From Planctomycetota bacterium (GTDB lineage Bacteria > Planctomycetota > UBA1135 > UBA2386): a stretch of 64,000 bases of DNA. The stretch's first letter is position 1. The number at the start of each line of letters is the position of its first letter. This document shows, piece after piece, positions 1 through 64,000 of the stretch. Both the position numbers and the translations under genes were made by a program. The notes beneath the pieces were generated by a model that had not been told where the DNA came from, ran no database searches, and saw nothing but the letters and a program-made list of their open reading frames with translations. The stretch spans positions 249,652 through 313,651 of the forward strand of contig JADJPQ010000009.1 in NCBI GenBank assembly GCA_016713175.1. Direction: 5' to 3'.

Positions 1-1
1 G

Positions 2-178
2 TGGGACACCGCGATCAACAAGATCATGTTTCTGGGGTCGTTCCTGTTCCTGTCGCTGCTGTTCGCGTTCACGTTGGCTGATCAGGCGACGCGCTCCTGG
101 GACGGTCCGATCTCGGTGCAGAGAGCCCCGGTCGCTGAGCAGTGGCATCACCCGGCGCTGGCCGACAAGAAGCCCTAG
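2..178 (+). CDS. 3' end of a membrane protein, probably cytochrome c oxidase subunit IV (COX4_pro/CoxD) family (partial)
   Basis: Frame 2 reads WDTAINKIMFLGSFLFLSLLFAFTLAD...KKP* (stop 176-178); hydrophobic helix resembles the C-terminus of prokaryotic COX IV. Confidence 0.5.
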   Translation, partial: WDTAINKIMFLGSFLFLSLLFAFTLADQATRSWDGPISVQRAPVAEQWHHPALADKKP

Positions 179-3042
179 TCCTGGACGCCGCCTACCTCCA
201 CGCCCGCCAGCCCGCGGACGCTCGGATCGCCCTGTGGTGCGATCCCGATCGCCAGGCTTTGCTCGCCGCGCTGCCTCCGGAACTGGCCGCGCGGTCGGAG
301 CCATTGGACCTGCAGATCCTGTTGGGTAGTGAAGAGTCGTCGCTGCGGCCGGTCCATGCGGCGCGCGAAGACGACGACGACGAACGCAGCCAGGCACGGA
401 TCGCACCCGCACTGTGGACGATCCCGGCCACCGGCCTCCACCTCGTCGATGCGATCGCGTGGCTCTGCAGCCTCGACCCCGCTGCAGCCTCCCCGAGCCT
501 ACGCGTGCTGATCGGCGCCGCCCGACTCGCGCGCGCGTTGGTCAACCGTGGCGACTTCGGCCCGGCGCCGCAACCCGGAGTGCTCCGCTGGGCAGCGCAC
601 TGGCAGACCGACACGCAATGGGCGCTCGCTGCCCTTGCCGAGATCATGCCGGGCTCGCTGACGACCGCTCGTAACGCCGTCCCCGACGATCCGGTCTATT
701 CGGTCACACCGCGCAATCTGCTGGTCAGTCTGATCGGGCACGCCGTCGACCAGCTCGCCGCGACCGCCAGCACCCAGCCGGGTCGCTTCCCGAAGGCCGA
801 GCGGCTGCCGAAGGAGTTCTGGCAGACCCAGATGTCGCCGGTCCTCGAGATCCTGGTGCCCGAACGGCCGCTCGAAGAAGGCGTGCCGTGGGCGCTGCAG
901 ATTCTGGTCCGCCCGATCCCGACGATCCCGCTGACCGAGACCGCCGAGTCCCTGCACCAGCGCATCGCCAGCTGTCCGTTCCCGAGCGAGCTGGCGCGTG
1001 AGTCCCTGCAGCGCGTCGAACTGACCATCGAACGGATGGCCGAGAAACTGCCGCCACTGCGTCGCGCCAAGAACATGAGCGACGGCAAGGCGAGCCTGAC
1101 CCGGCAGGAGCTCGACCAGATCCTCGACCACCTGCCGATGCTCGAATCCGAGGGTTTCGAGCTGTTGCTGCCGGGCGTCGAGTCGATGCAACGGCTGACG
1201 GCCCGGGTGACCCTGTCGGAGGTCAAGGGCCAAGGCGACACGCCGCGGCCGTGGTTCGAGTTCAAGTGGAGCCTGGCCATCGGCGATGTCGAGCTCAGCA
1301 CCACCGAATTCAACCAGCTCGTCGATGCGCGCACGCCGCTAGTGTTCCTCGACCGCCGCCCGGTGCTGTTGTCGCCCAAGGACCGGGAAGCGCTGCAGGA
1401 GTTCAAGAAGCGCCTGAAGGAAGGCGGCGAACGGATCAGCTTCTTCGAGGCTCTCCGCCTGCGGCTCGGCGGCGCCTCGCACCTGCACGGCCTGGCGATG
1501 GAGACGATCGCCAGCACACCTCGCCTGGAAGCGCTGCTGCAGAACCTCGAACGCGCCCGCGGCGTCGAGAACCGCGAACTGCCGCCGACGTTCGTCGGCG
1601 AGCTGCGCCCGTATCAACAGCGCGGCCACGCCTGGATGTACTACCTGGTCGACCAGGGCTTTGGCGCCTGCCTCGCCGACGACATGGGTCTGGGCAAGAC
1701 CGTCCAGGCGATCGCCGTGATGCTCGACTGGCGGCGCAAGGAAGGCCGCACCGGCGCGCTGCTGATCGTCTGCCCGGTCTCCGTCCTCGGCAACTGGCGG
1801 CGCGAGATCAACCGCTTCGCGCCCGAACTGCGCGTCGTGCTGCACCACGGCAAGACCCGCGCCGAGACCACCGAGGACTTCCACAAGACCCTCGCCAACT
1901 CCGACATCGTGCTGACCAGCTACAACCTGCTGCAGCGCGACGAGGAGATGATGACCTCGGTGACCTTCGAGGGCGTGTTGCTCGACGAAGCGCAGAACAT
2001 CAAGAACCCGACCACCAAGCAGTCCAAGGTCGCCCGCACGCTCAAGGGCAACTTCCGGATGACGCTGACCGGCACGCCGCTCGAGAACCGGCCGCTCGAC
2101 CTGTGGTCGATCATGGACTTCCTCAACGAAGGCCTGCTCGGCTCGCGCACGCAGTTCCTGCAGACGCTCGAACACCCGATCGTCAAGCAGCGCAAGGCCA
2201 GTTCGATGTCGGCCTTGGCGCGCCTGGTGCGGCCGTTCGTGTTGCGCCGCCTGAAGACCGATCCGGAGATCGTCGCCGACCTGCCGGAGAAGACCGAACA
2301 GATCGTCGCCGCGACAATCAGCCGCGAACAGGCGATCCTCTACGAGTCCGTGGTCCGCAAGGGTCTGCAGGAGGTCGAGAAGGCCGCTGAGGGCATCCAG
2401 CGCCGTGGCGCGATCCTGACGACGTTGCTCCGCCTGAAGCAGGTCTGCAACCACCCCGCGCACTACCTGATGGACGGCAGCGCGTTGCACGCGCGCTCGG
2501 GCAAGCTGGATCTGTTGTCCGAGATGCTCGAGGAGGCGATCGAGGAGGGCGACCGCTGCCTGGTGTTCACGCAGTTCAAGGAGATGGGGTCGTTGCTGAA
2601 GACCCACATCGAGGACTCGCTGAAGCAGTCGGTGTTGTTCCTGCACGGCGGTGTCGCGCAGAAGGACCGCGACGACATGGTCGCCAACTTCCAGGAGTCG
2701 CGGCCCGACGGTCCGAAGGTGTTCGTGTTGTCGCTGAAGGCCGGCGGCACCGGCCTGAACCTGACCGCCGCCAATCGCGTGTTCCACTACGACCGGTGGT
2801 GGAATCCGGCCGTCGAGGATCAGGCCACCGACCGCGCGTTCCGCATCGGTCAGCTGCGCAACGTCTTCGTGCACAAGTTCGTCTGCACCGGCACGCTCGA
2901 GGAACGCATCCAGCAGATGCTCGAACGCAAACGCGAGGTCGCTGACAACCTGCTCGCCGCCGGCGAGAACTGGATCACCGAGCTCAGCAACGACGAACTG
3001 AAGCGGCTGCTGACGCTCGATCGCAAGGAGGCACTGGCGTGA
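142..3042 (+). CDS. SNF2/SWI2-family helicase-like ATPase
   Basis: Motifs LADDMGLGKT, LDEAQNIKN, LTGTPLEN, LRRLK, LLRLKQVCNHP, SLKAGGTGLNL, DRWWNPAVEDQATDRAFRIGQ; start uncertain (overlaps upstream gene). Confidence 0.95.
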   Translation: MASPGAGRQEALVLDAAYLHARQPADARIALWCDPDRQALLAALPPELAARSEPLDLQILLGSEESSLRPVHAAREDDDDERSQARIAPALWTIPATGLHLVDAIAWLCSLDPAAASPSLRVLIGAARLARALVNRGDFGPAPQPGVLRWAAHWQTDTQWALAALAEIMPGSLTTARNAVPDDPVYSVTPRNLLVSLIGHAVDQLAATASTQPGRFPKAERLPKEFWQTQMSPVLEILVPERPLEEGVPWALQILVRPIPTIPLTETAESLHQRIASCPFPSELARESLQRVELTIERMAEKLPPLRRAKNMSDGKASLTRQELDQILDHLPMLESEGFELLLPGVESMQRLTARVTLSEVKGQGDTPRPWFEFKWSLAIGDVELSTTEFNQLVDARTPLVFLDRRPVLLSPKDREALQEFKKRLKEGGERISFFEALRLRLGGASHLHGLAMETIASTPRLEALLQNLERARGVENRELPPTFVGELRPYQQRGHAWMYYLVDQGFGACLADDMGLGKTVQAIAVMLDWRRKEGRTGALLIVCPVSVLGNWRREINRFAPELRVVLHHGKTRAETTEDFHKTLANSDIVLTSYNLLQRDEEMMTSVTFEGVLLDEAQNIKNPTTKQSKVARTLKGNFRMTLTGTPLENRPLDLWSIMDFLNEGLLGSRTQFLQTLEHPIVKQRKASSMSALARLVRPFVLRRLKTDPEIVADLPEKTEQIVAATISREQAILYESVVRKGLQEVEKAAEGIQRRGAILTTLLRLKQVCNHPAHYLMDGSALHARSGKLDLLSEMLEEAIEEGDRCLVFTQFKEMGSLLKTHIEDSLKQSVLFLHGGVAQKDRDDMVANFQESRPDGPKVFVLSLKAGGTGLNLTAANRVFHYDRWWNPAVEDQATDRAFRIGQLRNVFVHKFVCTGTLEERIQQMLERKREVADNLLAAGENWITELSNDELKRLLTLDRKEALA

Positions 3043-3752
3043 ACGAACGCAAAGCCGTGTCCCTGGGCGAACGTTGGCGCCGCGAAGCGACGCGCGGGAT
3101 CGACGACAAGCGCTTTGCCGCGGCTCTGGAAGCGCTACCAGCGATCCGCAAGCCGATGGTCCGCATCCGCCCCGGTGGCATCCGCGCCGAGATGGAGGGC
3201 GCGATGGGCAGCATCCACGAGGTGGCGCTGCACATCCGGACGTTGCCCAACAAGGACCTGCCGACCGTCATCCGTGTGCTCCGCCGCAGCCGGTCGATCG
3301 TCGACGCGCTCGAGAACGGCCGGGTGACGCGATCGTTCGATCGCCTGGTCGCCCGCATCGTCGGCGAACCGTTGTTCCCGGACTCCCGCCGGGTCACCTT
3401 CGGGTGCTCGTGCGATCTGCCGGACAAGCCGTGCCGGCACGTGCTGGCACTGCACGAACTGTTTGCCCGGCGCCTCGATGAGAAGCCGTGGGAACTGCTG
3501 ACGCTGCGCGGTCTCGATCTGCACGACCTGCTGGCCAAGGTGAAGCAGTCGGCGCCGGATCCGGACCAGCCACCGCTCGCCTTCGGCGCACCGGAAGAGC
3601 CCGTCCTCTACCCGGAAGCCGAGGACGCTGACCTGGAGTCGCCGATGACGCCAGCGCAGGTCCGCTGGCTGCTCGGCACCGTGCCGCAACGGTTCGTCGA
3701 TGCGGCATTTGCGGCGCTGCAGCGTCTGGAGTCGCCGCCACCGGCCAAGTAG
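3039..3752 (+). CDS. SWIM zinc-finger protein
   Basis: CSCDLPDKPCRH (CxC-xn-CxH) motif; GTGA overlap with the SNF2 stop; SNF2-SWIM gene pairs are well known. Confidence 0.88.
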   Translation: MNERKAVSLGERWRREATRGIDDKRFAAALEALPAIRKPMVRIRPGGIRAEMEGAMGSIHEVALHIRTLPNKDLPTVIRVLRRSRSIVDALENGRVTRSFDRLVARIVGEPLFPDSRRVTFGCSCDLPDKPCRHVLALHELFARRLDEKPWELLTLRGLDLHDLLAKVKQSAPDPDQPPLAFGAPEEPVLYPEAEDADLESPMTPAQVRWLLGTVPQRFVDAAFAALQRLESPPPAK

Positions 3753-3775
3753 CGTCTTTCGCCACATTCTCGCTC

Positions 3776-3832
3776 AAGGGTGCAGCTCCGGCATGGGCGC
3801 TGCAGGTTTCCGGATGGTCGGGCCGCCATCCG
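3776..3832 (+). promoter_or_regulatory. Riboswitch candidate, nhaA-I-like (Li+/Na+) motif
   Basis: GGGTG leader; P1 TGCAGC(3781-3786)/GCTGCA(3799-3804); AGGTTT linker; P2 CGGATGG(3811-3817)/CCATCCG(3826-3832) with loop TCGGGCCG; directly 5' of RBS GGAGG (3838-3842) of a cation/H+ antiporter. Match to nhaA-I is from memory. Confidence 0.62.
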
Positions 3833-3847
3833 AACCCGGAGGCTCTC

Positions 3848-5254
3848 TTGATCGGTCTCGACCCCTCGACCGTGACGGCAACCGTCACTGCCGGCGAACT
3901 GCAGCGCTTGGACTTCACCGCGAGCGGCCTCGGCCTGGCCGCCCTGGCGATCTTCGTGTTCGCCTATTTGCTCGTCGTGCTCGAGGAACGGCTGCATCTG
4001 CGGAAGAGCAAGCCCGTGGTCATCGCCGCCGGGGTGCTGTGGATCCTGGTCGCGATCGCCTACGCCGGGCACCCGGACGCCGCGTCGATGCCGCACAACC
4101 ATCTCGAGCAACGCGTGCTGCACTACGCCGGCGAGTACGGCGCGCTGTTCCTGTTCCTGATGGTGGCGATGACCTACATCTCGACCATCGCCGCCCACAA
4201 CGTGTTCTTGTGGCTGAACGGCTGGCTGGTGTCGCGCGGCTTCTCGCTGCGCGCGGTCTACTGGGCGACCGGCACGCTGGCGTTCTGCATCTCACCCGTC
4301 GCCGACAACCTGACGACCGCGCTGTTGATGGGCGCGGTCGCGATCGCGGTCGGCCATGGCAATGTCAAGTTCCTGGCGGCAGCGTGCACCAACATCGTGA
4401 TCGCGGCCAACGCCGGTGGCGCGTTCTCGCCGTTCGGCGACATCACGACGCTGATGGTCTGGCAGGCCGGCAAGGTGCACACGATGGAGTTCTTCAAGCT
4501 CCTGGTGCCGTCGTTGGTCAATTGGCTGGTGCCGGCGGTGATCATGCACTTCACGGTTCCGCAGGGCCGACCCGCAGCCCGGCAGCAGAGCGTTCCTCTC
4601 GAGCCTGGGTGGTGGGTGGTGATCGTGTTGTTCCTGGCGACGATCGTCACTGCCGTGACGTTCCACGCCGCGCTCCATCTGCCGCCGTTCCTGGGGATGA
4701 CCACCGGGCTTGGCTACTTCTTCCTCTACGGCTGGTTTCGCCATCTGCAGCACAAGCGCAACCTGACCGACCGGCCCTTCGATGCGTTCAAGGCCGTGGC
4801 CGAGGTCGAGTGGGACACGATGCTGTTCTTTTTCGGTGTGATCCTGTGTGTCGGCGCCCTGCAGGAGCTGATGTTCCTGCACAAGGCCAATGCCTGGCTC
4901 TATGACCCTGTCGCGGGCCTCGGCGCAACCTGGGCCAACATCGGTATCGGTCTTCTCAGCGCCCTGATCGACAACGTGCCGGTCATGTTTGCGGTCCTGG
5001 GCATGAGCCCGACCATGGATCCGCTGGCCCCGGGTCTTCTGCACACCCCCATGGCGGACTACCAGTGGTTGCTGGTGACCCTGACCGCCGGTGTCGGAGG
5101 CTCCCTGTTGTCGGTCGGTTCGGCCGCCGGCGTGGCGCTGATGGGCTCGGCTCACGGCATATACACCTTTGGCCGTCACCTCCGATTCCTGCCCGCCATC
5201 GCGCTCGGCTACGCTGCTTCGATTGCCACGCACTGGTGGATGAACGCGCCCTGA
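3848..5254 (+). CDS. nhaD: Na+/H+ antiporter, NhaD family (copy 1)
   Basis: Multi-TM; KSKPV, SPVADNLTTALL, ANAGGAFSPFGDITTLMVW, DNVP, GGSLLSVGSAAGVALMG; TTG start with GGAGG RBS. Confidence 0.92.
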   Translation: MIGLDPSTVTATVTAGELQRLDFTASGLGLAALAIFVFAYLLVVLEERLHLRKSKPVVIAAGVLWILVAIAYAGHPDAASMPHNHLEQRVLHYAGEYGALFLFLMVAMTYISTIAAHNVFLWLNGWLVSRGFSLRAVYWATGTLAFCISPVADNLTTALLMGAVAIAVGHGNVKFLAAACTNIVIAANAGGAFSPFGDITTLMVWQAGKVHTMEFFKLLVPSLVNWLVPAVIMHFTVPQGRPAARQQSVPLEPGWWVVIVLFLATIVTAVTFHAALHLPPFLGMTTGLGYFFLYGWFRHLQHKRNLTDRPFDAFKAVAEVEWDTMLFFFGVILCVGALQELMFLHKANAWLYDPVAGLGATWANIGIGLLSALIDNVPVMFAVLGMSPTMDPLAPGLLHTPMADYQWLLVTLTAGVGGSLLSVGSAAGVALMGSAHGIYTFGRHLRFLPAIALGYAASIATHWWMNAP

Positions 5255-5331
5255 TCCGGTGAAAATTCGACCGCGGCCCAGGTCCGCGGCACGGAATGTG
5301 AACAGTGGCTGATGAACGTTCGTAACGGCGC

Positions 5332-6801
5332 GTGTCGATCCTGGACTGCGCGGCTCCGGCGCCGGATCCTTCCGCGACCCCTCTCCGGTCCGGCGCTCCC
5401 AGCCAGACCCTGTTCAGCCCTTCCGGTCGCGTGCTCAACTCCCTGGTCGACGGTGCCCAGTTCGACCTGACCAACACGCCGCTCGGCATCGCCGCGCTGA
5501 TCGTGTTCGTCGGGGCCTATTTGTTGGTCGTGCTCGAAGAGCGCATCAAGCTCCGGAAGTCGAAGCCGGTGCTGCTCGGGGCCGCGATCCTGTGGATCCT
5601 GACCTCGATCGGCCTGCAGCAGCAGCCGAACGTCACCGGCGAACTGATCGAACAGAGGGTCAGCCACTACATCGCCGAGTACGGCGCACTGTTCCTCTTC
5701 CTGATGGTGGCGATGACCTACATCTCCGCCATCGCTGCGCACAATGTGTTCTTGAAGCTGAACGCGTGGCTGGTGGCCTCCGGCTATGGCTACCGCGCGG
5801 TGTTCTGGGCCACGGGCATCCTGGCGTTCTGGATCTCGCCGGTCGCCGACAACATGACCACTGCACTGCTGATGGGTGCGGTCGTCGTCGCCGTCGGCAA
5901 GGGCGACATGCGCTTCATCGCGCCGAGCTGCTGCAGCATCGTGATCGCCGCGAATGCCGGCGGCGCGTTCTCGCCGTTCGGTGACATCACGACCCTGATG
6001 GTGTGGGCCGAGGACAAGGTGCACACGGCCGAGTTCCTCAAACTGCTGCCGGCGTGCATCGTCAACTGGCTGGTGCCGGCCGCGATCATGCACTTCTGGA
6101 TCCCTGACGAGAAACCCAAGCCACTGCAACATGAAGTCCAGCTGAAGAAGGGCTGGGCCGTCGTCATCGGCCTGTTCCTGGCGACGATCGTCACCGCCGT
6201 GCTCTTCCACATGTACCTGCACCTGCCGCCGGCGCTCGGCATGACGATGGGGCTGGGCTACTACTTCATCTACGGCTGGCTGAGCATCCGCGCCTACCAC
6301 AAGAAGCGCATTGCCGAACCGCTCGACGTGTTCAAGAACGTTGCCGAGGTCGAGTGGGACACGATGTTGTTCTTCTTCGGCGTGATCTTGTGTGTCGGTG
6401 CGCTGCGCGAACTGGGCTTCCTGGCGCTCGCCAGCCATGCGCTCTACGACCCGGTGTCAGGCGTGGGCGCGACCTGGGCCAACATCGGGATGGGGGTGCT
6501 ATCGGCGGTGGTCGACAACGTGCCGCTGATGTTCGCGGTGCTCAGCATGAATCCGCCGATGGACCCGGCGATGCCAGCGGACGTCACGCACACAGCGACC
6601 TCGGTCTACCAGTGGCTGCTGATCACGCTGACCTGCGGCACCGGCGGCTCCTTGCTATCGGTCGGATCGGCCGCGGGTGTTGCCTTGATGGGCAGTGCCC
6701 ACGGAATGTACACGTTCGTCAGCCACTTGAAGTGGCTGCCGGCGATCGCTGCCGGGTATGCCGCCAGCATCCTGGTGCACTGGCTGCTGAATGCGGCATA
6801 A
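5332..6801 (+). CDS. nhaD: Na+/H+ antiporter, NhaD family (copy 2)
   Basis: Same motif set (SPVADNMTTALL, ANAGGAFSPFGDITTLMVW, VDNVP, GGSLLSVGSAAG); start uncertain. Confidence 0.92.
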   Translation: MSILDCAAPAPDPSATPLRSGAPSQTLFSPSGRVLNSLVDGAQFDLTNTPLGIAALIVFVGAYLLVVLEERIKLRKSKPVLLGAAILWILTSIGLQQQPNVTGELIEQRVSHYIAEYGALFLFLMVAMTYISAIAAHNVFLKLNAWLVASGYGYRAVFWATGILAFWISPVADNMTTALLMGAVVVAVGKGDMRFIAPSCCSIVIAANAGGAFSPFGDITTLMVWAEDKVHTAEFLKLLPACIVNWLVPAAIMHFWIPDEKPKPLQHEVQLKKGWAVVIGLFLATIVTAVLFHMYLHLPPALGMTMGLGYYFIYGWLSIRAYHKKRIAEPLDVFKNVAEVEWDTMLFFFGVILCVGALRELGFLALASHALYDPVSGVGATWANIGMGVLSAVVDNVPLMFAVLSMNPPMDPAMPADVTHTATSVYQWLLITLTCGTGGSLLSVGSAAGVALMGSAHGMYTFVSHLKWLPAIAAGYAASILVHWLLNAA

Positions 6802-6876
6802 CGCCTCACTTCGCGCCTGACTGTCGGTCGATAGGTCACCCGGCTGCGCCAACCGGCGCATCGACGAGGGAGACCA

Positions 6877-8235
6877 GTGTTCGGATTCTTCTACGACATG
6901 ATGGCGGTGGCCGGCTCGCCGCACGCGTGGTTCGCGGTGGGCGTGTTCGCCGTCGCGTATCTGCTGGTGGTGCTCGAGGACAAGATCCACCTGCGCAAGA
7001 GCAAGCCGGTGCTGGCGGCCGCGGGCGTCATCTGGGTGCTGGTCGCCTACGCCTTCCGGCACGTGCCCGACGTCGACGAGCACTACCTCGAGGACCGGCT
7101 GCTCGGACATGTCGGTGAGTACGGCGCGCTGTTCCTGTTCCTGATGGTGGCGATGGCCTACCTGTCGGCGATCAGCAAGCACAACGTGTTCCTGCGGTTG
7201 AACGCGGTGCTGATCTCCGCCGGCTTCGGCATGCGAACGCTGTACTGGACGCTCGGCGGCCTGGCGTTCTTCATCTCGCCGATCTGCGACAACATGACGA
7301 CCGCGCTGCTGATGGGATCGGTCGCGATCGCCGTCAGCCAGGGCAACAAACGCTTCGTCGCTGTTTGCTGCAGTAGCATCGTCGTCGCTGCCAACGCCGG
7401 CGGCGTGTTCTCGCCGTTCGGCGACATCACGTCGCTGATGGTCTGGCAGGCTGGCAAGGTCGACACCGGACACTTCCTGAAGCTGTTCGTGCCGAGCCTG
7501 GTGAACTGGTTGGTGCCAGCCATCGTGATGAGCTTCACCGTGCCGAAGGACAAACCGGCGCCGTTGTCGGAACGGGTGTCGCTGAAGCCTGGCTGGTGGG
7601 TCGTGTGCAGTCTGTTCCTGGCAACGATCGGCACCGCGGTGTTCTTCTACCACTCCTTGCACCTGCCGCCGTTCCTCGGCATGACGTCGGGACTGGCCTA
7701 CTACTTCGTCTACGCCTACGTCCGCAACTGGAACCACAAGCACAAGCAGCTCGGCGAACCGCTGGATGTGTTCGCCGACGTCGCCACCGTCGAGTGGGAT
7801 GCGATGCTGTTCTTCTTCGGCGTGATGATGTGTGTCGGCGGTCTGACCGAGCTCGGGGTGATGGCGAAGCTGTCGGGCTGGCTGTACTCGGACCAGGTCG
7901 GGCCGTTCTATGCCAACGTCGGCATCGGCGTCGCGTCGGCGTTGATCGACAACGTGTCGTTGATGTTCGCGGTGCTCAACATGGACCCGAACATGGGCAC
8001 CGGCGAGCGTGGTCAGTACTACTGGGAACTGCTGACCCTGACTGCTGGTACCGGCGGTTCGCTGCTGTCGATCGGCAGTGCCGCCGGCGTCAGCCTGATG
8101 GGCCTCAGCAAAGGCAGGTTCACCTTCGGCGATCACCTGCGCTGGTTCCCGGCGATCCTCGCGGGGTTCTGCGCCAGCGTGATCGTACACTGGTGGCTCA
8201 ACTCGCCACCCTCGCTGCCCGGCGGCGCGCAGTAG
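6877..8235 (+). CDS. nhaD: Na+/H+ antiporter, NhaD family (copy 3, most divergent)
   Basis: SPICDNMTTALL, ANAGGVFSPFGDITSLMVW, IDNVS, GGSLLSIGSAAG; RBS GAGGGAG before GTG. Confidence 0.9.
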   Translation: MFGFFYDMMAVAGSPHAWFAVGVFAVAYLLVVLEDKIHLRKSKPVLAAAGVIWVLVAYAFRHVPDVDEHYLEDRLLGHVGEYGALFLFLMVAMAYLSAISKHNVFLRLNAVLISAGFGMRTLYWTLGGLAFFISPICDNMTTALLMGSVAIAVSQGNKRFVAVCCSSIVVAANAGGVFSPFGDITSLMVWQAGKVDTGHFLKLFVPSLVNWLVPAIVMSFTVPKDKPAPLSERVSLKPGWWVVCSLFLATIGTAVFFYHSLHLPPFLGMTSGLAYYFVYAYVRNWNHKHKQLGEPLDVFADVATVEWDAMLFFFGVMMCVGGLTELGVMAKLSGWLYSDQVGPFYANVGIGVASALIDNVSLMFAVLNMDPNMGTGERGQYYWELLTLTAGTGGSLLSIGSAAGVSLMGLSKGRFTFGDHLRWFPAILAGFCASVIVHWWLNSPPSLPGGAQ

Positions 8236-8262
8236 CGCGGCCGCCCGCGCCGCCCTCGCGCG

Positions 8263-9660
8263 CTACTTGCCGAGTTCCTTGACTTCCTTGACCATGCCCT
8301 CGAGCGCTTCCTTGGCATCGAGGAACACCATCAGGCAGTTGTCGCGCTCGAACAGCGGGTTCTTGATGCCGGCATAGCCCGGCGCCAGCGAGCGCTTGAT
8401 GACGACGACCGTGCGCGCGTGGTCGACATCGAGGATCGGCATGCCGGCGATCGGGCCGGTGGCCTCGCGCGCGGCGGGGTTCACCACGTCATTGGCGCCG
8501 ACGATGATCACGACGTCGGTGTTCTTGAAGTCGCTGTTGATGCGATCCATCTCCCACAGCTGGTCGTACGGAACGTCCGACTCGGCGAGCAGCACGTTCA
8601 TGTGCCCGGGCATGCGTCCGGCGACCGGGTGGATCGCGTAGCGGACGTTGGCGCCGCGTTTGATCAGCAGTTCGCCGAGTTCGCGGATCGTGTGCTGCGC
8701 CTGCGCGACGGCGAGGCCATAGCCGGGCACCATGATCACCGACGCGGCGCCGTCGAGCAGCATCGCGACCTCCTCGGGCGTCGTCGACTTGATCGACTTG
8801 TAGTCCTTGGCATCCTTGGCGACCGACTCCTCGCCCATGCCGCCGAGCAGCACGTTGCCGAGCGAACGGTTCATCGCCTTGCACATGATCTGCGTCAGGA
8901 TGATGCCCGACGTGCCGACCAGGGCGCCGACGACCACCAGCATCGGGTTGCCGATCACGAAGCCCGAAGCAGAGCCGGCCATGCCGGAGTAGCTGTTGAG
9001 CAGCGACACGACGACCGGCATGTCGGCGCCGCCGATCGGCATGACCAGGAACACACCGAGAACGAGCGCCAGCACGCTCAGCAGGATCGTCGCGGTGGTC
9101 AGACCGGCCGCTGACGTCGCGATCACCTGCCAGTAGGAGCAGCCGATGATACCGACCGCGATCGCCGCATGCAGATAGTGTCGGGCCGTGCCTTTCAACG
9201 GATGGGACAGCTTCTTGCCGCCGAGTTTGAAGAACGCGATGAAGCTGCCCGTCAGCGTCACCAGGCCGATCAGGATCGTGATCGGCGTGCTGATCGCGTT
9301 GACCAGACCGGTGTCGGCCAGACACTTGTCCGCCTGGTGCATCACCGGATGCTCGAGGATCGCCGCGAGCGCGACGAACGCCGAGGCGGCGCCGCCCAGG
9401 CCGTTCAGCGCCGCAACCATCTCGGGCATCTGCGTCGTCGGGGTCTTGACCGCAACCCAGACACCGACGCCGCCGCCGACCAGCAGACCGCCGATCAACG
9501 CCCACCAACTGATGTTGCCGGTCGCCGCCAGCACCGTGACGACCGCCAGCAGCATGGCGATCTCGGAGATCTTGTTGCCGCGCTGACAGGTCTTGACGCT
9601 GGTCAGGTTCTTGATGCCGACGACGAACAGCAGCGTGGCCAGGAGATAGAGGTAGTCCAC
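8263..9660 (-). CDS. pntB: NAD(P) transhydrogenase beta subunit
   Basis: MPEMVAALNGLGG, IGGADMPVVVSLLNSYSG, VPGYGLAVAQAQ, HPVAGRMPGHMNVLLAE, GANDVVNPAA. Confidence 0.97.
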   Translation of the reverse strand: MDYLYLLATLLFVVGIKNLTSVKTCQRGNKISEIAMLLAVVTVLAATGNISWWALIGGLLVGGGVGVWVAVKTPTTQMPEMVAALNGLGGAASAFVALAAILEHPVMHQADKCLADTGLVNAISTPITILIGLVTLTGSFIAFFKLGGKKLSHPLKGTARHYLHAAIAVGIIGCSYWQVIATSAAGLTTATILLSVLALVLGVFLVMPIGGADMPVVVSLLNSYSGMAGSASGFVIGNPMLVVVGALVGTSGIILTQIMCKAMNRSLGNVLLGGMGEESVAKDAKDYKSIKSTTPEEVAMLLDGAASVIMVPGYGLAVAQAQHTIRELGELLIKRGANVRYAIHPVAGRMPGHMNVLLAESDVPYDQLWEMDRINSDFKNTDVVIIVGANDVVNPAAREATGPIAGMPILDVDHARTVVVIKRSLAPGYAGIKNPLFERDNCLMVFLDAKEALEGMVKEVKELGK

Positions 9661-9661
9661 G

Positions 9662-9946
9662 TCACTTCCCCTTCTTCTTGAACGAGCCGAGCATGCGGTC
9701 GGTCACCATGTAGCCGCCGACGACGTTGACCGTCGCGCAGGCGATGGCGAGAAACGCCAGGATCTGGGCGAAGATGCCGCCGGAGGCCGTCGCGACGATG
9801 ATCGCGCCGACGATCGTGATCCCCGAGATCGCGTTCGATCCGGACATCAGCGGCGTGTGCAGCGTCGGCGGCACCTTGTTGATCAGCTCGAAACCGAGCA
9901 GCGAAGCGATGACGAACACGAAGATCGTCAGGAAGATCGGGTCCAT
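9662..9946 (-). CDS. pntA: NAD(P) transhydrogenase alpha subunit, part 2 (membrane)
   Basis: VPPTLHTPLMSGSNAISGI, NVVGGYMVTDRML. Confidence 0.95.
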   Translation of the reverse strand: MDPIFLTIFVFVIASLLGFELINKVPPTLHTPLMSGSNAISGITIVGAIIVATASGGIFAQILAFLAIACATVNVVGGYMVTDRMLGSFKKKGK

Positions 9947-9961
9947 GGTTCGTTCCTCGCT

Positions 9962-11098
9962 CTAACCGGGGTTGGCGGCCAGCGCCTGTGCCGTCGCTTC
10001 GTGACACACCTGGCCATCGTGGGTCACCGTAACCGCCGCGAGGATCTCCGCTTTGATGTCCACGTTCGGCTGACCGTTCTTGACGAACTCACCGAGGAAC
10101 GCGAGCACGTTGCGCGCGAACATCCGCGAGCTGTCATTGGCGCACTGCGCCGGCAGGTTGGTGTCGCCGAGGATCGTCACCCCGTCGACCACCACGCGCT
10201 GCCCCGACACCGAACCCTCGACGTTGCCACCCTGTCCGGCGGCCATGTCGACGATGACCGACCCTGGCTTCATGCCCTTGCGCATGTCGGCGGTCACCAG
10301 CACCGGCGCCTTGCGACCCGGCACCAGCGCGGTCGTGATCAGCACGTCAGCCTGGGTGATGTGCGACGTCAGGATCTCGCGCTGCTTGCGCAGGAACTCC
10401 GCCGTCGTCTCCTTGGCGTAGCCGCCCTTGGTCTCCGCATCTGGCGGTGCGCCGGTGTCGACGAACTTGCCGCCCAGCGATTCGACCTGTTCCTTGCAGG
10501 CGGGCCGGATGTCATTGGCTTCGACCACCGCGCCCAGCCGCCGCGCCGTCGAGATCGCCTGCAGGCCCGCCACCCCGGCCCCGAGTACCAGCACGCGCGC
10601 CGGCGTGATCGTGCCGGCCGCCGTCATCAGCAGCGGGAACATCTTCGGCAACGTCGCCGCCGCCAGCAGCACGGCCTGGTAGCCGGCCACAGTGGCCTGC
10701 GAACTCAGGATGTCCATCTTCTGCGCCCGGGTGATGCGCGGCATCAGTTCGAGCGCCATGGCGGAGACCTTGGCGTCGCGCAGCGCCTTGACCTGCGACA
10801 GCCGCGAGGTCGGCGTCAGCGAACTGATCAGGATCGAGCCGGACTTCTGCGCGCGGCATTGCTCGACGTTCGGGGTCTGGATGCCGAGCACCAGGTCGGC
10901 CTGGCCGCGCGCACTCGCGTCGACCAGTTCGGCACCTGCGCTGGCAAAATCCGCGTCGGCGAAGCCGGCGGCGAGTCCGGCGCCGCGTTCGACCTGCACC
11001 TTCAGACCGGCCTTGAGCATGCCTTTGACGGTCTCCGGGATCGCGGCTACCCGCGTCTCGCCCGGCTCCGTCTCCTTGGGCACGAAGATGACTGCCAT
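9962..11098 (-). CDS. pntA: NAD(P) transhydrogenase alpha subunit, part 1 (NAD-binding)
   Basis: Start set at ATG 11098 (MAVIFVPKE); GETRVA, PRITRAQKMDILSSQ, GAGVAGLQA, DMAAGQGGN. Confidence 0.95.
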   Translation of the reverse strand: MAVIFVPKETEPGETRVAAIPETVKGMLKAGLKVQVERGAGLAAGFADADFASAGAELVDASARGQADLVLGIQTPNVEQCRAQKSGSILISSLTPTSRLSQVKALRDAKVSAMALELMPRITRAQKMDILSSQATVAGYQAVLLAAATLPKMFPLLMTAAGTITPARVLVLGAGVAGLQAISTARRLGAVVEANDIRPACKEQVESLGGKFVDTGAPPDAETKGGYAKETTAEFLRKQREILTSHITQADVLITTALVPGRKAPVLVTADMRKGMKPGSVIVDMAAGQGGNVEGSVSGQRVVVDGVTILGDTNLPAQCANDSSRMFARNVLAFLGEFVKNGQPNVDIKAEILAAVTVTHDGQVCHEATAQALAANPG

Positions 11099-11246
11099 GG
11101 TGGGGATCTGTTCTCGTCGTGGGGGGCGGACAACGAAACCAGGAAGGGCCGCCCAGCGCCACAGCGAACTGCTCCGGTACGCGACCGCGACGACGCGCGA
11201 CCGCACTCGGATTCCGCGCCGCCGTCGCTAGGCTTGACAGCGCCCG

Positions 11247-12119
11247 ATGATGAGCTTCACCCAAGACCTCGCCGAACGGATCCTGCGCGGCGCCGCGCCG
11301 GCGGTGGTCGGACTCGATCCCCGCGTCGATGCGCTGCCGGCGAACCTGCGCCCGGATGCGCCGCCACCTGAGCGGATCCTCGCGTTCTACCAGGCTGCCC
11401 TGCCTGGACTGGCGCCGCACGTCGTCTGCGTCAAACCGAACATCGCGTTCTTCGAGTGCTTTGGCGCCGCTGGTTATCGCGTCTACGAACAAACCTGCGC
11501 GCTGGCGCGTTCGCTCGGCATGCTGGTGCTCGGTGACATCAAGCGCGGCGACATCGGCAGCACTGCCCAGGCCTACGCCGAGGGACATTTCCAGGTCGCC
11601 GACGCGGTGACGCTGCATCCGTATCTGGGACGCGACTCGGTGGACCCGTTCCTGCACCACTGCCGGGAAGAACGCGGCGGCAAGGCGGTGTTCGTGCTGG
11701 TCCGCACCAGCAACCCTGGCGCCAAGGACTTCCAGGATCTGCCGATCGCCGGCCAGCCGCTGGCCGAACATGTCGCCAATGCGGTCACCGCCTGGGGCGC
11801 TGATTTCCCGCGCCACCACGGCTACTCGCCGGTCGGCGCCGTCGTCGGTGCCACCTGGCCGAAAGAACTGGCCCGACTGCGCGAACTGCTGCCGCACGCC
11901 TGGCTGCTGCTGCCCGGCGTCGGTGCCCAGGGCGCCAAGGTGCAGGACCTGGCCGCCGCGTTCGACACCCGAGGTCTTGGCGCCCTGGTCAACCAGAGCC
12001 GCGGCGTCATGCAGGCATTCTCCCCGACTGATCCGCAGTGGCTGTCGCGGCTGCAGCAGGCCGCGATCGCCTTCGCCGACGAGTGTCGCACCGTCGCCCA
12101 GAGCCGCCGCCATGTCTGA
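11247..12119 (+). CDS. pyrF: Orotidine-5'-phosphate decarboxylase (subfamily 2)
   Basis: VGLDP, KPNIAFFE, DIKRGDIGST, PYLGRDS, RTSNPG, GAVVGAT, LLPGVGAQG, NQSRG. Confidence 0.95.
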   Translation: MMSFTQDLAERILRGAAPAVVGLDPRVDALPANLRPDAPPPERILAFYQAALPGLAPHVVCVKPNIAFFECFGAAGYRVYEQTCALARSLGMLVLGDIKRGDIGSTAQAYAEGHFQVADAVTLHPYLGRDSVDPFLHHCREERGGKAVFVLVRTSNPGAKDFQDLPIAGQPLAEHVANAVTAWGADFPRHHGYSPVGAVVGATWPKELARLRELLPHAWLLLPGVGAQGAKVQDLAAAFDTRGLGALVNQSRGVMQAFSPTDPQWLSRLQQAAIAFADECRTVAQSRRHV

Positions 12120-13683
12120 ACCCGTCCGCACCCGCCCGACGCTGCGCCACATCTCGTTCCGTCGCCTCGGTACTTCCGATGTGCATCAGCGCTATCTCGA
12201 AGACGATCGCGACATCGCCAGCCTGCTCGGCAAGCGGCCGCGCACCGTACAAGAACTGCTGAAGCGCGCGCCCACCGGGGCCGGCCGGCTGGTCGGTCGC
12301 GAACAGATCGCGCAGGCGATGCTGACTTATGCGCAGCGCTTCCAGGCCCCCGAAGCCGTGCTGGCCGCCGCCCGCTCGCTGGCGGAACCCGACGTCCAAG
12401 TCGTGATCACCGGGCAGCAGCCCGGCATCTGCGGCGGCCCGCTGTTCAACCTGCACAAGGTGGCCACCGCCATCCGGCTGTGCCGCGAGATCAACGCGCA
12501 ACCCGGCGGACCGCGGGCGGTGCCGGTGTTCTGGAACCACAGCGACGACCACGACCTCGAGGAAGCCAACCGGCTGTTCATGGTGTCGGCCGCGCAGGAA
12601 CTGCAGAAGTTCCGGCTCGACATCGATCGCGGCGGCGAACCGCTGCGCGCGATCCGCGCCGGCCGCGAGATGGAGAAACTGCTGACCGAGATCGACGGCC
12701 TGGTGCCGCAGAGCGAGTTCCGGGACTGGGCGCTCGGTCTGTTCAAGCCGCGACACCCCAACGAACCGCTCGGCGATGCGATGGCGCGCATGATGTTCGA
12801 GTTGTTCGGCAAGCATGGGCTCCTGGTGATCGAACCGCGCGACCTGCCGGCCGAGGCGTTTCCGCCGCTGCAGCGGTGGTGGGGCCAATCCAACCAGATC
12901 CGCGACAAGATCCGCCAGACCAGCGACGAACTGAGCGACCTGGGCCTCGACATCACGATGGACCCGGCGGCGACGATGATGTTCCAGATGGTAGGCAACC
13001 GGCGCGAGGCGCTCGCCGACGGCGAGGTCGCCGGCAACCCCGCCGACCTCAGCCCGGCGGCGCTGTTGCGACCGTTGTGGCAGGATGCGTGCCTGCCAAC
13101 CATCGCGTTCGTGGTCGGTCCCGGCGAACTGGCCTACCTTGCGGTCGTCGCGCCGCTCTATCGGACGCTCGGCGTGCCGCAGCCACTGCTGGTGCCGCGC
13201 GCCTCGTTGACGCTGGTCGAACCGTCGCTGCAGCGCTTGCTGGCGCGCTTTGGCTGGGATCTGCCCGACCTCGAACCCGGTCCCGACAAGCTCGCCGCTT
13301 CCGTGCAGGGCGATGAAGGCTCGGGCATCGAGGATGAGATCGACGACCTGGCCACCAGGTTGCGCGCCGACCTCGACGCGATCAGTTCGCGGCTCGAGAA
13401 GCTCGATGCGTCGATGCTGTCCGCCCTCGACCGCGCCCGCACCAAGGCCCTCGAGGAGATCACCCGGCTCGCGGCCAAGATCCGCACCGCGCGCGAGAAC
13501 CGCGAAGGCACCGGCCTGCGGCAGATCCGCCGCCTGTGCGCCAACCTGCGCCCGCGCGGTCGCCTGCAAGAACGCGTGCTGTCGCCGCTGCTGGCCTTGG
13601 TCGCGCACGGCAAGGAACTCGGCGACATCCTGGTCGACGCCGCCGATCCGTTCTGCATCGAGCACGGTGTGCTGGAGCTCTGA
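12112..13683 (+). CDS. bshC: Bacillithiol biosynthesis cysteine-adding enzyme BshC
   Basis: VITGQQPG..GGPLFNLHKV, PVFW...DDHDLEE, SPAALLRPLWQD..LPT..FVVGPGELAY, LQERV; ATG 12112 overlaps pyrF end. Confidence 0.88.
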   Translation: MSEPVRTRPTLRHISFRRLGTSDVHQRYLEDDRDIASLLGKRPRTVQELLKRAPTGAGRLVGREQIAQAMLTYAQRFQAPEAVLAAARSLAEPDVQVVITGQQPGICGGPLFNLHKVATAIRLCREINAQPGGPRAVPVFWNHSDDHDLEEANRLFMVSAAQELQKFRLDIDRGGEPLRAIRAGREMEKLLTEIDGLVPQSEFRDWALGLFKPRHPNEPLGDAMARMMFELFGKHGLLVIEPRDLPAEAFPPLQRWWGQSNQIRDKIRQTSDELSDLGLDITMDPAATMMFQMVGNRREALADGEVAGNPADLSPAALLRPLWQDACLPTIAFVVGPGELAYLAVVAPLYRTLGVPQPLLVPRASLTLVEPSLQRLLARFGWDLPDLEPGPDKLAASVQGDEGSGIEDEIDDLATRLRADLDAISSRLEKLDASMLSALDRARTKALEEITRLAAKIRTARENREGTGLRQIRRLCANLRPRGRLQERVLSPLLALVAHGKELGDILVDAADPFCIEHGVLEL

Positions 13684-13685
13684 TC

Positions 13686-14387
13686 ATGCTGCCGTGCGAC
13701 GTCCTGCTGATCGGTCCGCACCCCGACGATGTCGAACTCGCGGCTGCCGGCACGATCCTACGGCTCATCGCCGCCGGCCACACCGTGTCGATCGTCGACC
13801 TGACCCGGGGCGAGAAGGGCTCGCGCGGCACCGTGCAGGATCGCGATGCGGAAGCCGGCGACGCCGCCAAGGCACTCGGCCTGCGCGAACGGCACAACCT
13901 CGGGCTGCCCGACACCGGCGTCAGCGCCGACGATGCCGCGACTGGTCTGCTGGTCGCCGCCATCCGTTCGGCAAGGCCCAACCTGTTGTTCTCGCCGCAT
14001 GCCCGCGACGTCCACCCCGACCACGTCGCCGCCGCCGCGCTGGCCGAACGTGCGTTCTTCCTCGCTGGCCTGGTGCACTGGGAACCGGCGGCCGGGCCGC
14101 CGCATCGACCGCGCCTGCACATCCGCTACCCCGGCAACACCCCGGTCGAACCGAGCTTCGTCGTCGACATCGCCGACCTGCAGGAACGCAAAGCCGACGT
14201 CATCCGCTGCTACCGCTCGCAACTGCGGCCGGCCGATCGTTCGCACCTGACCCAGGGCCTCGACATCCTCGAACGGACCCAGGTCCGCGACCGTTTCCAC
14301 GGCACCCGGATCGGCTGCGCCGCGGCGGAAGCGTTCTGCCTGGATGGACCTTTGCCCCTGCGCGATCTGCGGCCTCTAATGGGCTGA
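13686..14387 (+). CDS. bshB1: Bacillithiol N-acetylglucosaminyl-malate deacetylase (PIG-L family)
   Basis: GPHPDDVE, DLTRGEKGSRGT..R..E, HPDH motifs; immediately after bshC. Confidence 0.88.
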   Translation: MLPCDVLLIGPHPDDVELAAAGTILRLIAAGHTVSIVDLTRGEKGSRGTVQDRDAEAGDAAKALGLRERHNLGLPDTGVSADDAATGLLVAAIRSARPNLLFSPHARDVHPDHVAAAALAERAFFLAGLVHWEPAAGPPHRPRLHIRYPGNTPVEPSFVVDIADLQERKADVIRCYRSQLRPADRSHLTQGLDILERTQVRDRFHGTRIGCAAAEAFCLDGPLPLRDLRPLMG

Positions 14388-15256
14388 TGCAGCGCATCGC
14401 GGTGATCAACCAGAAGGGTGGCGTCGGCAAGACCACCACGACCGTCAATCTCGGCGCCGCCCTGGCGCAACGCGGTTATCGGGTGCTGCTGCTCGATCTC
14501 GACCCGCAGGCCAACCTGACGGTGCATGTCGACAAGCGCCCGGATCTCGAGAGCAACACGCTGACCAACCTGCTGATCGAAGACGCGCCGCTGGCCGAAC
14601 TGGTGCAGCCGACGTCGAGCGCCAACCTGTTCGTGGTGCCGAGCGACACCTCGCTGGCCGGCGTCGAACAGGTGCTCGCCAACCGGATCGGGCGCGAGAC
14701 GATCCTGCGCGAGGCGCTCGACGCGTTCCCCGCCGCCAAGGACTTCGACATCCTGCTGATGGACTGCCCGCCGTCGCTCGGTGTGCTGTCCGCCAACGCG
14801 CTGGTCGCCGCGCACCACGTGTTGATCCCGATGCAGGCCGAATACCTGTCGCTGCAGGGCATGGCCAAGCTGATGGAGGTCGTGCAACTGGTGCAGAAGC
14901 GGCTGAACCAGCAGTTGAAGATCGCCGCCGTGCTGCCGTGCATGGTCGACGCGCGGACCAACCTGTCGGTCGAAGTGCTGCGCGAAATCGACACCCACTT
15001 CGGTTCGCTGCTCTGCAAGAGCCGGATCCGCAACAACGTCAAGCTGGCCGAGGCCCCGAGCTTCGGGCGGACCATCTTCGAGCATGCGCCGGATTCCAAT
15101 GGCGCGCGCGACTATGAGCAGTTCGCCGACGAGTTCCTCGCGATGATCGGTTCGCCGATGCCGGCAACACGGTCCACGAACGCCGGCGGTAGCCCGACAC
15201 CGACGGTTGCTCCGCAAGCGCCGGATGACGACGCCGCGGCCGAAGGATCGGCCTAG
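14387..15256 (+). CDS. ParA/Soj-family ATPase
   Basis: NQKGGVGKTTT deviant Walker A, DLDPQANLT, DCPPSLG, IRNNVKLAEAPSFG; ATG overlaps bshB1 stop. Confidence 0.93.
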   Translation: MQRIAVINQKGGVGKTTTTVNLGAALAQRGYRVLLLDLDPQANLTVHVDKRPDLESNTLTNLLIEDAPLAELVQPTSSANLFVVPSDTSLAGVEQVLANRIGRETILREALDAFPAAKDFDILLMDCPPSLGVLSANALVAAHHVLIPMQAEYLSLQGMAKLMEVVQLVQKRLNQQLKIAAVLPCMVDARTNLSVEVLREIDTHFGSLLCKSRIRNNVKLAEAPSFGRTIFEHAPDSNGARDYEQFADEFLAMIGSPMPATRSTNAGGSPTPTVAPQAPDDDAAAEGSA

Positions 15257-15260
15257 CGCC

Positions 15261-16508
15261 GTGACCACGCGCCTGTTGCTGCTCTGGCAATCGGTGGTGT
15301 TGGCGCTGGCGTTCGTGGTCCTGTGGTCGATCTGGGGCTCGCTCACCGCCTTCGGCGAACGCTTCGACGCGACGCATCCGATCCTGTTCTGCGATTTCGA
15401 CCGCCACTTCCATCCGGTCGCCGTCGCGATGCTCAGCCATCTCGACCCGAGCGCCGCAGCCAACCTGCCCCCGGGCAATCCGTTCCTCGGCTACTTCTAC
15501 CCACCGACCACGGGCCTGTTGTTGATGCCGCTGGGCTATCTGCCGGTGGCGAGCGCCAAGGTCGTCTACGGCGCACTGCAGTTCGCCGCTGCGCTCGTGC
15601 TGTGCCTCCTGCCTGCTCACCTGATCCGCGAACGACCAGCCTGGATCGGCCTTGGCACCACGGCCCTCACGGCGCTGTCGGTACCGGTCCTGCAGTGCTG
15701 CAAGTGGGGCCAGGTGTCCACCCCATCGCTCGCCCTCGTGCTGTTGGCGTTCGCGCTCGACGCGCGCGGTCGGCAGTGGTTGGCCGCCGGGCTGCTCGGA
15801 CTCGCCATCGCCATCAAGCTGTGGCCTGGCATCTTTGTCCTGCCGTTCGTGGTGCAGGGCCGCTGGCGCTTCCTCATCGGCACCGCCGTCAGCACCGTCT
15901 CATTCCTGCTGCTCTTGCCGATCGCCCTGTTCGGTTTCGACGTCACGATGGCGTTCTATCGCGAAGCGACGGGGCAGATGCGGTTGGCGGCCGAGGTCTG
16001 GTACGCCGACGACGGCTCCCAGTACTTTGCCAACGCCGTGGCGCGGTGGCTGAGCCATCTGGGCATACCGTTCGCGACCACGCGGCCACTGTTGGTGCCG
16101 GTCGCCTTCGGTCTGGTGGGCGGCGCCGTCGTGTTGTTGGCCATGGCGCTGCGCCGCGGCGTCGCCGACCGGGCGTGGTCGCTGGCGGTCCTGGCGTGCT
16201 GTCCGGCGCTGCTGGTGGTGACGTCCTGGCTCAACTACTTCGTCCACTTGCCGTTGGTCGAAGGCTTCCTGGTGTTGGCGATCCTGCAATCCGGTCATCG
16301 ACGGACCAGCCGGGCCATCCTGCTGGTGACGACAGCAGTGCCAGCGATGCTCTGCACCGACATCCTGTTCCTGCAATGGGTCGCCGGCGGCGATGCCCGG
16401 CGATTCGCAGCCCAGGGTTGGCTGGCCGCCGCCAACCTGCTCGTGTTGGTCGGACTCTGCGTGCTCCTCGCGGGCCGGTTGAGTTGCCCGCGCCGCGCCG
16501 CGAACTGA
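15261..16508 (+). CDS. Glycosyltransferase family 87 (DUF2029)-like polytopic membrane protein
   Basis: DF..H near N-terminus, YFYPP, WGQVS, AIAIKLWPG; about 10 TM helices; GT-C style. Confidence 0.7.
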   Translation: MTTRLLLLWQSVVLALAFVVLWSIWGSLTAFGERFDATHPILFCDFDRHFHPVAVAMLSHLDPSAAANLPPGNPFLGYFYPPTTGLLLMPLGYLPVASAKVVYGALQFAAALVLCLLPAHLIRERPAWIGLGTTALTALSVPVLQCCKWGQVSTPSLALVLLAFALDARGRQWLAAGLLGLAIAIKLWPGIFVLPFVVQGRWRFLIGTAVSTVSFLLLLPIALFGFDVTMAFYREATGQMRLAAEVWYADDGSQYFANAVARWLSHLGIPFATTRPLLVPVAFGLVGGAVVLLAMALRRGVADRAWSLAVLACCPALLVVTSWLNYFVHLPLVEGFLVLAILQSGHRRTSRAILLVTTAVPAMLCTDILFLQWVAGGDARRFAAQGWLAAANLLVLVGLCVLLAGRLSCPRRAAN

Positions 16509-16556
16509 CGGACACCGCCTCAGTCCCGGACACCGTCCGTCCGATATCGGTACGTC

Positions 16557-17165
16557 ATGGCCGAGCGCGACCCCGATCTCGAGGAACTCACGACCCTGCT
16601 GGGACAGTGCCTGGGCCGCATCGACGAACAGGCCTATCGGCTGCAGCGGTCCGGCGACGACGGTGAGGAAGCTGACGACGCCGGCGACGTGCTCGAACAG
16701 GAAGCCGCGCGCCTGCAGGAACTCGTCAGTTCGATGCTGGCGGCGACCGACCCGCGCGAGATCGACCAGGCCGACCTCGATCGCACCGTCGAGCGTGCCG
16801 TGCAGGGCTGTCTGCGTGAACTCGGGTTCCCGTTGGTCGTCCGCCTGCAGCTCGCCGGCAGTCTGCCGCCGGTCGCCTGCAAGCCAGGTCAGCTGGCCTA
16901 TGCGGTGCAACGGGCACTGCTGCTCGGCACTTCGCACGCCGGATCCGGCGGCGAGATCGCGATCGCGACCCGCGCCGGTGGTGAAGACGTGGTGTTCGAG
17001 CTGGCGGCAATCGGCAACGGCGGCGACCGTCATCTCGCCGAACGGGTGACAACCTTGCAGGAGTTCGTGCAGGATCTGTCGGGGCGCTGCCGCACCCATG
17101 CCAGCGGGCACCAGTTGTCGATCGTGTTCGAGCTGCCATGTTGCATGCTGCCGAACGATCGCTGA
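16557..17165 (+). CDS. Hypothetical protein with a degenerate histidine-kinase/HATPase-like fold
   Basis: Coiled-coil N-terminus, DLDRTV, QLAYAV, GGEIAI, final beta strand IVFELP; no H-box, N-box or G-boxes. Confidence 0.5.
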   Translation: MAERDPDLEELTTLLGQCLGRIDEQAYRLQRSGDDGEEADDAGDVLEQEAARLQELVSSMLAATDPREIDQADLDRTVERAVQGCLRELGFPLVVRLQLAGSLPPVACKPGQLAYAVQRALLLGTSHAGSGGEIAIATRAGGEDVVFELAAIGNGGDRHLAERVTTLQEFVQDLSGRCRTHASGHQLSIVFELPCCMLPNDR

Positions 17166-17260
17166 CGACGGCGAACGTCAGAATCCGGGATGTGGGGGCG
17201 GACGGCGCGACCCACCGTCCATCAGGCAACACACCGGAGTGGCGTGACGGGTCCGTGCGC

Positions 17261-17266
17261 TAGGAT
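17261..17266 (+). promoter_or_regulatory. -10 hexamer TAGGAT of probable leaderless bshA transcript
   Basis: 6 nt before ATG 17273; no Shine-Dalgarno. Confidence 0.6.
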
Positions 17267-17272
17267 CGCGCC

Positions 17273-18418
17273 ATGCGCATCGGCATCGTCTGCTATCCGA
17301 CCGTCGGCGGCAGCGGCGTAGTCGCCACCGAGATGGCCCAGGAGCTGGCTCAGCGTGGTCACGAGATCCATCTGCTGAGCTACGACCGCCCCGGCCGTCT
17401 GCGCCGCGGCATCTCCGGCCTTCGCTTTCACCAGGTCCAGGTCTCCGCCTACCCGCTGTTCCGCTACCCGCCGTACGACCTGGCGCTGGCGACGCGGATG
17501 CTCGAGGTCCGGGAAGAGGCCAAGGTCGAACTGTTCCACGTCCACTACGCGATCCCACACGCGGTGTCGGCGTTCCTGGCCCGCAGCATGTGTGCCCCGG
17601 AAGCCTGCCTGCGCTTCGTCACCACGCTGCACGGCACCGACATCACCGTGGTCGGCGCCGACCGCGCCTACATGCGACCGACGCGCTTTGCGATCGAACA
17701 GTCCGACGCGGTGACGACCGTCAGCCAGTTCCTCGCCGACGAGACACGGTTGGTGTTCGGCGTCCGTTCGCCATTGCACGTGATCCCGAACTTCGTCGAC
17801 ACCGAACGCTACAAGCCGGGAACGAACGGTCGCTGGTACCAACGTGCGGACGAGGAGCGCATCCTCGTCCATGCTTCCAACTTCCGGCCGGTCAAGCGGG
17901 TTGCCGACGTGGTCCGCGCATTCGCCGCGATCCAACGCCAGGTCAAGGCCCGGCTGCTGCTGGTCGGCGACGGTCCCGATCGCGAACACGCGCTGGCGGT
18001 GGCGAGTGATCTCGGTGTGCAGCACCGGGTCGAGCATCTGGGGGTCCGCGACGGCATCGAAGACGTGTTGGCGGATGCGGACTTGTTCTTGTCGGCGTCG
18101 GAAACAGAGAGCTTCGGTCTGTCGATGCTCGAGGCGATGAGCTGTGGCGTGCCCTGCGTCAGCACGCGCGTCGGCGGCGTCGCCGAAGTGCTCGGCGACA
18201 CCGGCATGCTGACGGCGTTCGGCAATCCGGATGCGATGGCGCAGGCGGCGCTGCCGGCCCTGACGGATGCCGAACGGCACCGGCGGCTCAGCGATGCGGC
18301 GCGGCGGCGTGCGGTGGAGTTGTTCGGGGTCGATCAGGTGCTCCAGACCTATGTCGATCTCTACCAGCAGGTGATCGCGCAACCAGCACGCCCAGCCGTT
18401 GGTGGTGCCACGAGATGA
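17273..18418 (+). CDS. bshA: N-acetyl-alpha-D-glucosaminyl L-malate synthase (GT4)
   Basis: MRIGIVCYPTVGGSGVVATE, HVHYAIPHA, TTLHGTDITVVG, HASNFRPVKR, ESFGLSMLEAM. Confidence 0.95.
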   Translation: MRIGIVCYPTVGGSGVVATEMAQELAQRGHEIHLLSYDRPGRLRRGISGLRFHQVQVSAYPLFRYPPYDLALATRMLEVREEAKVELFHVHYAIPHAVSAFLARSMCAPEACLRFVTTLHGTDITVVGADRAYMRPTRFAIEQSDAVTTVSQFLADETRLVFGVRSPLHVIPNFVDTERYKPGTNGRWYQRADEERILVHASNFRPVKRVADVVRAFAAIQRQVKARLLLVGDGPDREHALAVASDLGVQHRVEHLGVRDGIEDVLADADLFLSASETESFGLSMLEAMSCGVPCVSTRVGGVAEVLGDTGMLTAFGNPDAMAQAALPALTDAERHRRLSDAARRRAVELFGVDQVLQTYVDLYQQVIAQPARPAVGGATR

Positions 18419-19542
18419 GCGGAGCGGAAACGTTCGATCTCGACCACAACGCCACGACGCCGGTGCTGCCGGAGGTGCTGGATCGTTTCGTCGCGGTCGA
18501 GCGCGAATGCCCTGGCAACCCGGCAAGCCTGCACGCTGCCGGTCGGCGCGCCCGAGCCGTGATCGAGGCCGCGCGGCAGCAGGTGGCGAACGCGTTGCTG
18601 GTGCCGACCGACGATGTGTTCTTTGTCGGCAGCGCCACCGAAGCGGACAACCTGGCAGTGCGCGGTGCCGGCGATCCTGACCGGCCGGTTCTGCTGGCCG
18701 AAACCGAACATGCGGCGGTGCGCGAAGCGGCGATGGCACGTGGCGTGCGCTGGTGGCGCGTCGATGCCCAGGGTCGAGCCGAGATCCTCGCCCCGCCGGA
18801 GCCGGTCGGGATGCTGACCCTGGTGCACGCGCAGAGCGAGGTCGGCACCGTACAGCCGGTGGCGGCCGCGGCGGAACTCGCGGCGGTACTGCACGTGCCG
18901 TTGCATGTCGATGCCGCGCAGTCGCTCGGTCGGCTGCCGCTGCATGAGATCGTCCGTCTGGCCGACAGCGTCGCCCTGTCTCCGCACAAAGCCGGTGGTC
19001 TGCGGGGTGTGGGCATCCTGATCGCGCGGCGGGCAGGGCAACGGCTGCGGCCGCTGTGGTTCGGTGGTGGTCAGGAACGCGGGCTGCGACCCGGTACTCA
19101 GAGCGCAGCCGCGATCGCCGCGGCCGCACTCGCGATCGAACTCGCCGTTGCCGGCACGGTGCAGCGCGCTGTCAGCATGGCAGCAGCACGCGACGCCTTC
19201 CTGACGACCTTGCAGGTGCATGTTCCTTCGCTGCGAGCACTGACACCACGTGCGGAGTCGCTGCCGAACACGTTGTTGTTGGCGTTCCCGGACGTGGACG
19301 GGCGAAACCTGCTGCCGGCGCTGGATCTGCAGCGTGTCGCGGCGTCGTCGGGATCTGCGTGTTCCTCGGGTTCGTCGCAGCCGGCGCGGATCCTGTTCGC
19401 GATGGGACTCGACGACGCGATCGCTCGCACGTGCATCCGCTTCTCGTTCTCGCACACACACTCGCCGGAGTTCGCCGCGCGCGCCGCGCGCGTGGTCGGT
19501 GAAGTCGTGAGTCGCTTGCGAAAAAATTTTGCTCGACCGTGA
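18415..19542 (+). CDS. Cysteine desulfurase family protein (IscS/NifS-like)
   Basis: DHNATTP, GNPASLH, HVDAAQ, SPHK (PLP Lys), RPGT, SSGSACSSG (catalytic Cys). Confidence 0.88.
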   Translation: MSGAETFDLDHNATTPVLPEVLDRFVAVERECPGNPASLHAAGRRARAVIEAARQQVANALLVPTDDVFFVGSATEADNLAVRGAGDPDRPVLLAETEHAAVREAAMARGVRWWRVDAQGRAEILAPPEPVGMLTLVHAQSEVGTVQPVAAAAELAAVLHVPLHVDAAQSLGRLPLHEIVRLADSVALSPHKAGGLRGVGILIARRAGQRLRPLWFGGGQERGLRPGTQSAAAIAAAALAIELAVAGTVQRAVSMAAARDAFLTTLQVHVPSLRALTPRAESLPNTLLLAFPDVDGRNLLPALDLQRVAASSGSACSSGSSQPARILFAMGLDDAIARTCIRFSFSHTHSPEFAARAARVVGEVVSRLRKNFARP

Positions 19543-19827
19543 GCATCGTGGCGTGTTCGAGACATCGCTCCAAGTCGTTGTGTCGCGGACGCGAGCGACG
19601 ACGCTTCGGTGCGACTTCGCGATCGTCGGTGGAGGAGCTGCGCAAACTTGTTCGCGGTCTCTTGGCAAGTCGCTCCGCCATCGTTAAGAGACGAGACCTC
19701 ACGAGGAGCTCCGAGTCGGCCGCCTAACCGATTCGAAGACGTGTCGTCAGCCCAGCCCCTTCGACCGCGACCGACGCTCTGCGCCCGAGGTCTGTACCGG
19801 TCGAGAACCCTTACCGGTCCTCTGTCC

Positions 19828-21381
19828 ATGCCCGATGCCCAAGTTCCCGACCCGGTCGTCGCCACCGATCGGGTGCTGCTGCAAGCCGTGTTGCAGCAGA
19901 TCCTTGCCCGCGTTCGTCGCGAGCAGTTCGAGACCTGGTTCCGATCGATGACCCTGGTCCGTGGCGACGATCGGGAGATCGAACTGTCGGTCACCAGCCA
20001 GTTCGTTCGCGACTGGCTGCACAAGAACTTCCTCGCCACGCTGCAGGAGTCGGTGGTTGCCGCGGTCGGCAAGCGCCGCGTCGTGCTGAGTCTGCGCGAA
20101 GAAGATGGGGTGGACAACCTGGCCCTGGTCGAACTGCCGAGTCTCGGCAGCGAGGCCGCCAAGATCGTCGAGAGTGCCCGGCCGCGGACGCCAACGGATC
20201 GCGGCTCGGATCGCCCAGCGGATCACCCAGCAGGTCGAACGGGCGGGCGCGTCGAGTCGGACCGTCCGGCCTCGCTGGATCGTTCGGTGCCAGCATCAGC
20301 CCTCCCGGCGCACGGACCGCTGTCGAGCTCCAGGCGCCTGCAGCCGTCGCAGCTGAACCCGAACTACACGTTCGACAAGTTCGTGGTCGGTCCATGCAAC
20401 CGTCTGGCGCACGCCTCCGCGCTGGCGATCGGTGAGAACCCCGGTTGTGCCTACAACCCGTTGTTCATCCATGGCAACGTCGGCCTCGGCAAGACCCACC
20501 TGTTGCAGGCGATCTGCCACACGGTCATGCGCCGCGATCCGACCGCGCGGGTGCTCTATCTGAGCTGCGAGGACTTCACCAACGCGTTCATCCACGCGAT
20601 CCAGAACGGCGGTCTCGACGAGTTCCGTGCACTGTATCGCAACGTCGATGTGCTGGTGGTCGACGACATCCAGTTCCTGGCGCAGAAGGAGAAGACGCAG
20701 GACGAGTTCTTCCACACCTTCAACACGCTCTACGACGGGCAACGGCAGATCGTCATCTCGTCGGATCGCCCGCCGATCGAGATTCCGACCGTCGAAGAAC
20801 GGTTGGTGTCGCGCTTCAAGTGGGGCCTGGTCGCCGAGATCGAGGCGCCGTGTCTGGATACCCGGGCAGCGATCGTCCGTCGCAAGGCGAAGGGGCGTGG
20901 TGCCGACATCGGCGACGATGTCGCGCTGTTCATCGCCGAACGGATCACCGCCAACATCCGCGAACTCGAAGGCGCAGTCATCAAAGTCGTCGGTGTCGCG
21001 TCGATCACCGATCGACCGATCACGCGGCAACTCGCCGAGGAAGCCCTGCGCGGCGTTGCCCTGCATCGCCATGCCCAGATCTCGGTCGATGATGTGATCA
21101 CGCTGATCACCGGCGAATTCGCGATCTCGGCCCGCGACCTGACCGGCAAGAGCCGCACGCAAGCCGTTTCGTTGCCAAGGCAGATCGCCATGTATCTGAT
21201 CCGCCAGCACACCGAACTGTCCCTCGAGGACGTCGGTCGCTTCTTCGGCAACCGCGATCACACGACCGTGCTCTACGCCGTCACCAAGATCGGCGAACGG
21301 GCAACCAAGGACCGGATGTTCCACGAACTGCTGTCCGGCCTGAGTTCGCGCCTGGTCACGCGTTCGTTCCGGCAGAATTAG
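19828..21381 (+). CDS. dnaA: Chromosomal replication initiator DnaA
   Basis: NPNYTFDKFVVG..NRLA, YNPLFIHGNVGLGKTHLL, DDIQFL, ELEGA, RQIAMYL, RDHTTVLYA; start chosen at ATG 19828. Confidence 0.97.
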   Translation: MPDAQVPDPVVATDRVLLQAVLQQILARVRREQFETWFRSMTLVRGDDREIELSVTSQFVRDWLHKNFLATLQESVVAAVGKRRVVLSLREEDGVDNLALVELPSLGSEAAKIVESARPRTPTDRGSDRPADHPAGRTGGRVESDRPASLDRSVPASALPAHGPLSSSRRLQPSQLNPNYTFDKFVVGPCNRLAHASALAIGENPGCAYNPLFIHGNVGLGKTHLLQAICHTVMRRDPTARVLYLSCEDFTNAFIHAIQNGGLDEFRALYRNVDVLVVDDIQFLAQKEKTQDEFFHTFNTLYDGQRQIVISSDRPPIEIPTVEERLVSRFKWGLVAEIEAPCLDTRAAIVRRKAKGRGADIGDDVALFIAERITANIRELEGAVIKVVGVASITDRPITRQLAEEALRGVALHRHAQISVDDVITLITGEFAISARDLTGKSRTQAVSLPRQIAMYLIRQHTELSLEDVGRFFGNRDHTTVLYAVTKIGERATKDRMFHELLSGLSSRLVTRSFRQN

Positions 21382-21877
21382 CCGTTCCGGCTGACGCCCG
21401 GCCGCGCGGCGCGGTGTGCCGGGGAAGAGGGTATCGGCGACGCTGAGTCTTCTCGGCCTTCCGGATGTTCATGCCACTCCGATCTTTTGACGTGGGTTGC
21501 TGGTCTCGCTGCCGACCAACCACATGTTGGGCCGGCAATCGTCACGACTCCTGTCAGCAGTCATGGGGCAGGCGGCGGGGAAGCGGCGAGGATCTCTGGA
21601 TGCGGTTCCCCGTGCTGGGAGTAGCCTCGGGCGATCGCTCCTTCCGGGGAAGTCCTGGGGACAGATCCGCGATGTTTTTCGCCGCCTTTCCCCGAGTACC
21701 CGAAACCGCAGCGCAGCGCGCAGCCAGGCTGTTTGGACGTCGAACTCGATGGGTCGAACGGGTAGCCTTCCACACTCGCGACGCCACGGATGGCTTGGAC
21801 GAAGAGATGTACTCTCCAAGTCCTGAATCACCGTGTCGGTCAGCCTCCGTGCCCACTCTCACGTTCACCGCCGCCCG
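21382..21877. other. Probable replication origin (oriC) region
   Basis: About 500-bp non-coding dnaA-dnaN spacer with 5 TTCCCCG copies on both strands, variants TTCCACA and GTCCCCA, and dyads; no canonical TTATCCACA. Confidence 0.55.
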
Positions 21878-22975
21878 ATGAAGATCCTCTGCGACCGCAC
21901 CCAGCTCCAGGAAGCCGTCGGCGTCGTCAGCTCGGTGGTCCCGACCAAGTCTCCCAAGCCGATCCTGCACAACCTGCTGCTGCGGGTCGATGACGAGGGC
22001 ATCACCTTGTTCGCAACCGACCTCGAGATGGCGGCCAAGACGCGCCTGGATGCCGTCAAGGTCAGCCGCAAGGGCTTGTTGCTGTTGCCGGCGCGCGAAG
22101 CTTCAGCGCTGTTGCGCGAGCTGTCCGACCCGACCGTGACGATGGACAGCACGGATCAGCGCTGCCGGATCGAGAGCGGTGGCGGCTCGTTCGTGCTGCT
22201 TGGCGAGGACCCGAGCCAGTTCCCCGAAGAGATCAAGCTGGTCAGCAACAAGCGGGTCGAACTGCCCGCGGGTCGGCTGCTCCGGATGATCCAGGAATCG
22301 GCATTCGCGGCGGCGCGCGAGGAGACCCGCTACGCGATCAACGGCGTGCTGTTCGATCTGGCCGCTGGTTGCCTGCGCCTGGTTGCAACCGACGGCCGTC
22401 GGTTGGCCCTGAGCTACCAGAACATCGATGCCGCCCAGGCCGAGTTCAAGGTGGTGGTGCCGCTGCGGGCGCTGACGACGCTGTCGCGCGCGATCCCGGA
22501 GGGCAGCAAGGATCCGCTGCAGATCGCCGTCGGCGACAAGCAGATCGAGTTCACGTTCGGCAAGACGCAGCTGATCAGCCAGTTGCTCGAGTGCCGGTTC
22601 CCCGACTACGAGGGCGTCGTGCCCAAGGCGGCGGACACCTCCGTCGAGATCCAGAAAGCCGTGCTGGAGAGCGCGCTGCGCAAGACTGCGATCCTGTGTT
22701 CGGATGACCTGCGGATGGTGAAGTTCGAGGTTGGCGACCAGGCACTGCGGATCACCGCCGAGAGTTCGGCCCGCGGCCGCGCCGACGTCAGCGTCGACGT
22801 CAACGTCAAGGGCGCCGGCGGATCGATCAACTTCAACCCGGACTACATCCTGGAAGCGCTGCGCGTCTGCCAACTCGACCAGGTGCGCCTGGACATGTCG
22901 GACGATTCGATGCCGGCGAAGTTCACGCTCGGCGAGTCGTTCACCTATGTCGTGATGCCGATCAGTGGAACCTGA
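21878..22975 (+). CDS. dnaN: DNA polymerase III beta sliding clamp
   Basis: ATDLE, RYAINGVLF, VATDGRRLA, FPDYE, FNPDYILEAL, YVVMPI. Confidence 0.96.
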   Translation: MKILCDRTQLQEAVGVVSSVVPTKSPKPILHNLLLRVDDEGITLFATDLEMAAKTRLDAVKVSRKGLLLLPAREASALLRELSDPTVTMDSTDQRCRIESGGGSFVLLGEDPSQFPEEIKLVSNKRVELPAGRLLRMIQESAFAAAREETRYAINGVLFDLAAGCLRLVATDGRRLALSYQNIDAAQAEFKVVVPLRALTTLSRAIPEGSKDPLQIAVGDKQIEFTFGKTQLISQLLECRFPDYEGVVPKAADTSVEIQKAVLESALRKTAILCSDDLRMVKFEVGDQALRITAESSARGRADVSVDVNVKGAGGSINFNPDYILEALRVCQLDQVRLDMSDDSMPAKFTLGESFTYVVMPISGT

Positions 22976-23005
22976 GGTGGGGGAACCTGAGGTGGGGCAC
23001 CTGAA

Positions 23006-23009
<4 letters not shown>
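22967..23009 (+). repeat. Three tandem 14-15 bp repeats GG(A/C)ACCTGA(G/A)GTGG
   Basis: Units at 22967-22980, 22982-22995 and 22996-23009, spanning the dnaN stop and the next start codon. Confidence 0.85.
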
Positions 23010-25802
<2,793 letters not shown>

Positions 25803-25838
25803 CGACAACCCGCGGCCCGATCCGGCCACGCCTGCCCG

Positions 25839-27311
25839 ATGCATCGCATCCGCTACCTCGTCGGCTTGTTGACGCTGGCTCTGGCCGTGGGCGGCACCTG
25901 GGTGCTGCTGTGCTGGTTGCGGGCCGGCGAAGAACGGCCCGGTCTGCAGCTGCGGGTCGAGTTCCGCGATGCGCGCGGGTTGCGTGGCGGCGCCGATGTC
26001 CGTTATCGCGGGGTCACGGTCGGCACGGTGCGATCGGTGCAGATCGGCGAGGACGGCCACAAGGCGGTCGCCAACCTGGTGCTGGATCCGATCGGCGCGC
26101 GCCAGGCCGCGGTCAACAGCGCGTTCTGGATCGTGTCGCCGCGCTTTGCCGGGTTGACTGGCGGTGCGAGCGGCCTCGATACGCTGGTGCGCGACACCTA
26201 CGTCGCGTTCGTGACCCAGGACCCGCGTGGCACCGAACTGGTGCACGGCAGCCTGATCGCCGGCAGCGAACGACCGCCGGCGAACGTCGAACCGGAGAGC
26301 CTCGAGCCGATCGAGCATGGCGACCTGCTGATGAGCGTGCTGGTGCCGGAGAACCACGGCCTGAAGCCGGGGTCGGCGGTGATCTTCCGCGGCACCCAGA
26401 CCGGCGACGTGCGCGCGGTCGAACTCGCCAGCGATGGCAGCCATGTGCAGGTCCGGCTGCGCGTCGCGCGCCGCTTCCGTGCCACGGTCACCGACAAGTC
26501 GGTGTTCTGGATCGCCCGGCCTCACCTGTCCGGGGCGCTGTTCTCCGGCTTCACCGTCAGCGATGTCGGCTCGCTGTTGTCGCCGTTCGTCAACTACTGG
26601 ACGGAACCTGGGCAGGGTCTGCCCGCCGAAGATGGCCTGCGTGTCGCTGCGGTGGCGTCGCGGCCGGAGGTGCGGATCCCGGAAGTTCCGGCGGCGGCGT
26701 TGCAATCGGCGCAGCCGGCGCCGGCAGTCCGTGGTGACCCCCTGGTCCTGGTGCGGGTCATCTACGCCGCCCAGGAGGAAGACACCTTCAGCGCCAACGA
26801 CGCGATCCGCCGCGAGGGCACCGGAGTGTTGTTCCTCGACGCCTCCGGGCGTCCGGTGGTGGTGACGGCGCGCAGCCTGGTCGATGGCGCCTGGACCGAG
26901 GAGGACACGTTCGGCGGCGATCCCGAGATCATCGACGAACACATCAAGGTCGTCGTGCCGCAAGGACCGGTGCTGCGCGCCGGCCGGGTGTGGACCGCGC
27001 CGGGCGACCGCGACCTCGCAGCCTTGGTGCTGGAAGACGCGCCGCCCGATCTGCGCAGCACACCGGCGAATCTGCTCGACTTCGCGATCGAACCGACGGC
27101 CGGCCACGTGCATGCGCTGCAGCCGGATGGCCTGGCAGCACCGGCGCAGGAGGCCACAGCACCGCCAGCGGACGTGGCGGCCGTTCGCGGCGCCGCGCTG
27201 GTGCACGATGGCCGCGTTGGCGCGATCTGTGGTCAGGCCAGTGGCCGTGACGCGACTCCGGCCTGGGCACCGCTGGCGTTGCTGCCGGTCGACCTACGCC
27301 CGGGGAACTGA
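25839..27311 (+). CDS. MlaD/MCE family protein: N-terminal TM, two MCE domains, C-terminal trypsin-like domain lacking catalytic residues
   Basis: FRDARGLRGGADVRYRGVTVGTV and GLKPGSAVIFRGTQTGDV; FWI motif in both repeats; C-terminus GTGV..VVTARSL..DLAALVL..GRVGAI. Confidence 0.8.
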   Translation: MHRIRYLVGLLTLALAVGGTWVLLCWLRAGEERPGLQLRVEFRDARGLRGGADVRYRGVTVGTVRSVQIGEDGHKAVANLVLDPIGARQAAVNSAFWIVSPRFAGLTGGASGLDTLVRDTYVAFVTQDPRGTELVHGSLIAGSERPPANVEPESLEPIEHGDLLMSVLVPENHGLKPGSAVIFRGTQTGDVRAVELASDGSHVQVRLRVARRFRATVTDKSVFWIARPHLSGALFSGFTVSDVGSLLSPFVNYWTEPGQGLPAEDGLRVAAVASRPEVRIPEVPAAALQSAQPAPAVRGDPLVLVRVIYAAQEEDTFSANDAIRREGTGVLFLDASGRPVVVTARSLVDGAWTEEDTFGGDPEIIDEHIKVVVPQGPVLRAGRVWTAPGDRDLAALVLEDAPPDLRSTPANLLDFAIEPTAGHVHALQPDGLAAPAQEATAPPADVAAVRGAALVHDGRVGAICGQASGRDATPAWAPLALLPVDLRPGN

Positions 27312-27312
27312 C

Positions 27313-28845
27313 GTGACGGCTGCCGTGGTGCCGACCGGGTCCGGCTTGCCGCCGTTCTGGGCCTTCGAGCAGTTCTCGCTCGCGCATCGCCGGGCGGACA
27401 GCGAGGAAGTGCTGCTGGCGAACGTCCCGCTGTCGGTGCCGGCCGGCGGGTTCTTCCTGTTCGTCGGTCCAAGTGGCGGCGGCAAGTCGTCGCTGCTGCG
27501 CCTGTGCGCCGGTCTGGTCGAAGCGCGCGAGCCGGCACCACGATTGGGTGGCGGATTCCGCTGCCTCGGCCTCGATCTGTGTGCCGACTATCCGGCAGAG
27601 CTGCACGGCAGGGTCGCTGCGATCCTGCAGGACGAAGGGTTGCTCGACGAACTGTCGCCGCGCCAGAACGTCGAACTGGCGCTGCGCGCCGCCCAACGTT
27701 CGCCGAAGTTGGCACCCGGCCTGCTGGCCCAGGTCGGCCTCGAGCATGCACCGGAACGGGTGGCCCAATTGTCCGGCGGCATGCGCAAACGCCTGGCTGT
27801 CGCCCGGGCGCTCGCCGCGGACCCTGAAGTGATGCTATGTGACGAACCGACCGCCGGCCTCGATCCCGAGGCCGCGCGTCAGGTGGCGGCGCTGCTCCAG
27901 CAGAGCCACGACGGCGGTCGCGGTCGGACCACGGTGATCATCACGCACGATCAGGCGGCGTTCGATGGGCTCGTCGACGGCATCCTGGTGCTCGATCGCG
28001 GCAATCGCACATTGCGCCTGGAGCCGCCGACGTTCCGCTGGCAGCCGGACGGCGGACGGGCTCGCGCACCGGAGGCACAGGAAGGCGAGGGGCCGGCACT
28101 GCATGGCCTGCGCCGGCAACTGTTGCGGCTGGCGTCGGTGCTGGAGACCGTCGTCGAGTCCCTGGTGCGGCTGCCACCGGTGGAACCGGGTCAGGTGGCC
28201 AGGACGACCCTGCGTCTGCTGACCGAGTCGATCGCGTTCATCGCCGTCGCCGGCGGTGTGATCGGCGGCATGGCGACGTTCTTCGCGCTGCGCAACAACC
28301 CGATCCAGGGTGGCTTCGAGACGGCGCTGCTGACCGGCACCGGCAAGGTGCTGACTGCGGTACTGGTGCCGCTGCTCAGTGGGTTCTTCTTCACCGCGCG
28401 GATCGCCGCCGGCGCCGCGGCCAGGTTGGGCACGATGAAGCGCAACAACCAGATTGCCGCGCTGCAGATGATGGGCATCCGCCCGGCGGACTACCTGCTG
28501 ACGCCGCTGATCTGGGGCATGGTGCTGGCCATGCCATTGGTGACCCTGGCCGGTGTCGTCGCGTCCGCGTTCGCCGGGCTGTTCGCGGCCCAGGGAGTGT
28601 CGGGGATCACGACAATCGGCTGGGCCACGGCGTGGTTCCAGGCCGTCGACCTGCGTGATGTCGAGATCGTCGCGCTGAAGTCGGCGCTGTCGGGCTATCT
28701 GGTCGCAGTGACCACGTGGCATCTGGCGACCGGTCCCAAGCGTTCCGGCGGCGAAGTCGGGGAAGCGGTCAATGCCGCGATCGTGATCGGCATGGCGGCG
28801 GTGCTGGCGGTGCACGCCGGGTTGACGTTCCTGGTCTACGCCTGA
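27313..28845 (+). CDS. MlaF-like ABC ATPase fused to an MlaE-like permease
   Basis: GPSGGGKS, LSGGMRKR, CDEPTAGLDP, ITHD, then TM region with RLGTMKRNNQIAALQMMGIRPADYL (MlaE EAA-like) and GEAVNAAIV, all in one frame. Confidence 0.85.
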   Translation: MTAAVVPTGSGLPPFWAFEQFSLAHRRADSEEVLLANVPLSVPAGGFFLFVGPSGGGKSSLLRLCAGLVEAREPAPRLGGGFRCLGLDLCADYPAELHGRVAAILQDEGLLDELSPRQNVELALRAAQRSPKLAPGLLAQVGLEHAPERVAQLSGGMRKRLAVARALAADPEVMLCDEPTAGLDPEAARQVAALLQQSHDGGRGRTTVIITHDQAAFDGLVDGILVLDRGNRTLRLEPPTFRWQPDGGRARAPEAQEGEGPALHGLRRQLLRLASVLETVVESLVRLPPVEPGQVARTTLRLLTESIAFIAVAGGVIGGMATFFALRNNPIQGGFETALLTGTGKVLTAVLVPLLSGFFFTARIAAGAAARLGTMKRNNQIAALQMMGIRPADYLLTPLIWGMVLAMPLVTLAGVVASAFAGLFAAQGVSGITTIGWATAWFQAVDLRDVEIVALKSALSGYLVAVTTWHLATGPKRSGGEVGEAVNAAIVIGMAAVLAVHAGLTFLVYA

Positions 28846-28885
28846 GGGCGCTGCTGCGGCGGCATCGGTGGTTCGTTCAAGCCGG

Positions 28886-29566
28886 ATGCAGCGTCGAACC
28901 GATGATCGAGCCGTGAAGGGCCTCGACAAGCTGACTTCGGTGCGCCTCGCGGAAGTCCTCACCCAGAAGGGTGTGGTGCCGGCCGAGGTGATCACCGATG
29001 CGCTGTACGCGCAGGACAAGAACGGCGAACCCTTCGTGCAGGTGCTGATCGGCGGCGGTCACATCACCGAGTGGGATCTCGCCAAGCTGGTCACCGAGAA
29101 CTTCCAGCTGCCGTTCCTGATGGCCGGCAACTACCAGATCTCGGAAGCCGCGCGCGACCGGCTGCCCAAGGAGCTGCTGTTCCGCCACATGCTGGTGCCG
29201 CTGGATGCGATCGACAACGTCGTCTGCGTGTCGATGCCGGTGCTGACGCCGTTCGAAGTGCTGATGAAGATCCAGAAGGAGCACAATTGCGATGTGTTCC
29301 CCTATGTCGGCCTGATCACCGAGAACAAGAAGGTCTTGTCCGACCTGTTCAAGGACTTCCCGCAGTGGTTGGAGGACGACCAGAAGCGACGTGAGGCGGG
29401 TGCGGCGAAGCGGGCGACCCAGAAGGACAGCAAGGACAAGGTCGGCGACTGGATGAGCGTGTTCGACGCCGGCGACCAGGCGATCAAGGACCGACCCTCC
29501 GTGCGCAAGCCGGTGACGCCCCCACCGACGTCCAGCACGGCCCTGCCGCCGAAGAAGCCGGGCTGA
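28886..29566 (+). CDS. Stand-alone MshEN/T2SSE-N domain protein
   Basis: RLAEVLTQKGVV...ITDALYAQ, then FVQVLI..GHITEWDLAKLV; no ATPase domain; start ATG 28886 or GTG 28913. Confidence 0.65.
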   Translation: MQRRTDDRAVKGLDKLTSVRLAEVLTQKGVVPAEVITDALYAQDKNGEPFVQVLIGGGHITEWDLAKLVTENFQLPFLMAGNYQISEAARDRLPKELLFRHMLVPLDAIDNVVCVSMPVLTPFEVLMKIQKEHNCDVFPYVGLITENKKVLSDLFKDFPQWLEDDQKRREAGAAKRATQKDSKDKVGDWMSVFDAGDQAIKDRPSVRKPVTPPPTSSTALPPKKPG

Positions 29567-29569
29567 GTC

Positions 29570-29959
29570 TCAGCCGGCCGGTGGACCCGCCGTGCCGTTT
29601 GGATCGACCGCTGGTGGCGCCGACGGCTCGGGCGCCGGATCGGCTGACGACAGCGCCTCGTTGGTCAGATCGCGCAGCATCCTTTCGGGCTCGCGCCGGA
29701 CCTGATCGATCATCGCGGTCGGCTGTTCCGCCGCCCGCCGAACGTCCTGGACGGTGTCCTGCAACGCTCGCTTGGCGTCGCGCAACGACCCATCGGCGTC
29801 CATCTGGCTCTTGAACTCGGCCATGCCGCGCTTCAGCTGGGCAACGGTGCGGCCGAGCGAACGGCCGACCTCGGGCAGGTTGCGGCCGTAGAGCAGCAGG
29901 CCGATCCCCAGCAGGATCACCATCTCCGTGAAACCGAGTGTCGGCAGGAACGCGAACAC
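29570..29959 (-). CDS. Twin-arginine translocase TatA/TatB family subunit
   Basis: GFTEMVILLGIGLLLYGRNLPEVGRSLGRTVAQLKRGMAEFK. Confidence 0.85.
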   Translation of the reverse strand: MFAFLPTLGFTEMVILLGIGLLLYGRNLPEVGRSLGRTVAQLKRGMAEFKSQMDADGSLRDAKRALQDTVQDVRRAAEQPTAMIDQVRREPERMLRDLTNEALSSADPAPEPSAPPAVDPNGTAGPPAG

Positions 29960-30044
29960 GGCAGCATCCTATCGGCCGAGGCCCATCGTTGCTCGCCCGC
30001 ACCTGGAACCGACGGAGCCCGTTCCTTACCCTGTTCGCCCCCTC

Positions 30045-31637
<1,593 letters not shown>

Positions 31638-31670
31638 GCGACGTCGTCCGTCGCGGCGCGACCGGTTCGG

Positions 31671-32198
31671 TCAGTGTCGCTTCAGACCGACCGACAGCCC
31701 CAGCAGCGCGAGGCCGGCCGCCGGCAGGCTGCCGGTCATGAAGCGCTGGAAGTCGCCCCACTCGTGCTCGACCGCGGCGGCGAAGCGATCCCACACCGTC
31801 TGGATCGCGTTCCAATCGACGTTCACCAGCCCGAAGTACGAAAGCAGGAACGTCATGAACAGCCAGAAGCCGAGCGCGATGCTGGCGACCTTCACCATCG
31901 TGCGGATGAAACTGCCGATGCAGAAGCCGGCGAGGAACGAGAAGCCGAGGCGGAAGACCCCTTTGCTGGCCGGTTCGGGCGCCGCACTGGTCGATCCGCC
32001 GCCGAGGCCAGGCACGAAGGCGGCGCCGGCACCGCTCTCGCCGGTCGGCGGGTGCGCGCCGTGCGATGCGGACAACACACCGCCTGCGGCGGCGGCAAGC
32101 GTCGCACCGGCGACGAGGGCCTTCTTCCAGCCCGGCATGGCCTTCAACCAGCCGGAGAACGAGCGACTCGGGTCGGGTGAGGTCTTCGGATCGGCCAT
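31671..32198 (-). CDS. FUN14 family membrane protein
   Basis: GFSFLAGFCIGSFIR..VK...LLSYFGLVNVDW pattern; start chosen at ATG 32198. Confidence 0.7.
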   Translation of the reverse strand: MADPKTSPDPSRSFSGWLKAMPGWKKALVAGATLAAAAGGVLSASHGAHPPTGESGAGAAFVPGLGGGSTSAAPEPASKGVFRLGFSFLAGFCIGSFIRTMVKVASIALGFWLFMTFLLSYFGLVNVDWNAIQTVWDRFAAAVEHEWGDFQRFMTGSLPAAGLALLGLSVGLKRH

Positions 32199-32345
32199 GG
32201 GTGCGCGAAGAGGGGCGCAGAGACTAACCGCTGCAACCGCTGCGTGCGGTGCGGCGAACGGCACAAAACGCCTGAATCTGCTTGAGGCACCCAGGTAGGC
32301 CCGCTTTCTTCCGACATACCTCACTTTTTCGGAGTCCAGAAACGA

Positions 32346-33371
32346 ATGCGCATCCCTCTCGCAGTCCTGCTGGCTGCAACCGTCGCCTCGGTTGCCAGCG
32401 CGCAGGACAAGGTCACGTTGTCCAACGGTGACGTGGTGACCGGCGCCATCAAGACGATGGCCGATGGCAAGTTGACGATCTCGTCGCCGCTGGTCGGCGA
32501 CATCACCATCCCGCTGGCCAACATCGCCAATCTGTCGACCGGCGCCCCGGTCGACCTGCTCAACACCGACGGTGAACGGTTCAAGCGCCGCATCGCCGGT
32601 ATCGAAGGCGGTGACCTGAAGCTCGAAGGCGACATCCCGAGCCTGGCACTGTCGCGGCTGGGCCAGATCAATCCCCCCGCGAAGGTGCCGGAGAGCTGGA
32701 CCGGATCACTGACCGCCGGTGGTTGGATCACCAGTGGCAACACCGAGCGTCGCGCCATCGGCCTCGCGTTCGAGGCTGTACGCCGATCCGAGATCGACCG
32801 TATCACCGCCGATGCGTCGTGGGACTACTCCGAGGACAAGGCGACCGGTGACTGGGTGCTGAACCAGCGCCGCGCCGGCGGTGGCCTCAAGTACGACTAC
32901 TTCCTGACCAAGAAGTGGTACCTGATCGCGACCGCGCGCGTGCTCGGCGACACGCTGGCGAACATCAACCTCCGGTTCACCGGCGGTTTCGGCCTCGGCT
33001 ACCAGTGGGTCGAGAACGACACGACCAACTTCTCGACGGAAGCCGGTCTGTCGTACTTCAACGAGAACTACCGCCGGGATCCGGTCCTCAACGTTGCCGA
33101 TCCGAGCGTCGACTACCTCGCGGCTCGGGTGGCCTACAAATTGAGCCACAAGCTCAGCGACACGACGAAGCTGCTGCACGGCACCGAGGCGTTCCCGAGT
33201 CTGGAAGACGCCAACGACGTCTACTTCCAGATGAAGACCGAAGTGCAGACCAACTTGACCGCGAGCATGATCGCTTCGCTGGGCTGGGTCTGGGACTACG
33301 ACAACACGCCGGCGACGGGTCGCGATCGTTCCGACCATCGCGTGTTGCTGGCGGTCGGCTGGACGTTCTGA
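32346..33371 (+). CDS. DUF481/YdiY-like outer-membrane beta-barrel protein
   Basis: Signal peptide; L.NGD.VTG N-domain; SGNTE; alternating beta strands ending VGWTF. Confidence 0.8.
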   Translation: MRIPLAVLLAATVASVASAQDKVTLSNGDVVTGAIKTMADGKLTISSPLVGDITIPLANIANLSTGAPVDLLNTDGERFKRRIAGIEGGDLKLEGDIPSLALSRLGQINPPAKVPESWTGSLTAGGWITSGNTERRAIGLAFEAVRRSEIDRITADASWDYSEDKATGDWVLNQRRAGGGLKYDYFLTKKWYLIATARVLGDTLANINLRFTGGFGLGYQWVENDTTNFSTEAGLSYFNENYRRDPVLNVADPSVDYLAARVAYKLSHKLSDTTKLLHGTEAFPSLEDANDVYFQMKTEVQTNLTASMIASLGWVWDYDNTPATGRDRSDHRVLLAVGWTF

Positions 33372-33387
33372 TCGAACGGTTTCCGCG

Positions 33388-34143
33388 TCAGCGCCGCGGT
33401 GGACGCGGCGCGCACACCGACGCCGGCAGTGGCGCCGGTCGGACCACCAACCGCGGCAGCGGCATCAGGCCGAGCTGATCCAACAGTTCGCCGATCGCGC
33501 GGTGACCTGCCGCGGTGTGGCGGATCAGCAACAAGCCATTCTGATCGTCGATTGTTGCCGCGTCGGCCCACGCATCGGGCGTGACGTTCTGCTTGATCAA
33601 GCGCTCGACCAGTTCGGCGGTGAAGCCGCTGACCGTCGTGCCCGAGTCCTCCTCCGGCGGGAACAGCACCTCGCCGCCGTCCTCGCCGAGACCGAGCTTC
33701 GGCCCCGGGAAGTTCTTCAACCGGACAAACTGCGATCGCAGGTTGTAGGCCACCAGATACGTCAGGGGTCGGACCTCGTCCTTGCCGACCAGGAACACGA
33801 CGCCGTCGCGCCAGACGAAGCGCAGGCCGGTGCGCGCCTGGGTCGCCGCCATCACCGACCACGGCGTGGTCTTGCCGAGCGCGAGGTCGAACGCTGGCGT
33901 CGTCGCCGCGTCGCCCTTGCCGGCGAACAGGAACGTCAGTTTGTCGCCGGTCATCGCCGACAGCTGCCGACACAGTTCCTTCGCTGTGATCGCTTCGATC
34001 GTGAAGTCGACGCGCGTGCGCTTCAGCAGCGCCGTGGCCCGATCGCGGGCGCGTTGATCCTCGCGTTTCTCGACCACCAGAACCTCGTCTTGCGCCGCGA
34101 CGGCAGCGGCCAGCCAGAGTCCCAAGAGGCATCGTGCGAACAT
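33388..34143 (-). CDS. Secreted hypothetical protein, possibly secretin-N/STN-like domains
   Basis: Signal peptide MFARCLLGLWLAAAVAAQ; IKQNVTPDAW and LLIRHT..HRAIGELLDQL segments. Confidence 0.6.
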   Translation of the reverse strand: MFARCLLGLWLAAAVAAQDEVLVVEKREDQRARDRATALLKRTRVDFTIEAITAKELCRQLSAMTGDKLTFLFAGKGDAATTPAFDLALGKTTPWSVMAATQARTGLRFVWRDGVVFLVGKDEVRPLTYLVAYNLRSQFVRLKNFPGPKLGLGEDGGEVLFPPEEDSGTTVSGFTAELVERLIKQNVTPDAWADAATIDDQNGLLLIRHTAAGHRAIGELLDQLGLMPLPRLVVRPAPLPASVCAPRPPRR

Positions 34144-34234
34144 GCCCCCATGGTAGCCATCGTCTGCTTCCCCGGTGGCGCCGTGCCCGCTACCCTGGCC
34201 GCCCCATTTTCGAGCGCAGCCAGGAAATCCGCCC

Positions 34235-36259
34235 ATGAGCTTCTCGCACGCAGGTCGCACGCTTCGCAAGGTCGCCGTGATCGGCAGTGGCCAGATCGGT
34301 CCGGACATCGCCCTCTACTTCAGCAAGGTGTTGTCACCGGATGGCGTCAAGATCGTTGTCGTCGACGTCGCCGCGGACGCGATCGCCAAGGGCCGCGGCA
34401 AGTTCGAGAAGAAGGTGCAGAAGGGCGTCGAGAGCGGCGCGTTCACGCCGGAGCAGCAGCAGCAGATGAATGCGGCGATGACCTGGACCACCGACTACCA
34501 GGCGATCGCCGGCGCCGATCTGGTCGTCGAGGCAGCAACCGAGAACAAGGACCTGAAAGGGCGCATCTTCACGCAGGTCGAAGCGCTGGTCGGCGAGGAC
34601 GCGATCCTGGTCAGCAACAGCAGCCATCTCGAGCCCGAGGTGATCTTCGCCGCCAGCAGGAAGAAGGACCGCACCGGCGTCGTGCACTACTTCTTCCCGG
34701 CCGAACGCAACCTGATGGTCGAGGTGGTGCCGGGCAAGGACACCGCGGCGGCGACGACGCGCTGGCTGATGTCGTTCTACGAGGCGATCGGCAAGGTGCC
34801 GATCCAGGTGAAGTCGCGCTACGGCTACGCGCTCGATCCGGTGTTTGAAGGCCTGTTCTACGCCTGTGCGCTGCTGGCCGAGGCCGGGATCGGCACCACC
34901 AAGCAGATCGACCAGGTCTGTCGGCAGACGTTCAAGATGGGCGTCGGTTCGTTCACGGCGATGAACCTGACCGGCGGCAATCCGATCACCGCGGTCGGGC
35001 TCGACAACTACACGACCAAGATCAACGCGTGGTATCGCACGCCGCAGTCGCTCAAGGACAGGGTCGCGCAGAAGGCCAACTGGGAAGTTCCGGGCCGCGA
35101 CGAGAAGATCGAAGTTCCGGAGGCGCTGGCCGCGCAGATCCGCGATGCCCTGCTCGGCGCCTACTTCGGCATCTGCGGCGAAGTGCTCGACGCCGGCCTG
35201 TGCACTCTGGCCGACCTGAACCTCGGCATCGAGACTGCGCTCGACATGAAGCCGGCGTTCACCTACATGAACGAGATCGGCACCGCCAAGGCTTTGGCGC
35301 TGGTACAGGCCTATGCGAAGTCGCAGACGGGCTTCCCGGTGCCGCGCTGCATCGAGGAGCACGGCCGCAGCAACAAGCCGTTCGAGATCCCGGTGGTGCT
35401 GCGCGACGACCGCGACGGCGTGGCGGTGTTGACGATCCGACGGCCGAAGGTGCTCAACGCGCTCGACCAGGGCGTGTTCGAGGAACTGCGCACGCGCTTC
35501 CAGCAGTGCGCCGCCGATCCGAAGGTGGCAGGCATCGTGTTGACCGGCTTCGGCAAGAAGGCCTTCGTCAGCGGCGCCGACGTCAACTTCCTGGCCAAGA
35601 TCACCGGCCCGGCCCAAGGCGAACAGACGTCTCGCGCTTCGCAACTGTGTGTCGATGCCATCGAAGACGTGCAGAAGCCGACGGTCTGCGCGCTGAACGG
35701 CCTGGCGTTCGGCGGCGGCATCGAGACCGCGATGGCGTGCGAAGTGCGGATCGCCCGAAAAGGCCTGAAGGTGCTTGCCGGGCAGCCGGAAGCCAATCTG
35801 GGGATCATCCCCGGCGCTGGCGGCACGCAGCGATTGCCGCGCCTGATCGGCATCGAGGCGGCAGCCGGAATGCTGCGCACGTGCCGGCCGGTCTCTTCGG
35901 AGCAGGCGTGCAAGCTCGGCCTGATCAGCGAGGAGGTCGACGGTGACCTGGTGGACCGGGCGATCGCGATCGCCAGGGAACTGGCAGCCGGCAAGAGGAA
36001 GCGCCAGAAGCTGGCGATGGGTCCGATGGCCAACGTGCCGACGTCCCTGCCGACAGTCGAGATCGGTCATCTGTCGCGCAGAGTCGACGAGATCCTGGGC
36101 AAGGCGATCCTCGGAGGTGCCCGGATGGAACTGCGCGCCGGCATTGCGTTCGAAGCGAAATGCTTCGGCGAGGTCTGCGGCACCGAGGACATGCGGATCG
36201 GCGTCGACAACTTCGTCAAGAACGGCCCGAAGGCGAAGGCCGCGTTCGTCCATCGGTGA
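34235..36259 (+). CDS. 3-hydroxyacyl-CoA dehydrogenase / enoyl-CoA hydratase fusion (HADH-ECH order)
   Basis: VAVIGSGQIG, VVEAATEN, His-Glu (HYFFPA..VEVV); C-terminal NALDQ, AFVSGADV, GGGIE, PEANLGIIPGAGGTQRL. Confidence 0.9.
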   Translation: MSFSHAGRTLRKVAVIGSGQIGPDIALYFSKVLSPDGVKIVVVDVAADAIAKGRGKFEKKVQKGVESGAFTPEQQQQMNAAMTWTTDYQAIAGADLVVEAATENKDLKGRIFTQVEALVGEDAILVSNSSHLEPEVIFAASRKKDRTGVVHYFFPAERNLMVEVVPGKDTAAATTRWLMSFYEAIGKVPIQVKSRYGYALDPVFEGLFYACALLAEAGIGTTKQIDQVCRQTFKMGVGSFTAMNLTGGNPITAVGLDNYTTKINAWYRTPQSLKDRVAQKANWEVPGRDEKIEVPEALAAQIRDALLGAYFGICGEVLDAGLCTLADLNLGIETALDMKPAFTYMNEIGTAKALALVQAYAKSQTGFPVPRCIEEHGRSNKPFEIPVVLRDDRDGVAVLTIRRPKVLNALDQGVFEELRTRFQQCAADPKVAGIVLTGFGKKAFVSGADVNFLAKITGPAQGEQTSRASQLCVDAIEDVQKPTVCALNGLAFGGGIETAMACEVRIARKGLKVLAGQPEANLGIIPGAGGTQRLPRLIGIEAAAGMLRTCRPVSSEQACKLGLISEEVDGDLVDRAIAIARELAAGKRKRQKLAMGPMANVPTSLPTVEIGHLSRRVDEILGKAILGGARMELRAGIAFEAKCFGEVCGTEDMRIGVDNFVKNGPKAKAAFVHR

Positions 36260-36310
36260 CCGCGGCGGCCAGAGGTCGGCGGTATGCTGTCTCGCCGCCC
36301 CACCACCCCG

Positions 36311-37363
36311 ATGCGCATCGCCAACTGGTCCGTGCTGCCCTTGCTGGCAGCCATGTCATCCGCTCAGACCACCCTCACGATCGCTTGCGATCGCGACAAC
36401 ACGCTCTACCAGAGCACCAACGGAACGCTCAGCAACGGCAGCGGCAGCTACCTGTTCTTGGGCCGCGATGGCAACAACACCAGGAAGCGCACACTGCTGC
36501 ACTTCCCGACCACCGCGATCCCGGCCGATGCCCGTTTGCTGCGCGTCGAGCTAGAGCTGAATGTGTCGCGCACCGCCGCGTTCGCCAACCTCGGCATCGA
36601 TGTGCACCAGGTGGTGGCCGACTGGGGCGAAGGCTCGTCCAACGCCGCTGGCGAAGAGGGGCGTGGCACGACGGCGACCAGCGGCGATGCGACGTGGTTG
36701 CACCGGCGCTACCCGAACATGCCATGGACGACGGTTGGCGGCGACTTCGTCTCACTGCCGAGCGCCAGCGTCGCAGTGCCGCCGTTCGGGGCGGCGTTGT
36801 TCAGCAGTGCCGGCATGCTGGCCGACGTGCAATCGTGGCGTGACACGCCAGCGAACAATCATGGCTGGCTGTTGAAGAGCGACGAAGCCGTCGCCTATGC
36901 CACGCGCCGCTTCGAGAGTCGAGAGAACGCGACGACCATCTGGCGTCCAGTGCTCCGAGTCACGTTCGTCCGACCCGGGCAGTCGGCGGCGACCGGCGCC
37001 GGCTGCGTCGGTGCTGGCGGCCAGCCGTTCGCGTTGACGATCGGTGGTGCACCGCAGAGCGGTGGCTCGATCACGATCACCCACGGCAACGGGGTGCCTG
37101 GAGCAATGGCGGCGAACCTGCTGGCGCTGGTCTGGGATGGTGCCTCGCTGCCGGTCTGGTCTGGCTGCAATCTGTTGCTGCCGCCACCGGACCTGGTGAC
37201 GCACAACCTGCTGAACCTGGATGGGAGTGGCGGCAGCGCCACCAACCTGCCGATTCCACCTGGGTTCACCGGGACGCTGTTGGCGATGCAGGCGGCGGCG
37301 CTCGATCCGGGGATCGCCACCGGGTTCGTGCTGTCGAACGCCGGCGTGATCATCGTACAGTAG
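36311..37363 (+). CDS. Secreted DNRLRE-domain protein with a Gly/Pro-rich C-terminal beta domain
   Basis: Signal peptide; DRDNTLYQ, RTLLHF, WGEG, NHGWLLK, RRFESRE, PVLRVTF. Confidence 0.7.
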   Translation: MRIANWSVLPLLAAMSSAQTTLTIACDRDNTLYQSTNGTLSNGSGSYLFLGRDGNNTRKRTLLHFPTTAIPADARLLRVELELNVSRTAAFANLGIDVHQVVADWGEGSSNAAGEEGRGTTATSGDATWLHRRYPNMPWTTVGGDFVSLPSASVAVPPFGAALFSSAGMLADVQSWRDTPANNHGWLLKSDEAVAYATRRFESRENATTIWRPVLRVTFVRPGQSAATGAGCVGAGGQPFALTIGGAPQSGGSITITHGNGVPGAMAANLLALVWDGASLPVWSGCNLLLPPPDLVTHNLLNLDGSGGSATNLPIPPGFTGTLLAMQAAALDPGIATGFVLSNAGVIIVQ

Positions 37364-37395
37364 CCGCGAGACGAGTGCCGCCGGCCGGTTCGCGA

Positions 37396-38595
37396 TCAGG
37401 GCGCGGCAACCACGAGTCTGGAGCCATCCGGATCGAACTTGCGGATCGGCAGGGAACGCCACTCGCCGTCCGCGCGCACTTCGAACTCCGCTGATTCGGC
37501 GACGGCCTGAACACTCGCGAAGCCATCGGCGTCGGTCTGCGCGATGCCGCGTCGCAGGCCGGCAAACGAACTGGCGACATACGCCCGGGCCACCGGTGTG
37601 CCGTTCTCCTGCACGACCTGCAGTCTTCGACTGCTGGTGGAGCGGAGCTGGACGTCGCAGTCGACGACGGCATCCTGGATGTCGACCGGCTGCACGTTGC
37701 CGCAAGCGCCGCGCCAGGCGAACACGAACAACTCGTAGTTTCCCAACGGCAGCCCAGACATCCGGAACGACCCGTTGTCGGTCGTGGTCACGAAGCGGCG
37801 GAAGCCATTGCCGGTGATGCGCAGTGGCACCCCGCCGACCGGTTGTCCGACGGGATCGCGGACCGTGCCGCGCAGCATCGCGGCGCGATCGACCACCAGA
37901 TCCGGCAGCGGCACGATTCCGCGGTTCCTGGAAGCTTGGAACGGTTCGGCGGTGGCGCTGAAACCCGAGCCGTCGGGCCCACCCTCGACGTGGCAGAGCA
38001 GCGTCGCCGGACCAGCCGGCAGAGCGATTTTGTAGCGCCCCAGCTCGTCGGTGATGGCAAGTTCTCCGGTCTCTCGCACCTGGACCGTGGCAGCGGCCAG
38101 CGGCTTGCCGGCGTGATCGCCGACGATGCCCTCGCCGAACAGGGTGGCTGGCTCCGGTGAGGGCGGGGCGTCGAGCGGGGGATCCCACGGTGCGGCCGGT
38201 TCGAGGGCGAGTACCACGGGTTCTCGCATGGCGGCGAATGCGCGCAGCAGCGCGGCGCGATGGCCGTTCGCCGCCACGGTCAGATCCGCGGTCGGCTGTC
38301 GCAGCAGGAACTGGAAACGGCCGTCGGCATCGGTCCGCGTCCCTTCGCCTCCGGGCGCGCGCACGTCGGCCCCGACGATCCGGAATCCGAGCGTGTCCAG
38401 AACAGCGCCCTGCAACAGCGCAGTGGTCGAGGGCACGGATCGCGGCGCCTTGTCTGAACGGACCACCACTGGTTCGTGCGGCCGCGTCCGCGGCTCCGAA
38501 CGGCCGACACGGAGGTGCCCGCTGGCCGTGAATCCGATGAGGATCACACCAGCCCAGAGCACCACGTAGAACGACGGGCGACGGACCAACCGCAT
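37396..38595 (-). CDS. Carboxypeptidase-regulatory-like (prealbumin-fold) repeat protein, N-terminally anchored
   Basis: Repeated G.V.D..G..I.GA.V...TD..GRF/Y units; N-terminal TM. Confidence 0.75.
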   Translation of the reverse strand: MRLVRRPSFYVVLWAGVILIGFTASGHLRVGRSEPRTRPHEPVVVRSDKAPRSVPSTTALLQGAVLDTLGFRIVGADVRAPGGEGTRTDADGRFQFLLRQPTADLTVAANGHRAALLRAFAAMREPVVLALEPAAPWDPPLDAPPSPEPATLFGEGIVGDHAGKPLAAATVQVRETGELAITDELGRYKIALPAGPATLLCHVEGGPDGSGFSATAEPFQASRNRGIVPLPDLVVDRAAMLRGTVRDPVGQPVGGVPLRITGNGFRRFVTTTDNGSFRMSGLPLGNYELFVFAWRGACGNVQPVDIQDAVVDCDVQLRSTSSRRLQVVQENGTPVARAYVASSFAGLRRGIAQTDADGFASVQAVAESAEFEVRADGEWRSLPIRKFDPDGSRLVVAAP

Positions 38596-38664
38596 GCTGG
38601 CAGTATACGAGTGATCCGCTTGGCGAGGCCCGGATAAGTCATCGGGTGGGCCGGCAGCAGGACC

Positions 38665-39213
38665 TCAGGCGCACCAGCGTTGTTCGAGCCCGGACAGCAA
38701 CGGCAGCCATTCTTCGCGCGAACTGCGGTCGTGCTGAATCGCAGCGAACGCATTCGGCCAGTCGAGGCGGTCATCCGCCGGCACGCGTGTCATCGCGACC
38801 GCGAAAAGCCCATGTTCTTCCAGGTCCACCATGCGTTCGCAGAGTCCGGCAAGGGACTGGACGGCATCGGCGAAGCCTGCGCATTCGGCCGGAGTCAGAT
38901 CCCCACTCGGTTCCCAGAACAGCACCAGCGAGTGCACGATGGAAAGCGCCTCATCCTGCAGCCGCAGCGCGAGCCCGACCTGTTCGGCGTCGTGGTCGGA
39001 GCCGTGCATCGCAATGGCGGGGAACACCACCTCGCCTTCCTTCCGGAAGTGCACGGCGACGACGAACTCACGCAGGTAGCGAATGGCGCTTGCGCAGTCA
39101 GCGACCGGGAACTCACCGCCGAGTGCGACATGGCGGGCCATCGCGAGCAGCGACACCAGGAGCCTGCGCACGTCGGCATGCTCGTCGCGCAGGGTCTGCG
39201 TTGGCTGGGTCAT
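38665..39213 (-). CDS. Hemerythrin/HHE-like domain protein (degenerate)
   Basis: TLRDEH, HFRKEGEVVFP, LEE..LF; start chosen at ATG 39213. Confidence 0.65.
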   Translation of the reverse strand: MTQPTQTLRDEHADVRRLLVSLLAMARHVALGGEFPVADCASAIRYLREFVVAVHFRKEGEVVFPAIAMHGSDHDAEQVGLALRLQDEALSIVHSLVLFWEPSGDLTPAECAGFADAVQSLAGLCERMVDLEEHGLFAVAMTRVPADDRLDWPNAFAAIQHDRSSREEWLPLLSGLEQRWCA

Positions 39214-39360
39214 CCAGAGTCTTGGCCGCGAGATGCCGGACCGGTGCATGGGAAGGCAACCAACTTCCGTCCTGCCCCCAAAGTTTCGGCACAGGGGCTT
39301 CATGGGGTTGAAGTTGCCCCTGCGACGACGACTCCCCAGACTTTCGTGTTGCGTTAGGTT

Positions 39361-39394
39361 GAACAAAAAGCTAACGTGCTAACAAAACCTGAAC
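39361..39394 (+). promoter_or_regulatory. Candidate operator: GAAC-N7-TAAC and TAAC-N7-GAAC
   Basis: GAAC 39361, TAAC 39372, TAAC 39380, GAAC 39391; same spacing as the repeats in front of lexA. Confidence 0.45.
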
Positions 39395-39408
39395 ACGGAG
39401 CCACAAGC

Positions 39409-39663
39409 ATGACCACGGCCATTTTCCCGCAAAGCCCTCAGTTTGCTGCTTCAACCGCCAGTGTTGCGAAGAGGCGCAGGGTGCCGCTCGTCGGGGCTCG
39501 GCCGGAAGCCCGAATCGCGGCCGTAGTCGCGCCGGCACAGGTTGCCATCTGCGACGTGGCCGCGCCCCATGGCTTTGCGGCAAAACGAGTTGGCTATGCG
39601 CTCGAGACGGTCGCCGCAGGTATCATGATCGCGGGCTACTTGGTTCTGGCCTTGTTCGGGTAG
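39409..39663 (+). CDS. Small hypothetical protein with C-terminal TM helix
   Basis: 84 aa; GGAG RBS 39397-39400; C-terminus VAAGIMIAGYLVLALFG. Confidence 0.6.
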   Translation: MTTAIFPQSPQFAASTASVAKRRRVPLVGARPEARIAAVVAPAQVAICDVAAPHGFAAKRVGYALETVAAGIMIAGYLVLALFG

Positions 39664-39751
39664 CCCGCCTGCTGGCCTGCCATCGACCGCTCGATGCGCA
39701 GCCGGTGGGACTGCGCAGCCCAGTGGGACATCGCCGCCGGTCAGCACGAAC

Positions 39752-39777
39752 GAACGACAAACCAACGGAACGCGAAC
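39752..39777 (+). promoter_or_regulatory. Candidate LexA operator: GAAC-N7-CAAC-N7-GAAC
   Basis: 11-bp periodic half-sites at 39752, 39763 and 39774, just upstream of RBS AGGAGG (39782-39787). Confidence 0.5.
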
Positions 39778-39792
39778 GATCAGGAGGTTCTC

Positions 39793-40416
39793 GTGGAGCT
39801 GATGCTTACGGAGAAGCAGATTCGAGTGTTGCGGTACTTTCGCGACTACCGTCGCGAACGCGGTATCGCACCAACTCTGGACGAAGCGGCGCAAGCGCTC
39901 GGGGTCAGCAAGATCACCGTTCACGAACACTTGAAGCAGTTGACCAAGAAGGGCGCCATTCATCGCGACCGGGCCAAGGCTCGCGCTGTCGCGATCCTGC
40001 TCGACCCGGATGCGGTCGCCGAGCCGCGCACGGCTGGGATGCCGACGTTGCCGTTGGTGGGCATGATCGCGGCAGGTCGCCCGATCGAAGCCGTGGAGGG
40101 TCGTGAGGATCTCAGCCTGTATGACCTGGTTCCGACCGGCGACAACATCTACCTGTTGCGGGTTCGCGGCAAGTCGATGATCGAGGACCACATCGACGAT
40201 GGTGATCTGGTCGTGGTCGAGCGCTGTGAGACAGCGCGCGATGGCGACATCGTCGTTGCGATCCTGGCCGACGAGGAGGCCACGCTGAAGCGGTTCTACC
40301 GCGAGCGCAATGGCCTGATCCGGCTGCAACCCGCGAATGCCGCGATGGAGCCGATCTTCACCGCGGAGGTGCAGGTCCGCGGTGTCGTCCGCGGTGTCAT
40401 CCGCCGCTTCCGCTGA
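39793..40416 (+). CDS. lexA: SOS repressor LexA
   Basis: LTEKQIRVL wHTH, Ala-Gly cleavage site (IAAGRP), catalytic Ser (GKSM) and Lys (TLKRF). Confidence 0.95.
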   Translation: MELMLTEKQIRVLRYFRDYRRERGIAPTLDEAAQALGVSKITVHEHLKQLTKKGAIHRDRAKARAVAILLDPDAVAEPRTAGMPTLPLVGMIAAGRPIEAVEGREDLSLYDLVPTGDNIYLLRVRGKSMIEDHIDDGDLVVVERCETARDGDIVVAILADEEATLKRFYRERNGLIRLQPANAAMEPIFTAEVQVRGVVRGVIRRFR

Positions 40417-40443
40417 CCCTGAACCAGGCAACCCTGAACCAGG
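40416..40443 (+). repeat. 13-bp direct repeat ACCCTGAACCAGG x2 (15-bp period)
   Basis: 40416-40428 and 40431-40443, immediately after the lexA stop. Confidence 0.8.
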
Positions 40444-40456
40444 TAGACGTGGGCCG

Positions 40457-40726
40457 ATGGATGAGCCGCACGAACCTCCACAACCGCTGCCGCCGCCAGG
40501 CCGTGTGCAGAAAGGGCCGTTCGTGACCTGCTGCAATCCCGGCAAGTACGCGTGGTGCCGGTGCCAGCGGAGCCAGTCGTTTCCTTACTGCGACGGAACG
40601 CATCGCGGGACTCCGGCCACACCACTCAAGGTCGTCTTCGACGCGACCACGACGGTGATCTGGTGTGCCTGTGCCTGCACCAAGACCCCACCGTTCTGTG
40701 ATGGATCACACGCGCGGTTGGTCTGA
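40457..40726 (+). CDS. CDGSH iron-sulfur domain protein (two motifs, MiNT-like)
   Basis: CRCQRSQSFPYCDGTH and CACACTKTPPFCDGSH. Confidence 0.88.
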   Translation: MDEPHEPPQPLPPPGRVQKGPFVTCCNPGKYAWCRCQRSQSFPYCDGTHRGTPATPLKVVFDATTTVIWCACACTKTPPFCDGSHARLV

Positions 40727-40731
40727 AGGAT

Positions 40732-42606
40732 TCATTCCGGTCTCGTGCCGCTCGTAGGCTGCTCCCCGCTGCCGGGTAACGTCACCGGCGATGGGCCGGG
40801 ACCCGGCGCCGACTTGCGAGAACTGCGATCCGGCCAGTCCAACCATTGCCGTCGCAACCGCACGGCAGGTTCGGGCGCCGCATCGAGAACCTCGAGCCCG
40901 ATCGTGCCGACTGGTGGTTCGGTTGGCGTGACCACACGCTCGAGGATTCGACCACGCGACGCGATCAGGACGCGGAGGCTCCTGCCCACCGCGGCGATCG
41001 TGCCAAACACCTCGGACCAGGAAGCGGACTGAACGCGAATCCCATCCAAGCCGAGAATCTCGTCGCCGGGCGCCAGCCCGGCGGCAAGAGCGGGTCCATC
41101 GTCGTTGACGAAACTGATCCTCGTCGAGTCGTCGGCGAAGGCGAGCCCAAGGTACGGCCGGTCGCGGTCGCGGTTCGTCAATTCGATGCCGAACGACAGC
41201 AACAACGGTCGCAGTTCCGGGTCCAGACTGCCCCGAACCAGCGAATCGACCGTGGTTGCCATGTCGCGACGAGCGGCTTCGGACAACGCCGCCACGACAT
41301 CGGCATGAGTGTAGCCACGCCCGGCAAGGAACGTCGTCCGGTACAGGATGCGCAGGGCGTCGTCGAGGCTCGCACCGCCGTCGGTGGCCTGGCGTATCAT
41401 CAGGTCGAGAACCAGCGCGGCGATCGAGCCGTTGACGTAGTAATTCTGCGTCGAGTTGCGCGTGTTCTCGTCGGGGCGATACAGCCGGATCCAGGCATCG
41501 AAACTCGAATCTGCCAGCGACTGCTTGAAGCGGCCCATCGAACCGAACACGGTGCCGATGCTCTTGGCCAGCAAGGCCAGGTAATCACTGCGCGAGATCA
41601 CGCCGGCGCGCAGACACAGCAGGTCGTCGTAGTACGCCGTGAAGCCTTCGGCGAGCCACAGCATCGGCGTGTAGTTCTCGACTTCGTAGTCGTAGTCCCA
41701 CAACTCGCGCGGTCGCATCCGCTTCACGTTCCAGACGTGGAAGAACTCGTGGGCGCACAGCGACAGGAACTGTTGGTATCCCTTGCCTGGCCGCATCGCC
41801 GTGCGCGCGGCCAACAGCGTCGTCGAATCGGCGTGCTCGAGGCCGCCGTGGCCACTCTCGGTGAACAAGCAGTGGAACTGGTAGCTTGCGTACGGCAATT
41901 GGCCGCCGAACACGTCACTGGCACGCTCGAGGATTGCGGTCAGGTCGTCGAGGAATGACGCCGGCGCGCACACCCCGTTCAGGCCCTCGAGGATCACGCT
42001 GTGCGGAACGCCGCGCAGCAGCCAGTCGAGCCTGGTGAAGACTCCAGCCAGGCACGGCGAATCCATGGCGTGATCGAGGTCGTTCGCCGACAACACGATC
42101 TCGTCGCGATGGGCGGCCGGGCCGTCGATCCGCGACAGGCTCGTCGCGAGTTGCCAGCCGGCTGGCAACAGCAGCGTGATCCTGGCCTTGCAGTCGCGTT
42201 GGCCGAGCGGCCAGAGCAGGACGCAGGCGTGGTTCCAGTACGCATGTTCTGGCGTTACGTCCGCGGTCCGGACCGACAGTTCGTGGGCGTAGACCTGGTA
42301 GGTGACGCGGATGCGGCGGACTTGTCCTGGCAGCGTCAATCGGAACCGGTTCTTGCTCACCTTCTGACACGGAATCGCGACGCCGGTGTGCGCGTCGGCG
42401 GCGGTCACTGCACTCAGATGGCGCGCATACTCGCGGATCAGATAGCTGCCTGGGGTCCAGGTTGGCAGGAACAAGGTCGCCTCGCCATCGGCAAGACCGG
42501 CAACCAAGGTATCCCGGCCGCATTCGAGCGTGACCAGGATCCGTCGCCGTTCGGGAGCTCGGAGGTCCAGCCTGAAGCTGAGTGGTTCCAAGGTCTTGGA
42601 TGGCAC
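40732..42606 (-). CDS. M61 family metallopeptidase with PDZ domain
   Basis: PTWTPGSYLIREY, GGLEH, HEFFH.WN.KR, WLAEGFTAYY, YYVNG, PDZ (AGLAPGDEI); start is GTG 42606 (inside tRNA) or TTG 42591. Confidence 0.92.
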   Translation of the reverse strand: MPSKTLEPLSFRLDLRAPERRRILVTLECGRDTLVAGLADGEATLFLPTWTPGSYLIREYARHLSAVTAADAHTGVAIPCQKVSKNRFRLTLPGQVRRIRVTYQVYAHELSVRTADVTPEHAYWNHACVLLWPLGQRDCKARITLLLPAGWQLATSLSRIDGPAAHRDEIVLSANDLDHAMDSPCLAGVFTRLDWLLRGVPHSVILEGLNGVCAPASFLDDLTAILERASDVFGGQLPYASYQFHCLFTESGHGGLEHADSTTLLAARTAMRPGKGYQQFLSLCAHEFFHVWNVKRMRPRELWDYDYEVENYTPMLWLAEGFTAYYDDLLCLRAGVISRSDYLALLAKSIGTVFGSMGRFKQSLADSSFDAWIRLYRPDENTRNSTQNYYVNGSIAALVLDLMIRQATDGGASLDDALRILYRTTFLAGRGYTHADVVAALSEAARRDMATTVDSLVRGSLDPELRPLLLSFGIELTNRDRDRPYLGLAFADDSTRISFVNDDGPALAAGLAPGDEILGLDGIRVQSASWSEVFGTIAAVGRSLRVLIASRGRILERVVTPTEPPVGTIGLEVLDAAPEPAVRLRRQWLDWPDRSSRKSAPGPGPSPVTLPGSGEQPTSGTRPE

Positions 42607-42677
42607 GCCCGAGAGGATTCGAACCTCTGACCTGCGGCTCCGGAGGCCGCCGCTCTATCCAGCTGAGCTACGGGCGC
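42601..42677 (-). tRNA. tRNA-Arg(CCG)
   Basis: GCGCCCGTAGCTCAGCTGGATAGAGCGGCGGCCTCCGGAGCCGCAGGTCAGAGGTTCGAATCCTCTCGGGCGTGCCA; anticodon loop CT-CCG-GA, TTCGAA T-loop, encoded CCA. Confidence 0.97.
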
Positions 42678-42897
42678 AGCCTGGGGAGACGTTCTTATCG
42701 ATGCGACCGAGCGAACACAACCCGTTCTTGCGGTTGTTGGCGACACGCTACGGCAACCCGGCGTCCCGCATCGGCCGGACTTCACAACTTGGCACCGCGG
42801 GGGGTTGTCGTTTGCCCGTTCCCACGGTTGGATATGCGGTGTGGTCCTTGAAACCTGGACCAACGGTGTGCCTATTCACCGAGGCATCTGTTTTCCC

Positions 42898-43785
42898 ATG
42901 TCGCAACGAGCGGTCACGGTTCTGGTCGCTGCCTGCCTCGCTGGCGCATTTTGCAGCCAGCTGGGTTCGCCGCGCGGTCAAGTCCTGGAGGCGGACCCCC
43001 CAGAAGCTTTCCGGGACAGCGACTTCGATTTCCTGCCAGACGACATCGAATGGGCGGTGCTGACCGACGCGCTGCGCCCGGACACCGACGGTGATGGGGT
43101 CGGTGACTTTGTCGAGGTCGTGCAACGCGGTTCACCGCGGGCTGTCGGTGCGCCGCGGCCGGCGGACCACGAGATGCGGATCATCGTCACCAGCTCGAGT
43201 TCACCCCTTTTGGGTGACGAGACCTGGCTGCACCTGTTGTTCCGGTTCGTCGATCAGCCGTCGTCGATGACGTCGTTCCGATCCTGGATCGAGTTCGGTT
43301 TGGCTCCTGGACTGCAGATTCCGCTCGACTCACTGGCGAGCGGTGGTGTCGTGTTCCGGTCTCGTTCGGTGCCGACCGAAGGCGAGCTGGTGTCGGTGTC
43401 GGTGCCGTTGGTCTCGTCCGCGACACTGAACCTGCTGTTGCCGTGCACGATCGTTGCTGAGGCTGGTTTCGGCACTCGTACGGTGCGGCATGGCGTGAAG
43501 TTGTTCGACCTGAACGGCACGACTGCGACTCTGGTGCCTTGGGACGATCGCTTCGCCGTCCAGACGTTGGCACCGTCACCATCCGAGCCGGGGTCCGACC
43601 CCAACAAGGTCTGCGTCCTGAGCCTCAGACCGGTGAGCGTGACTCCGGGCGGAATCGCCTTCGAAGTCGACGACGCGGATTGTGTCGACTGCAACGACCT
43701 GGAATGCGGTCAGGCGTGCGCGGACACCGAAGGCTGGGTGTTCATCGTCCCTGGCGGTCTGGGCACCATCACTGGCGGCGGCTGA
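42898..43785 (+). CDS. Secreted hypothetical protein with a DxDGDG Ca-binding-like motif and Cys-rich C-terminus
   Basis: Signal-like N-terminus; PDTDGDGVGDFVE; CVDCNDLECGQAC. Confidence 0.65.
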   Translation: MSQRAVTVLVAACLAGAFCSQLGSPRGQVLEADPPEAFRDSDFDFLPDDIEWAVLTDALRPDTDGDGVGDFVEVVQRGSPRAVGAPRPADHEMRIIVTSSSSPLLGDETWLHLLFRFVDQPSSMTSFRSWIEFGLAPGLQIPLDSLASGGVVFRSRSVPTEGELVSVSVPLVSSATLNLLLPCTIVAEAGFGTRTVRHGVKLFDLNGTTATLVPWDDRFAVQTLAPSPSEPGSDPNKVCVLSLRPVSVTPGGIAFEVDDADCVDCNDLECGQACADTEGWVFIVPGGLGTITGGG

Positions 43786-43806
43786 ACACGCGAGAGTCGC
43801 CATCGG

Positions 43807-44490
43807 TTGCAGATCCAGGGAACCCGCCAAGGCCCTGCGGACGTCGATCACCACGTGGAACTGGTTCGAGATCCGGATGCCGAACTGGTCGCCGCCTGCC
43901 GTCACCCCGAGTCGGACGGTTTCGAGGTGGCTTTCGAGGCTCTGTACACGCGTTATCGGGACCGCGCCTATTCGATCGCGCTGCGAGTCACCGGTTCATC
44001 CGCCGACGCCATGGACGTCGTCCAGGAGGCGTTCGGGCTGATCTTCCGCAAGTTGGACGGGTTCCGCTCGGACGCTCTCTTCAGCACCTGGTTGTTTCGG
44101 ATCGTGGTCAATTGCAGCATCGATCATCGCCGTCGCGAACGGGTCCGGACCCGCGTTGCGGAATCGGTCGACGAACATGGACTCGATCCGGAGGACCTGG
44201 CGGCCGGACCCCTGGAGGCGGCCGCCACGATTGAGCTCGCCGACCAGGTGCAGCACGCGATCCGGATGCTGAGCCCAAAGCTCAGCAGCATCCTGGCGCT
44301 GCGTTACCTGGAGGAAATGAGCTACGAACAGCTTGCTGCCACGCTCGGGTTGTCGCTCGGGACCGTGAAGTCGCGTCTGGCGCGCGCCCACCTCGCTCTC
44401 GAAAACGTCGTCCGTGAACACTTCCCGCAGCTCGACCTGGGCGCGGCAGCTGATTTGACCGGTGGTAACGTGGAAGGCGGTGCTGCATGA
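43807..44490 (+). CDS. ECF RNA polymerase sigma factor (RpoE-like)
   Basis: AFEALYTRY, DAMDVVQE, FSTWLFRIVVNCSID, SYEQLA..LGLSLGTVKSRLARA; start TTG 43807 or GTG 43855. Confidence 0.92.
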   Translation: MQIQGTRQGPADVDHHVELVRDPDAELVAACRHPESDGFEVAFEALYTRYRDRAYSIALRVTGSSADAMDVVQEAFGLIFRKLDGFRSDALFSTWLFRIVVNCSIDHRRRERVRTRVAESVDEHGLDPEDLAAGPLEAAATIELADQVQHAIRMLSPKLSSILALRYLEEMSYEQLAATLGLSLGTVKSRLARAHLALENVVREHFPQLDLGAAADLTGGNVEGGAA

Positions 44491-45083
44491 GTTCCGTTCG
44501 TCCGGATATGTCCCCGGAGTGTCGGCGCATTCTGGCCGAGCTGCCGGAGAGCCTCGTCGCGCTGGAGATGCCTGGGCACGCCCGGATCTGCGTGAGCTGC
44601 GCGGCCCGATGGCAGGCCGCGTGCAGGTTGGCGGGCTGGCTGCGCCAACGACCGCCGATTCCGGATGCCCTGCTGGGTCCGGCTGGCTTTGAGGCCGTCG
44701 TCGACCGCCTCGTTGCGGAGGCCGAACGGGCGCCGCTTGGGCGGACATTGGCGACGGTTCTGGTGCAAACGCCGGCCCCAACGACCGAATCAGTGCCGGC
44801 GACCGAGTTGTGCCGGCGTCTTCTGGCGACACCGGTTCCAGCCCCGGCGCAGCTTTGGCCCAGGGTTCGTCATGAAGTGAACCGCCAGGTTGCCGGGCAG
44901 CTGTGGCCGATGCGCCGTCTGTGGCTGGCGGGAGTCGCCGGTGCTGCAGCCTTGGTGTTTGGCCTGCTGGTTCTCGATCGCCAGGGAACCCAAGTGCAGG
45001 TGGCAATCGTCTTTGAGGACATGACCGTCGCGCCGGACATCGCTATCATGCCGGTGTCCGTGCTGCGGTCGAACCTGCGCTGA
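44487..45083 (+). CDS. Anti-sigma factor, ZAS type, single TM
   Basis: HARICVSC (HxxxCxxC); TM LWLAGVAGAAALVFGLLVL; ATGA overlap with the sigma gene. Confidence 0.75.
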   Translation: MSSVRPDMSPECRRILAELPESLVALEMPGHARICVSCAARWQAACRLAGWLRQRPPIPDALLGPAGFEAVVDRLVAEAERAPLGRTLATVLVQTPAPTTESVPATELCRRLLATPVPAPAQLWPRVRHEVNRQVAGQLWPMRRLWLAGVAGAAALVFGLLVLDRQGTQVQVAIVFEDMTVAPDIAIMPVSVLRSNLR

Positions 45084-45114
45084 TCGTCCGTTATCCTCCC
45101 CGTCCACCCGTTCC

Positions 45115-46239
45115 ATGCTGAGTCCGCGAGCCAAATCCGCGATTGTCCCGATCTTGTCGGGCTTGCTGGCTGGGGTGGCCATGGCTCCAGTCGGTGTCGG
45201 TCAGGCTCCGGTCGTGGCGGCAACGGAGCAGGCGCCGGCCATCCAGCAGGCATCCGACATCACGTTGGATCTGCTGCAGCGCGTCATGCAAGGGACGCCG
45301 TTCCGGGTCCGGCAGGTGCGCCGGTTCTTGCAACCCGACGACACCATGGTCGGCGTCATCGAGGATCTGACCTGCAACGGCGATCCGACGCAGCCGCGCT
45401 TCGACATCGACTTCATCAGCGTGGAGGGAACGGCGCCCTCGCCGCAGGCGACCGGTCAATGGAGTGCTACCTACGCGACGAACGGTTCGCTGCTGCACGA
45501 ACACGGCGGCTTCCGGGTCCGTGATCTCCGGGCTGCGCGCATTCACTACTCGATGAACCACTTCGGTCGCTCGATGCGGGGTGGCCAACCGGTTTGGTGG
45601 GTGGTGATCGCCCCGAACTCGCGGGACAAGGCGAGTTGGGTACTGGCACTCGACGAACAGTCCGCATTGCCGGTCTACCAGGCGCAGATCGATCCACGTG
45701 GTCGGTTGTTGGGTGAAATCGACGTTCGTCAGTTGAGTCTGACGACTTCACCTCAGGCCAGCTGGTGGACGCCGGTGCTGGCCGTCTCCAGGTTCAGTAC
45801 GGCCGAGGCGGCCAGGGTCGCGATGACCGCGCCGCAAGCCCGCGGGGTCGGGTCGGGGTTGCTGGTTCCGGCGATCGACCAGGTGATGCCCGAGTATTCT
45901 CTGTACCTGGCGCAAGTCACCGCGGATCCGGCGAATGGACAACAGACGATGGTACTCGGCTACACCGATGGCATCGATGAGTTCTTCGTGCTGCAGAGTC
46001 CCGGCGTCGCCGATCCGTTCGCCGGCCTGCCGGTCGGGACCGCCCGCCCGACGACCAAGGCTAGCGGTCCGATCCGTTCCGACCGTGAGATGGCGATCGC
46101 GCGGTACGAGGATTCGAGCCTGCGCGTGTATCTGTTCCAGCGGAACAGCGTAATGGTCCGGATCGCCGGCAACGGCAGTCTGGTGCGACTGAACGACGTT
46201 GCGCTCCGGATCGCCCAGCAGGCAGTCACCGGCGTATGA
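45115..46239 (+). CDS. MucB/RseB-like periplasmic protein
   Basis: Signal peptide; WVLALDEQSALPVYQAQIDPRGRLL and LGYTDGIDEFFV recall RseB N- and C-domain motifs; follows sigma/anti-sigma. Confidence 0.6.
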   Translation: MLSPRAKSAIVPILSGLLAGVAMAPVGVGQAPVVAATEQAPAIQQASDITLDLLQRVMQGTPFRVRQVRRFLQPDDTMVGVIEDLTCNGDPTQPRFDIDFISVEGTAPSPQATGQWSATYATNGSLLHEHGGFRVRDLRAARIHYSMNHFGRSMRGGQPVWWVVIAPNSRDKASWVLALDEQSALPVYQAQIDPRGRLLGEIDVRQLSLTTSPQASWWTPVLAVSRFSTAEAARVAMTAPQARGVGSGLLVPAIDQVMPEYSLYLAQVTADPANGQQTMVLGYTDGIDEFFVLQSPGVADPFAGLPVGTARPTTKASGPIRSDREMAIARYEDSSLRVYLFQRNSVMVRIAGNGSLVRLNDVALRIAQQAVTGV

Positions 46240-46304
46240 CGGTCCCCGACGTCAGGTGCTGGCGCCGTCCACCCGCAACTGCCGCTTGACCTGCCCCATG
46301 CTCG

Positions 46305-46365
46305 TGGTCGCTTGCTTGCGACCAAGTCCGGCGCCAAGGACGGTTGGCGTCGCGATCTTGCGACG
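46305..46365. promoter_or_regulatory. Two dyad sites GTCGC-N6-GCGAC (candidate enhancer/UAS)
   Basis: 46307-46322 and 46349-46364; centres 42 bp apart. Confidence 0.5.
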
Positions 46366-46460
46366 ACCGTCGTCGACCGAGGTCGACCTCGGGCCTCCAA
46401 GCGGCTCGGGGATCCCATCGCACCGGCGGTTCACTTCGCAGCCGCGGTTGCCACGGAACC

Positions 46461-46476
46461 TGGCACGCGTGGTGCT
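46461..46476 (+). promoter_or_regulatory. Candidate sigma54 -24/-12 promoter
   Basis: TGGCACGCGTGGTGCT: GG-N10-GC, close to TGGCACG-N4-TTGCW; 32 nt before ATG 46508. Confidence 0.55.
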
Positions 46477-46507
46477 CCTGGTTGGCACCAACCCGAACAC
46501 CGAGACG

Positions 46508-46936
46508 ATGGAATCCAACAACGACAAGTCCAACCAGCCCGAGGCCCTTGGTTCCGCGGAATACCGCGCGCGACTGACGACCAAGCTGAACTGCCTGATC
46601 GCGGTCCTCGAGGTGGCGATCTCCAAGATCTCGAAGAGCATGGATTTGCCGGGTGCGAACGAGGAGCGGCTGCTGAAGATCCGCAGCAACCTCGAGAACA
46701 CCCTGTCCATCTGCCACCGCGCCAAGCAGACCCTCGAGCGGACCGGCGCCACGGCCACGCGTTCGCTGACCAACCGTTCCGCCAACGGTGATCGCGCCAA
46801 GATGACCGCGCGCGACTACGTCGAACTGTCGAGCATCGACGAGTATCGGAAGTTCAAGCGGATGACGCCGATCGCCAAGGGCGAAGTCGAGAGTGTCGAC
46901 TTCGACGAACTGGCGCGCCGGCTCAGCGACATGTGA
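46508..46936 (+). CDS. Hypothetical helical protein
   Basis: Strongly biased codon usage; 142 aa; predicted helical hairpin plus C-terminal ELSSIDEYRKF segment. Confidence 0.75.
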   Translation: MESNNDKSNQPEALGSAEYRARLTTKLNCLIAVLEVAISKISKSMDLPGANEERLLKIRSNLENTLSICHRAKQTLERTGATATRSLTNRSANGDRAKMTARDYVELSSIDEYRKFKRMTPIAKGEVESVDFDELARRLSDM

Positions 46937-46946
46937 ACCGCGGGGA

Positions 46947-47978
46947 CTACTTGCCTTGGCCCGGCGCCTGCAACCGTTGCCGTAGGCGGCCGGCGGTCTC
47001 CTCCGAAAGCCCGCTCTCGCGAGCGATCAGCTTGCCCTCGGCATCGAACAACAGCAGTGTCGGCAGCGCCGCGAACAGGTGCACCTTGCTGCTGAACGCC
47101 AGATCGGCCGCGAACAACGTGTAGCCGATCTTCTGTTCGCTGCGAAACGCCGTGAGCGCTTCGCGACGCTTGCCGGGATCTCGTGTGCGTTCCATGCAGG
47201 CAGCGACGATCTGCAGGCCTGCGTGGTCCTTGCGCAGACCCTCCAGCAGGGCCGCGGTCCGTCCCGCCTCCTGATCCCAGGTCGTGGTCAGCGCGAGCAA
47301 CACCGGCTTGCCACGCATCGCTTTGAACGCCACCGGCTTGCCGTCGAGGTCCTCGGTCTCGAAGTCGAAGCCGGTGTCGCCGTTCCCCGGCATGAAGATC
47401 TTGCCGTCCGGAACCTGTTCCTTGGCGACCGCAGCCTTTTCTTTGTCATCGTCGCGCTGTTTCTGGGTCGTGTCCGGCTTGTCGAGTTCGAGTGCCTTGC
47501 GGATCCAGCCTTCGATCTGGTCCTCGTCACCGTCCTGGAAGCCCACCCGGGTCTCGTCGTGCACGAGCCCCTTCTTGAACAGCAGCAGCGTCGGGTAACC
47601 GCTGAAGCCGGGCACCTGATCGCGCACCGCCGCTTCCCCGATCGCCAGCGAGTAGGTGATGCGGTTGCCGACAGCGAACTCGCGCACGGTCTCGACCGCC
47701 TCGCCACCGCCATCGGCCTGGTAGTTGAACCCCATGATCTCGACGCCGTGGTGCTTGTAGCGCTCGTACAGGTCGACGAGTTTCGGGATCGCTGCCCGGC
47801 ATGGCGGACACCAGGTGCCCCACAGGTCGACGATCAGTACGTTGTCCTTGAACGTGTCCTGGGTGATCGCCTGGCCACCGAGTGTGCGACAGGAGAACGC
47901 GAAGTTGGTCAGCTTGGCGGGTTCCTGGGCTGGCAGCGCGGCCAGGCCCAGCATCAGCACGAAAAGTCGAACGTGCAT
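46947..47978 (-). CDS. TlpA/redoxin family protein with two thioredoxin-like domains
   Basis: Signal peptide; DLWGTWCPPCR in domain 1; domain 2 (LALTTTWDQE...LPTLLLFDAEGK) lacks CxxC. Confidence 0.85.
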   Translation of the reverse strand: MHVRLFVLMLGLAALPAQEPAKLTNFAFSCRTLGGQAITQDTFKDNVLIVDLWGTWCPPCRAAIPKLVDLYERYKHHGVEIMGFNYQADGGGEAVETVREFAVGNRITYSLAIGEAAVRDQVPGFSGYPTLLLFKKGLVHDETRVGFQDGDEDQIEGWIRKALELDKPDTTQKQRDDDKEKAAVAKEQVPDGKIFMPGNGDTGFDFETEDLDGKPVAFKAMRGKPVLLALTTTWDQEAGRTAALLEGLRKDHAGLQIVAACMERTRDPGKRREALTAFRSEQKIGYTLFAADLAFSSKVHLFAALPTLLLFDAEGKLIARESGLSEETAGRLRQRLQAPGQGK

Positions 47979-48089
47979 CGTGGGGATTCCTCTGGCGCCA
48001 TGATCCCGGTGCCGTCACGGGTTGCAACCCACCCTGCCGCGGAGCTTCACCGCAGCATGCCGATTTGCCGATCCAGGAATGGGAGAGGC

Positions 48090-49421
48090 ATGACCACAGC
48101 ACTGGCAGTCGGAAGGGTGAACCAGGTGGCCAATCGGGCCCGGGTCCACGTCGTGGCGAGCGCCGGCAACTTGACGGCGATCGTGGAGAATCTCGGGCGG
48201 CTGGGGCACGAGGTCTTCGAGTTCCCCGACGTCGCGACCGCGGCGCAGGCGGCGCAGGCTGCGGCGCCCGATCTGCTGTTGATCGACCAGGCGGTGGCCA
48301 AAGCGATGACCGCACGGCCGGAATGGCCGACCCTGGTGGTCACCGACGAACCACGCCACGGCCAGGACGACGGAGGCTTCGGTGTCGTGTCGCGTGGCGC
48401 CGGCATCGAGTTGCTGGCGCCCCTGGTCCATCTTGCGATCGAAGTCCACCAGCGTGACTTGCGGTTGGCCGAGCTGGAACGGCTGACGGAAGGCATGCGC
48501 GACGGCGGGGCCCTGGTCGGCCGCAGTCCGGCCGTGCGGCGGCTGCAGGGCGTCATGCGACGTGCCGCGGACAGTGATGCGACGGTGCTGATCGAGGGAC
48601 CGGCAGGCGCTGGCAAGTCGCTGGTGGCGCGGATCCTGCACTGCAAGAGTCGCCGCGGGCACCGGGCGCTGGTCGTGGTCGACGGCGGGTCCGCGGACGC
48701 CGACGGGATGGCCGCAGCGATCGAGCAGGCCCGGGGCTCCACGCTGGTGATCGAGGACATCGGTCAGTTGCCGCAGCCGGCTCAGGCACTTGTCGTGCGC
48801 CACCTGAAGGAACGTCCGCCGTCCGGTTCACCGGATCAGATCGCGCGCGTGATCGCGACCACATCGGCGCACCTGCCGGAAATGGTCGCTCGCGGCGCAT
48901 TCCGCGAGGATCTCTACTACCGCTTGCACGCCCTGCCGATCGTGGTGCCGTCGTTGCGCGAGCGACCTGAAGACGTTGGCGTGATCGCCAGCGCGATTCT
49001 CGACAGCTGCGCGCCTCGCGGCGGGCAACGCCCGGCCGGGTTCACCGCCACCGCGTTGATCCTGTTGGAGAGCCTGCCATGGCCGGGCAATGTCGCGCAG
49101 CTCGAGAACGTCATTCGCCGGGCTCACGCGCTGGCCGGCGGCGGTCCGATCGATCGCGTGCACCTGCTCGGTCCGTCGACCGGACTGGACGCCGATGGTG
49201 AACCCCGCGCACGCCGGGCGGCCCCCACCCAGGAAGCCGCCGACGACAGCGGGGAGATCGGCGAGGACGCGATCCGACCGTTCGACGAGGAAGAACAACG
49301 ACTGCTGTCTCGCGCACTGCGCGCCACCAAGGGAAATGTCCGGCGTGCCGCGCAGCTGCTCGCGATCGGCCGGGCGACGCTGTATCGGAAGATCCAGCAG
49401 TACAAGCTGCGGCTGCAGTAG
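48090..49421 (+). CDS. NtrC/Fis-family transcriptional regulator, atypical (no GAFTGA)
   Basis: LVGRSPAVRRL, GPAGAGKS, FREDLYYRL, PSLRERPEDV, WPGNVAQLEN, Fis HTH (GNVRRAAQLLAIGRATLYRKI); RBS GGAGAGG. Confidence 0.88.
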   Translation: MTTALAVGRVNQVANRARVHVVASAGNLTAIVENLGRLGHEVFEFPDVATAAQAAQAAAPDLLLIDQAVAKAMTARPEWPTLVVTDEPRHGQDDGGFGVVSRGAGIELLAPLVHLAIEVHQRDLRLAELERLTEGMRDGGALVGRSPAVRRLQGVMRRAADSDATVLIEGPAGAGKSLVARILHCKSRRGHRALVVVDGGSADADGMAAAIEQARGSTLVIEDIGQLPQPAQALVVRHLKERPPSGSPDQIARVIATTSAHLPEMVARGAFREDLYYRLHALPIVVPSLRERPEDVGVIASAILDSCAPRGGQRPAGFTATALILLESLPWPGNVAQLENVIRRAHALAGGGPIDRVHLLGPSTGLDADGEPRARRAAPTQEAADDSGEIGEDAIRPFDEEEQRLLSRALRATKGNVRRAAQLLAIGRATLYRKIQQYKLRLQ

Positions 49422-49448
49422 GCGTCGTCTGCCGGTATCCTGTCCGGC

Positions 49449-50093
49449 GTGGCGGCCCCGATTCCCATCGTCCACACGGACGACCACCTGCTGATCGTCG
49501 CCAAGCCCGCCGGTCTGCTCACCGTGCCTGCGCCGGGGCGACCGGGGGTCAATCTGATCGATCGGCTGCGCGGAGAGACTGGCTTGCCAGTCCAGGCCGT
49601 GCACCGGCTCGACCAGGACACCACCGGTGCGCTGGTGGTGGCGATCACCGATGTCGGTCGGGCCGGCCTCGAGACATTGTTCCGAGAGCATCGGATCGAG
49701 CGTGTCTACCTGGCTCTGGTGGCGTCCATGCCGTCGCCGGCGGCGGGGCGCATCGAAGCGCGCCTCCAGGAGGATGACGGGGTCATGCGGGTGGTGCCTC
49801 ATGGCGGCGAACTGGCGATCACCGAGTACCGCGCACTCGATCGGCGACGCGCGGGGGTGTTGGTCGAGTGCCGCCTGCACACCGGCAAGCGCAACCAGAT
49901 CCGCGCCCACCTTGCGGCGCTCGGTTGTCCGCTGGTCGGCGACCGAAAGTACGGCTACCGCGCTCGCAGCGGCACGGCGCGGTCGCGTTACCTGCTGCAC
50001 TCCTGGCGACTCGCGTTCACGCACCCGGTGACGGCGACACCGATCTCGGTGACGGTACCACCGGAGGAAGGCGAGTTGCGCCCCACCACGTGA
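49449..50093 (+). CDS. RluA-family pseudouridine synthase
   Basis: KPAGL, HRLDQDTTG (catalytic Asp), TGKRNQIRAHL, PLVGDRKYG, LHSWRLAF.HP. Confidence 0.93.
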   Translation: MAAPIPIVHTDDHLLIVAKPAGLLTVPAPGRPGVNLIDRLRGETGLPVQAVHRLDQDTTGALVVAITDVGRAGLETLFREHRIERVYLALVASMPSPAAGRIEARLQEDDGVMRVVPHGGELAITEYRALDRRRAGVLVECRLHTGKRNQIRAHLAALGCPLVGDRKYGYRARSGTARSRYLLHSWRLAFTHPVTATPISVTVPPEEGELRPTT

Positions 50094-50157
50094 CTGCATG
50101 AAGTCTTGCTGGCATGGGTTGTTGAACACCCTTGCGGACGACTAGAATGGCTGCCCG

Positions 50158-51510
50158 GTGCGCGTCCCACCTCGCGTCTCCCAGAGGTCGTTGTTCGACT
50201 TCTTGTCGACCACCGGACTGCCGCTGGTGTCCAGCCTGGCGTCGTCCGTGCGGTTGACCGCTTCGTTGCTCGCGGTTGTCGGCGGTGCCTACGGGGTTTT
50301 CGCCTTGTTGTGGTTGCCGGACGGCTGGTGGAACGCGGAACTGCCGTGGTCAGGCGCGCTGCCTTCCCTCGCGGCCACCCCGTTCTATGTGCTGGCCTGG
50401 TCATGCGCTCGGCAGGAACGGATTCAGGCTGCGGGCAAGGCTCTGTTCACCGCCCTGTTCCTGCTGTCGATGCTCGCCACCTGGCCGCGGGGCGCATTCT
50501 GCCCGGCCTGGTACATGCAGCCGTTCCTCGCCCTGATGGCGACGTGCAGCCTTGGCGTCGTCCCGGGTCTGTCGGCGACGCTCCTGGTCGTCGCCGCAAT
50601 GCTCGCCGCCGGGTTCGCGGCGCCGCAAGATGCGCTGTCGAGCGTGCTAGCGCCGGATCTGTGGACGCACACGCTGAGCCTCGCTGCGGTGACACTCGCT
50701 TCCGCGCTGGCGGGGGCGATGCTGCACAAACTGCTGCTGGCGGCGTTGCTGGCGGCGGAGGCACAGCGACTGGCAAACTACGATTCGCGGCGTGCCCTGC
50801 GCTATCGCGAACGGCTGCTGCGACATGCGATGCGGGTCGAGACCGTCGGCGATCTGGCCGGCATGGTGTCGCACCAGCTGCGCAACACGTTCCAGATCCT
50901 GGGCGGTCACGTGGCGTTCGGAATCAGCGGAGATGACGGCGAACGCAACCAGCGTCTGTTGGCGATCGGGCGCACCCTCGAGGACTCGCGGCCGCTGCTG
51001 GATCAATTGATGACCCTCGCCCACACGGACGAAGGCCGGGCTGAGCCGGTCGATCTTGGCGAAGTGGTCGAACAGTTCTGCGCGCAGGCGCACCTGGTGA
51101 TGCCCTCGTCCATTGCGCTGGAACATCGGCGGTCGCCGCAGTCCCTGCCAGCCTTCCTGAATCCCCGTGGGCTCGAGCACGCGCTATGGAATCTGGTCAT
51201 CAACGCTCGCCAGGCCATGCCCCACGGGGGACGCATCGTCGTGGCAACGGCCGCGGATGGTGGCTGCGCGCGAGTCGAGGTCAGCGACAGTGGCACAGGC
51301 ATTCCGCCCGAGATCCAGAGCCGCATCTTCGACCCCTACTTCACGACGAAACCTCCCGGTCAAGGAACGGGCCTGGGCCTCGCGGCGGTGACGCGGTTCA
51401 TGCGTGCGAGCAGTGGTGCCATCCAACTGGAGAGCAGCTCAGAGCAAGGCACCCGGTTCTCGTTGGCATTTCCGCTGCGCCAGGAACAGACCGAGCGCCA
51501 GAGTGCCTGA
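50158..51510 (+). CDS. Membrane-bound sensor histidine kinase (orphan)
   Basis: About 6 TM; H-box VSHQLRN; NLVINARQAM; DSGTGI; IFDPYFTTK; GTGLGL. Confidence 0.92.
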   Translation: MRVPPRVSQRSLFDFLSTTGLPLVSSLASSVRLTASLLAVVGGAYGVFALLWLPDGWWNAELPWSGALPSLAATPFYVLAWSCARQERIQAAGKALFTALFLLSMLATWPRGAFCPAWYMQPFLALMATCSLGVVPGLSATLLVVAAMLAAGFAAPQDALSSVLAPDLWTHTLSLAAVTLASALAGAMLHKLLLAALLAAEAQRLANYDSRRALRYRERLLRHAMRVETVGDLAGMVSHQLRNTFQILGGHVAFGISGDDGERNQRLLAIGRTLEDSRPLLDQLMTLAHTDEGRAEPVDLGEVVEQFCAQAHLVMPSSIALEHRRSPQSLPAFLNPRGLEHALWNLVINARQAMPHGGRIVVATAADGGCARVEVSDSGTGIPPEIQSRIFDPYFTTKPPGQGTGLGLAAVTRFMRASSGAIQLESSSEQGTRFSLAFPLRQEQTERQSA

Positions 51511-51571
51511 AATCGTGATCTCCGGCAGTGGGTGCGGTGAGATCGCGGTTCCGACGCCGAAGCGGGGTCGA

Positions 51572-51895
51572 TCAGATGGCGATCTGACGGCGCAGTCGGC
51601 GGCTGAGAACCTCGGACAGCACCCGCCGCAAATCACCGCGTCCCTTTGTGTCCAGCCAGCCGCCCGTAGCCTGATCCCAGGCGAAATGCCAAGCCGACGC
51701 TCCTTCTGCCAGCCAGATCTGCTGGGCGGCGGTCTGCCGATTCATCACGCAGACTTTGCCGTCGCCGAACCGGATCTTCAGCACGCCGCTCGACAGGTCG
51801 GCTTCGATTTCGTCGGGATCGAAGGCGTCCAGCACGCCCAGAACCTGGACCATGGCGTTGTCAGCCCGGTGCAGGAAGTCTGGCTCAAGAGTCAT
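51572..51895 (-). CDS. cyaY: Iron donor protein CyaY (frataxin)
   Basis: GVLKIRF, VMNRQTAAQQIWLA, GAWHFAW; start chosen at ATG 51895. Confidence 0.88.
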   Translation of the reverse strand: MTLEPDFLHRADNAMVQVLGVLDAFDPDEIEADLSSGVLKIRFGDGKVCVMNRQTAAQQIWLAEGASAWHFAWDQATGGWLDTKGRGDLRRVLSEVLSRRLRRQIAI

Positions 51896-52024
51896 CGACG
51901 AGTGGATCGACCAGAAGAGCGCTGGTGTCGGCTGCAACAGGGTAGAAAACAAGAGCGAAATTCCGGGCAAGGAAGCGACAACCACTGGACAAGATCCAGG
52001 CGCCGGACTAGAAGCGGTGTTGCC

Positions 52025-52065
52025 AAAAAAGAGCGGCCGGCGACCCTCTCCCAGGATCGCCGGCC
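52025..52065 (-). terminator. Rho-independent terminator
   Basis: Minus strand GGCCGGCGA-T-CCT-GGGAG-AGG-G-TCGCCGGCC followed by GCTCTTTTTT. Confidence 0.85.
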
Positions 52066-52069
52066 ACAG

Positions 52070-52258
52070 CTAGGGTCCTGACCGCCAAGTGCCCTCTCGT
52101 GCGTCTCGCCTCCCTGCAGAGGCTTCTCGTTCGGCTTCCCGGTCGCCTTGTCGCTCGTTACCGCTTCCCAACCCTTGCGGGTCCGGTTGCGATCGCGGGC
52201 GGAGCAGGCTTACGGGTCACCTGGCGAACTGAGACGCGGGCGGTCAGGACCGCTCGTC
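52070..52258 (-). ncRNA. Structured ~180-nt ncRNA, 6S RNA (SsrS)-like candidate
   Basis: Perfect 13-bp closing stem 52074-52086/52239-52251; inner stem GCGTCTC/GAGACGC; central unpaired region; apical ACCC-GCAA-GGGT GNRA hairpin; -10 TACTGT (52265-52270); A-tract upstream; terminator downstream. Confidence 0.6.
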
Positions 52259-52402
52259 CCATGCACAGTAGTAGACGCACAAGAGCGTAGAACTTTCCAA
52301 GCTAGTGCATTTTTTTTCTGCGTGGCACAGAGTTCGGTTGGTCGGCAAACAGGCTGGTCCGACCGAAAGGGAACCGAAGCTGCTGGCGACCGGCTAGTTG
52401 CG

Positions 52403-53401
52403 TTAACGCTTGGCGAGTCGATGAGCCCGCTGGACCCAGCCATCCACCAGATTGGCCACCTGGATGCCCTCGGCATCGGCCTCGAACGCAAGTAGAACGC
52501 GATGTCGCAGGGCCGCAACTACGGAGGCTTCGACATCTTGCTGGGTGACAGCGGCCCGACCTGACAACAGGGCCCTGGCCTTCGCAGCCAACACGACTGC
52601 CTGTCCCGCACGCGCACTTGCGCCATAACGAACGAATCGCTTCGTTCGTTCGTCGACATCGGATCCATCCGGGTGGGTCGCGTGCACGAGCTCGGCGACA
52701 AACCGGACGAGGTGGGACGCGCACAGGACCTGGCGTACCAACAGCTGCAGCGACAGCAGCTCGGCCGCGGTCAGCATCGGTCGGATCTCAGGCGACGGTT
52801 GGCCGGTGGTGGCTTCGAGGATCCGGACCATCGCGTCAACCGACGGCGTCTTCACTTCGAGCTTGAACAGGAACCGGTCGAGTTGGGCTTCCGGCAGCGG
52901 GTAGGTGCCCTCCAGCTCGATCGGATTCTGCGTGGCTACCACGTGAAACGGCACCGGTAGGCGATGCGATGTGCCGGCGACGGTGACCGACCCCTCCTGC
53001 ATCGCCTCCAGCAACGCCGATTGGGTCTTGGGGGTCGCCCGATTGATCTCGTCGGCGAGCACCAATCCAGCGAAAATCGGGCCCTGCTGGAAACGGAACG
53101 AGCGGTGGCCGTCGCGTTCGTCGACGACCAAGGTACCGGTCACATCGCTCGGCATCAGGTCGGGGGTGAACTGGATGCGGGACCAGTCGAGGCCGAGTCC
53201 GCGACCGAGTAGCCGGACCAGCAGGGTCTTGCCAAGGCCCGGCAGGCCTTCCAGCAGGATGTGCCCGCCCGCAAGCAAGCCGACCAAGAGATCGTCGACG
53301 AGCGCTTCCTGGCCGATCAGTTGGGAACACACCGTCTGGCGCAAGCCGTCCACGCGCCTGAGCAGGTCTTCGGTCGCCTGTTTGAGTCGCGCGCCGTCCA
53401 T
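52403..53401 (-). CDS. MoxR-family AAA+ ATPase
   Basis: HILLEGLPGLGKT, RIQFTPDLMPSD, DEINRATPKTQSALLEAM, QNPIELEGTYPLPEAQLDRF. Confidence 0.95.
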   Translation of the reverse strand: MDGARLKQATEDLLRRVDGLRQTVCSQLIGQEALVDDLLVGLLAGGHILLEGLPGLGKTLLVRLLGRGLGLDWSRIQFTPDLMPSDVTGTLVVDERDGHRSFRFQQGPIFAGLVLADEINRATPKTQSALLEAMQEGSVTVAGTSHRLPVPFHVVATQNPIELEGTYPLPEAQLDRFLFKLEVKTPSVDAMVRILEATTGQPSPEIRPMLTAAELLSLQLLVRQVLCASHLVRFVAELVHATHPDGSDVDERTKRFVRYGASARAGQAVVLAAKARALLSGRAAVTQQDVEASVVAALRHRVLLAFEADAEGIQVANLVDGWVQRAHRLAKR

Positions 53402-53453
53402 GGAGACACGCAGGATACGTCGACTGCCTTCCCACGGCCACGTCGAGTCCCGA

Positions 53454-54377
53454 TCAGGCTTCCGGCTGGAAGGCGCGGTGATCGAGGTAGCGCTCGCCTC
53501 GATCGGGCAGGATCGCCACGATCATCTTGCCGTTCGATGCCGGTCGCCGCGCGATGCTGACGGCGGCGGCGATGACCGCGCCACTGGCTGGTCCGACCAG
53601 GATCGCCTCGTCACGCGCGAGAACGCGTACTCCCAGCGCGGCTTCCTGATCCTCGACGGCGACAACCTCCGTCAGGGCCCTGGCATCGAGGATCTCAGGG
53701 ACGAACCCGGCACCGATCCCCGGGATGTCGTGTGCCCCGGGCATGTTGCCGGACAACACCCGGCTGCCGGCGGGCTCGACACCGACGACGGCGACGTCGC
53801 GCTCCTCGAAGAACTGGCAACAACCACCGGCCGTGCCGCCGGTGCCCACGGGGCAGACCACGATCTGCACTTGGCCGTCAGTGTCTTCCCAGATCTCACG
53901 CGCCGTGGTGTCGGCATGCTGCCGGCTGTTGGCGCGGTTGGTGAACGCCTGCAGGCACAGGGCCCCGGGGGTCTGGCGGGCGATCTGCTCGGCTCGGGCC
54001 ATCGCGCCGCGCATGCCTTCGACGGCGGGTGTCTGCACGACCTCGGCGCCGAGCGCGCGCAGGATGTTGCTGCGGTTCTGCGGCAGCCATTCTGGCATCG
54101 TCAGCACGACCCGATAGCCGCGCCGGCGCCCGACCATCGCGATCGCGACGCCGAGGTCACCACCGCTGCATTCGACGATCGTGCCGCCCTGTTGCAAGAG
54201 GCCGCAGCGTTCGGCGTCCTGGATCATCCCGAGCGCGGCGCGGTCCTTGTTGGAGCCGGATGGGTTGTCCCCTTCCAGCTTGGCCAATACCCGGGTTCCA
54301 GGCGGCGACAGCCGGGCCAGTTCGACCAGCGGCGTGCGCCCGATCAGCCAGGTGACGTCGGCGGCTATGCGACCCAT
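53454..54377 (-). CDS. PLP-dependent cysteine synthase (CysK/CysM) family protein, divergent substrate loop
   Basis: IGRTPLV, KLEGDNPSGSNKDR, GTGGT, GIGAGFVP; canonical TSGNT loop reads SGGDL. Confidence 0.85.
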   Translation of the reverse strand: MGRIAADVTWLIGRTPLVELARLSPPGTRVLAKLEGDNPSGSNKDRAALGMIQDAERCGLLQQGGTIVECSGGDLGVAIAMVGRRRGYRVVLTMPEWLPQNRSNILRALGAEVVQTPAVEGMRGAMARAEQIARQTPGALCLQAFTNRANSRQHADTTAREIWEDTDGQVQIVVCPVGTGGTAGGCCQFFEERDVAVVGVEPAGSRVLSGNMPGAHDIPGIGAGFVPEILDARALTEVVAVEDQEAALGVRVLARDEAILVGPASGAVIAAAVSIARRPASNGKMIVAILPDRGERYLDHRAFQPEA

Positions 54378-54415
54378 GTGCGCAGCGTAGCTTGGACGGA
54401 GGGCCGGAGAAGACC

Positions 54416-55585
54416 ATGATTGCTGCCATGGCTCGAACTGCGCGTGGCTGCGCGCTTCTCGGTGTGGCGTTCCTGGCCGGCTGCACCGGCGTCTCGCCCC
54501 GGCCGGAAGACCTGGCGGCGGTGCTGCCGCCGGCGCGGCAAGTGACCGGCGACGAACGCGCGGCCGTCGAGCGGAACGTGGGGGAGGCTCTGCATGCGTT
54601 GGAACTACGTAGGTTCGAGGTTGCCGGTGAGTTTGCGGCCGCAGCGTTGAGAATCGATCCGGCGTGTGCGCGGGGATACGCGGTACGCGGCATGGTTCGT
54701 CGACACCAGGCAAGTGCGATGGTGCCGGCGGATCCGTACACGCTGCATCGAGCCGACGGCGACACGCAGCTCGCGATGCGGCTGGCGCCGGCCGATGCGA
54801 CCGTCATGCGTCTCCGCGCCCAGTTCCTCGCGGCATCCGGGCACCTTTCCGCAGCGGCCGCGGCACTCGAAGCGTGGTTGCTGGCGCACCCGGACGCACC
54901 GCTCGACGACTCGGCACCGCTGTACGCACTTGCCGGCGAGTGGCGCTACGAACTCGGCGAGGAACGCGCGGCGTTGCCGCACTTGCGCAATGTGGTCGGC
55001 CAGCGCGAAGACGCGACGACGTGGTTCCGGATCGGCATGTGCGAACTGCGGGTCGCGATGGCAGTGGTCGATCCGGCCGCAGCGGCGAACGCGCGTTCGG
55101 TTGCTGAGTCGGCGGCCAAGGCGTTCGCCCGCTGCGCCGAGCTTGCGCCCGGCGATCGCGATGCGCACTACGCGGTCGCGACGGCGCTGGCGCACGCGGC
55201 CGAACGCGCTGGTGAACAACGCCGGACCGAAGATCGCGCGGCGCTCTGGCACAAAGCAGCGCAGCGGCTGCGGGATGCCTCGAGCCGGTTCGCGGACGAT
55301 CCCGAACCGCTGTTTCGGCTGGGCGTGGTCCTCGAGGCAGTTCGCGATCGGGAAGCCGCGATCGCCGCTTACGAGCAGGCCCTGCAGCGGCATGGCGAGC
55401 ATCTCGGCAGCCTGATCAACCTCGCGACAGCGCTGACCGCGGGGCCGACGGTGGATGCCGCCGTGCAGCAGCGGGCGCGCTCGCTTCGCGAACGGGCGCT
55501 CGCGATCGATGCCCGGCGCGGTGGTCTTGGCAAGCAGGAGCGGCAGCGCCTCGCCGAGGCGGTCGGGGCGACCGCCGGCCAGTGA
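54416..55585 (+). CDS. TPR-repeat lipoprotein
   Basis: Lipobox FLAGC; helical repeats (PLFRLGVVLEA...AIAAYEQAL, SLINLA). Confidence 0.75.
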   Translation: MIAAMARTARGCALLGVAFLAGCTGVSPRPEDLAAVLPPARQVTGDERAAVERNVGEALHALELRRFEVAGEFAAAALRIDPACARGYAVRGMVRRHQASAMVPADPYTLHRADGDTQLAMRLAPADATVMRLRAQFLAASGHLSAAAAALEAWLLAHPDAPLDDSAPLYALAGEWRYELGEERAALPHLRNVVGQREDATTWFRIGMCELRVAMAVVDPAAAANARSVAESAAKAFARCAELAPGDRDAHYAVATALAHAAERAGEQRRTEDRAALWHKAAQRLRDASSRFADDPEPLFRLGVVLEAVRDREAAIAAYEQALQRHGEHLGSLINLATALTAGPTVDAAVQQRARSLRERALAIDARRGGLGKQERQRLAEAVGATAGQ

Positions 55586-55598
55586 GCGTCGGCGTCGG

Positions 55599-56372
55599 TC
55601 AGGCGCCCATGATGCTGTAGCCGGCGTCGACGTAGAGCGTCTGGCCGGTGACCCCGGCGGCGAGCGGCGACAGCAGGAACAACGCGGCATTGCCGACATC
55701 GCCCTGATCGACGTTGCGCCGCAGCGGCGACTTCTGCGCCATGTTGTCGAGCAGCGAACTGAAGTCGGCGACACCCATCGCCGACACCGTCTTGATCGGG
55801 CCGGCCGAGATCGCGTTGACGCGGATGCCGCGCGGGCCGAGATCGTTCGCCAGGTACCGGGTGCTGCACTCGAGCGCCGCTTTGGCGACGCCCATCACGT
55901 TGTAGTTGGGAACCACTTTCTCGGCGCCGTAGTAGCTCAGGCACACCATCGCGCCCTGCCGTCCCTCCATCAGCGGCGCCGCGCCCTTGGCCAGGCCGAC
56001 CAGGGACCAGGCCGAAACCTGCTGCGCGAGCTGGTAGCCCTCCCAGCTGGTGTTGACGAAGTTGCCGCCGAGCTCTTCGTGCTTGGCGAACGCGATGCAG
56101 TGGACCATGCCGTCGATCGGCCCGAACTCGCGACCGAGCCGGTCATAGAAGCGGTCGATGTCCCCCGCGACGGTCACGTCGCAGGCACCCAGGAACGTGT
56201 CCGCCGGCAGATCGGCGGCCAGCTTGCGCACCGAGCCTTCCATCCGTTCGTTCTGGTAGTTGAGCGCCAGCTGAGCGCCTTCCCGCTGCAGCGCCTGGGC
56301 GATGCCCCAGGCGATCGATCGCTTGTTGGCGACGCCGAAGATCACCACCTTCTTGCCGGACATCAGTCCCAT
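55599..56372 (-). CDS. fabI: Enoyl-ACP reductase
   Basis: GVANKRSIAWGIA, YNVMGVAKAALE, VNAISAGPIKT, VDAGY. Confidence 0.95.
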   Translation of the reverse strand: MGLMSGKKVVIFGVANKRSIAWGIAQALQREGAQLALNYQNERMEGSVRKLAADLPADTFLGACDVTVAGDIDRFYDRLGREFGPIDGMVHCIAFAKHEELGGNFVNTSWEGYQLAQQVSAWSLVGLAKGAAPLMEGRQGAMVCLSYYGAEKVVPNYNVMGVAKAALECSTRYLANDLGPRGIRVNAISAGPIKTVSAMGVADFSSLLDNMAQKSPLRRNVDQGDVGNAALFLLSPLAAGVTGQTLYVDAGYSIMGA

Positions 56373-56444
56373 CGTCGGTACCTCGTTGCCTCTGCGTTCA
56401 CGTTCTTGGATCAGCGCCCACCATAGCTATCTGGGCGGCGGCGT

Positions 56445-57527
56445 TCATCGGTCTTCCGCGGCGCTGCCGGCACCTGGCAGCGCCAGCCGCGAGAACGCCT
56501 TCCTGGCGGTCGTCGTCCATGGCACGTCGGGGTCATGCGGGGCGAACGGCTGCAGCCGGCCGCGCCTGCGCACGATAGCCGGGTGCACGTGCAGGGTGAT
56601 CCGATGACGCGTGATCGCGTGGCGGATCACCGCGACCGCCGATTGCACTTCCGCGGCGCAGCCGAATCGCTGCTGCAGCGCCGGGGTCAGGTCGCCGATC
56701 GCGCAGTCCACCAGCGCACCCGGACCGGGCAGGTCGATCTGGCCGCCATTGATGCCGCCTTCCGGCAGGCGGTGGCCGAGCACCGCCGGACCGGCGAACG
56801 CGACGATTGCCCTGGCCTGCACGTCGACCGGCGCAGGGCGCGGCGGCAGCACCGGCAGCAACAGCTGTCGCCCCTGATTCTGCGCGACGCAGTCGGCGGC
56901 CACCGGACAGCGGTCGCACTCGGCGCGTTTGGGCGTGCAGATCACCGCCCCGAGTTCCATCAGTGCCTGGTTGAAGTCACCTGGCCTTGCCGCCGGCTGC
57001 CAAGCTGCGACCTGTTCGCGGATTGCCTTCCGCGTCGCCGCCGCGCGGACACAGTTGCTCAGCCCGCGGTGGCGCGCCAACACCCGATCGACGTTGCCGT
57101 CGATTGCCACTTCGCGCTGGCCGAACGCGATCGACGCGATCGCGCCGCGCGTGTAGTCGCCGATGCCCGGCAGTGCGCCGAGCTGCGCGACCTCGGCCGG
57201 CACCGCACCACCATGCACCGCCAAGCACTGCCTGGCACCCTCGCGCAACAGCCGCGCCCGACGGTAGTAGCCAAGCCCCCGCCAGGCAGCTTGCAGCTCG
57301 TCGTCGCCGGCGGTGGCGAAGTCGGCCGGCCGCGGGTAGCGTTGCAGGAAGCGCGACCAGGCATCGCGAACCGCCTCGACGCGCGTTTGTTGCAGCATCA
57401 CTTCGCTGACCCAGATCGCCCACGGATCCGAAGTCTTGCGCCACGGCAGATCGCGACGATGGGCGTCGAACCACGCCAACAGCCGGGCGGCGAACGGCGA
57501 ATCCGCGCTGCCCGCCCGCCGCGTCAA
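56445..57527 (-). CDS. mutY: A/G-specific adenine glycosylase
   Basis: RDLPWR, WVSEVMLQQT, WRGLGYYRRAR, LPGIGDYT, DGNV.RV, FNQALMELGA..C......C..CPV...C. Confidence 0.93.
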   Translation of the reverse strand: MTRRAGSADSPFAARLLAWFDAHRRDLPWRKTSDPWAIWVSEVMLQQTRVEAVRDAWSRFLQRYPRPADFATAGDDELQAAWRGLGYYRRARLLREGARQCLAVHGGAVPAEVAQLGALPGIGDYTRGAIASIAFGQREVAIDGNVDRVLARHRGLSNCVRAAATRKAIREQVAAWQPAARPGDFNQALMELGAVICTPKRAECDRCPVAADCVAQNQGRQLLLPVLPPRPAPVDVQARAIVAFAGPAVLGHRLPEGGINGGQIDLPGPGALVDCAIGDLTPALQQRFGCAAEVQSAVAVIRHAITRHRITLHVHPAIVRRRGRLQPFAPHDPDVPWTTTARKAFSRLALPGAGSAAEDR

Positions 57528-58357
57528 TCGCCGATCCGGCCGGCGTCGGTCGGTCGGCCATGCACCTCGATGCCCAGCGCATCGCGCAGTCCGGCCTCGG
57601 CGCGGTCGAGCAGTTCGGACAGCGCCACCGCATCCTCGTTCTCGGACACCAGCGTGATCCGGATCGTGCGGCCCTCTTCGGTGCCCTGCACGCGGGTCCG
57701 GAACGACACGTGCGGATGCGCCTTGACGATCTCACCGAGCGCCTTGCTGATCGCCGATTCATCGTGGCCGTGGTAGTCGACCTGCCGTTCGCTGCGGACC
57801 GTGTTCGGGCCCTCGGCGACCATCGCCGGCATCACGTGCAAAGTGAACAGCCGCTGCATCTCCGCCGGCACGCCGGGCAGCAGGAAGATCGTAGTCGCGC
57901 CATGGCGCAACTGGACGGCCGGCGCGGTGCCGATCGGGTTCTCGTGGCAGATCGAGCCCTTGGGCACGCGTGCCATCCGCGCCCGCTCTTCGGTCAGTTC
58001 GGGATCGTCGATCAGGCCCTTGGCATGCATCCTCCGGTAGGAGGAACGCACGAACTCGAGTGCCTTGCCGTCGTCGATCAGTGGCAGCCCGGTGGCCTTG
58101 CCGGTGATGTTGCGGGCGTTGTCGTCCCAGTTCGGTCCCATGCCGCCGGTCATCAGCACGAACGCAGGCTTCTGTTCGAGGGCGCAGATCAGCGCGGCGA
58201 CCATCTCGCTCTCGACGCGGTCGACCACCTGGATGGTGCGGACCCGATAACCGACGTCGTCGATCCGGTTGGCGATGAACGCGGCGTTGCGGTCCACGAC
58301 CGTGCCTTCGAGGATCTCGCGGGAGACGACGATCAGAATGACGCTCTTGTCGAACAA
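57524..58357 (-). CDS. CinA-like/molybdopterin-binding domain protein (no C-terminal PncC domain)
   Basis: TTG start with AGGAG RBS; EILEGTVVDRN, TGGMGP..DD, NPIGTAP, LPGVPAEM; C-terminal part of the long track ORF 57524-60874. Confidence 0.8.
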   Translation of the reverse strand: MFDKSVILIVVSREILEGTVVDRNAAFIANRIDDVGYRVRTIQVVDRVESEMVAALICALEQKPAFVLMTGGMGPNWDDNARNITGKATGLPLIDDGKALEFVRSSYRRMHAKGLIDDPELTEERARMARVPKGSICHENPIGTAPAVQLRHGATTIFLLPGVPAEMQRLFTLHVMPAMVAEGPNTVRSERQVDYHGHDESAISKALGEIVKAHPHVSFRTRVQGTEEGRTIRITLVSENEDAVALSELLDRAEAGLRDALGIEVHGRPTDAGRIGD

Positions 58358-58501
58358 AGTGGGCTCCTGGCGCGCCGCGGGACTTGACTTGCGGCGTCCG
58401 CCGGCCCGCCACGATAGCACCCGCGGAGCATTGTTGAAGGCTGCCGTCCGGACTCCGAGAATGGCCGTTTTCGACCGCACCCGGCCCGCAGACCCAAGCT
58501 C

Positions 58502-60970
58502 ATGACCGACAAGCAACCGCCCGCTTCCGGCGGCCGCATCACCGATCTCCTGCTCGAGCGGGAGATGCGCGAGAGTTACCTGAACTACTCGATGAGCGTG
58601 ATCCTGAGTCGCGCTCTGCCGGACGCCCGCGACGGCCTGAAGCCGAGCCAGCGCCGCGTGCTGGTGGCGATGGACGACCTCAACTTGGGGCCGCGCGCCA
58701 AGCACCGAAAGTGCGCCAAGATCTGCGGTGACACGTCCGGCAACTACCACCCGCACGGCGAGTCGGTCGTCTATCCGACGCTGGTCGGCATGGCGCAGTG
58801 GTTCTCGACGCGCTACCCGCTGGTCGATTCGCAGGGCAACTTCGGCGCCATCGACGGCAGCCCACCGGCGGCGATGCGTTACACCGAAGCACGGCTTGGC
58901 TGGCCGGCGACGCACCTGCTGGAGAACCGCGACGAGGAGACCGTCGACCTCGTCCCCAACTACGACAACACGCTGATGCAGCCGGTCGTGCTGCCGGCGC
59001 GGTTCCCCAACCTGATCTGCAACGGCTCGACCGGCATCGCCGTCGGCATGGCCGCGAGCCTGCCGCCGCACAACCTGCGCGAGGTCGCCGCCGCGATCGG
59101 CAAGCTGCTCGACAAGCCCGAGATCACGATCGACGAACTGCTCGAACTGGTGCCCGGCCCGGACTTCCCGACCGGCGGCACGATCATGGGCCGCAGCGGC
59201 ATCCGCAATGCCTACGCCACCGGTCGCGGTTCGGTGTCGGTGCGCGCCAAGTACCACGTCGAGGAGAAAAAAGGCCGCAAGCTGCTGGTGTTCACCGAAG
59301 TGCCGTTCCAGGTCAAGATCGGCACGATCCTCGAGCGCATCGAGACGCTGGTGAAGAGCGACCAGATCGACTCGATCGCCGACGCCAATGACGAGTCCAA
59401 CGACCGCGTCGGCCTGCGGCTCGTCGTCGAACTGAAGAAGGGCGTCGAGGACGAGACCGTCACGGTCAACCAGCTGTTCAAGCTGTCGCCGCTGCAGAGC
59501 ACGTTCTCGATCATCAACCTGGCGATCCTGGACAACCGGCCGCGCACGCTCAACTTCAAGCAGATGCTGGAGTGCCACCGCGATCACCGGATCGACGTGA
59601 TCACGCGGCGCACGCGCTTCCGGCTGCGCAAGGCACAAGAACGACTGCACGTATTGGACGGCCTGCTGATCGCCGTCCGCAACATCGATCAGGTCGTCGA
59701 GATCATCAAACGGTCGGCCAACGTCGAGGACGCGCGCCAGCAGTTGATGGCGCGGTTCTCGCTGTCCGACATCCAGGCGCGCGCGATCCTGGACATGCGG
59801 CTGGCGCGGCTGACCGGCCTCGAGATCACCAAACTCGAAGCCGAACATGCCGAGGTCGTCGCCGAAATCACCTACCTCAACACGATCCTCAATGACCGTT
59901 CGGTGCTGATCGGCCTGATCAAGCAGGACCTCGCCGAGATGGTCAAGCTGTACGGCGACGACCGCCGGACGGTGATCTCCGACGAAGAGGTCTCCAACTT
60001 CATCGCCGAGGACCTGATCCCGGTCGAGATGATGGCGGTCACCGTCACGCACCAGGGCTACATCAAGCGCACGGCGCTCGATCAGTACCGGACGCAGGGC
60101 CGCGGCGGCAAGGGCGTCAGCGGCGCCGAGACCAAGGAAGGCGATTTCCTCGCCAACCTGTTCGTCGCCAGCACGCACGACTTCCTGTTGTTCTTCACCG
60201 ATCGCGGGCGCTGCTACTGGAAGAAGGTCTACGAACTGCCGGCGCTGGGCCGCACCGCCAAGGGCCGCGCGCTGGCCAATGTCGTCGAGACGCAGGAAGG
60301 CGAGAAGATCACCGCGATCCTGCGCGTCGAGTCGTTCGACGAACGCTTCCTGGTGACCGCCACCGCCAAGGGGCTGATCAAGAAGACGGCGCTCGAACAG
60401 TACAGCCGGCCCCGTTCGGGCGGCATCATCGCCGTCGGTCTCGAAGAGGGCGATCGCCTCGTCGGCGTCAACCTGTGCAAGGCCGGCCAGAGCATCATCC
60501 TCGGCACCCGCGATGGCATGTCGATCCGCTTCGAGGAAGCGGAAGTGCGCGCGATGGGCCGTTCGGCGGTCGGCGTCTGGGGCATCAAGCTCGAGGCCGG
60601 CGACGAGGTCTGCGACATGGTCGTCACCGACGGTTCGGGCACGCTGCTGACCGTGTGCGAGAGCGGCTACGGCAAGCGGACGCCGGTCGAGGAGTACCGC
60701 GCCCAGGGCCGCGGCGGCAAGGGCATCATCGACATCCGCACCAGCGACCGGAACGGCAAGGTCGTCAACCTGCTCGCGGTCAAGGACGACGACGAGGTGA
60801 TGATGATCACCAAGGACGGGCAGATCGTCCGCACGCGCGTGGATGGCATCTCGGTGTTCGGTCGCAACACGCAAGGCGTGCGCTGCATCGGCCTCAACGA
60901 CGGCGACAAGCTGGTGTCGGTCGCGCGGATCCCGAAGGACGAACCGGAAGCCAACGGCAAGAAGGAGTGA
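58502..60970 (+). CDS. gyrA: DNA gyrase subunit A
   Basis: [26 protein letters not shown] (catalytic Tyr), GIAVGMA, GyrA-box QGRGGKG, beta-pinwheel repeats. Confidence 0.97.
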
Positions 60971-60972
60971 TC

Positions 60973-61419
60973 ATGGGAACCCATCTCGACAAGTTGCAGG
61001 CGGACATGAAGGCCGCGATGAAGAGCGGTGACAAGCCGCGGTTGGAGGTGATCCGGATGGTCATTTCCGACCTGAAGAAGAAGGCGATCGACACGCAGGT
61101 CGACTCGCTGCCGGATGCAGACGAGGTCGCGATCCTGCAGAAGGCGCTGAAGACGCGTTCGGATTCGGTCGCGCAGGCGACGGCGGCGGGGCGGGCGGAC
61201 GTGGTCGCCAAGGAGCAGTTCGAGATCGAGGTGATCACCGGCTACATGCCCAAGCAGATGTCGGCGGCGGAGATCCTGGACAAGGTCCGGGCGGTCGCGG
61301 CGGAGATCGGCTACGGCGGGCCGAAGGACACCGGGCGGTTCATGAAGGAGTGGTTGGCGCGCTACAAGGGACTTGCCGATGGCAAGCTCGTGCAGGATGC
61401 GCTGAAGGCGTTGGGCTGA
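60973..61419 (+). CDS. GatB/YqeY domain protein
   Basis: DMKAAMKSGDK.RL.VIR, E..E..VITGYMPKQMS, KDTGRFM. Confidence 0.88.
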   Translation: MGTHLDKLQADMKAAMKSGDKPRLEVIRMVISDLKKKAIDTQVDSLPDADEVAILQKALKTRSDSVAQATAAGRADVVAKEQFEIEVITGYMPKQMSAAEILDKVRAVAAEIGYGGPKDTGRFMKEWLARYKGLADGKLVQDALKALG

Positions 61420-61421
61420 CC

Positions 61422-62234
61422 GTGGCCACGGCCGAACACCTGGGGCCGGCGTTGTCGTCGGTCCGGTTGGCCGACGCCGATGCCGTGCAAGCCCTGCTGC
61501 AAGAGCAGCGGGCCCGATTGCAGGTCGTCCGCGACCATCGGATCTGGCATTGGTTTGGCGGTGTGCCGTCGGGATTTGGCAGTCCGGGGGCGCCGCTGCA
61601 GGCGCTCTATGCCCGGTTTGCCGGCTTTGCGCTGATTGCGCTGGCCCTGATCGTCGCCGGCTTCACGCGCGGACCGGTGCTGTGGGTGATCGCGGCGCTG
61701 GCTGGCGCGGCGTTCTTGCGCGCGTGGCTGGTGATCGGGCCGCCGTCGCGGCGAACCCTGCAGCTGTTCGAACGCGCCGTCCTCGTTCCGGGCATCGTGA
61801 TCGCCTACGAGCCGGAAGCGACCGAACCCGACAACGAACTGCTGCGCGGCGTCTGGGCGCTGGTCGCATTCGACGTGAAGTCGGTCGATGGCCTGCAGCG
61901 CCTCGATGCGGCGGCGACACGGCTGCGCACGATGCTCGCGGGCACCGGCGGCCCGGAGGCGTTCTTGCAGTCGGTTCGCGGTGCCATCGCTGCCAAGAAG
62001 GCCGATGGCAGTCGGATCCAGGTGCCGGCCGAACTCGGCCAGAACCTCGAATTGGCGCGGCTGCGCGTCAGCCCCAATCTGCTGCCCGGCGGCGTGCTGA
62101 GTTCGCGTCTGCTGTTCGTGTTTGCCGATCCGCAGGAACGGCAAGCCGGTCATTCGCGGGTGCTGCAGAGCAGTCTGTGGGGATCCGGTGTCGACGATCT
62201 GTGCGAGGACTTTCCTTTGGCGCCCTCCGCATGA
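61422..62234 (+). CDS. Hypothetical two-TM membrane protein
   Basis: Hydrophobic hairpin (FAGFALIALALIVAG / VLWVIAALAGAAFL) followed by a soluble domain. Confidence 0.65.
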   Translation: MATAEHLGPALSSVRLADADAVQALLQEQRARLQVVRDHRIWHWFGGVPSGFGSPGAPLQALYARFAGFALIALALIVAGFTRGPVLWVIAALAGAAFLRAWLVIGPPSRRTLQLFERAVLVPGIVIAYEPEATEPDNELLRGVWALVAFDVKSVDGLQRLDAAATRLRTMLAGTGGPEAFLQSVRGAIAAKKADGSRIQVPAELGQNLELARLRVSPNLLPGGVLSSRLLFVFADPQERQAGHSRVLQSSLWGSGVDDLCEDFPLAPSA

Positions 62235-62947
62235 ACCCGCTCGAGATCCGCCAGCGTTTGGATGAACTCGAGCGGGCGAGCAAGCTCGAAAAAGCGCTCG
62301 ATTCGGGCGGCGGCGGTGCGCCGTGGGCCGAGATCGTCTGGATGCTGCAGTTCCCGGCGATCATCGGGCTGGCGATCCAGGTCACCACCATGGCGCTGGC
62401 GGTCAAACCGGACGATCCCGGGCCACCGCCGGCCGAGATGGTGTGGTCGGCGGTGCTGGTGCTGCCTGTGTTGTTGTTCCGCTTCGGGTGGAAGATGGTG
62501 CGTTCGCCGCGGGAGCGGACCCAGGTGCGGCTGCGCCGCAAGGGGTTGGTGGTCCTCGGGGCGATCGTGCAGGCAAACGACCGGTTCTTCGACGACGACA
62601 ACGAAGACTGGTTGCCGGGCTCGGTGCTGGTGTCGTTCGATCCGAAGGCGCGGCCGGAGGCGCTGGCGGCTGGCGCACAGAAGATCAATGCCCTGAAGCG
62701 GCAGGACCGGCGGACGTTACCGCCGGCGCAGGCGGCGCTGGCGTGGGAGCTCTATCACGAGATGGGGCCGACGTCGTCGCTGCCGGTGCCGCCGGAGCTG
62801 GTGGGTGGGTTGCGGGATTGTCTGCTGGTTTCGGCGATGTTGCCGCCAGAGCCACTGGGTGTGGATGGGTGTTTCTGGGTGCTGGCGTTGTCGGGGGAAC
62901 GTTCGGCGGATGCGGTGGCGGTGCTGCCGGCAACTCTGGTCGGATGA
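62231..62947 (+). CDS. Hypothetical two-TM membrane protein, probable paralog of the upstream gene
   Basis: ATGA overlap; same layout; shared VxxG.(V/I)...N/D..(L)V(A/S)FD and VP.EL motifs. Confidence 0.65.
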   Translation: MNPLEIRQRLDELERASKLEKALDSGGGGAPWAEIVWMLQFPAIIGLAIQVTTMALAVKPDDPGPPPAEMVWSAVLVLPVLLFRFGWKMVRSPRERTQVRLRRKGLVVLGAIVQANDRFFDDDNEDWLPGSVLVSFDPKARPEALAAGAQKINALKRQDRRTLPPAQAALAWELYHEMGPTSSLPVPPELVGGLRDCLLVSAMLPPEPLGVDGCFWVLALSGERSADAVAVLPATLVG

Positions 62948-63148
62948 GTCAAGGCGGGCTGGGTTGCCCGCAGACTCGCGGATCATTCGGTTGTCCTATG
63001 AAACACAAGATGCACACCGCGGCCCGGACTGCTCAGGCTCCATCCGACACTCGGAGCCTTCGGTCTCATTTGCGTTGACAGCTACCGGTGCGCGATCGGG
63101 ACCACCGTGTGCGACGAATCAGATTCCGAACAGCGCAACACAGCCGGA

Positions 63149-63775
63149 TCAGTCCTCGACCCACGTCCCGACGAACCGATACGCCACATAACTGGCGAAC
63201 TTCGTCGGCGCCAACGTGTTCATCTCCCACCCATGCAGCGTCCCATCCGCCGCCGACACCCGCTCGTGGTAATGCCGCAAATCACTGACCGTCGCCCGAT
63301 CCGACGAGTCATACATCGCATCCACCGCCCACACCGTCGACCCCGAATGCACCGACAACAACTGCGTCCGCAGCCCCAGATGCGGCGGCAGGTACGGCCG
63401 CCACGCCGTGATGTTGCCGACGTAGACCCCATCCAGGTTGTAGCGATTGCACAGCTTGACGAACGCATCGGTCGACAGCTTGCCGCGCCGCAACGACGCG
63501 TTCAGCGTGTCATCCTCATCCGCGCGTTCAGGCAGCGGCACGATCTCGAACCGGCGCAGTTTCTGCAGTTCGTTGACGAACGAATCGCGGATCCGTTCGC
63601 GGTCGGCGAGCACGCCGTCCTCTGACGTGAACGGCAAGATCATGATCCGGCGGACGTTGGCCAGATCGCGTTCGTCGGCCAGATAGGAATTGATCGAACG
63701 TCGCTCTGGCGCCCGTTCGAGCTGGCAGCCGCACAGCCCGAGCGCGAACAGGGCCAGCAGCGCCCGCGTGGTCAT
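63149..63775 (-). CDS. Lipoprotein with a FlgO/CsgG/GNA1162-like alpha-beta domain
   Basis: Lipobox LGLCGC; RIMILPF, LDGVYVGNITAWRPY, GSTVWAVD. Confidence 0.65.
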   Translation of the reverse strand: MTTRALLALFALGLCGCQLERAPERRSINSYLADERDLANVRRIMILPFTSEDGVLADRERIRDSFVNELQKLRRFEIVPLPERADEDDTLNASLRRGKLSTDAFVKLCNRYNLDGVYVGNITAWRPYLPPHLGLRTQLLSVHSGSTVWAVDAMYDSSDRATVSDLRHYHERVSAADGTLHGWEMNTLAPTKFASYVAYRFVGTWVED

Positions 63776-63999
63776 TGCCGGCCTCCGTTCGGCGGTGCCG
63801 CCGCTTCGACGGTTCCGGTCGTCGGCGCCAGATCTTCGAGCGAACGCTGCATCTCCTGGATCTTGCTGACCAGCGTCATCTGTTCGAGCTTCGCTTTCTC
63901 GATCGACAGGCTGAGGATCCGCGCCCGCAGTTCATTGCGTTCGGCCAGCAGCTTGTTGACCTCGGCTTCGTACTGCGCCCGCGCCCGCTTCTCCTTGTC
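63772..63999 (-). CDS. 3' end of a coiled-coil protein (partial, begins beyond window)
   Basis: ...RARAQYEAEVNKLLAERNELRARILSLSIEKAKLEQM...GGRQ*; ATGA overlap with the lipoprotein start. Confidence 0.65.
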   Translation of the reverse strand, partial: DKEKRARAQYEAEVNKLLAERNELRARILSLSIEKAKLEQMTLVSKIQEMQRSLEDLAPTTGTVEAAAPPNGGRQ

Positions 64000-64000
64000 G

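Follow-up and report, generated by a model that had tools for sequence, protein, structure and literature searches.

The leader of a three-gene NhaD array contains a nhaA-I (Li+-I) riboswitch aptamer, most likely an ON switch that acts on translation. The array lies in the 64,000-nucleotide stretch of planctomycete DNA analysed here (the window), and the element at 3778-3831 is a genuine nhaA-I (Li+-I) aptamer, a member of an already described family. Its family membership, the covariation of its structure, its gene context and the absence of a terminator are direct results of the present analysis. The element is a correct but ordinary instance of its class and matters little beyond annotation, with a few modest points to add. 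Members of the class are rarely associated with nhaD, and the element adds a planctomycete case to these. In this genome NhaD genes and trehalose synthesis stand under the riboswitch and the nhaA genes do not, which bears on whether some Li+-I-type aptamers report Na+ or salt stress. Finally, the predicted OFF state, in which the whole start region would be held by both of the segments that flank P1, may provide a concrete model for the RBS-control mechanism proposed for the class, with a topology common to a validated member. The features discussed below are collected in Table 1.

Table 1. Features of the riboswitch leader and the nhaD array, in window coordinates.
Feature	Positions	Strand	Basis and remarks
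nhaA-I (Li+-I) aptamer, full length	3778..3831	+	RF03057 match
Unpaired 5' GGGU of the aptamer	3778..3781	+	GGGTG invariant in 33/33 planctomycete members
P1 hairpin	3782..3803	+	CM alignment; 8 model pairs, U-C mismatch at 3787/3798
Junction J1/2, AGGUUUCC	3804..3811	+	Conserved AGG and pyrimidine-rich linker UUUCC
P2 hairpin and loop	3812..3831	+	CM alignment; 7 bp
Helix A, 5' strand	3774..3780	+	Predicted OFF state; partner 3845-3851 including the start codon (MFE pair list)
Helix B, 5' strand	3805..3813	+	Predicted OFF state; partner 3836-3844, 9 bp
Translation initiation region (Shine-Dalgarno, spacer, TTG start)	3836..3851	+	MFE: each of the 16 nt base-pairs with the aptamer (predicted OFF state)
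nhaD1, Na+(Li+)/H+ antiporter, 468 aa	3848..5254	+	NF038006 NhaD_1 442 bits; PF03600
nhaD2, 489 aa	5332..6801	+	NF038006 451 bits; 67% identical to nhaD1
nhaD3, 452 aa	6877..8235	+	NF038006 435 bits; 60% identical to nhaD1

Class assignment and structure of the aptamer

In an Infernal search of the 64-kb window, the nhaA-I model (RF03057, Li+-I riboswitch) matches the forward strand at the aptamer with 55.6 bits and an E-value of 2.9e-8 (2.2e-9 in a 4.8-kb search). The alignment covers model positions 1-55 of 55, and the score stands 18.6 bits above the gathering score of 37 bits; with a model made from 33 planctomycete members, the same element scores 62.6 bits. A first-pass annotation of this DNA had called the family and proposed the Infernal/Rfam comparison, and the full-length match above the gathering score bears that call out. 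The two further models that it had named for comparison, DUF1646 and nhaA-II, give no hit even at E 10. Membership in the Na+-I (DUF1646) and Li+-II (nhaA-II) classes is rejected on this basis for the interval 3600-8400, where no cation-riboswitch model besides nhaA-I gives a match at E up to 10.

The structure is supported by covariation among the 33 planctomycete members, the window included. In P1 and P2 together, 91.9% of cells are paired, compared with 74.9% in shuffles, and 79 cells carry double changes; 0 of 500 shuffles come as high. These double changes fall in 11 of the 15 pairs (both-side changes in 7/8 P1 pairs, covariation in 4/7 P2 pairs), and slid controls are only 28-63% paired. 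The two hairpins drawn in the first-pass annotation correspond to P1 and P2 of the Rfam model, and its additional outer pairs, U3781-A3804 below P1 and C3811-G3832 below P2, are possible.

The sequence elements that it had picked out are also in place: GGGTG at 3778-3782, whose last base, G3782, begins P1; AGGTTT at 3804-3809, overlapping the junction motif GCAGGU at 3802-3807; and GGTCGGGCCGCC at 3816-3827. GGGTG, AGG and the 12-mer GGUCGGGCCGCC of the P2 loop (3816-3827, exact in 33/33 members) are invariant in all 33 planctomycete members and intact in the window, and the window's GGGUG, GCAGGU and loop motif agree with those of the validated members listed in PMC9646797 (Suppl. Table II). 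The D. propionicus homologue no longer responded once GG at the equivalent junction position was changed to AA (mutant M2; PMC9646797). An upstream ORF stops just 25 nt 5' of the aptamer. The leader is identical in 4 independent sludge metagenomes, and the coding region just downstream varies.

The nhaD array

The gene predicted to be directly controlled by the nhaA-I element is nhaD1. Its start is set at TTG 3848 because GGAGG lies at -10; the closest homologues begin near residue 14, which makes GTG 3872 an alternative start. The tandem array nhaD1-3 accounts for all NhaD genes of the genome. The NhaD genes anticipated downstream of the element are thus present in three copies (NF038006, 435-451 bits), and the planctomycete host that had been thought likely agrees with the closest NhaD homologues, which come from Planctomycetota MAGs. 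Li+ is a substrate of NhaD proteins alongside Na+ (PMC1552076).

No terminator-like site is found in the 77-nt nhaD1-nhaD2 or the 75-nt nhaD2-nhaD3 spacer, nor does either spacer match a riboswitch at E 10 with the Rfam cation-riboswitch models. nhaD2 and nhaD3 probably belong to one transcript with nhaD1, and we infer that riboswitch control extends to them. With spacers of 75-77 nt they are not translationally coupled to nhaD1, and coordinated control of nhaD1-3 would need a polarity or stability effect. In metatranscriptomes X15 and X19 the nhaD genes are covered by low-depth contig fragments only, one of which runs from 4742 to 5115 with a single mismatch. Of the fragments listed, which are the longest, not one reaches across the aptamer, and no 5' end is seen among them. 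A promoter scan that does not cover planctomycete promoters found no sigma-70-like promoter.

Expression platform and predicted OFF state

The leader is compact. The Shine-Dalgarno GGAGG (3838-3842) follows the end of P2 after a gap of 6 nt, and a further 5 nt separate it from the TTG start (3848-3850), which stands 16 nt past P2. Neither 3500-4100 nor the interval from the aptamer to nhaD1 contains an intrinsic terminator-like site.

The minimum free energy structure pairs GGG 3778-3780 with 3845-3847, and J1/2 with 3838-3844. In the unconstrained ensemble the helix B pairs have probabilities of 0.73-0.83 (~0.82), compared with 0.10-0.14 for the P2 pairs, and the unpaired probability of the start region is 0.01-0.19 in the free leader versus 0.07-0.84 with the aptamer enforced. 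The first-pass annotation had noticed that TTTCCGG (3807-3813) is complementary to CCGGAGG (3836-3842), and had taken this pairing to be mutually exclusive with P2. The complementarity is real and the helix extends to 9 bp. The exclusivity holds in part: helix B overlaps two basal P2 pairs (G3812, G3813), but what the alternative pairing mainly occupies is the conserved junction and, through helix A, the 5' GGG.

The helix-B state is favoured over the P2-state ensemble by only ~1.3 kcal/mol, a gap of the size to be expected of a weak-ligand switch. Enforcing P2 does not free the Shine-Dalgarno entirely, which then remains partly paired to 3854-3859. The leader fold overall is not unusually stable (z -0.62). 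A simple duplex test of the junction against the downstream 45 nt is not significant relative to shuffles (p 0.25 for the window, mean z -0.05 for the family). An integrated free-versus-aptamer energy test is marginal for the window (p 0.06 versus shuffles; p 0.05 with the Shine-Dalgarno and start codon fixed), and when the Shine-Dalgarno is fixed, a pairing to the aptamer as strong as the native one arises in 21% of shuffles. Over the 33 loci, downstream sequences are stronger competitors of the aptamer core than their shuffles (mean z -0.71 +/- 0.26). The tests suggest that OFF-state pairing at the window locus is only marginally better than chance. The predicted topology is common to this leader and the validated A. 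caulinodans (Azorhizobium) Li+-I reporter leader, in which the junction GCAGGU pairs with ACCUGC before the AUG. Expression platforms vary widely among the 33 planctomycete members, and in many of them an additional hairpin separates the Shine-Dalgarno from the aptamer.

We suggest the following model for the switch. Without the ion, the region from the Shine-Dalgarno to the TTG (3836-3851) would pair with two conserved single-stranded segments that flank P1, namely the junction segment GGUUUCCGG (3805-3813) and the 5' segment UCAAGGG (3774-3780), and ribosomes would be kept out; the linker UUUCC of J1/2 is predicted to act as an anti-Shine-Dalgarno. When cytoplasmic Li+ rises, both segments would join the folded aptamer together with P2. 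The start region would then be freed, NhaD1 would be made and the cation would be exported, and nhaD2 and nhaD3 would probably follow because they share the transcript of nhaD1. The earlier proposal that ligand binding frees the RBS and raises antiporter translation agrees with the ON-switch picture of PMC9646797 and appears compatible with the predicted folds. According to White et al. 2022 (PMC9646797), nhaA-I riboswitches as a class are ON switches, and 'most' are believed to regulate access to the RBS.

Comparison with known cation riboswitches

The window element resembles Li+-I riboswitches (nhaA-I, RF03057; Weinberg et al. 2017 PMC5737381; White et al. 2022 PMC9646797) in its two-hairpin build, 5' GGGUG, junction GCAGGU, P2 loop and specificity U. 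The likeness extends to its location, a terminator-free 5' leader ahead of a cation/proton antiporter gene, and to the Shine-Dalgarno directly 3' of P2, an arrangement also found in the validated members from A. caulinodans and P. monteilii. It differs in its target, a triple NhaD array instead of nhaA, and in its host, an activated-sludge planctomycete whose nhaA genes escape the riboswitch. Na+-I riboswitches (DUF1646 motif; White et al. 2022, PMC9337991) have a similar two-stem consensus, are ON switches and commonly control nhaD and other Na+ transporters. They differ, however, in which nucleotides of lower P1 and of the P2 loop are conserved, and the DUF1646 model has no match in the window element.

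The Na+-II riboswitch (variant nhaA-I, Desulfobulbus propionicus 'hypothetical' gene; White et al. 2022) has its family and overall fold in common with the window element, and is likewise a salt-related ON switch. It has C rather than U in the loop (AGCCGGGCCGCU) and carries an intrinsic terminator, and it has been reported from Deltaproteobacteria only. In the published sequences its 5' and junction motifs are GGGGUCC and GGAGGU, where the window has GGGUGC and GCAGGU. The position that discriminates Li+ from Na+ is U3818 in the window, the third base of GG[U]CGGG, to which the published C54U change (M4) maps. Since the C54-equivalent, the 5' and junction variant motifs and the terminator are all absent from the window element, membership in the terminator-type Na+-II class is rejected. 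Judged by its sequence, the ligand of the window aptamer is probably Li+.

Alternative explanations

We considered whether the same aptamer and ON logic might here serve Na+, or Na+ and Li+ alike, so that the element would be an arm of a salt-stress regulon and not a Li+ detoxification switch. We think this unlikely, although several observations speak for it. NhaD is a typical target of Na+-I riboswitches and a rare one of nhaA-I; the only other nhaA-I copy in the genome precedes an osmoprotectant (trehalose) operon; and both nhaA genes, the canonical Li+ exporters, are without a riboswitch. White et al. 2022 (PMC9646797) suggested that trehalose-associated members might sense Na+, and also found that the single C54U change yields a Na+-II RNA that responds to Li+, Na+ and NH4+, for which reason a U at position 54 is no guarantee of Li+ selectivity. 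On the other hand, wherever the published sequences show a discriminating feature, the window element has the Li+-I form (loop U, GGGUGC, GCAGGU and the G-C closing pair of P1), and validated U-type members are Li+-selective both in vivo and in vitro. Moreover, all Na+-II variants on record come from Deltaproteobacteria, carry terminators and precede hypothetical genes (PMC9646797), none of which applies to the window element.

Even with a functional aptamer, control might be exerted through Rho-dependent termination, mRNA decay or occlusion by a pairing different from the helix seen here. Three observations would fit such a scheme: the specific OFF-state helix is not significantly better than chance, expression platforms are diverse among the 33 planctomycete members, and nhaD2 and nhaD3, with their 75-77 nt spacers, are beyond translational coupling to nhaD1. 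We nevertheless rate it as quite improbable, given that the compact layout, with the Shine-Dalgarno 6 nt and the start 16 nt past P2, is that of the validated A. caulinodans translational fusion, that no terminator is found at the window locus, and that the two-state energy gap is within the range of a weak-ligand switch. A chance resemblance, or a decayed relic without function, is very improbable indeed. Its one point of support is that none of the sampled NhaD homologues has the aptamer upstream. It would have to be reconciled with an E-value of 2.9e-8 and a score 18.6 bits over the curated threshold, with invariant nucleotides that are all intact, with correct placement 16 nt before the start of a cation transporter, and with a leader that is unchanged in 4 independent sludge metagenomes while the adjoining coding region varies. 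A translational ON switch that answers Li+ remains our preferred reading of the element.

Distribution and the second genomic copy

Loci of NhaD homologues were scanned in two sets: 40 genome loci with the Rfam model, and then 65 NhaD-homologue or related loci plus the window with the 33-member planctomycete model. The only aptamers found in these scans are that of the window and the second copy in the same genome, and the aptamer occurs at 0 of ~87 NhaD-homologue loci. The first-pass annotation had made its reading depend on conservation of the loop sequence upstream of orthologues, and taken literally this count goes against it. The expectation is ill-posed, because the nhaA-I element stands ahead of many different salt-related genes. 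Association with nhaD is documented for 6 of 944 nhaA-I members.

The second nhaA-I copy of the host genome precedes a GH15/trehalase-like gene and an OtsA-OtsB fusion (the trehalose operon), and neither of the two nhaA genes is under a nhaA-I riboswitch. This pattern is compatible with a general salt signal as well as with Li+. It is conceivable, though in our estimation doubtful, that U-type nhaA-I aptamers of this lineage, indistinguishable in sequence from Li+-I, are general cytoplasmic Na+/salt sensors. They would then wire a two-locus regulon of the triple NhaD array and the trehalase-like/OtsA-OtsB operon, and the nhaA genes would not be under a riboswitch. In that case, Na+ sensing by the nhaA-I fold would reach well past the C54, terminator-bearing, deltaproteobacterial definition of Na+-II, and the 'Li+-I' label would be no predictor of ligand.

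In Planctomycetota the class is present in 32 of 401 sampled genomes, mostly ahead of other salt-related genes. The commonest planctomycete target is an unannotated membrane protein of ~110 aa.

The leader of the nhaD array carries a Li+-I riboswitch

Searched with all 4227 Rfam families at their curated thresholds, the whole window returned two matches, nhaA-I (RF03057) and one tRNA. The nhaA-I match (3778-3831, forward strand) spans model positions 1-55 of 55, the full length, and reaches 55.6 bits where the gathering score is 37 (E 2.9e-8), which bears out the identity that the first-pass annotation had proposed. Its element positions (GGGTG, two hairpins, AGGTTT, GGTCGGGCCGCC, GGAGG, the TTG start, and the complementary stretches TTTCCGG, 3807-3813, and CCGGAGG, 3836-3842) were likewise recovered when the sequence was read back. 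In a permissive search of 3600-8400 with E up to 10, nhaA-I was the sole cation-related match; the DUF1646 (Na+-I) and nhaA-II (Li+-II) models were unmatched, and the spacers between the nhaD genes gave zero Rfam matches. Comparative genomics revealed RNAs of this kind (Weinberg et al. 2017, PMC5737381), and White et al. (2022, PMC9646797) validated them as ON riboswitches that respond to Li+, the class 'Li+-I'. The window element is a new instance of this known class and belongs to neither Na+-I nor Li+-II. The tRNA gene lies at 42604-42677 on the reverse strand (66.7 bits); its anticodon loop, CUCCGGA, reads by eye as CCG (Arg).

Features of the riboswitch locus and related loci (G000, the window's own genome; L-numbers, sampled loci)
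Feature	Position	Strand	Basis or remark
5' motif GGGTG	3778-3782	+	sequence reading
P1, first hairpin	closing pair 3782/3803	+	sequence reading
AGGTTT	3804-3809	+	sequence reading
P2, second hairpin	closing pair 3812/3831	+	sequence reading
P2 loop motif GGTCGGGCCGCC	3816-3827	+	sequence reading
Shine-Dalgarno GGAGG	3838-3842	+	sequence reading
TTG start, 468-codon frame	3848	+	ORF reading
Helix A, 7 bp	3774-3780 with 3845-3851		predicted fold; covers TTG start and conserved 5' GGG
Helix B, 9 bp	3805-3813 with 3836-3844		predicted fold; covers Shine-Dalgarno and junction GG
SNF2-family helicase	142-3042		upstream of aptamer
Unannotated ORF	3039-3752	+	between SNF2 helicase and riboswitch
nhaD1, NhaD antiporter	3848-5254	+	NF038006 442 bits; PF03600
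nhaD2, NhaD antiporter	5332-6801	+	NF038006 451 bits; PF03600
nhaD3, NhaD antiporter	6877-8235	+	NF038006 435 bits; PF03600
Second nhaA-I copy	G000:C1:633251-633301 (L098 752-802)		family model, 42.4 bits
GH15/trehalase-like gene	L098 771-2642		at second copy
OtsA-OtsB fusion	L098 2633-4822		follows GH15/trehalase-like gene
nhaA	G000:C10:5822-7072	-	PF06965, 445 bits
nhaA	G000:C26:310370-311377	+	PF06965, 378 bits
~110-aa membrane protein	L010, L072, L074, L075, L077-L079, L081, L083, L084, L087, L090, L092, L096		first ORF past aptamer

Of the 401 Planctomycetota genomes sampled, 32 have hits above the threshold of the family model. Across an alignment of 33 planctomycete aptamers, GGGTG, AGG and GGTCGGGCCGCC are invariant, and P1 and P2 are free to vary yet keep their pairing: standard pairs fill 91.9% of cells (74.9% in column shuffles) and 79 cells are double changes (24 in shuffles), values that 0 of 500 shuffles reached. 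With the 3' partners shifted by 1-3 columns, pairing was only 28-63%.

We compared the aptamer with the Li+-I and Na+-II sequences in Supplementary Table II of White et al. (PMC9646797). There, validated Li+-I RNAs read GGGUGC...GCAGGUU...GGUCGGGCCGCC, and the Na+-responsive D. propionicus variant, 'Na+-II', reads ...GGGGUCC...GGAGGUU...AGCCGGGCCGCU; Na+-II members, reported only from Deltaproteobacteria, carry intrinsic terminators, and the specificity-broadening mutation M4 (C54U) was made in this RNA. It falls at the third base of GG[U]CGGG. The window aptamer, by contrast, has GGGUGC, GCAGGU and U3818, a P1 closed by G-C, and no terminator-like site at its leader. By sequence, these features set it apart from Na+-II and make it a Li+-I member.

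Predicted sequestration of the start region

Most members are thought to govern ribosome access, a control whose structure was not demonstrated (White et al., PMC9646797). In the window, the Shine-Dalgarno starts 7 nt past P2 (6 nt between) and the start codon 17 nt past it (16 between). At minimum energy, 3765-3870 is predicted to retain P1 and to form helices A and B as well, which would jointly bury the entire initiation region. Folded without constraints, the RNA shows helix B with a probability of ~0.82 and P2 with ~0.14, and the helix-B ensemble is favored over the P2-containing one by just 1.3 kcal/mol, a predicted balance that a weakly binding ion could tip. Burial of the Shine-Dalgarno, as first proposed, is retained in the predicted fold, but its mutual exclusivity with P2 holds only in part, because helix B overlaps only the two basal P2 pairs; the start region would thus compete less with P2 than with the conserved single-stranded core. 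The junction GG is essential in a homologue, where mutant M2 (GG to AA) lost its response (PMC9646797). The A. caulinodans leader, a validated translational reporter, has the same predicted topology: its GCAGGU junction pairs with ACCUGC directly before AUG, with P2 nested inside. The first-pass reading of the element is thus supported as to identity, and its mechanism, like that of the class, is plausible.

We regard the case for OFF-state pairing of the start region as weak to moderate. Stability of the whole leader's fold is unexceptional (z -0.62), and a duplex test of the junction against downstream sequence fell short of significance, with p 0.25 for the window and a mean z of -0.05 for the family. 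The free energy lost on keeping the aptamer core free, with the 39 nt downstream dinucleotide-shuffled as control, was -12.6 kcal/mol in the window against -7.9 +/- 2.9 (p 0.06), with a family-wide mean z of -0.71 +/- 0.26. Holding the Shine-Dalgarno and start codon constant places the native value at the 5% tail; with the Shine-Dalgarno fixed, 21% of shuffles match the native strength of its pairing to the aptamer. Four sludge metagenomes held no leader sequence variants, and no homologous leader was found elsewhere. Over 3700-3960, three sludge metagenomes differ from the window at 3910 (G>C, third codon position) and 3926 (G>A, Gly27Ser) only, the riboswitch leader being invariant. GTG 3872 might be an alternative start, because the nearest homologues start near residue 14, whereas TTG 3848 is the sole candidate with a Shine-Dalgarno.

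Gene context and wiring

The three NhaD proteins share 56-67% pairwise identity and are the only ones encoded in the 7.9-Mb assembly. Their closest homologues come from Planctomycetota MAGs, which places the window in that phylum, and activated-sludge and wastewater metagenomes hold near-identical DNA. NhaD proteins transport Li+ besides Na+ (PMC1552076). As a riboswitch target nhaD is rare, yet already published (6 of 944 nhaA-I associations). Neither the 77-nt nor the 75-nt nhaD spacer contains a terminator-like site. A GC-rich hairpin between nhaD1 and nhaD2 (CCGCGG-N7-CCGCGG, 5271-5289, no U tail) may serve in mRNA stability or processing. Metatranscriptome contigs cover the nhaD genes at low level, with nothing usable for the leader among the pieces listed. 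The aptamer begins 25 nt past the unannotated ORF, which means that the promoter is inside that ORF or that upstream transcription reads through into the leader; a scan for sigma-70-like sites found none. The ORF and the helicase share 4 nt at the helicase stop. At 3405-3440 the ORF has a CxC-x6-CxH motif of SWIM-like type (CSCDLPDKPCRH), and it has zero Pfam matches at E 0.001.

Conservation of the aptamer upstream of NhaD orthologues, a check named in the first-pass annotation but ill-suited to an element that precedes a variety of salt-related genes, did not emerge. The aptamer was absent within 3 kb upstream at all 40 genome loci that carry the nearest homologues of NhaD1 (17 Planctomycetota, identity up to 73%), at 29 metagenome loci and at the remaining genome loci. 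Of the 33 nhaA-I loci from planctomycetes, the window's alone has a true NhaD 3' of the aptamer. The association is sporadic. The triple array is also unusual among sampled loci; two metagenome contigs with NhaD1 homologues (L099, L100) have two tandem NhaD genes each, and the others one.

The same genome holds a second nhaA-I copy, ahead of a GH15/trehalase-like gene and a trehalose-6-phosphate synthase/phosphatase (OtsA-OtsB) fusion, an arrangement with an orthologue in another sampled genome (G033, L012). Upstream of its two nhaA genes (L128, L129), Rfam searches gave zero riboswitch matches even at E 1; nhaA is the gene that this class canonically controls, yet in this genome it lies outside that control. 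This wiring, with the NhaD array and trehalose operon in and nhaA out, is the least ordinary feature of the system. It leaves room for U-type aptamers like the window's to report Na+ or salt stress, not Li+ specifically, and White et al. (PMC9646797) left such sensing possible for trehalose-associated members; we consider it unlikely and favor the Li+-I assignment to which the aptamer's sequence points.

Genes after other planctomycete aptamers include NhaA (PF06965), Na_H_antiport_3 (PF07399), distant CitMHS-type transporters, GH15/trehalase-like genes, radical-SAM (KamA-like) genes and glycosyltransferases. The commonest target (~14 of 33) is a membrane protein of 105-120 aa, conserved but unannotated and without a Pfam match, with the motif GC-x-x-R-x-x-W-x3-GN ... 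D-x2-YW ... R-x-VDI ... G-x-PAT-x3-WRRY (alignment A2). In two planctomycete genomes (L076, L082), the first ORF past the aptamer is a radical-SAM protein resembling lysine 2,3-aminomutase, which hints at a beta-lysine-type osmolyte pathway under riboswitch control.

Follow-up and report, generated by a model that had tools for sequence, protein, structure and literature searches.

The stretch of DNA analysed here (the window; 64,000 nt) carries dnaA followed by dnaN, dciA, and gyrB, and a 496-bp spacer (21382-21877) separates dnaA from dnaN (Table 1). Indels relative to a near relative, L111, break every reading frame of the spacer, which is thus non-coding. The product of dnaA scored 495.5 bits against TIGR00362 (cutoff 343.9) and has the four-domain architecture with the R399 and DHTT motifs. 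Its start is most likely ATG 19828 and not the start of the open frame at 19609, because relatives align from residue 1 of the former.

Table 1. Features of the dnaA-dnaN region. Positions refer to the window; L111 is the near relative described in the text.
Feature	Positions	Strand	Remarks
dnaA	19828..21381	+	517 aa from ATG 19828; open frame reaches upstream to GTG 19609; Pfam DnaA_N, Bac_DnaA, Bac_DnaA_C
Variable left spacer segment	21382..21481		35-80% identity to L111 (20-nt bins); not alignable family-wide
TTCCCCG copy 1	21420..21426	-	Outside the conserved core; missing in L111
Block ATCTTTTGACG(c.T.G)	21482..21497	+	Family-invariant; left anchor of the core; AT-richest invariant element; 100% identical in L111
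Dyad CCAAC-CACAT-GTTGG	21516..21530		Relatives have other short dyads there, e.g. GCAG..CTGC, CCACC..GGTGG (by eye)
Conserved block B	21541..21557		GTCgcGAGATCTGTGCA in relatives, a TGCACA-type box on the opposite strand; degenerate in the window
TTCCCCG copy 2	21576..21582	-	TTGCCCG in L111; CTTCCAG-like in relatives
TTCCCCG copy 3	21606..21612	+	Kept in L111; position matches TTCTCCGCA-type boxes of relatives
Tandem pair 5'-CTGTCCCCA-GG-ACTTCCCCG-3'	21645..21664	-	TTCCCCG copy 4 and GTCCCCA; same-orientation 9-mers, 2 bp apart
TTCCCCG copy 5, 9-mer CTTTCCCCG	21688..21694	+	Kept in L111; relatives have TTYTCCAGA, TTTTCCACG, TTYTCCCCR, or TTTTCCCCG
Weak promoter-like pair TCGAAC-N17-TAGCCT	21740..21768	+	Family-conserved gTCGATc...GCTAnnCT; putative
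Canonical-type box CCTTCCACA	21766..21774	+	TTCCACA fits positions 3-9 of TTWTNCACA; most conserved spacer block, next to dnaN
GC-rich conserved spacer CTCGCGACGCCACG	21775..21788	+	Between the CCTTCCACA box and the hairpin
Three-tier hairpin	21780..21841	+	Stems: outer CACGG/CCGTG; middle CTTGGA/TCCAAG (21794-21799, 21815-21820); inner GAGA/TCTC
dnaN (beta clamp)	21878..22975	+	Three DNA_pol3_beta domains
dciA (helicase operator, PF05258)	23006..23317	+	Between dnaN and gyrB

The heptamer TTCCCCG occurs five times within 275 bp of the spacer, on both strands, together with GTCCCCA (21656-21662, minus strand) and TTCCACA (21768-21774, plus strand). An earlier note on this DNA had reported these sites, and all were recovered at the positions and strands that it gave. 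TTCCCCG is the top-ranked 7-mer of the spacer. Its 985 copies in the 7.95-Mb assembly (both strands, 0.124 per kb) correspond to an expectation of 0.061 copies in 496 bp, and the Poisson probability of five is ~7e-9; the rough expectation of about 0.1 copy per 500 bp in the earlier note was slightly too high. The clustering is far above chance. The spacer is the only locus in the assembly with at least four copies per 300 bp, and it also harbors the strongest cluster of TTCCMCR and of KTCCMCR in the genome. Outside the spacer the word is not over-represented (985 observed genome-wide versus 936 expected from a Markov model). Adjacent pairs at most 100 bp apart numbered 13 genome-wide versus 12 expected, three of the 13 lying in the spacer, and a TTCCCCG regulon was rejected, as such pairs are not in excess. 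Apart from the tandem pair, the copies are separated by 30-43 bp, in alternating orientation. No longer duplicated unit was found around them, the direct-repeat families being only 7-8 nt in length. Plus- and minus-strand copies can pair with one another, with complementarity ending exactly at the edges of the 7-mer.

The absence of a canonical DnaA box, also claimed previously, was confirmed: no site in the spacer lies within one mismatch of TTATCCACA or TTGTCCACA. There is likewise no cluster of boxes with at most two mismatches to TTATCCACA, the existing cluster consisting of the variants TTCCCCG and GTCCCCA. The best match in the spacer, CCTTCCACA, has three mismatches to the perfect box TTATCCACA and two to TTWTNCACA, and TTCCCCG differs from TTATCCACA at three or more positions. 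Among experimentally studied origins, no consensus box deviates as far as TTCCCCG, that of T. maritima excepted (PMC4285127). When TTCCCCG is aligned to positions 3-9 of TTWTNCACA, the register chosen in the earlier note, the five copies have tc, gc, gg, ac, and ct at positions 1-2, C at position 7, and G at position 9; the register 1-7 places C at position 4. None of the copies matches the full 9-mer TTWTNCACA with its T1 T2 and its A7-C8-A9 end. Because the flanks of the 7-mer are uninformative, the register may be either 3-9 or 1-7.

The dnaA-dnaN spacer is very probably the chromosomal origin of replication (oriC) of this uncultured planctomycete. Cumulative GC skew, calculated for the 19 contigs of at least 100 kb, has its only interior V-shaped minimum on contig C9 (depth 3370). 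The floor of this minimum spans C9:266-272 kb (window 16.3-22.3 kb), and at most about 3.5 kb separate the minimum from the spacer, which occupies C9:271,033-271,528. The dnaA-dnaN synteny is kept in 60 Planctomycetota relatives, with spacers of 260-1050 bp, and relatives share the longer order dnaA-dnaN(-dciA-gyrB). A scan of the genome revealed no cluster of canonical or family-type boxes (TTYTCCAC or TTNTCCACA) outside the spacer, and boxes are absent both from the region upstream of dnaA and from the intergenic region at 17.1-17.3 kb. Two other candidate origins were rejected: a (GGAGAAC)n tandem repeat accounts for the TTYTCC cluster at C3:117224, and the pair at C2:97742 forms an isolated inverted repeat. 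The proposal of an oriC at this locus is thus upheld by the skew minimum, the synteny of relatives, and the fixed-length box architecture described below.

Read literally, the motif is not conserved among relatives, a point on which the earlier note had staked its proposal: exact TTCCCCG occurs zero to two times per spacer across 60 family and order relatives and is repeated in none of them. The suggestion that TTCCCCG represents non-canonical DnaA boxes is nevertheless plausible with regard to position and persistence. A search of 5.8 billion proteins returned a single DnaA above 73% identity, P0002 at 96%, and none in between. The near relative L111, whose DnaA is 96% identical, keeps three of the five TTCCCCG copies, GTCCCCA, and TTCCACA, and the sequence between these sites varies. 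In the tandem pair both cores are kept, and the sole substitution falls in the 2-bp spacer. L111 and the window are 81-86% identical at 4-fold degenerate sites; with 14-19% synonymous divergence, ~1.3 of the five copies would be kept under neutrality, so that three is mildly above expectation.

Within the family, the spacing of conserved blocks is fixed, the anchors lying 274-277, 283-289, or 295-298 bp apart, classes that differ by about one helical turn. At the left anchor, TCTTTTGAC was found in 21 of 30 family spacers, an enrichment of several hundred-fold over the flanks; L002 and L025 have a TTCTCCACG box and, 7 nt downstream of it, a T-centred triplet run that reaches into the ATCTTTTGACG block. 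This block may be a candidate unwinding or T-tract element. AT-richer patches are short (GATCTTTTGA at 21484, GATGTTTTTCG at 21671, and the middle of the hairpin at ~21803-21822), and no stretch stands out from the spacer, which is 65% GC. Toward dnaN, cTTcCACACTCGtGAcGgCACGga is nearly invariant over the 30 family spacers, and the segment is 100% identical in L111. Between these anchors, copies 3, 4, and 5 (21606, 21645, 21688), together with GTCCCCA at 21656, coincide with TTCTCCGCA, TTCTCCAGC, TTYTCCAGA, TTYTCCCCR, or GTCCAC boxes of relatives, with a MAFFT register that is uncertain by 1-2 nt; at the tandem pair, relatives have GTCCAC and TTCTCCGCA/TTCTCCAGC on the minus strand. Three or four window copies are located where relatives have TTYTCC-type boxes (TTYTCC(A/C)(C/G)R and similar).

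TTYTCCA is 22-fold enriched in the family spacers. The core repeated throughout the order is TCCAC(G/A), and the order-wide box can be written (TT)YTCCAC(G/A); in the register 3-9, TTCCCCG differs from it essentially by A7 to C, G9 being the norm of the order. In a distant group of the order, TCCAC[GA] reaches 7.5 per kb in the spacer compared with 1.2 per kb in front of dnaA. Canonical cores are few in the family to which the window belongs, at 1.6 per spacer, a density that scarcely exceeds that upstream of dnaA. A module GTTCTCCACG-N12-CTTATGATGATGAAGA is present in 27 of 31 distant spacers. The GC-rich N12 of this order-wide module takes the same relative position as CTCGCGACGCCACG in the window. 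Homology of the window's right module to the distant box-N12-(GAT)n arrangement is not supported statistically: the resemblance is by eye only, and iterating nhmmer with a profile of 27 distant spacers gave no significant match in the window or in the family spacers.

The segment from 21742 to the dnaN start differs from L111 by at most one nucleotide per 20-nt bin and contains the hairpin. Per-sequence folding showed that most of 30 family sequences share the hairpin architecture (z from -0.7 to -5.7), with middle stems that vary in sequence and keep their pairing. The earlier note had placed the CTTGGA/TCCAAG dyad correctly, but the CCAAC-N5-GTTGG dyad lies at 21516-21530 and not at 21526-21540. 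For the 3' block, RNAalifold predicted no pairs from a MAFFT alignment, which is not structure-aware. The conserved hairpin could be either an RNA structure of the dnaN leader or an origin-associated extrudable palindrome. The idea that the core of the spacer is a structured RNA was rejected: folding energies of the 280-nt core in 16 relatives showed no signal for one strand or the other (mean z 0.0 and -0.56), and Rfam 15 covariance models gave best E-values of 1.6 and 5.9, far below gathering scores. Because a scan of the spacer for strict sigma-70 consensus promoters and for terminators gave no match, the promoter-like pair in front of the hairpin is a putative assignment.

The earlier note had read SLEDVG and RDHTTVLYA correctly in DnaA and had proposed that these domain IV residues (E at E. 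coli P423, Y at H439) match the altered boxes. This link was not borne out. E423 and Y439 were found in all Planctomycetota relatives that were examined, among them the distant group with near-canonical TTCTCCAC(G/A) boxes in its spacers. The known base-contact positions are 399, 423, 432-435, and 438-439 (PMC5043019), and the residues of the window DnaA there are identical to those of family relatives. The lineage-specific residues of the window DnaA (I418, I424, F472, G489, T493, H499, S503) all lie outside these positions, as do the only two domain IV differences between the window and L111, Q460E and S506G. The window DnaA is an ordinary DnaA, and E423/Y439 are phylum-wide traits, not an adaptation to TTCCCCG. 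The genome also encodes a second DnaA-like protein on contig C7 (L113:951-2507) with DnaA_N, AAA+, and DnaA_C domains. Its recognition region reads RSRA..SY versus RDHT..LY, with A versus E at 423, and most relatives also have such a divergent paralog.

We favor, with a probability of roughly 0.55, the reading that the spacer is oriC and that the TTCCCCG copies are lineage-specific weak variants of the ordinary DnaA sites of the family, and not the mark of a re-tuned initiator. The origin would consist of three parts, an unconstrained left segment of ~100 bp, a core with a fixed length of ~280 bp, and a right module. The core would start at ATCTTTTGACG and hold an array of DnaA-box-like sites that alternate in orientation; the CCTTCCACA box, the GC-rich spacer, and, directly before dnaN, a purine/pyrimidine palindrome able to form a hairpin would make up the right module. 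In the window lineage the array sites appear to have become uniform, as TTCCCCG with one GTCCCCA, TTCCCCG being presumably the order box (TT)YTCCAC(G/A) with A7 changed to C and the leading TT lost. It is plausible that the TTCCCCG copies are DnaA boxes. They may act as low-affinity sites on which DnaA loads cooperatively, and the retained TTCCACA may be the stronger anchor.

Several observations speak against this reading: no family relative repeats the exact word, only three of the five copies persist in a relative with a 96% identical DnaA, TTCCCCG is three or more positions away from TTATCCACA, its flanks are uninformative as to register, and no contact-residue change in DnaA accompanies TTCCCCG. 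The window, moreover, has neither the pattern of a basal unwinding system nor a clear AT-rich unwinding element, and canonical cores are sparse in its family. Elsewhere, DnaA boxes are interleaved with sites of regulators such as CtrA, MtrA, AdpA, and Spo0A, and the spacer could be the origin with TTCCCCG read by another protein, either the C7 paralog or an origin-binding regulator. The reading head of the paralog differs at base-contact positions (RSRA..SY; A423), the principal DnaA has no contact-residue change to explain a new specificity, canonical-type TTCCACA is kept beside the repeats, and a sharp-edged 7-mer with uninformative flanks is what a short half-site would look like. We regard this reading as unlikely, albeit of some weight: the copies stand at the DnaA-box-like TTYTCC/TCCAC positions of relatives, the genome has no other TTCCCCG clusters or excess of pairs and so no visible regulon, and the paralog is family-wide whereas the motif is found in one lineage, with nothing that ties the paralog to the locus. 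That the repeats have no binding function at all, and arose by local duplication or conversion, by GC-biased drift of old boxes, or as hairpin arms in the dnaN leader, would suit copy 1, which lies in unconstrained sequence, and copy 2, which is mutated in L111, as well as the ability of plus and minus copies to pair and the presence of a real conserved hairpin in the 3' part of the spacer. It is very improbable in view of the p value of ~7e-9 for five exact copies in a cluster unique in the genome, the halt of complementarity at the 7-mer edges, a core without folding signal in 16 relatives, the lack of longer duplicated units flanking the copies, and the three copies that form islands of conservation among variable stretches.

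A third explanation, which takes up the shifted specificity of the earlier note, assumes that DnaA co-evolved with its boxes and that TTCCCCG is now the high-affinity site. At least four homologous sites changed alike in one lineage, all acquiring C in place of A, G, or T at box position 7 (GTCCAC became GTCCCC, for instance, and TCTCCR became TTCCCCG), five identical copies suggest selection on the exact word, and a few lineage-specific changes in domain IV exist, such as F472 (E. coli A428), which adjoins helix 4. Even so, E423/Y439 occur throughout the phylum, also alongside TTCTCCAC(G/A) boxes, the window DnaA shares every known base-contact residue with family relatives, the best-conserved box of the spacer remains TTCCACA, and two of the five copies are not kept in L111, whose domain IV differs by only two non-contact residues; such a shift in specificity is quite improbable. 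We consider it fairly improbable that the array was rewritten since its reader changed preference at box position 7 without textbook contact changes, the reader being DnaA, via second-shell residues such as F472, or the C7 paralog. If true, this would be a case of co-evolution of initiator and origin between close genomes, or of a second DnaA-family protein at oriC.

Literature searches gave no experimental characterisation of Planctomycetota origins and nothing relevant on their DnaA boxes or oriC. Origin-prediction programs rely on near-canonical DnaA boxes, and the probable origin in the window has none of them. The comparison yields a working order-wide box consensus, (TT)YTCCAC(G/A), a fixed-length architecture for the family, and a pair of genomes that differ in array sites; the E/Y substitutions of domain IV, a trait of the phylum, should not be taken for specificity switches. 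If the variant sites of our preferred reading are bound, this would widen what DnaA is known to tolerate at box position 7; if they are not, the locus would be an ordinary dnaA-dnaN origin.

Like oriC of B. subtilis (incC), Mycobacterium, and Streptomyces, the candidate origin lies between dnaA and dnaN at the GC-skew switch and has an array of asymmetric DnaA-box-like sites in both orientations. In the Actinobacteria box TTGTCCACA, the A at box position 3 is replaced in GC-rich genomes, and it is replaced here too (TTYTCCACG). The M. tuberculosis DnaA, like that of the window, has tyrosine at the position of E. coli H439. Tyrosine at this position is known from some classes (PMC5043019). Unlike these origins, the window lacks a box that comes within two mismatches of TTATCCACA, its nearest being CCTTCCACA (three; two to TTWTNCACA), repeats the word TTCCCCG instead, and has no clear AT-rich unwinding element.

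The basal unwinding system (BUS) consists of a DnaA box, a GC-rich spacer, and DnaA-trios (PMC8287927, PMC8235120). A similar order is seen in 27 of 31 distant relatives, with a box, a GC-rich spacer of 12-13 bp, and a triplet-periodic GAT/GAA run, and the window has a box, a 14-nt GC-rich spacer, and a purine-rich hairpin arm. A scan for the BUS (at least three triplets within 16 bp of a box, both strands, either frame) gave no match in the window. With the polarity taken from E. coli oriC and the 5'-CTA-3' statement (PMC8235120), the distant group differs from the BUS in that its consistent frame is A-centred on the strand where a T-centred one is expected (29 of 31 versus 10 of 31). The 10 relatives that fit the T-centred frame do so with a loose box core; with a strict box, five distant relatives have TTCTCCAC(G/A)-GC spacer-(ATG)n. 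Species-specific boxes include TTTTCCACA in Cyanobacteria, TCATTCACA in H. pylori, and AAACCTACCACC in T. maritima (PMC10225481, PMC4285127). TTCCCCG resembles them as a lineage variant of the 9-mer that is repeated in the origin; those boxes are phylum- or genus-wide and shown to be bound by DnaA, whereas the TTCCCCG copies are candidate sites in one genus-level lineage.

As in E. coli oriC, where low-affinity I, tau, and C sites accompany high-affinity R boxes, the window combines one better box with several sites that are off at 3-4 positions. Its same-orientation 9-mer pair, 2 bp apart (21645-21664), is like the arrays of E. coli, which Rozgaja and colleagues reportedly described in 2011 with 2-bp spacing. 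Unlike in these arrays, the other window copies are not contiguous (30-43 bp apart, alternating), and they are identical rather than individually degenerate. In the general model, low-affinity sites are nucleated from high-affinity boxes (PMC4285127).

The assembly (7.95 Mb, 69% GC) comprises 31 contigs, of which C9 (JADJPQ010000009.1) carries the window at C9:249,652-313,651. The gene order at the locus is dnaA-oriC-dnaN-dciA-gyrB, with genes for a GT4 glycosyltransferase and a class-V aminotransferase located 5' of dnaA on the same strand. The dnaA open frame has 73 extra codons (19609-19827) upstream of ATG 19828, the start common to all relatives. The relatives found by DnaA are all Planctomycetota MAGs; this genome is the sole representative of its genus, and its DnaA is at most 73% identical to those of the family members.

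Of the 19 contigs of at least 100 kb, 18 showed monotonic cumulative GC skew, and only C9 had an interior V (depth 3370 units). The dnaA-dnaN spacer, the candidate oriC of the earlier note, lies within the flat floor of this V (C9:266-272 kb, window 16.3-22.3 kb). The other intergenic stretches in the floor (17166-17272 and 19543-19827) contained no box-like words; none was present in the 285 bp upstream of dnaA, where the mean in family relatives is about one TCCAC(G/A). Canonical or family-type boxes formed no cluster elsewhere in the assembly. An origin at this site is well supported, with a resolution of a few kb, and the dnaA-dnaN spacer is the best available assignment.

Features of the dnaA-dnaN region in window positions
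Feature	Position	Basis or remark
dnaA	19828-21381	Pfam DnaA_N, Bac_DnaA, Bac_DnaA_C; TIGR00362 495 bits (cutoff 344)
Invariant block ATCTTTTGACG	21482	family alignment
Block GTCgcGAGATCTGTGCA	21541	family alignment
Region ctGGA..cGGA..cTGGa..gTTcTCc, g.GGAgAAGt.GA, gTTyTCCa	21576-21694	family alignment
TTCCCCG copies 1-5	21420(-), 21576(-), 21606(+), 21645(-), 21688(+)
GTCCCCA	21656-21662(-)
Long, almost invariant GCTAnnCTTCCACACTCGTGACGGCACGGATGA	21762-21793	family alignment
TTCCACA	21768-21774(+)
Palindromic GAGAGAGAATTCTCTC-type sequence		family alignment
dnaN	21878-22975
dciA	23006-23317	DciA domain (PF05258), helicase operator; between dnaN and gyrB

The five TTCCCCG words, GTCCCCA, and TTCCACA were all correctly located in the earlier note. 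With 985 genome copies, 0.061 TTCCCCG is expected per 496 bp, and the spacer has five (Poisson p = 7e-9), making it the highest-ranked 7-mer there. Nowhere else in the genome do at least four copies fall within 300 bp. Genome-wide, the word is at background (985 observed vs 936 Markov-expected), as are adjacent pairs at most 100 bp apart (13 vs 12 expected), three of the 13 being in the spacer. The looser patterns TTCCMCR and KTCCMCR also had their strongest genome cluster in the spacer. On the minus strand, 21664-21645 reads CTGTCCCCA-GG-ACTTCCCCG, that is, two 9-mers in the same orientation with a 2-bp gap. Of the two dyads, the second was placed correctly, and the first lies at 21516-21530, ten bases further left than previously given.

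Other repeats were seen in the genome. A perfect inverted repeat, GGTTTTCCACAG-N11-CTGTGGAAAACC, at C2:97740-97775 (L112: about 2741-2776) is intergenic, upstream of a prepilin peptidase gene, and forms two facing cyanobacterial-type DnaA boxes (TTTTCCACA); it is the sole pair of TTNTCCACA boxes at most 500 bp apart in the genome. Overlapping CCCCCCC/GGGGGGG words reach 127 per 500-bp stretch in homopolymer C/G tracts of at least 100 nt in total (C11:~47.0-47.7 kb, C19:~38.2-39.2 kb, C1:~715.5-716.2 kb, C2:~33.0 kb); these may be genuine or may have arisen during assembly. A TTYTCC cluster at C3:117218-117262 was spurious, being a tandem heptamer (GGAGAAC)x6 at a gene end.

We compared 60 Planctomycetota loci with dnaA-dnaN adjacency (spacer 260-1050 bp), comprising the window's family (29, DnaA 60-72% identical) and a distant group (31, about 45% identity). 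On alignment, the family spacers shared one common plan. The distance from ATCTTTTGACG to CACACTCG (window 21485-21771) was 274-277 bp in 18 loci, 283-289 bp in 10, and 295-298 bp in two, with no intermediate values among family spacers; the window, at 286, belongs to the second class. These steps approximate one helical turn, and such quantised distances suggest a helical-phase constraint. The length classes are partly clade-bound on the DnaA tree, implying only about four independent length changes. When the 280-nt core of 16 sequences was folded, neither strand showed an RNA-folding signal (mean z 0.0 and -0.56), and an Rfam search gave no match. A fixed length and short conserved blocks separated by variable sequence are the classical mark of nucleoprotein origins rather than of RNA.

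The distant group repeats TCCAC(G/A) after TTC or TTT, with about four copies in each spacer and a density of 7.5 per kb, compared with 1.2 per kb upstream of dnaA. In addition, 27 of the 31 distant spacers (L031-L062; e.g. L048:487-526, L039:593-630) contain a module GTTCTCCACG-N12(GC-rich)-CTTATGATGATGAAGA. Because of these repeats and this module, we take the DnaA box of the order to be (TT)YTCCAC(G/A), a near-canonical box in which position 9 is often G. Boxes in the window's family are more degenerate (TTCTCCGCA, TTYTCCAGA, TTYTCCCCR), and TTYTCCA is enriched 22-fold in family spacers over flanks. Copies 3-5 and GTCCCCA fall in alignment columns of relatives' boxes, and six relatives (L007, L008, L013, L018, L020, L022) have TTYTCCCCR in the 21688 column. 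In register 3-9, used in the earlier note, TTCCCCG differs from TTCCACG/CTCCACG of the order by one base (A7 to C), and the final G of the conserved word is explained. The ungapped MAFFT alignment at 21606 and 21645 suggests register 1-7, in which the change is T4 to C. Sequence on either side of the five copies is uninformative and does not allow a choice between the registers. The reading of TTCCCCG as variant DnaA boxes is plausible from its positional match to relatives' boxes, whereas the exact word (0-2 copies each) is repeated in none of the 60 spacers, contrary to the conservation looked for.

Among 5.8 billion proteins, one DnaA was 96% identical and none fell between 73% and 96%. Its 3.6-kb contig (L111) includes the spacer, at a synonymous divergence of 14-19% from the window. 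Copies 3, 4, and 5, GTCCCCA, and TTCCACA are kept amid variable sequence, and the sole substitution in the tandem pair is within the 2-bp gap. Copy 2 reads TTGCCCG, and copy 1, in an unalignable, unconstrained segment, is absent. Retention of three of five copies exceeds the neutral expectation of about 1.3 only modestly, which is supportive but falls short of deciding the matter. Each 20-nt bin between 21742 and the start of dnaN has at most one difference, so this segment is strongly constrained.

Could a protein other than an ordinary DnaA read TTCCCCG? The base-specific contacts of E. coli DnaA are residues 399, 423, 432-435, and 438-439 (PMC5043019). The window DnaA has R, E, RDHT, and LY there, identical in all family relatives; the corresponding residues of the distant group, which uses TTCTCCAC(G/A) boxes, are R, E, RDH(S/T), and LY. 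Since E and Y are traits of the phylum, they cannot represent the matching domain IV changes of the earlier note. Residues particular to the window lineage (I418, I424, F472, G489, T493, H499, S503; F472 equals E. coli A428) are at none of the known contact positions. The domain IV argument of the earlier note was rejected. No protein-side evidence pointed to a true shift of DnaA specificity, and such a shift is quite improbable. The most conserved spacer box is still TTCCACA, which argues from sequence that DnaA probably retains its usual preference.

A second DnaA-like or other origin-binding protein is an unlikely reader, but the genome does encode a full-length paralog (C7:430450-432006; L113:951-2507) with DnaA_N, AAA+, and DnaA_C domains, adjoining thymidylate kinase. 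It is 25-27% identical to DnaA, its DNA-reading residues are RSRA..SY (RDHT..LY in DnaA), and similar paralogs were matched in most of 30 relatives searched. That the repeats are non-functional or arose for purely structural reasons is very unlikely, given the repeat statistics and the lack of a folding signal.

With TTCCCCG as variant boxes, DnaA would anchor at the canonical-type box 21766-21774 and then fill the weaker TTCCCCG/GTCCCCA sites cooperatively. The window failed a formal box-spacer-trio test. One candidate site of duplex opening is the T-tract block at 21482, which is invariant. Upstream of it, L002 and L025 have a TTCTCCACG box 7 nt from a T-centred triplet run extending into the block. 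The other candidate is the palindrome following a GC-rich spacer. In 29 of the 31 distant spacers, the A-centred frame of the module's triplet run lies on the forward-box strand, a polarity opposite to that of the basal unwinding system (BUS) as derived here; the BUS polarity agrees with just 10 of 31. An inverted complement of the run (GAAGA..TCTTC) usually comes after it.

The palindrome is a three-tier hairpin (21780-21841, about 40-100 nt 5' of dnaN) with CACGG/CCGTG, a variable middle stem, and GAGA/TCTC. The same fold occurs in most of 30 family sequences, in which middle stems co-vary (e.g. CTTGGA/TCCAAG, GAGTGAG/CTCAC, GACGAG/CTCGTC), and it is nearly identical in L111; Rfam has no match for it. 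The hairpin may form in the dnaN 5' UTR, downstream of a conserved TAnnCT hexamer, or it may belong to the origin as an extrudable element; in the former case it would be a dnaN leader RNA motif not described before. A strict promoter scan at the hexamer found nothing.

We found no paper on Planctomycetota DnaA boxes. The locus is a dnaA-dnaN type origin, an already known kind, and what is unusual is the word of its box array, which is restricted to one lineage.

Follow-up and report, generated by a model that had tools for sequence, protein, structure and literature searches.

An MCE-family protein of uncultured Planctomycetota that ends in a predicted HtrA-fold domain with a degenerate catalytic triad

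MCE systems (Mla, Pqi, Let, Mce1-4, and TGD) are the main candidates for the movement of lipids between diderm membranes, and how each of these systems reaches the outer membrane, or hands over to it, is a central question. To our knowledge, the solutions that have been studied structurally all depend on one of a few devices: a shuttle protein that is soluble (MlaC), rings stacked on one another (LetB), a needle of helices (PqiB and Mce1), or a proposed C-terminal membrane barrel (Veillonella). Planctomycetota have an atypical envelope that is poorly studied in this respect. The window analyzed here is a stretch of 64,000 nucleotides from a Planctomycetota genome assembly (7.95 Mb, 90% complete), and it encodes an MCE protein, P0001, which an earlier note on this DNA had described as carrying a catalytically dead trypsin-like domain at its C terminus. 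The locus raises the question of what this domain is and what it might do at the end of an MCE channel.

Gene and domain layout of P0001

The gene and the parts of its product are as follows.

25839..27311, + strand: coding sequence of the MCE-MCE-pseudoHtrA protein P0001 (list of open reading frames, translation, and more than 256 full-length homologues)
25839..25928, + strand: signal-anchor transmembrane (TM) helix, residues 1-30 (AlphaFold2 [AF2] helix at 2-30, pLDDT 88-95; hydrophobic LVGLLTLALAVGGTWVLLCWL)
25941..26273, + strand: MCE domain 1, residues ~35-145 (Pfam MlaD; match to LetB and PqiB by sequence and by fold; invariant columns)
26316..26663, + strand: MCE domain 2, residues ~160-275 (second MlaD match at 167-233)
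26664..26735, + strand: variable Pro/Ala-rich linker of ~25 residues, residues 276-299 (pLDDT <50 at 281-298)
26736..27308, + strand: predicted HtrA-fold pseudoprotease domain, residues 300-490 (AF2, Foldseek, and profile evidence)

The translated ORF starts with ATG, ends with TGA (27309-27311), and encodes 490 aa. The G+C content of the window is ~66%, and many of the ORFs in the window are therefore spurious. The ORF at 25839-27311 on the + strand is a genuine gene, with more than 256 homologues of ~490 aa in public data that are conserved from end to end. Among the 120 matches listed, the identities ranged from 55 to 99%, and more distant representatives could still be aligned at ~30% identity. 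Where the homologues carried a label, they were described as a "MlaD/MCE family protein" or "hypothetical protein" of Planctomycetota, except for one record labeled only "bacterium".

In P0001, the N-terminal TM helix leads into two MlaD/MCE domains, after which the linker connects to the ~190 residues that make up the C-terminal domain. The hydrophobic segment is preceded by MHRIR on the cytoplasmic side, and the anchor occupies the same position as that of MlaD, PqiB, and LetB. By the positive-inside rule, the MCE domains would face the periplasm. Two stretches of P0001 matched the Pfam MlaD model (PF02470), with a score of 80.4 bits (cut-off, 25.1), and a search of the genome placed these matches at residues 35-124 and 167-233, both above the cut-off. 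Together with the AF2 helix at residues 2-30, these two matches bear out the earlier description of a TM anchor followed by two MCE domains.

By sequence, the closest solved structures were those of LetB (E 4.8e-29) and PqiB, and the LetB alignment covered residues 32-240. When the full-length AF2 model was used for a fold search, LetB, PqiB, MlaD, and Mce1 came first, with a best E-value of 1.5e-17. P0001 reached neither the MlaD equivalog TIGR04430, which describes a single MCE domain with a C-terminal helix (40.7 bits against 135), nor the PqiB equivalog NF008070 (67.1 bits against 525). MCE domain 1 contains the conserved segment PRFxGLxxGxxGLDTLVRD (residues 101-119); judged from sequence conservation, this loop and a second one at residues 232-238 are compatible with a role as pore loops and are candidates for it. 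The linker was poorly conserved except at R275, P276, V283, P284, and A287.

The C-terminal domain and its catalytic positions

Modeled alone with AF2, residues 298-490 gave a pLDDT of 96.6 and a pTM of 0.92, and residues 300-490 were all-beta in the full-length model too (pLDDT 83-95). In a Foldseek search against the PDB, every one of the best 50 matches was an HtrA or trypsin-like protease, the names including DegS, DegP, DegQ, Deg1, HtrA1, and the trypsin-like domain of IgA1 protease. These matches had E-values from 3.5e-5, a probability of 1.00, and ~200 aligned columns, which is the whole domain; the TM scores were moderate (0.5-0.6), with an rmsd of 5-7 Å. The pLDDT of the isolated model and the best 50 Foldseek matches show that the C-terminal region is predicted to adopt the chymotrypsin/HtrA double beta-barrel that the earlier note had expected there.

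The fold was also assessed at the profile level with an alignment of residues 298-490 from 40 diverse relatives (A3). When the HMM built from A3 was compared with all PDB sequences, HtrA proteases accounted for 36 of the 37 matches; the E-values were weak, ranging from 0.004 to 1, and the alignment fell at "irV.l.dG..l.A..v..d..DLAvL", the strand that bears the catalytic Asp. The Pfam model Trypsin_2 (PF13365) was matched by 16 of the 40 family members at E <1 (best 4.4e-6) and was the only model that recurred in a Pfam scan of these members. One relative (P0163) covered the whole Trypsin_2 profile, but its 22.6 bits fell short of the cut-off (27.6). P0001 itself reached no Pfam threshold in its C-terminal region and had no Trypsin_2 match; because no Pfam protease threshold was reached, its domain is regarded as a divergent offshoot that lies outside the membership criteria of Pfam.

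An hhalign comparison of A3 with five bona fide HtrA domains of the same genome gave a probability of 78% and an E-value of 2e-6 over 181 columns. The A3 profile also found HtrA-like genes in other Planctomycetota genomes (E ~1e-6), and among four such genes that were inspected, one had an intact triad and three had degenerate motifs. Pfam found no PDZ domain in P0001, and nothing follows the final element of the protease fold. The structural models, the PDB profile search, the Trypsin_2 matches of the relatives, and hhalign agree with the earlier claim that ~200 C-terminal residues are trypsin/HtrA-like. This resemblance is well beyond chance, and we consider it very probable that the domain is structurally of the HtrA fold.

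The positions that correspond to the catalytic triad are the following.

26874..26876, + strand: codon of Ser346, at the catalytic-His position (by-eye match to an HtrA of the same genome, L006)
27012..27014, + strand: codon of Asp392, equivalent of the catalytic Asp and retained (aligned with DvAvL/DLAvL of Deg1, DegQ, and the HtrA of the same genome)
27186..27188, + strand: codon of Arg450, at the catalytic-Ser position of GNSGG (hhalign pairing of aVRGAALV with GNSGGPLV)

The four motifs on which the earlier note had based its reading are all present, at residues 327-330 (GTGV), 341-347 (VVTARSL), 392-398 (DLAALVL), and 449-465 (VRGAALVHDGRVGAICG). In the hhalign comparison, DLAAL was paired with DLALL, which contains the catalytic Asp, and D392 was kept as Asp in 73 of the 76 aligned relatives, so that the proposed Asp context of DLAALVL stands. 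The same comparison paired aVRGAALV-DGRVGAI with GNSGGPLVDADGRVLGV, and R450 therefore falls on the nucleophilic Ser. None of the 76 relatives had S in this column, where R, L, E, G, V, H, or M stood instead; this is in line with the earlier statement that Ser is missing where GNSGGP would be expected.

At the His region, hhalign showed a gap. By eye, VVVTARSLVDG of P0001 matched LALTNHHVVDG of L006 residue for residue, and in the AF2 model the TARSLVDG segment forms a short helix following a strand, which we take to be the place of His57 in the chymotrypsin fold, likewise in a short helix after a strand. S346 was assigned to the catalytic-His position because of the match between TARSLVDG and TNHHVVDG and because of this secondary-structure position. 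The column contained S in 67 of the 76 relatives and otherwise A, T, or C, with one R and one P; H occurred in none, and the replacement of His by Ser that the earlier note had reported was thus recovered. Since His and Ser are absent from their respective catalytic columns, the whole family has a domain that is dead as a serine protease of the classical type. A search for an ancestral MCE fusion that still has the complete triad found none among the 76 aligned relatives, down to ~30% identity.

Conservation was unevenly distributed over the domain. The mean column entropy was 1.89 bits for the N barrel and 2.62 bits for the C barrel, the N barrel being the more conserved. The near-invariant positions were V305, Y309, D315, D321, G329, R345, D349, E367, W385, and D392-L393, as well as P483 and R487 near the C terminus, whereas the oxyanion-hole/Ser loop was variable with the exception of G451, which was kept in the close clade. 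R345 (74/76), S346 (67/76), D349 (75/76), and E367 (75/76) lie, like D392, at the catalytic cleft of the ancestral protease or close to it. The invariant P-x-DLRP motif at the C terminus was considered as a tail that docks into a neighboring cleft, and this was rejected: the tail was modeled with a pLDDT >90 and packed on its own domain, and the motif is therefore read as structural. The packed tail lies at the site of the C-terminal helix of the chymotrypsin fold.

Operon, distribution, and the other MCE systems of the genome

Two genes follow P0001 on the same strand.

27313..28845, + strand: fused MlaF-MlaE (ABC ATPase plus permease), 510 aa (Pfam ABC_tran at residues 35-181, MlaE at 302-506)
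28868..29566, + strand: third gene, 232 aa (Pfam MshEN E 1.3e-4, below the cut-off)

The GTG start codon of the MlaF-MlaE ORF lies one base beyond the stop codon of P0001. Inspected by eye, the product of the third gene has no TM helix and is possibly an accessory cytoplasmic subunit. Upstream of P0001 are dnaA, dnaN, and gyrB.

The MlaF-MlaE fusion was directly downstream in 61 of the 64 relatives with enough flanking sequence, and the third gene followed it in 54 of 59 close relatives. In one distant member (L032), MlaFE was followed by MurJ, and the third gene was not seen beside the fusion. The fusion was the only neighbor kept in distant members from two other families, and the functional unit is therefore a two-gene module. 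The pair of MCE-pseudoHtrA and MlaF-MlaE genes was conserved across three families of uncultured Planctomycetota. At most loci, gyrB precedes the relative of P0001. The proximity to gyrB and dnaA was considered as a meaningful association and set aside as inherited synteny, being confined to the close clade and lost in L032 and L033.

A relative of P0001 was present in 71 of the 185,579 species genomes scanned, all of them MAGs of uncultured organisms and nearly all labeled Planctomycetota. When 201 Planctomycetota genomes were sampled evenly, only six carried the pseudoHtrA domain, and these belonged to three families (f1, f21, and f26). Among 1.84 billion representative proteins, the domain occurred almost only in the ~490-aa architecture or in fragments of it. 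Three other candidates from this search (P0156, P0170, and P0176) matched in 6-9 short stretches each; the sequence of P0156 and the Pfam matches of all three are those of unrelated repeat proteins. All three were discarded as homologues because the sum of short repeat matches inflates the score.

The assembly contains four MCE genes, each of which adjoins an MlaE gene; among these MlaE proteins, that of the P0001 module diverges by far the most (106 bits versus 217-245). In each of the three other MCE proteins, one MCE domain precedes a long helical C-terminal region. Two of the three genes immediately precede a gene of the PF03886 type (ABC_trans_aux, PqiC-like), with one strong and one weak match, whereas the P0001 operon contains no such gene. 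Within the 90%-complete genome, no match was found to PF05494 (MlaC), PF04333 (MlaA), or PF04403 (PqiA/LetA). P0001 has no helical tail and its operon has no PF03886 gene; the system therefore has the dead HtrA domain in their stead. This genomic context is circumstantial evidence that fits the proposal of the earlier note, a docking module that may replace MlaC or a PqiC-like partner.

Possible role of the domain and comparison with known systems

In the reading that we prefer, with a probability of roughly 0.55, the MCE channel has two rings, and the HtrA-derived pseudoprotease, tethered to the periplasmic end of this channel, serves as a binding, docking, or assembly module. The MCE-type ABC lipid transporter would be encoded by two genes, with P0001 as its periplasmic subunit. 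If P0001 assembles in the manner of MlaD, PqiB, and LetB, the N-terminal helices of six copies would hold them in the inner membrane, and the two stacked MCE rings would form a short hydrophobic, lipid-conducting channel above the fused MlaF-MlaE motor, whose ATP hydrolysis would drive the lipid flux. The flexible linker of ~25 residues would tether the double beta-barrel. With His lost to Ser346 and Ser lost to Arg450, it cannot work as a classical serine protease, and at the distal channel end it would act as a noncatalytic module that either docks the transporter to an envelope partner or oligomerizes into a cap. It would thereby do what may be done in the other MCE systems of the genome by long helical tails and PqiC-like lipoproteins.

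For the specific docking role taken by itself, our confidence falls somewhat short of even. The conserved R345, S346, D349, E367, and D392 could mark new chemistry or a ligand site instead of a surface for protein docking. HtrA domains normally form trimers, and how these would be accommodated on an MCE ring of six-fold symmetry is not obvious. A more detailed and rather improbable version of docking would have six dead HtrA domains, perhaps assembled into a pair of trimers or a single ring, hold on to a lipoprotein or to a protein of the outer membrane or cell wall through the remnant peptide-binding cleft and the surface of R345, D349, E367, and D392. The MlaFE-driven lipid flux would then be coupled to a partner protein, and neither MlaC nor MlaA, nor a lipoprotein of the PqiC type, nor a beta-barrel extension would be needed on this new path to the outer membrane.

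Three other explanations were weighed against this reading. It is unlikely, though by no means negligible, that the dead domain is purely architectural, an oligomerization or spacer module that stabilizes the hexamer or extends its periplasmic reach with no specific partner or lipid. The degenerate domains of Deg7 and Nma111 work architecturally, and the N-terminal barrel, which makes the trimer contacts in HtrA proteases, is where conservation is concentrated in P0001, while the former substrate/Ser-loop region is variable; the other MCE proteins of the genome also carry long helical extensions in place of this domain. Rigid stacking, however, is difficult to reconcile with a poorly conserved linker of pLDDT <50, and the near-invariant charged residues R345, D349, E367, and D392 around the old active site exceed the usual needs of packing. 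The three-fold symmetry of HtrA also has no simple match in a six-fold ring.

The same residues could be read as the remains of a rewired active site, with Ser346 as the nucleophile together with Asp349 or Asp392, so that the domain would still be an enzyme whose substrate, be it a lipid, a lipoprotein, or a peptide, is processed at the channel exit. Strong conservation of S346, R345, D349, E367, and D392 at or near the ancestral cleft speaks for such a site. We nevertheless hold this to be quite improbable: the canonical position has neither His nor another general base, the oxyanion-hole/Ser loop varies (with G451 of the close clade as the exception), S346 becomes A, T, or C in some members, and the PDB profile, Pfam, and Foldseek searches returned no likeness to nonclassical hydrolases. 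That the HtrA-like fold is a prediction artifact and the region an unrelated beta-rich domain is very improbable. The missing Pfam protease match of P0001 itself, the weak E-values of the PDB profile, and TM scores of only 0.5-0.6 would be expected of an artifact, but four independent lines converge on the same fold, namely, AF2 with Foldseek, the PDB HMM search (36/37 HtrA), Trypsin_2 (16/40), and the motif-for-motif hhalign pairing.

If the preferred reading, a noncatalytic module on an MCE channel, is true, a protease-fold domain at the distal end of an MCE protein would be a different solution for reaching the outer membrane and a clear bacterial case of a serine-protease scaffold recruited for a noncatalytic job in envelope biogenesis. 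The compact two-gene module should suit expression for cryo-EM.

Among known systems, LetB (YebT) and PqiB of Escherichia coli (PDB 6V0C, 9N8W, and 5UVN) share with P0001 the N-terminal TM anchor and the tandem MCE domains. P0001 has two MCE domains, whereas PqiB has three and LetB seven, and it lacks a C-terminal helical needle; its partner is an MlaF-MlaE ABC fusion instead of PqiA or LetA, and it carries an HtrA-fold domain, which neither LetB nor PqiB has. With MlaFEDB of Proteobacteria (PDB 6XBD, 7CH8, and 6Z5U), the module has in common an MCE subunit that adjoins MlaE-type and MlaF-type modules, and MlaD structures were recovered by the fold search of the P0001 model. Unlike in MlaFEDB, MlaF and MlaE are one polypeptide here, and the MCE subunit contains a pair of MCE domains and lacks a helix bundle at its C terminus. 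The Mla components MlaA and MlaC are absent from the genome of P0001.

The C-terminal domain shares the double beta-barrel and the catalytic Asp with HtrA, DegS, DegP, and DegQ (MEROPS S1C; PDB 1SOT, 3MH5, 3PV3, and 3QO6), and the HtrA motif frames GxG...T-x-x-[H]-V-V-D-G, D-L-A-x-L, and G-x-x-G-G-x-L...G-I are recognizable in it. It differs from these proteases in having Ser346 for His, Arg450 or a variable residue for Ser, and no PDZ domain, and in being fused behind MCE domains rather than soluble. Degenerate HtrA-fold domains without catalytic residues are also found in plant Deg7 and yeast Nma111, where they are kept for noncatalytic roles, e.g., oligomerization. In those soluble proteases, the dead domain has an active HtrA domain beside it, whereas the dead domain of P0001 is the sole one and belongs to a putative membrane lipid transporter.

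A C-terminal extension of another kind is known from the long MlaD of Veillonella parvula, where it consists of a long helix and a 10-strand outer-membrane beta-barrel and has been proposed to extend as far as the outer membrane with no need of MlaC or MlaA (PMC10665443). The same study reported that the beta-barrel extension is absent from PVC-group MlaD sequences and made no mention of a protease-like domain (PMC10665443). The extension of Veillonella MlaD is thus a helix with a membrane beta-barrel, whereas that of P0001 is a soluble protease-fold domain. A full-text search of the literature found no description of an MCE protein combined with a trypsin, HtrA, or pseudoprotease domain, and the database annotations of P0001 homologues list only PF02470; as far as such absence of evidence goes, the earlier claim that known MCE architectures do not carry this domain holds. 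An MCE transporter that ends in a dead HtrA domain is apparently an undescribed layout whose parts are of known kinds. By analogy with these systems, the module looks like a short PqiB or LetB and would work like an Mla-type ABC/MCE transporter.

Genomic setting of the module

The module, which comprises the gene for the MCE-MCE-pseudoHtrA protein and the fused MlaF-MlaE gene, lies directly downstream of the dnaA-dnaN-gyrB region, beside the probable replication origin. In relatives, a DciA gene of 100 aa was found between dnaN and gyrB (5191-5493 in L018, the locus of a close relative), and a 103-aa ORF in the window is probably its counterpart. On the other side, Pfam assigned a DUF481 gene, whose relative position was unchanged in both close relatives examined (loci L018 and L020).

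Window 19609-25802, + strand: dnaA-dnaN-gyrB region
Window 23006-23317, + strand: 103-aa ORF, putative DciA counterpart
Window 32346-33371, + strand: DUF481 gene, ~3.5 kb downstream of the module

In a distant member (locus L032 of genome G081; 5716-7992, - strand), murJ, the lipid II flippase gene, directly follows the MCE-pseudoHtrA and MlaFE pair. The setting of the pair in this locus is an envelope-biogenesis neighbourhood, not an origin region.

HtrA-like proteins and other MCE systems

Trypsin_2 was matched 18 times in total across the genome that carries the window, which therefore has a large HtrA-like repertoire; a domain could have been recruited from this source. One open frame of 1097 aa in this genome carries three tandem Trypsin_2 domains. 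In three other Planctomycetota genomes (G066, G154, and G196; loci L028, L029, and L031), we observed proteins of ~610 aa with two trypsin-like domains in tandem and a C-terminal tail that looks PDZ-like by eye. Their catalytic motifs are degenerate, with LTAATVV or LTSTTVV in place of the His motif and GSDGG, GNAGG, or GNTGG as the Ser motif, and these proteins look like another, separate HtrA pseudoprotease family within Planctomycetota.

Three further MCE systems were located in the genome of the window. In each, a protein that combines one MCE domain with a long helical tail is encoded beside an MlaE that is far more canonical (217-245 bits). A PqiC-like PF03886 gene comes right after the MCE gene in two of the three, and no MlaA, MlaC, or PqiA was found in this genome.

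C22:22749-24626, - strand: locus of the 1097-aa open frame
C2:29777-32677: further MCE system
C26:269904-272858: further MCE system
C8:379457-381216: further MCE system

The gene following the MlaF-MlaE fusion

A third gene lies 3' of the fusion and was kept there in 54 of the 59 close relatives; it was not observed beside MlaFE in the distant member L032.

Window 28868-29566, + strand: gene for a 232-aa protein

The sole Pfam match of this protein was MshEN/T2SSE_N-like and below threshold, and no TM helix was seen when the sequence was inspected by eye. The protein may serve in the cytoplasm as an accessory or regulatory subunit whose position would correspond to that of MlaB.

Follow-up and report, generated by a model that had tools for sequence, protein, structure and literature searches.

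The window, that is, the whole analysed stretch of 64,000 nucleotides, carries on its forward strand a gene (27313–28845) encoding an ABC ATPase fused to an MlaE-type permease in one protein of 510 amino acids. It starts with GTG at 27313 and ends with the stop codon at 28843–28845. The same-frame open reading frame spans 26884–28845, and the part of it that does not overlap the upstream gene begins with this GTG; alternative starts are the GTG codons at 27325 and 27328. Pfam places ABC_tran and MlaE in the same 510-residue chain, and the ATPase motifs are invariant, so the in-frame run of an intact nucleotide-binding domain (NBD) into a full MlaE permease, proposed in the initial annotation, holds. 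The AF2 monomer has pLDDT 91.1 and pTM 0.85, and in it the NBD sits under the transmembrane domain (TMD) of its own chain. The whole-chain structural neighbours found by Foldseek are NBD-first half-transporters, ABCG25, ABCG2, ABCG5/8 and MacB, although the rmsd is high (12–30 Å).

The NBD occupies residues ~16–237 (27358–28023), as delimited by Pfam ABC_tran, the invariant motifs and Foldseek. The ABC_tran match covers residues 35–181 and scores 75 bits against a cut-off of 25. Walker A (G52–K58, 27466–27489), the Q-loop (Q106, 27628–27630), the LSGGM signature (residues 153–157, 27769–27783), Walker B with the catalytic glutamate (D177–E178, 27832–27846) and the H-loop (H212, 27946–27948) are unchanged across 35 orthologues and 41 fused proteins with identity down to 23%. 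The set of ABC motifs is complete, but orthology to MlaF, the name given earlier to this half, cannot be demonstrated by bit scores, NCBIfam or Foldseek. In the search of the genome with this domain, the best non-self hit is one MlaF (82 bits), with unrelated NBDs at 79 bits and the remaining two MlaF copies ranking fifth and tenth. The top NCBIfam models are FtsE and DevA, both with scores far below their cut-offs, and the Foldseek TMt values are 0.84 for YbbA, 0.82 for the MacB NBD and 0.69–0.74 for MlaF. Compared with the ABC ATPases encoded in this genome, the fused NBD is roughly equidistant from all of them.

A linker of about 23 residues (~238–260, 28024–28092), defined by the alignment and AF2, leads to the MlaE-type transmembrane domain (residues 261–510, 28093–28842), which is supported by Pfam, phmmer and AF2. 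The MlaE match (PF02405, residues 302–506) scores 103.6 bits against a cut-off of 22.5 and covers profile positions 8–211 of 212. The predicted structure, with pLDDT mostly above 90, has an interfacial or elbow helix (261–285), five transmembrane helices (TM1 292–327, TM2 334–372, TM3 391–430, TM4 447–472, TM5 479–509), a coupling helix between TM2 and TM3 (375–387) and a periplasmic helix (434–441). The phmmer search of the PDB with the permease sequence retrieves no families other than MlaE/YrbE: 7ch8_G from P. aeruginosa (1.9e-10), 6z5u_A from A. baumannii (2.2e-9), 6xbd_G from E. coli (3.1e-7) and the mycobacterial YrbE 8fed_J (7.8e-7).

The gene immediately upstream (25839–27311, forward strand) encodes an MCE protein of 490 amino acids, described here by Pfam, NCBIfam, AF2 and Foldseek. 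It consists of an N-terminal transmembrane helix (residues 2–31, 25842–25931), two MCE domains (residues 36–143, 25944–26267, and residues 163–270, 26325–26648) and an HtrA/DegS-like beta domain (residues 304–478, 26748–27272). Pfam yields two MlaD stretches and NCBIfam a partial PqiB-like match, and by structure residues ~36–270 are matched best by LetB and PqiB. The pLDDT of the model is 87.6, exceeding 90 in the HtrA-like domain. The latter matches the chymotrypsin-like double beta-barrel fold, with the protease domains of DegS, DegP and HtrA1 retrieved at E ~3e-5 and TMt 0.5–0.56 over ~200 columns; Pfam Trypsin has no match in this protein. In 35 orthologues no invariant or near-invariant His or Ser is found between residues 300 and 490, and the only triad-type residue kept in the domain is D392, the Asp of 'DLAAL'. 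Judged by these residues, the HtrA-like domain is catalytically dead. The C-terminal tail LPxDLRP is conserved.

The two genes meet at TGA-c-GTG (27309–27315), the stop codon of the MCE gene (27309–27311) being separated from the GTG by one base pair, which suggests translational coupling. Relative to the first aligned codon of the fused gene, the MCE stop of orthologues is located between 9 nt inside and ~100 nt upstream, and a 37%-identical relative has an ATGA-type overlap. The MCE gene is situated directly upstream of the fused gene in all loci of the family (~55 species), and partners with the same C-terminal domain adjoin 37%- and 33%-identical fused proteins in other genomic contexts. 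Thus a complete MCE ABC transporter is encoded in two reading frames with a 1-bp spacer, as initially proposed, and the trypsin-like domain of the MCE protein is there as well.

The spacer between gyrB, which ends at 25802, and the MCE gene is 36 bp long (25803–25838) and contains no terminator-like hairpin. Hence the suggested co-transcription with gyrB is possible, but this adjacency is conserved within one family only: the order dnaN–dciA–gyrB–MCE–fused gene is restricted to it, and more distant cassettes are found beside unrelated genes. Among relatives the spacer varies from ~10 to 580 nt. On the same grounds, no functional tie to gyrB or to the replication origin is supported.

Other Mla genes of the genome and spread of the fusion

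The Pfam scans confirmed that MlaA, MlaB and MlaC are absent at the locus. No STAS (MlaB-like) domain was found in either gene of the cassette or in three neighbouring reading frames, and neither MlaA (PF04333) nor MlaC (PF05494) has a match anywhere in the genome, the E. coli and Caulobacter controls being positive. This is not special to this genome, since the lack of MlaA, MlaB and MlaC is normal outside Proteobacteria-like phyla (PMC10665443).

With the fused gene, the genome has four MlaE genes, of which the remaining three are split and form mlaE–mlaF–mlaD operons, two of them with a STAS–MlaE fusion. The gene order also differs: it is E, F, D in the split operons, while in the cassette D precedes F–E. 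The fused MlaE domain (~104 bits) scores far below the split paralogues (215–241 bits), and hence its substrate or mechanism may have diverged. These observations modify the earlier proposal of an envelope lipid-trafficking system: it stands as regards an MCE-type transporter, but this transporter is an extra, divergent paralogue beside three canonical split MlaEFD operons. The retention of these ordinary operons also limits the importance of the cassette.

The fused architecture is shared by at least 1,184 protein clusters (E ≤ 1e-30) and by about 40 clusters at 50% identity. Of the 301 Planctomycetota genomes sampled, 25 (~8%) have it. Both Pfam domains are present in all 41 tested diverse proteins of ~500 amino acids. 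Among the relatives retrieved, all that are named belong to the Planctomycetota. A contig labelled 'Luminiphilus' carries the fused gene in full planctomycete synteny and is probably mis-binned. The planctomycete envelope is atypical and poorly understood, and the cassette is a candidate lineage-specific envelope system of this phylum.

In the tree of permease domains, for which the split sample comprised the three MlaE genes of this genome and the top 30 canonical MlaE genes of the phylum by score, fused and split proteins are parted by a single branch (SH-aLRT 99). This separation indicates that the fusion was probably one old event. A recent fusion of a neighbouring mlaF–mlaE pair was considered and rejected, as the operon order is different and the fused permeases form one deep group. 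In a second clade of fused proteins the partner is a protein of ~420 amino acids with no detectable MCE domain, and its profile–profile comparison with MCE was not significant. Therefore the permease family is not strictly tied to recognisable MCE partners.

Both halves of the fused protein are already named by annotation pipelines, and the fusion is a domain rearrangement inside a known class, visible in automated annotation. At the same time, a full-text literature search, with subscription journals outside its coverage, yielded no published description of an MlaF–MlaE fusion. In the literature consulted, ATPase and permease are separate subunits in the characterised systems of E. coli, A. 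baumannii, P. aeruginosa, V. parvula and Brucella and in mycobacterial Mce, and so the statement that characterised Mla/Mce systems use separate genes is borne out. The suggestion that the system is undescribed agrees with the lack of a paper on it, but the fusion is not rare: it is common in part of the phylum, and given the cluster counts, the share of genomes and the pipeline labels, it is in part already catalogued as such.

Proposed mechanism and cargo

MCE/Mla transporters are central to lipid movement in double-membraned bacteria, mycobacteria and chloroplasts. The product of the fused gene is likely to work as a half-transporter, its ABC ATPase being N-terminal and its five-helix MlaE-type permease C-terminal, and to serve as an (FE)2 engine for the MCE partner. 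Following MlaFEDB, PqiB and LetB, two fused chains would pair to form the (NBD–TMD)2 engine. The upstream protein would be the periplasmic part, probably a hexamer, with its N-terminal helix anchored beside the permease. Its two stacked MCE rings would form a hydrophobic tunnel, and a distal ring of dead HtrA-like domains may attach to some component farther out in the envelope or act as a gate for it. Binding and hydrolysis of ATP in the fused NBDs would move hydrophobic cargo between the inner membrane and the tunnel, the cargo most likely being a glycerophospholipid or another envelope lipid. By a rough estimate, two MCE rings and a domain of ~200 residues may be too short to span the planctomycete periplasm; no outer-membrane partner is evident at the locus. 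For expression and imaging, no MCE transporter would be simpler than such a fused homodimeric engine with a single partner, and the fusion fixes the F:E stoichiometry at 1:1.

The nature of the cargo is the point at which a different reading competes. The protein could be an ABCG/MacB-like exporter of a non-phospholipid, hydrophobic or amphipathic cargo, such as lipoproteins, hopanoids or sterol-like lipids, lipopeptides or hydrophobic peptides, with the dead HtrA domain as a module binding the cargo or a partner. The whole-chain structural matches listed above point in this direction, as does the proximity of the NBD to YbbA and MacB by structure and to FtsE and DevA by sequence models. So do the strong divergence of the fused MlaE domain from its canonical paralogues and the three canonical operons, which presumably cover the phospholipid traffic; further, HtrA-type domains bind peptides. 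On the other hand, the permease sequence matches MlaE/YrbE and nothing else in the PDB, and the tightly coupled partner carries MCE domains, which, to our knowledge, handle lipids or sterols in all characterised cases. The likeness to ABCG and MacB is expected, since their TMD folds are distant relatives of the MlaE fold (PMC7790496), and the match is aided by the shared NBD-first order, with the high rmsd noted above. On balance, an exporter of this kind is unlikely, and a lipid-handling MCE engine is preferred.

A broader interpretation, in itself unlikely, is that the cassette represents a distinct, self-sufficient class of MCE machines made up of an NBD–MlaE half-transporter and a TM–MCE–MCE–pseudoHtrA protein, in which the ring of pseudoHtrA domains is an outward adaptor and the NBD-first order is a living intermediate between the MlaE-type importers and the MacB/ABCG exporter lineages. 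In that case the ligand of the pseudoHtrA ring would be peptidoglycan, a protein of the outer membrane, or cargo in the form of a hydrophobic peptide or lipoprotein, and the ring would take over the job done elsewhere by MlaC/MlaA, PqiC or the beta-barrel of long MlaD proteins.

Integrity of the single chain

The half-transporter model assumes that the two halves act as one polypeptide. Within the protein, conservation and model confidence are lowest in the linker (AF2 pLDDT 68–74), which would fit internal initiation or proteolysis in the linker yielding ordinary separate F and E subunits from one reading frame. However, the alignment contains no conserved Met or Val start at the beginning of the permease, the common frame is kept over a large divergence, which would be needless if the halves were translated independently, and in the AF2 model the TMD rests on the NBD of the same chain. 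We consider the production of two proteins very improbable.

The other way to obtain a spurious fusion, the joining of two neighbours in this genome only, by a frameshift from sequencing or assembly or by loss of a stop codon, has next to no probability, for although the source is a metagenome-assembled draft (31 contigs, 90% complete) and such errors do occur in these assemblies, the fused frame is open in every complete locus among ~55 related species with 53–73% identity and recurs in more than 1,000 clusters, the linker varies among species in length and sequence with all indels in frame, and contigs of two independent metagenome assemblies from other activated-sludge studies cover 27664–28544, across the junction, with no gaps. 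Moreover, the fused gene cannot derive from a stop lost in a split operon of the kind present in this genome, as the order there is E–F and not F–E. The possibility that homologs are split genes, raised in the initial annotation together with a check for frameshifts and stops, is contradicted by the same loci and clusters. At the sequence level, the fusion is therefore confirmed as real and not an assembly error. An RNA contig matches exactly, in the NBD part only.

Comparison with known systems

The cassette shares with MlaFEDB (E. coli 6XBD, A. baumannii 6Z5U, P. aeruginosa 7CH8) the MlaE-type permease, the ABC ATPase with complete motifs and the adjacent gene for an MCE protein anchored by an N-terminal helix. 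Unlike MlaFEDB, it has F and E in one chain, the NBD preceding the TMD; MlaB is missing from the locus, and MlaA and MlaC from the whole genome. MlaD carries a single MCE domain with a short helix, whereas the partner here has two MCE domains and the dead HtrA-like domain. The free C-terminal extension of MlaF, which contacts the neighbouring MlaF and MlaB in a 'handshake' (PMC7790496, PMC7367683), is replaced here by the linker. In E. coli this handshake depends on MlaB, and with its replacement by the linker, regulation is probably unlike that of the E. coli Mla system. The fusion removes both the MlaB-type regulation and the handshake, and so provides a test of how essential the two are.

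The minimal MlaEFD systems of Veillonella parvula and other non-proteobacterial diderms (PMC10665443) likewise have the E, F and D functions only, with no MlaA, MlaB or MlaC, and a long MlaD-type protein proposed to reach outward alone. V. parvula, however, encodes E and F in two genes, and its long MlaD has helices and an outer-membrane beta-barrel at the end, while here the MCE protein is extended by another MCE ring and the trypsin-like domain. No beta-barrel is reported for MlaD of the PVC group (PMC10665443). A dead HtrA-like cap would be a new kind of distal module on an MCE tunnel.

Stacked MCE domains in one chain are also found in PqiB and LetB (5UVN, 6V0C, 9N8W). Their membrane partners PqiA and LetA are not ABC proteins, in contrast to the ABC NBD–MlaE engine of the cassette, which moreover has only two MCE domains and lacks the C-terminal coiled-coil needle. 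The Mla–Pqi chimeric system Mpc of Brucella abortus (PMC12436622) is similar to the cassette in that its ABC engine is of the Mla type and its MCE protein is extended, and in that the N-terminus of MlaE is fused to a cytoplasmic partner. In MpcE, however, the fused module is a regulator-like STAS domain, and the ATPase MpcF is separate. Mpc further includes a lipoprotein resembling PqiC, of which no equivalent was seen here. The two STAS–MlaE fusions elsewhere in this genome resemble MpcE.

With the ABCG and MacB half-transporters the fused protein has in common a single chain with the NBD N-terminal to the TMD. ABCG proteins have six TM helices with re-entrant helices, and MacB has four and a large periplasmic domain; the protein described here, with five TM helices, lacks a large domain in the periplasm, belongs to MlaE by sequence and is paired with an MCE partner. 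The fused family offers a sequence-level bridge for the proposed kinship of the MlaE fold with MacB/ABCG. Finally, the mycobacterial Mce1 system (8FED) has the related YrbE permease, and its Mce proteins match the first MCE domain of the partner. Mce1 combines a heterodimeric permease YrbE1A/B, a separate ATPase MceG and six Mce proteins forming a heterohexameric needle, whereas everything in the cassette is presumably homomeric and fused.

The fused ATPase-permease gene

The reading frame that carries the fused gene is open over 26884-28845, its first 430 nt overlapping the upstream gene in a different frame. The start was placed at GTG 27313, the first start codon past the upstream stop (alternatives are GTG 27325 and 27328), and hence the gene (27313-28845, plus strand) has a 510-aa product. 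Within this one chain Pfam recognizes an ABC_tran domain (residues 35-181, 75 bits) followed by MlaE (residues 302-506; 104 bits, cut-off 22.5), bearing out the single-chain ATPase-MlaE fusion proposed in the initial annotation. In the alignment of 35 orthologues the Walker A residues G52, S54, G55, G57 and K58, the Q-loop Q106, the signature LSGGM (153-157), the Walker B D177 with the catalytic Glu E178, and the H-loop H212 are all invariant. Since the same residues are invariant across 41 fused proteins, with identity as low as 23%, the ATPase looks catalytically competent.

Scanning a single genome for each species yielded 269 relatives. In the 59 closest loci (L005-L063), all from Planctomycetota MAGs and 53-73% identical, one alignment spans both halves. 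Every locus free of contig-end truncation keeps one open frame across ATPase and permease, and the length of the linker varies among species by whole codons only. The junction is crossed by independently assembled contigs of two other activated-sludge studies (27724-28544 and 27664-28289), with substitutions and zero gaps; a metatranscriptome contig is identical to 27687-27940. Thus the check for a frameshift or stop suggested earlier found none in homologs or independent contigs, and these observations rule out an error, leaving practically no room for an artefact. That the single ORF yields two polypeptides is very improbable.

Predicted structure and the MCE partner

AF2 gives a confident monomer model for the fused protein (pLDDT 91.1, pTM 0.85). 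It consists of the NBD (residues 16-237), a linker (238-260, pLDDT about 70), an interfacial, or elbow, helix (261-285), TM1 (292-327), TM2 (334-372), a coupling helix (375-387), TM3 (391-430), a short periplasmic helix (434-441), TM4 (447-472) and TM5 (479-509). The predicted helix layout of the TMD is that described for MlaE in 6XBD (PMC7790496), and the only TMD sequence matches in the PDB are MlaE of P. aeruginosa, A. baumannii and E. coli, and mycobacterial YrbE. The best Foldseek matches of the whole chain are ABCG25, ABCG2, ABCG5/8 and MacB, which, like the fused protein, are NBD-first half-transporters; hence the fusion recreates their domain order inside the MCE branch. A distant kinship of the ABCG and MacB TMD folds with MlaE has already been recorded (PMC7790496). 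For the NBD alone, structural similarity is higher with YbbA and the MacB NBD (TMt 0.82-0.84) and lower with MlaF (0.69-0.74). In sequence, its distance to every ABC ATPase of the genome is roughly the same (27-38% identity), so "MlaF" is here a functional label rather than a demonstrated orthology.

In the model of the MCE partner (pLDDT 87.6), a TM helix (residues 2-31) is followed by two MCE beta-barrels, at 36-143 and 163-270, and by a beta-rich domain at 304-478 whose pLDDT exceeds 90. In Foldseek the MCE part resembles LetB and PqiB, and the C-terminal part the protease domains of DegS, DegP and HtrA1 (E about 3e-5, TMt 0.5-0.56). As no His or Ser of the C-terminal domain is conserved among the 35 orthologues, this domain, judging by the alignment, cannot be a canonical serine protease. 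The extreme C-terminus is a nearly invariant LPxDLRP tail (window 27285-27308, residues ~483-490), in which P483, R487 and P488 do not vary among 35 species. The tail also aligns, as LP..LRPG, with the partner from a relative that has a 33%-identical fused protein, and might serve for docking.

If the complex resembles MlaFEDB, a pair of fused chains would make up an (NBD-TMD)2 core, with six partner chains as a double MCE ring over it, enclosing a central hydrophobic channel. A distal ring built from the dead HtrA-like domains would dock to or gate something farther out. Regulation would have to depart from the E. coli Mla scheme, given that the MlaF C-terminus is tied up in the fusion and MlaB is absent at the locus. 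A membrane lipid is the likeliest cargo, a different hydrophobic substance being unlikely. The main value of the system is that of a minimal MCE machine with fixed stoichiometry and an unusual putative pseudo-protease cap.

The locus and other Mla genes of the genome

The gene order is dnaN - dciA - gyrB - MCE - fused gene - 232-aa gene - tatA (opposite strand) - ABC-F, and it is kept in almost all loci of the window's family. The small ORF between dnaN and gyrB (23006-23317, plus strand) encodes a homologue of the helicase loader DciA (PF05258, 45 bits), which fits an origin-proximal dnaN-dciA-gyrB cluster. The 232-aa gene (28868-29566, plus strand) lies 22 nt 3' of the fused gene, a position conserved throughout the family, and does not adjoin the cassette in distant relatives. 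It has a sub-threshold match (22.3 bits against the cut-off of 23.1) to MshEN, a T2SS-E N-terminal domain of the c-di-GMP-binding type.

The MCE gene (25839-27311) ends 1 bp ahead of the fused-gene GTG. Co-transcription with gyrB, considered probable initially, is possible, since no terminator-like hairpin was found in the 36-bp spacer between the gyrB end and the MCE-gene ATG or after the fused gene; on the other hand, this spacer varies from ~10 to ~580 nt among relatives. In relatives with fused proteins 37% and 33% identical, the two-gene cassette sits among unrelated genes, and the alignment of its partner with the window's MCE protein still extends through the C-terminal domain. The conserved functional unit is the pair of genes, to which the gyrB neighbourhood does not belong; the adjacency and retention of the pair support the proposed two-ORF MCE transporter.

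The genome has four MlaE genes, and the fused system exists beside ordinary split operons, which contain the other three in the order mlaE, mlaF, mlaD. In two of these, an MlaB-like STAS domain is fused to the MlaE N-terminus (G000:C2:~31400-33550, or L085:6034-7548, and contig G000:C26, L087:6212-7354, both on the minus strand), as in Brucella MpcE (PMC12436622); the third MlaE is plain. Hence a single genome combines two STAS-fused, one ATPase-fused and one unfused MlaE N-terminus. The split MlaE score 215-241 bits in Pfam versus 104 bits for the fused protein. Of the absence of mlaA, mlaB and mlaC noted initially, that of MlaA and MlaC extends to the whole genome, as expected outside Proteobacteria-like phyla (PMC10665443); that of MlaB holds at the locus.

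Distribution and origin of the fusion

A word-indexed search yielded 1,522 relatives, the best 120 of which all have both Pfam domains and a length of about 500 aa, and a profile built from diverse fused members retrieved 1,184 clusters at E<=1e-30. Among 50%-identity representatives searched exhaustively, some 40 of the top 150 have ~500 aa and match end to end, and ABC_tran and MlaE are both present in all 41 fused representatives tested. In an even sample of the phylum, full-length fused matches occur in 25 of 301 genomes, spread over at least ten families; the window's own family has a fused match in four of five genomes, and the sister families of the same order have a full-length one in none of 12. 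All relatives bearing an organism name are Planctomycetota. Annotation pipelines have already catalogued the architecture and name both halves: the label is [quoted passage not shown] at JGI, and "ABC transporter permease" or "ATP-binding cassette domain-containing protein" at NCBI. Given these counts and labels, the supposed rarity of the fusion did not hold. Full-text search found no paper describing the fused architecture, and the words "fused" and "fusion" are absent from the phylogenomic Mla survey (PMC10665443) and the MlaFEDB structure paper (PMC7790496). Thus the fusion is an established, machine-annotated, unstudied Planctomycetota subfamily.

At least one canonical MlaE is present in each of 101 sampled genomes of the phylum. 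When permease domains were placed in a maximum-likelihood tree, the 41 fused ones and the 33 split ones, the latter drawn from the best-scoring MlaE genes of this phylum only, parted at one branch (SH-aLRT 99). The tree implies a single change of state, which fits one old fusion event. Simple loss of a stop codon is disfavoured, since the cassette has the order D, then F-E, unlike the split operons with E, F, D.

A second deep NBD-MlaE clade is 28-32% identical to the window's fused protein and has a different upstream partner of ~420 aa (L088:4752-6020, L121:3755-5008, L122:3721-4971). The three partners are homologous to one another (21-25% identity), with a TM helix, a short stretch of beta structure and a long helical part. 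They have no Pfam match, and hhalign comparison with the MCE partner is not significant; they may represent a new type of partner or a very divergent MCE protein.

Finally, one contig binned as a gammaproteobacterium (L060, JBERSB010000007.1, labelled as a Luminiphilus sp. MAG) shows the complete dnaN-dciA-gyrB-MCE-FE order of the planctomycete loci, with proteins 58-74% identical, and is probably a mis-binned planctomycete contig.
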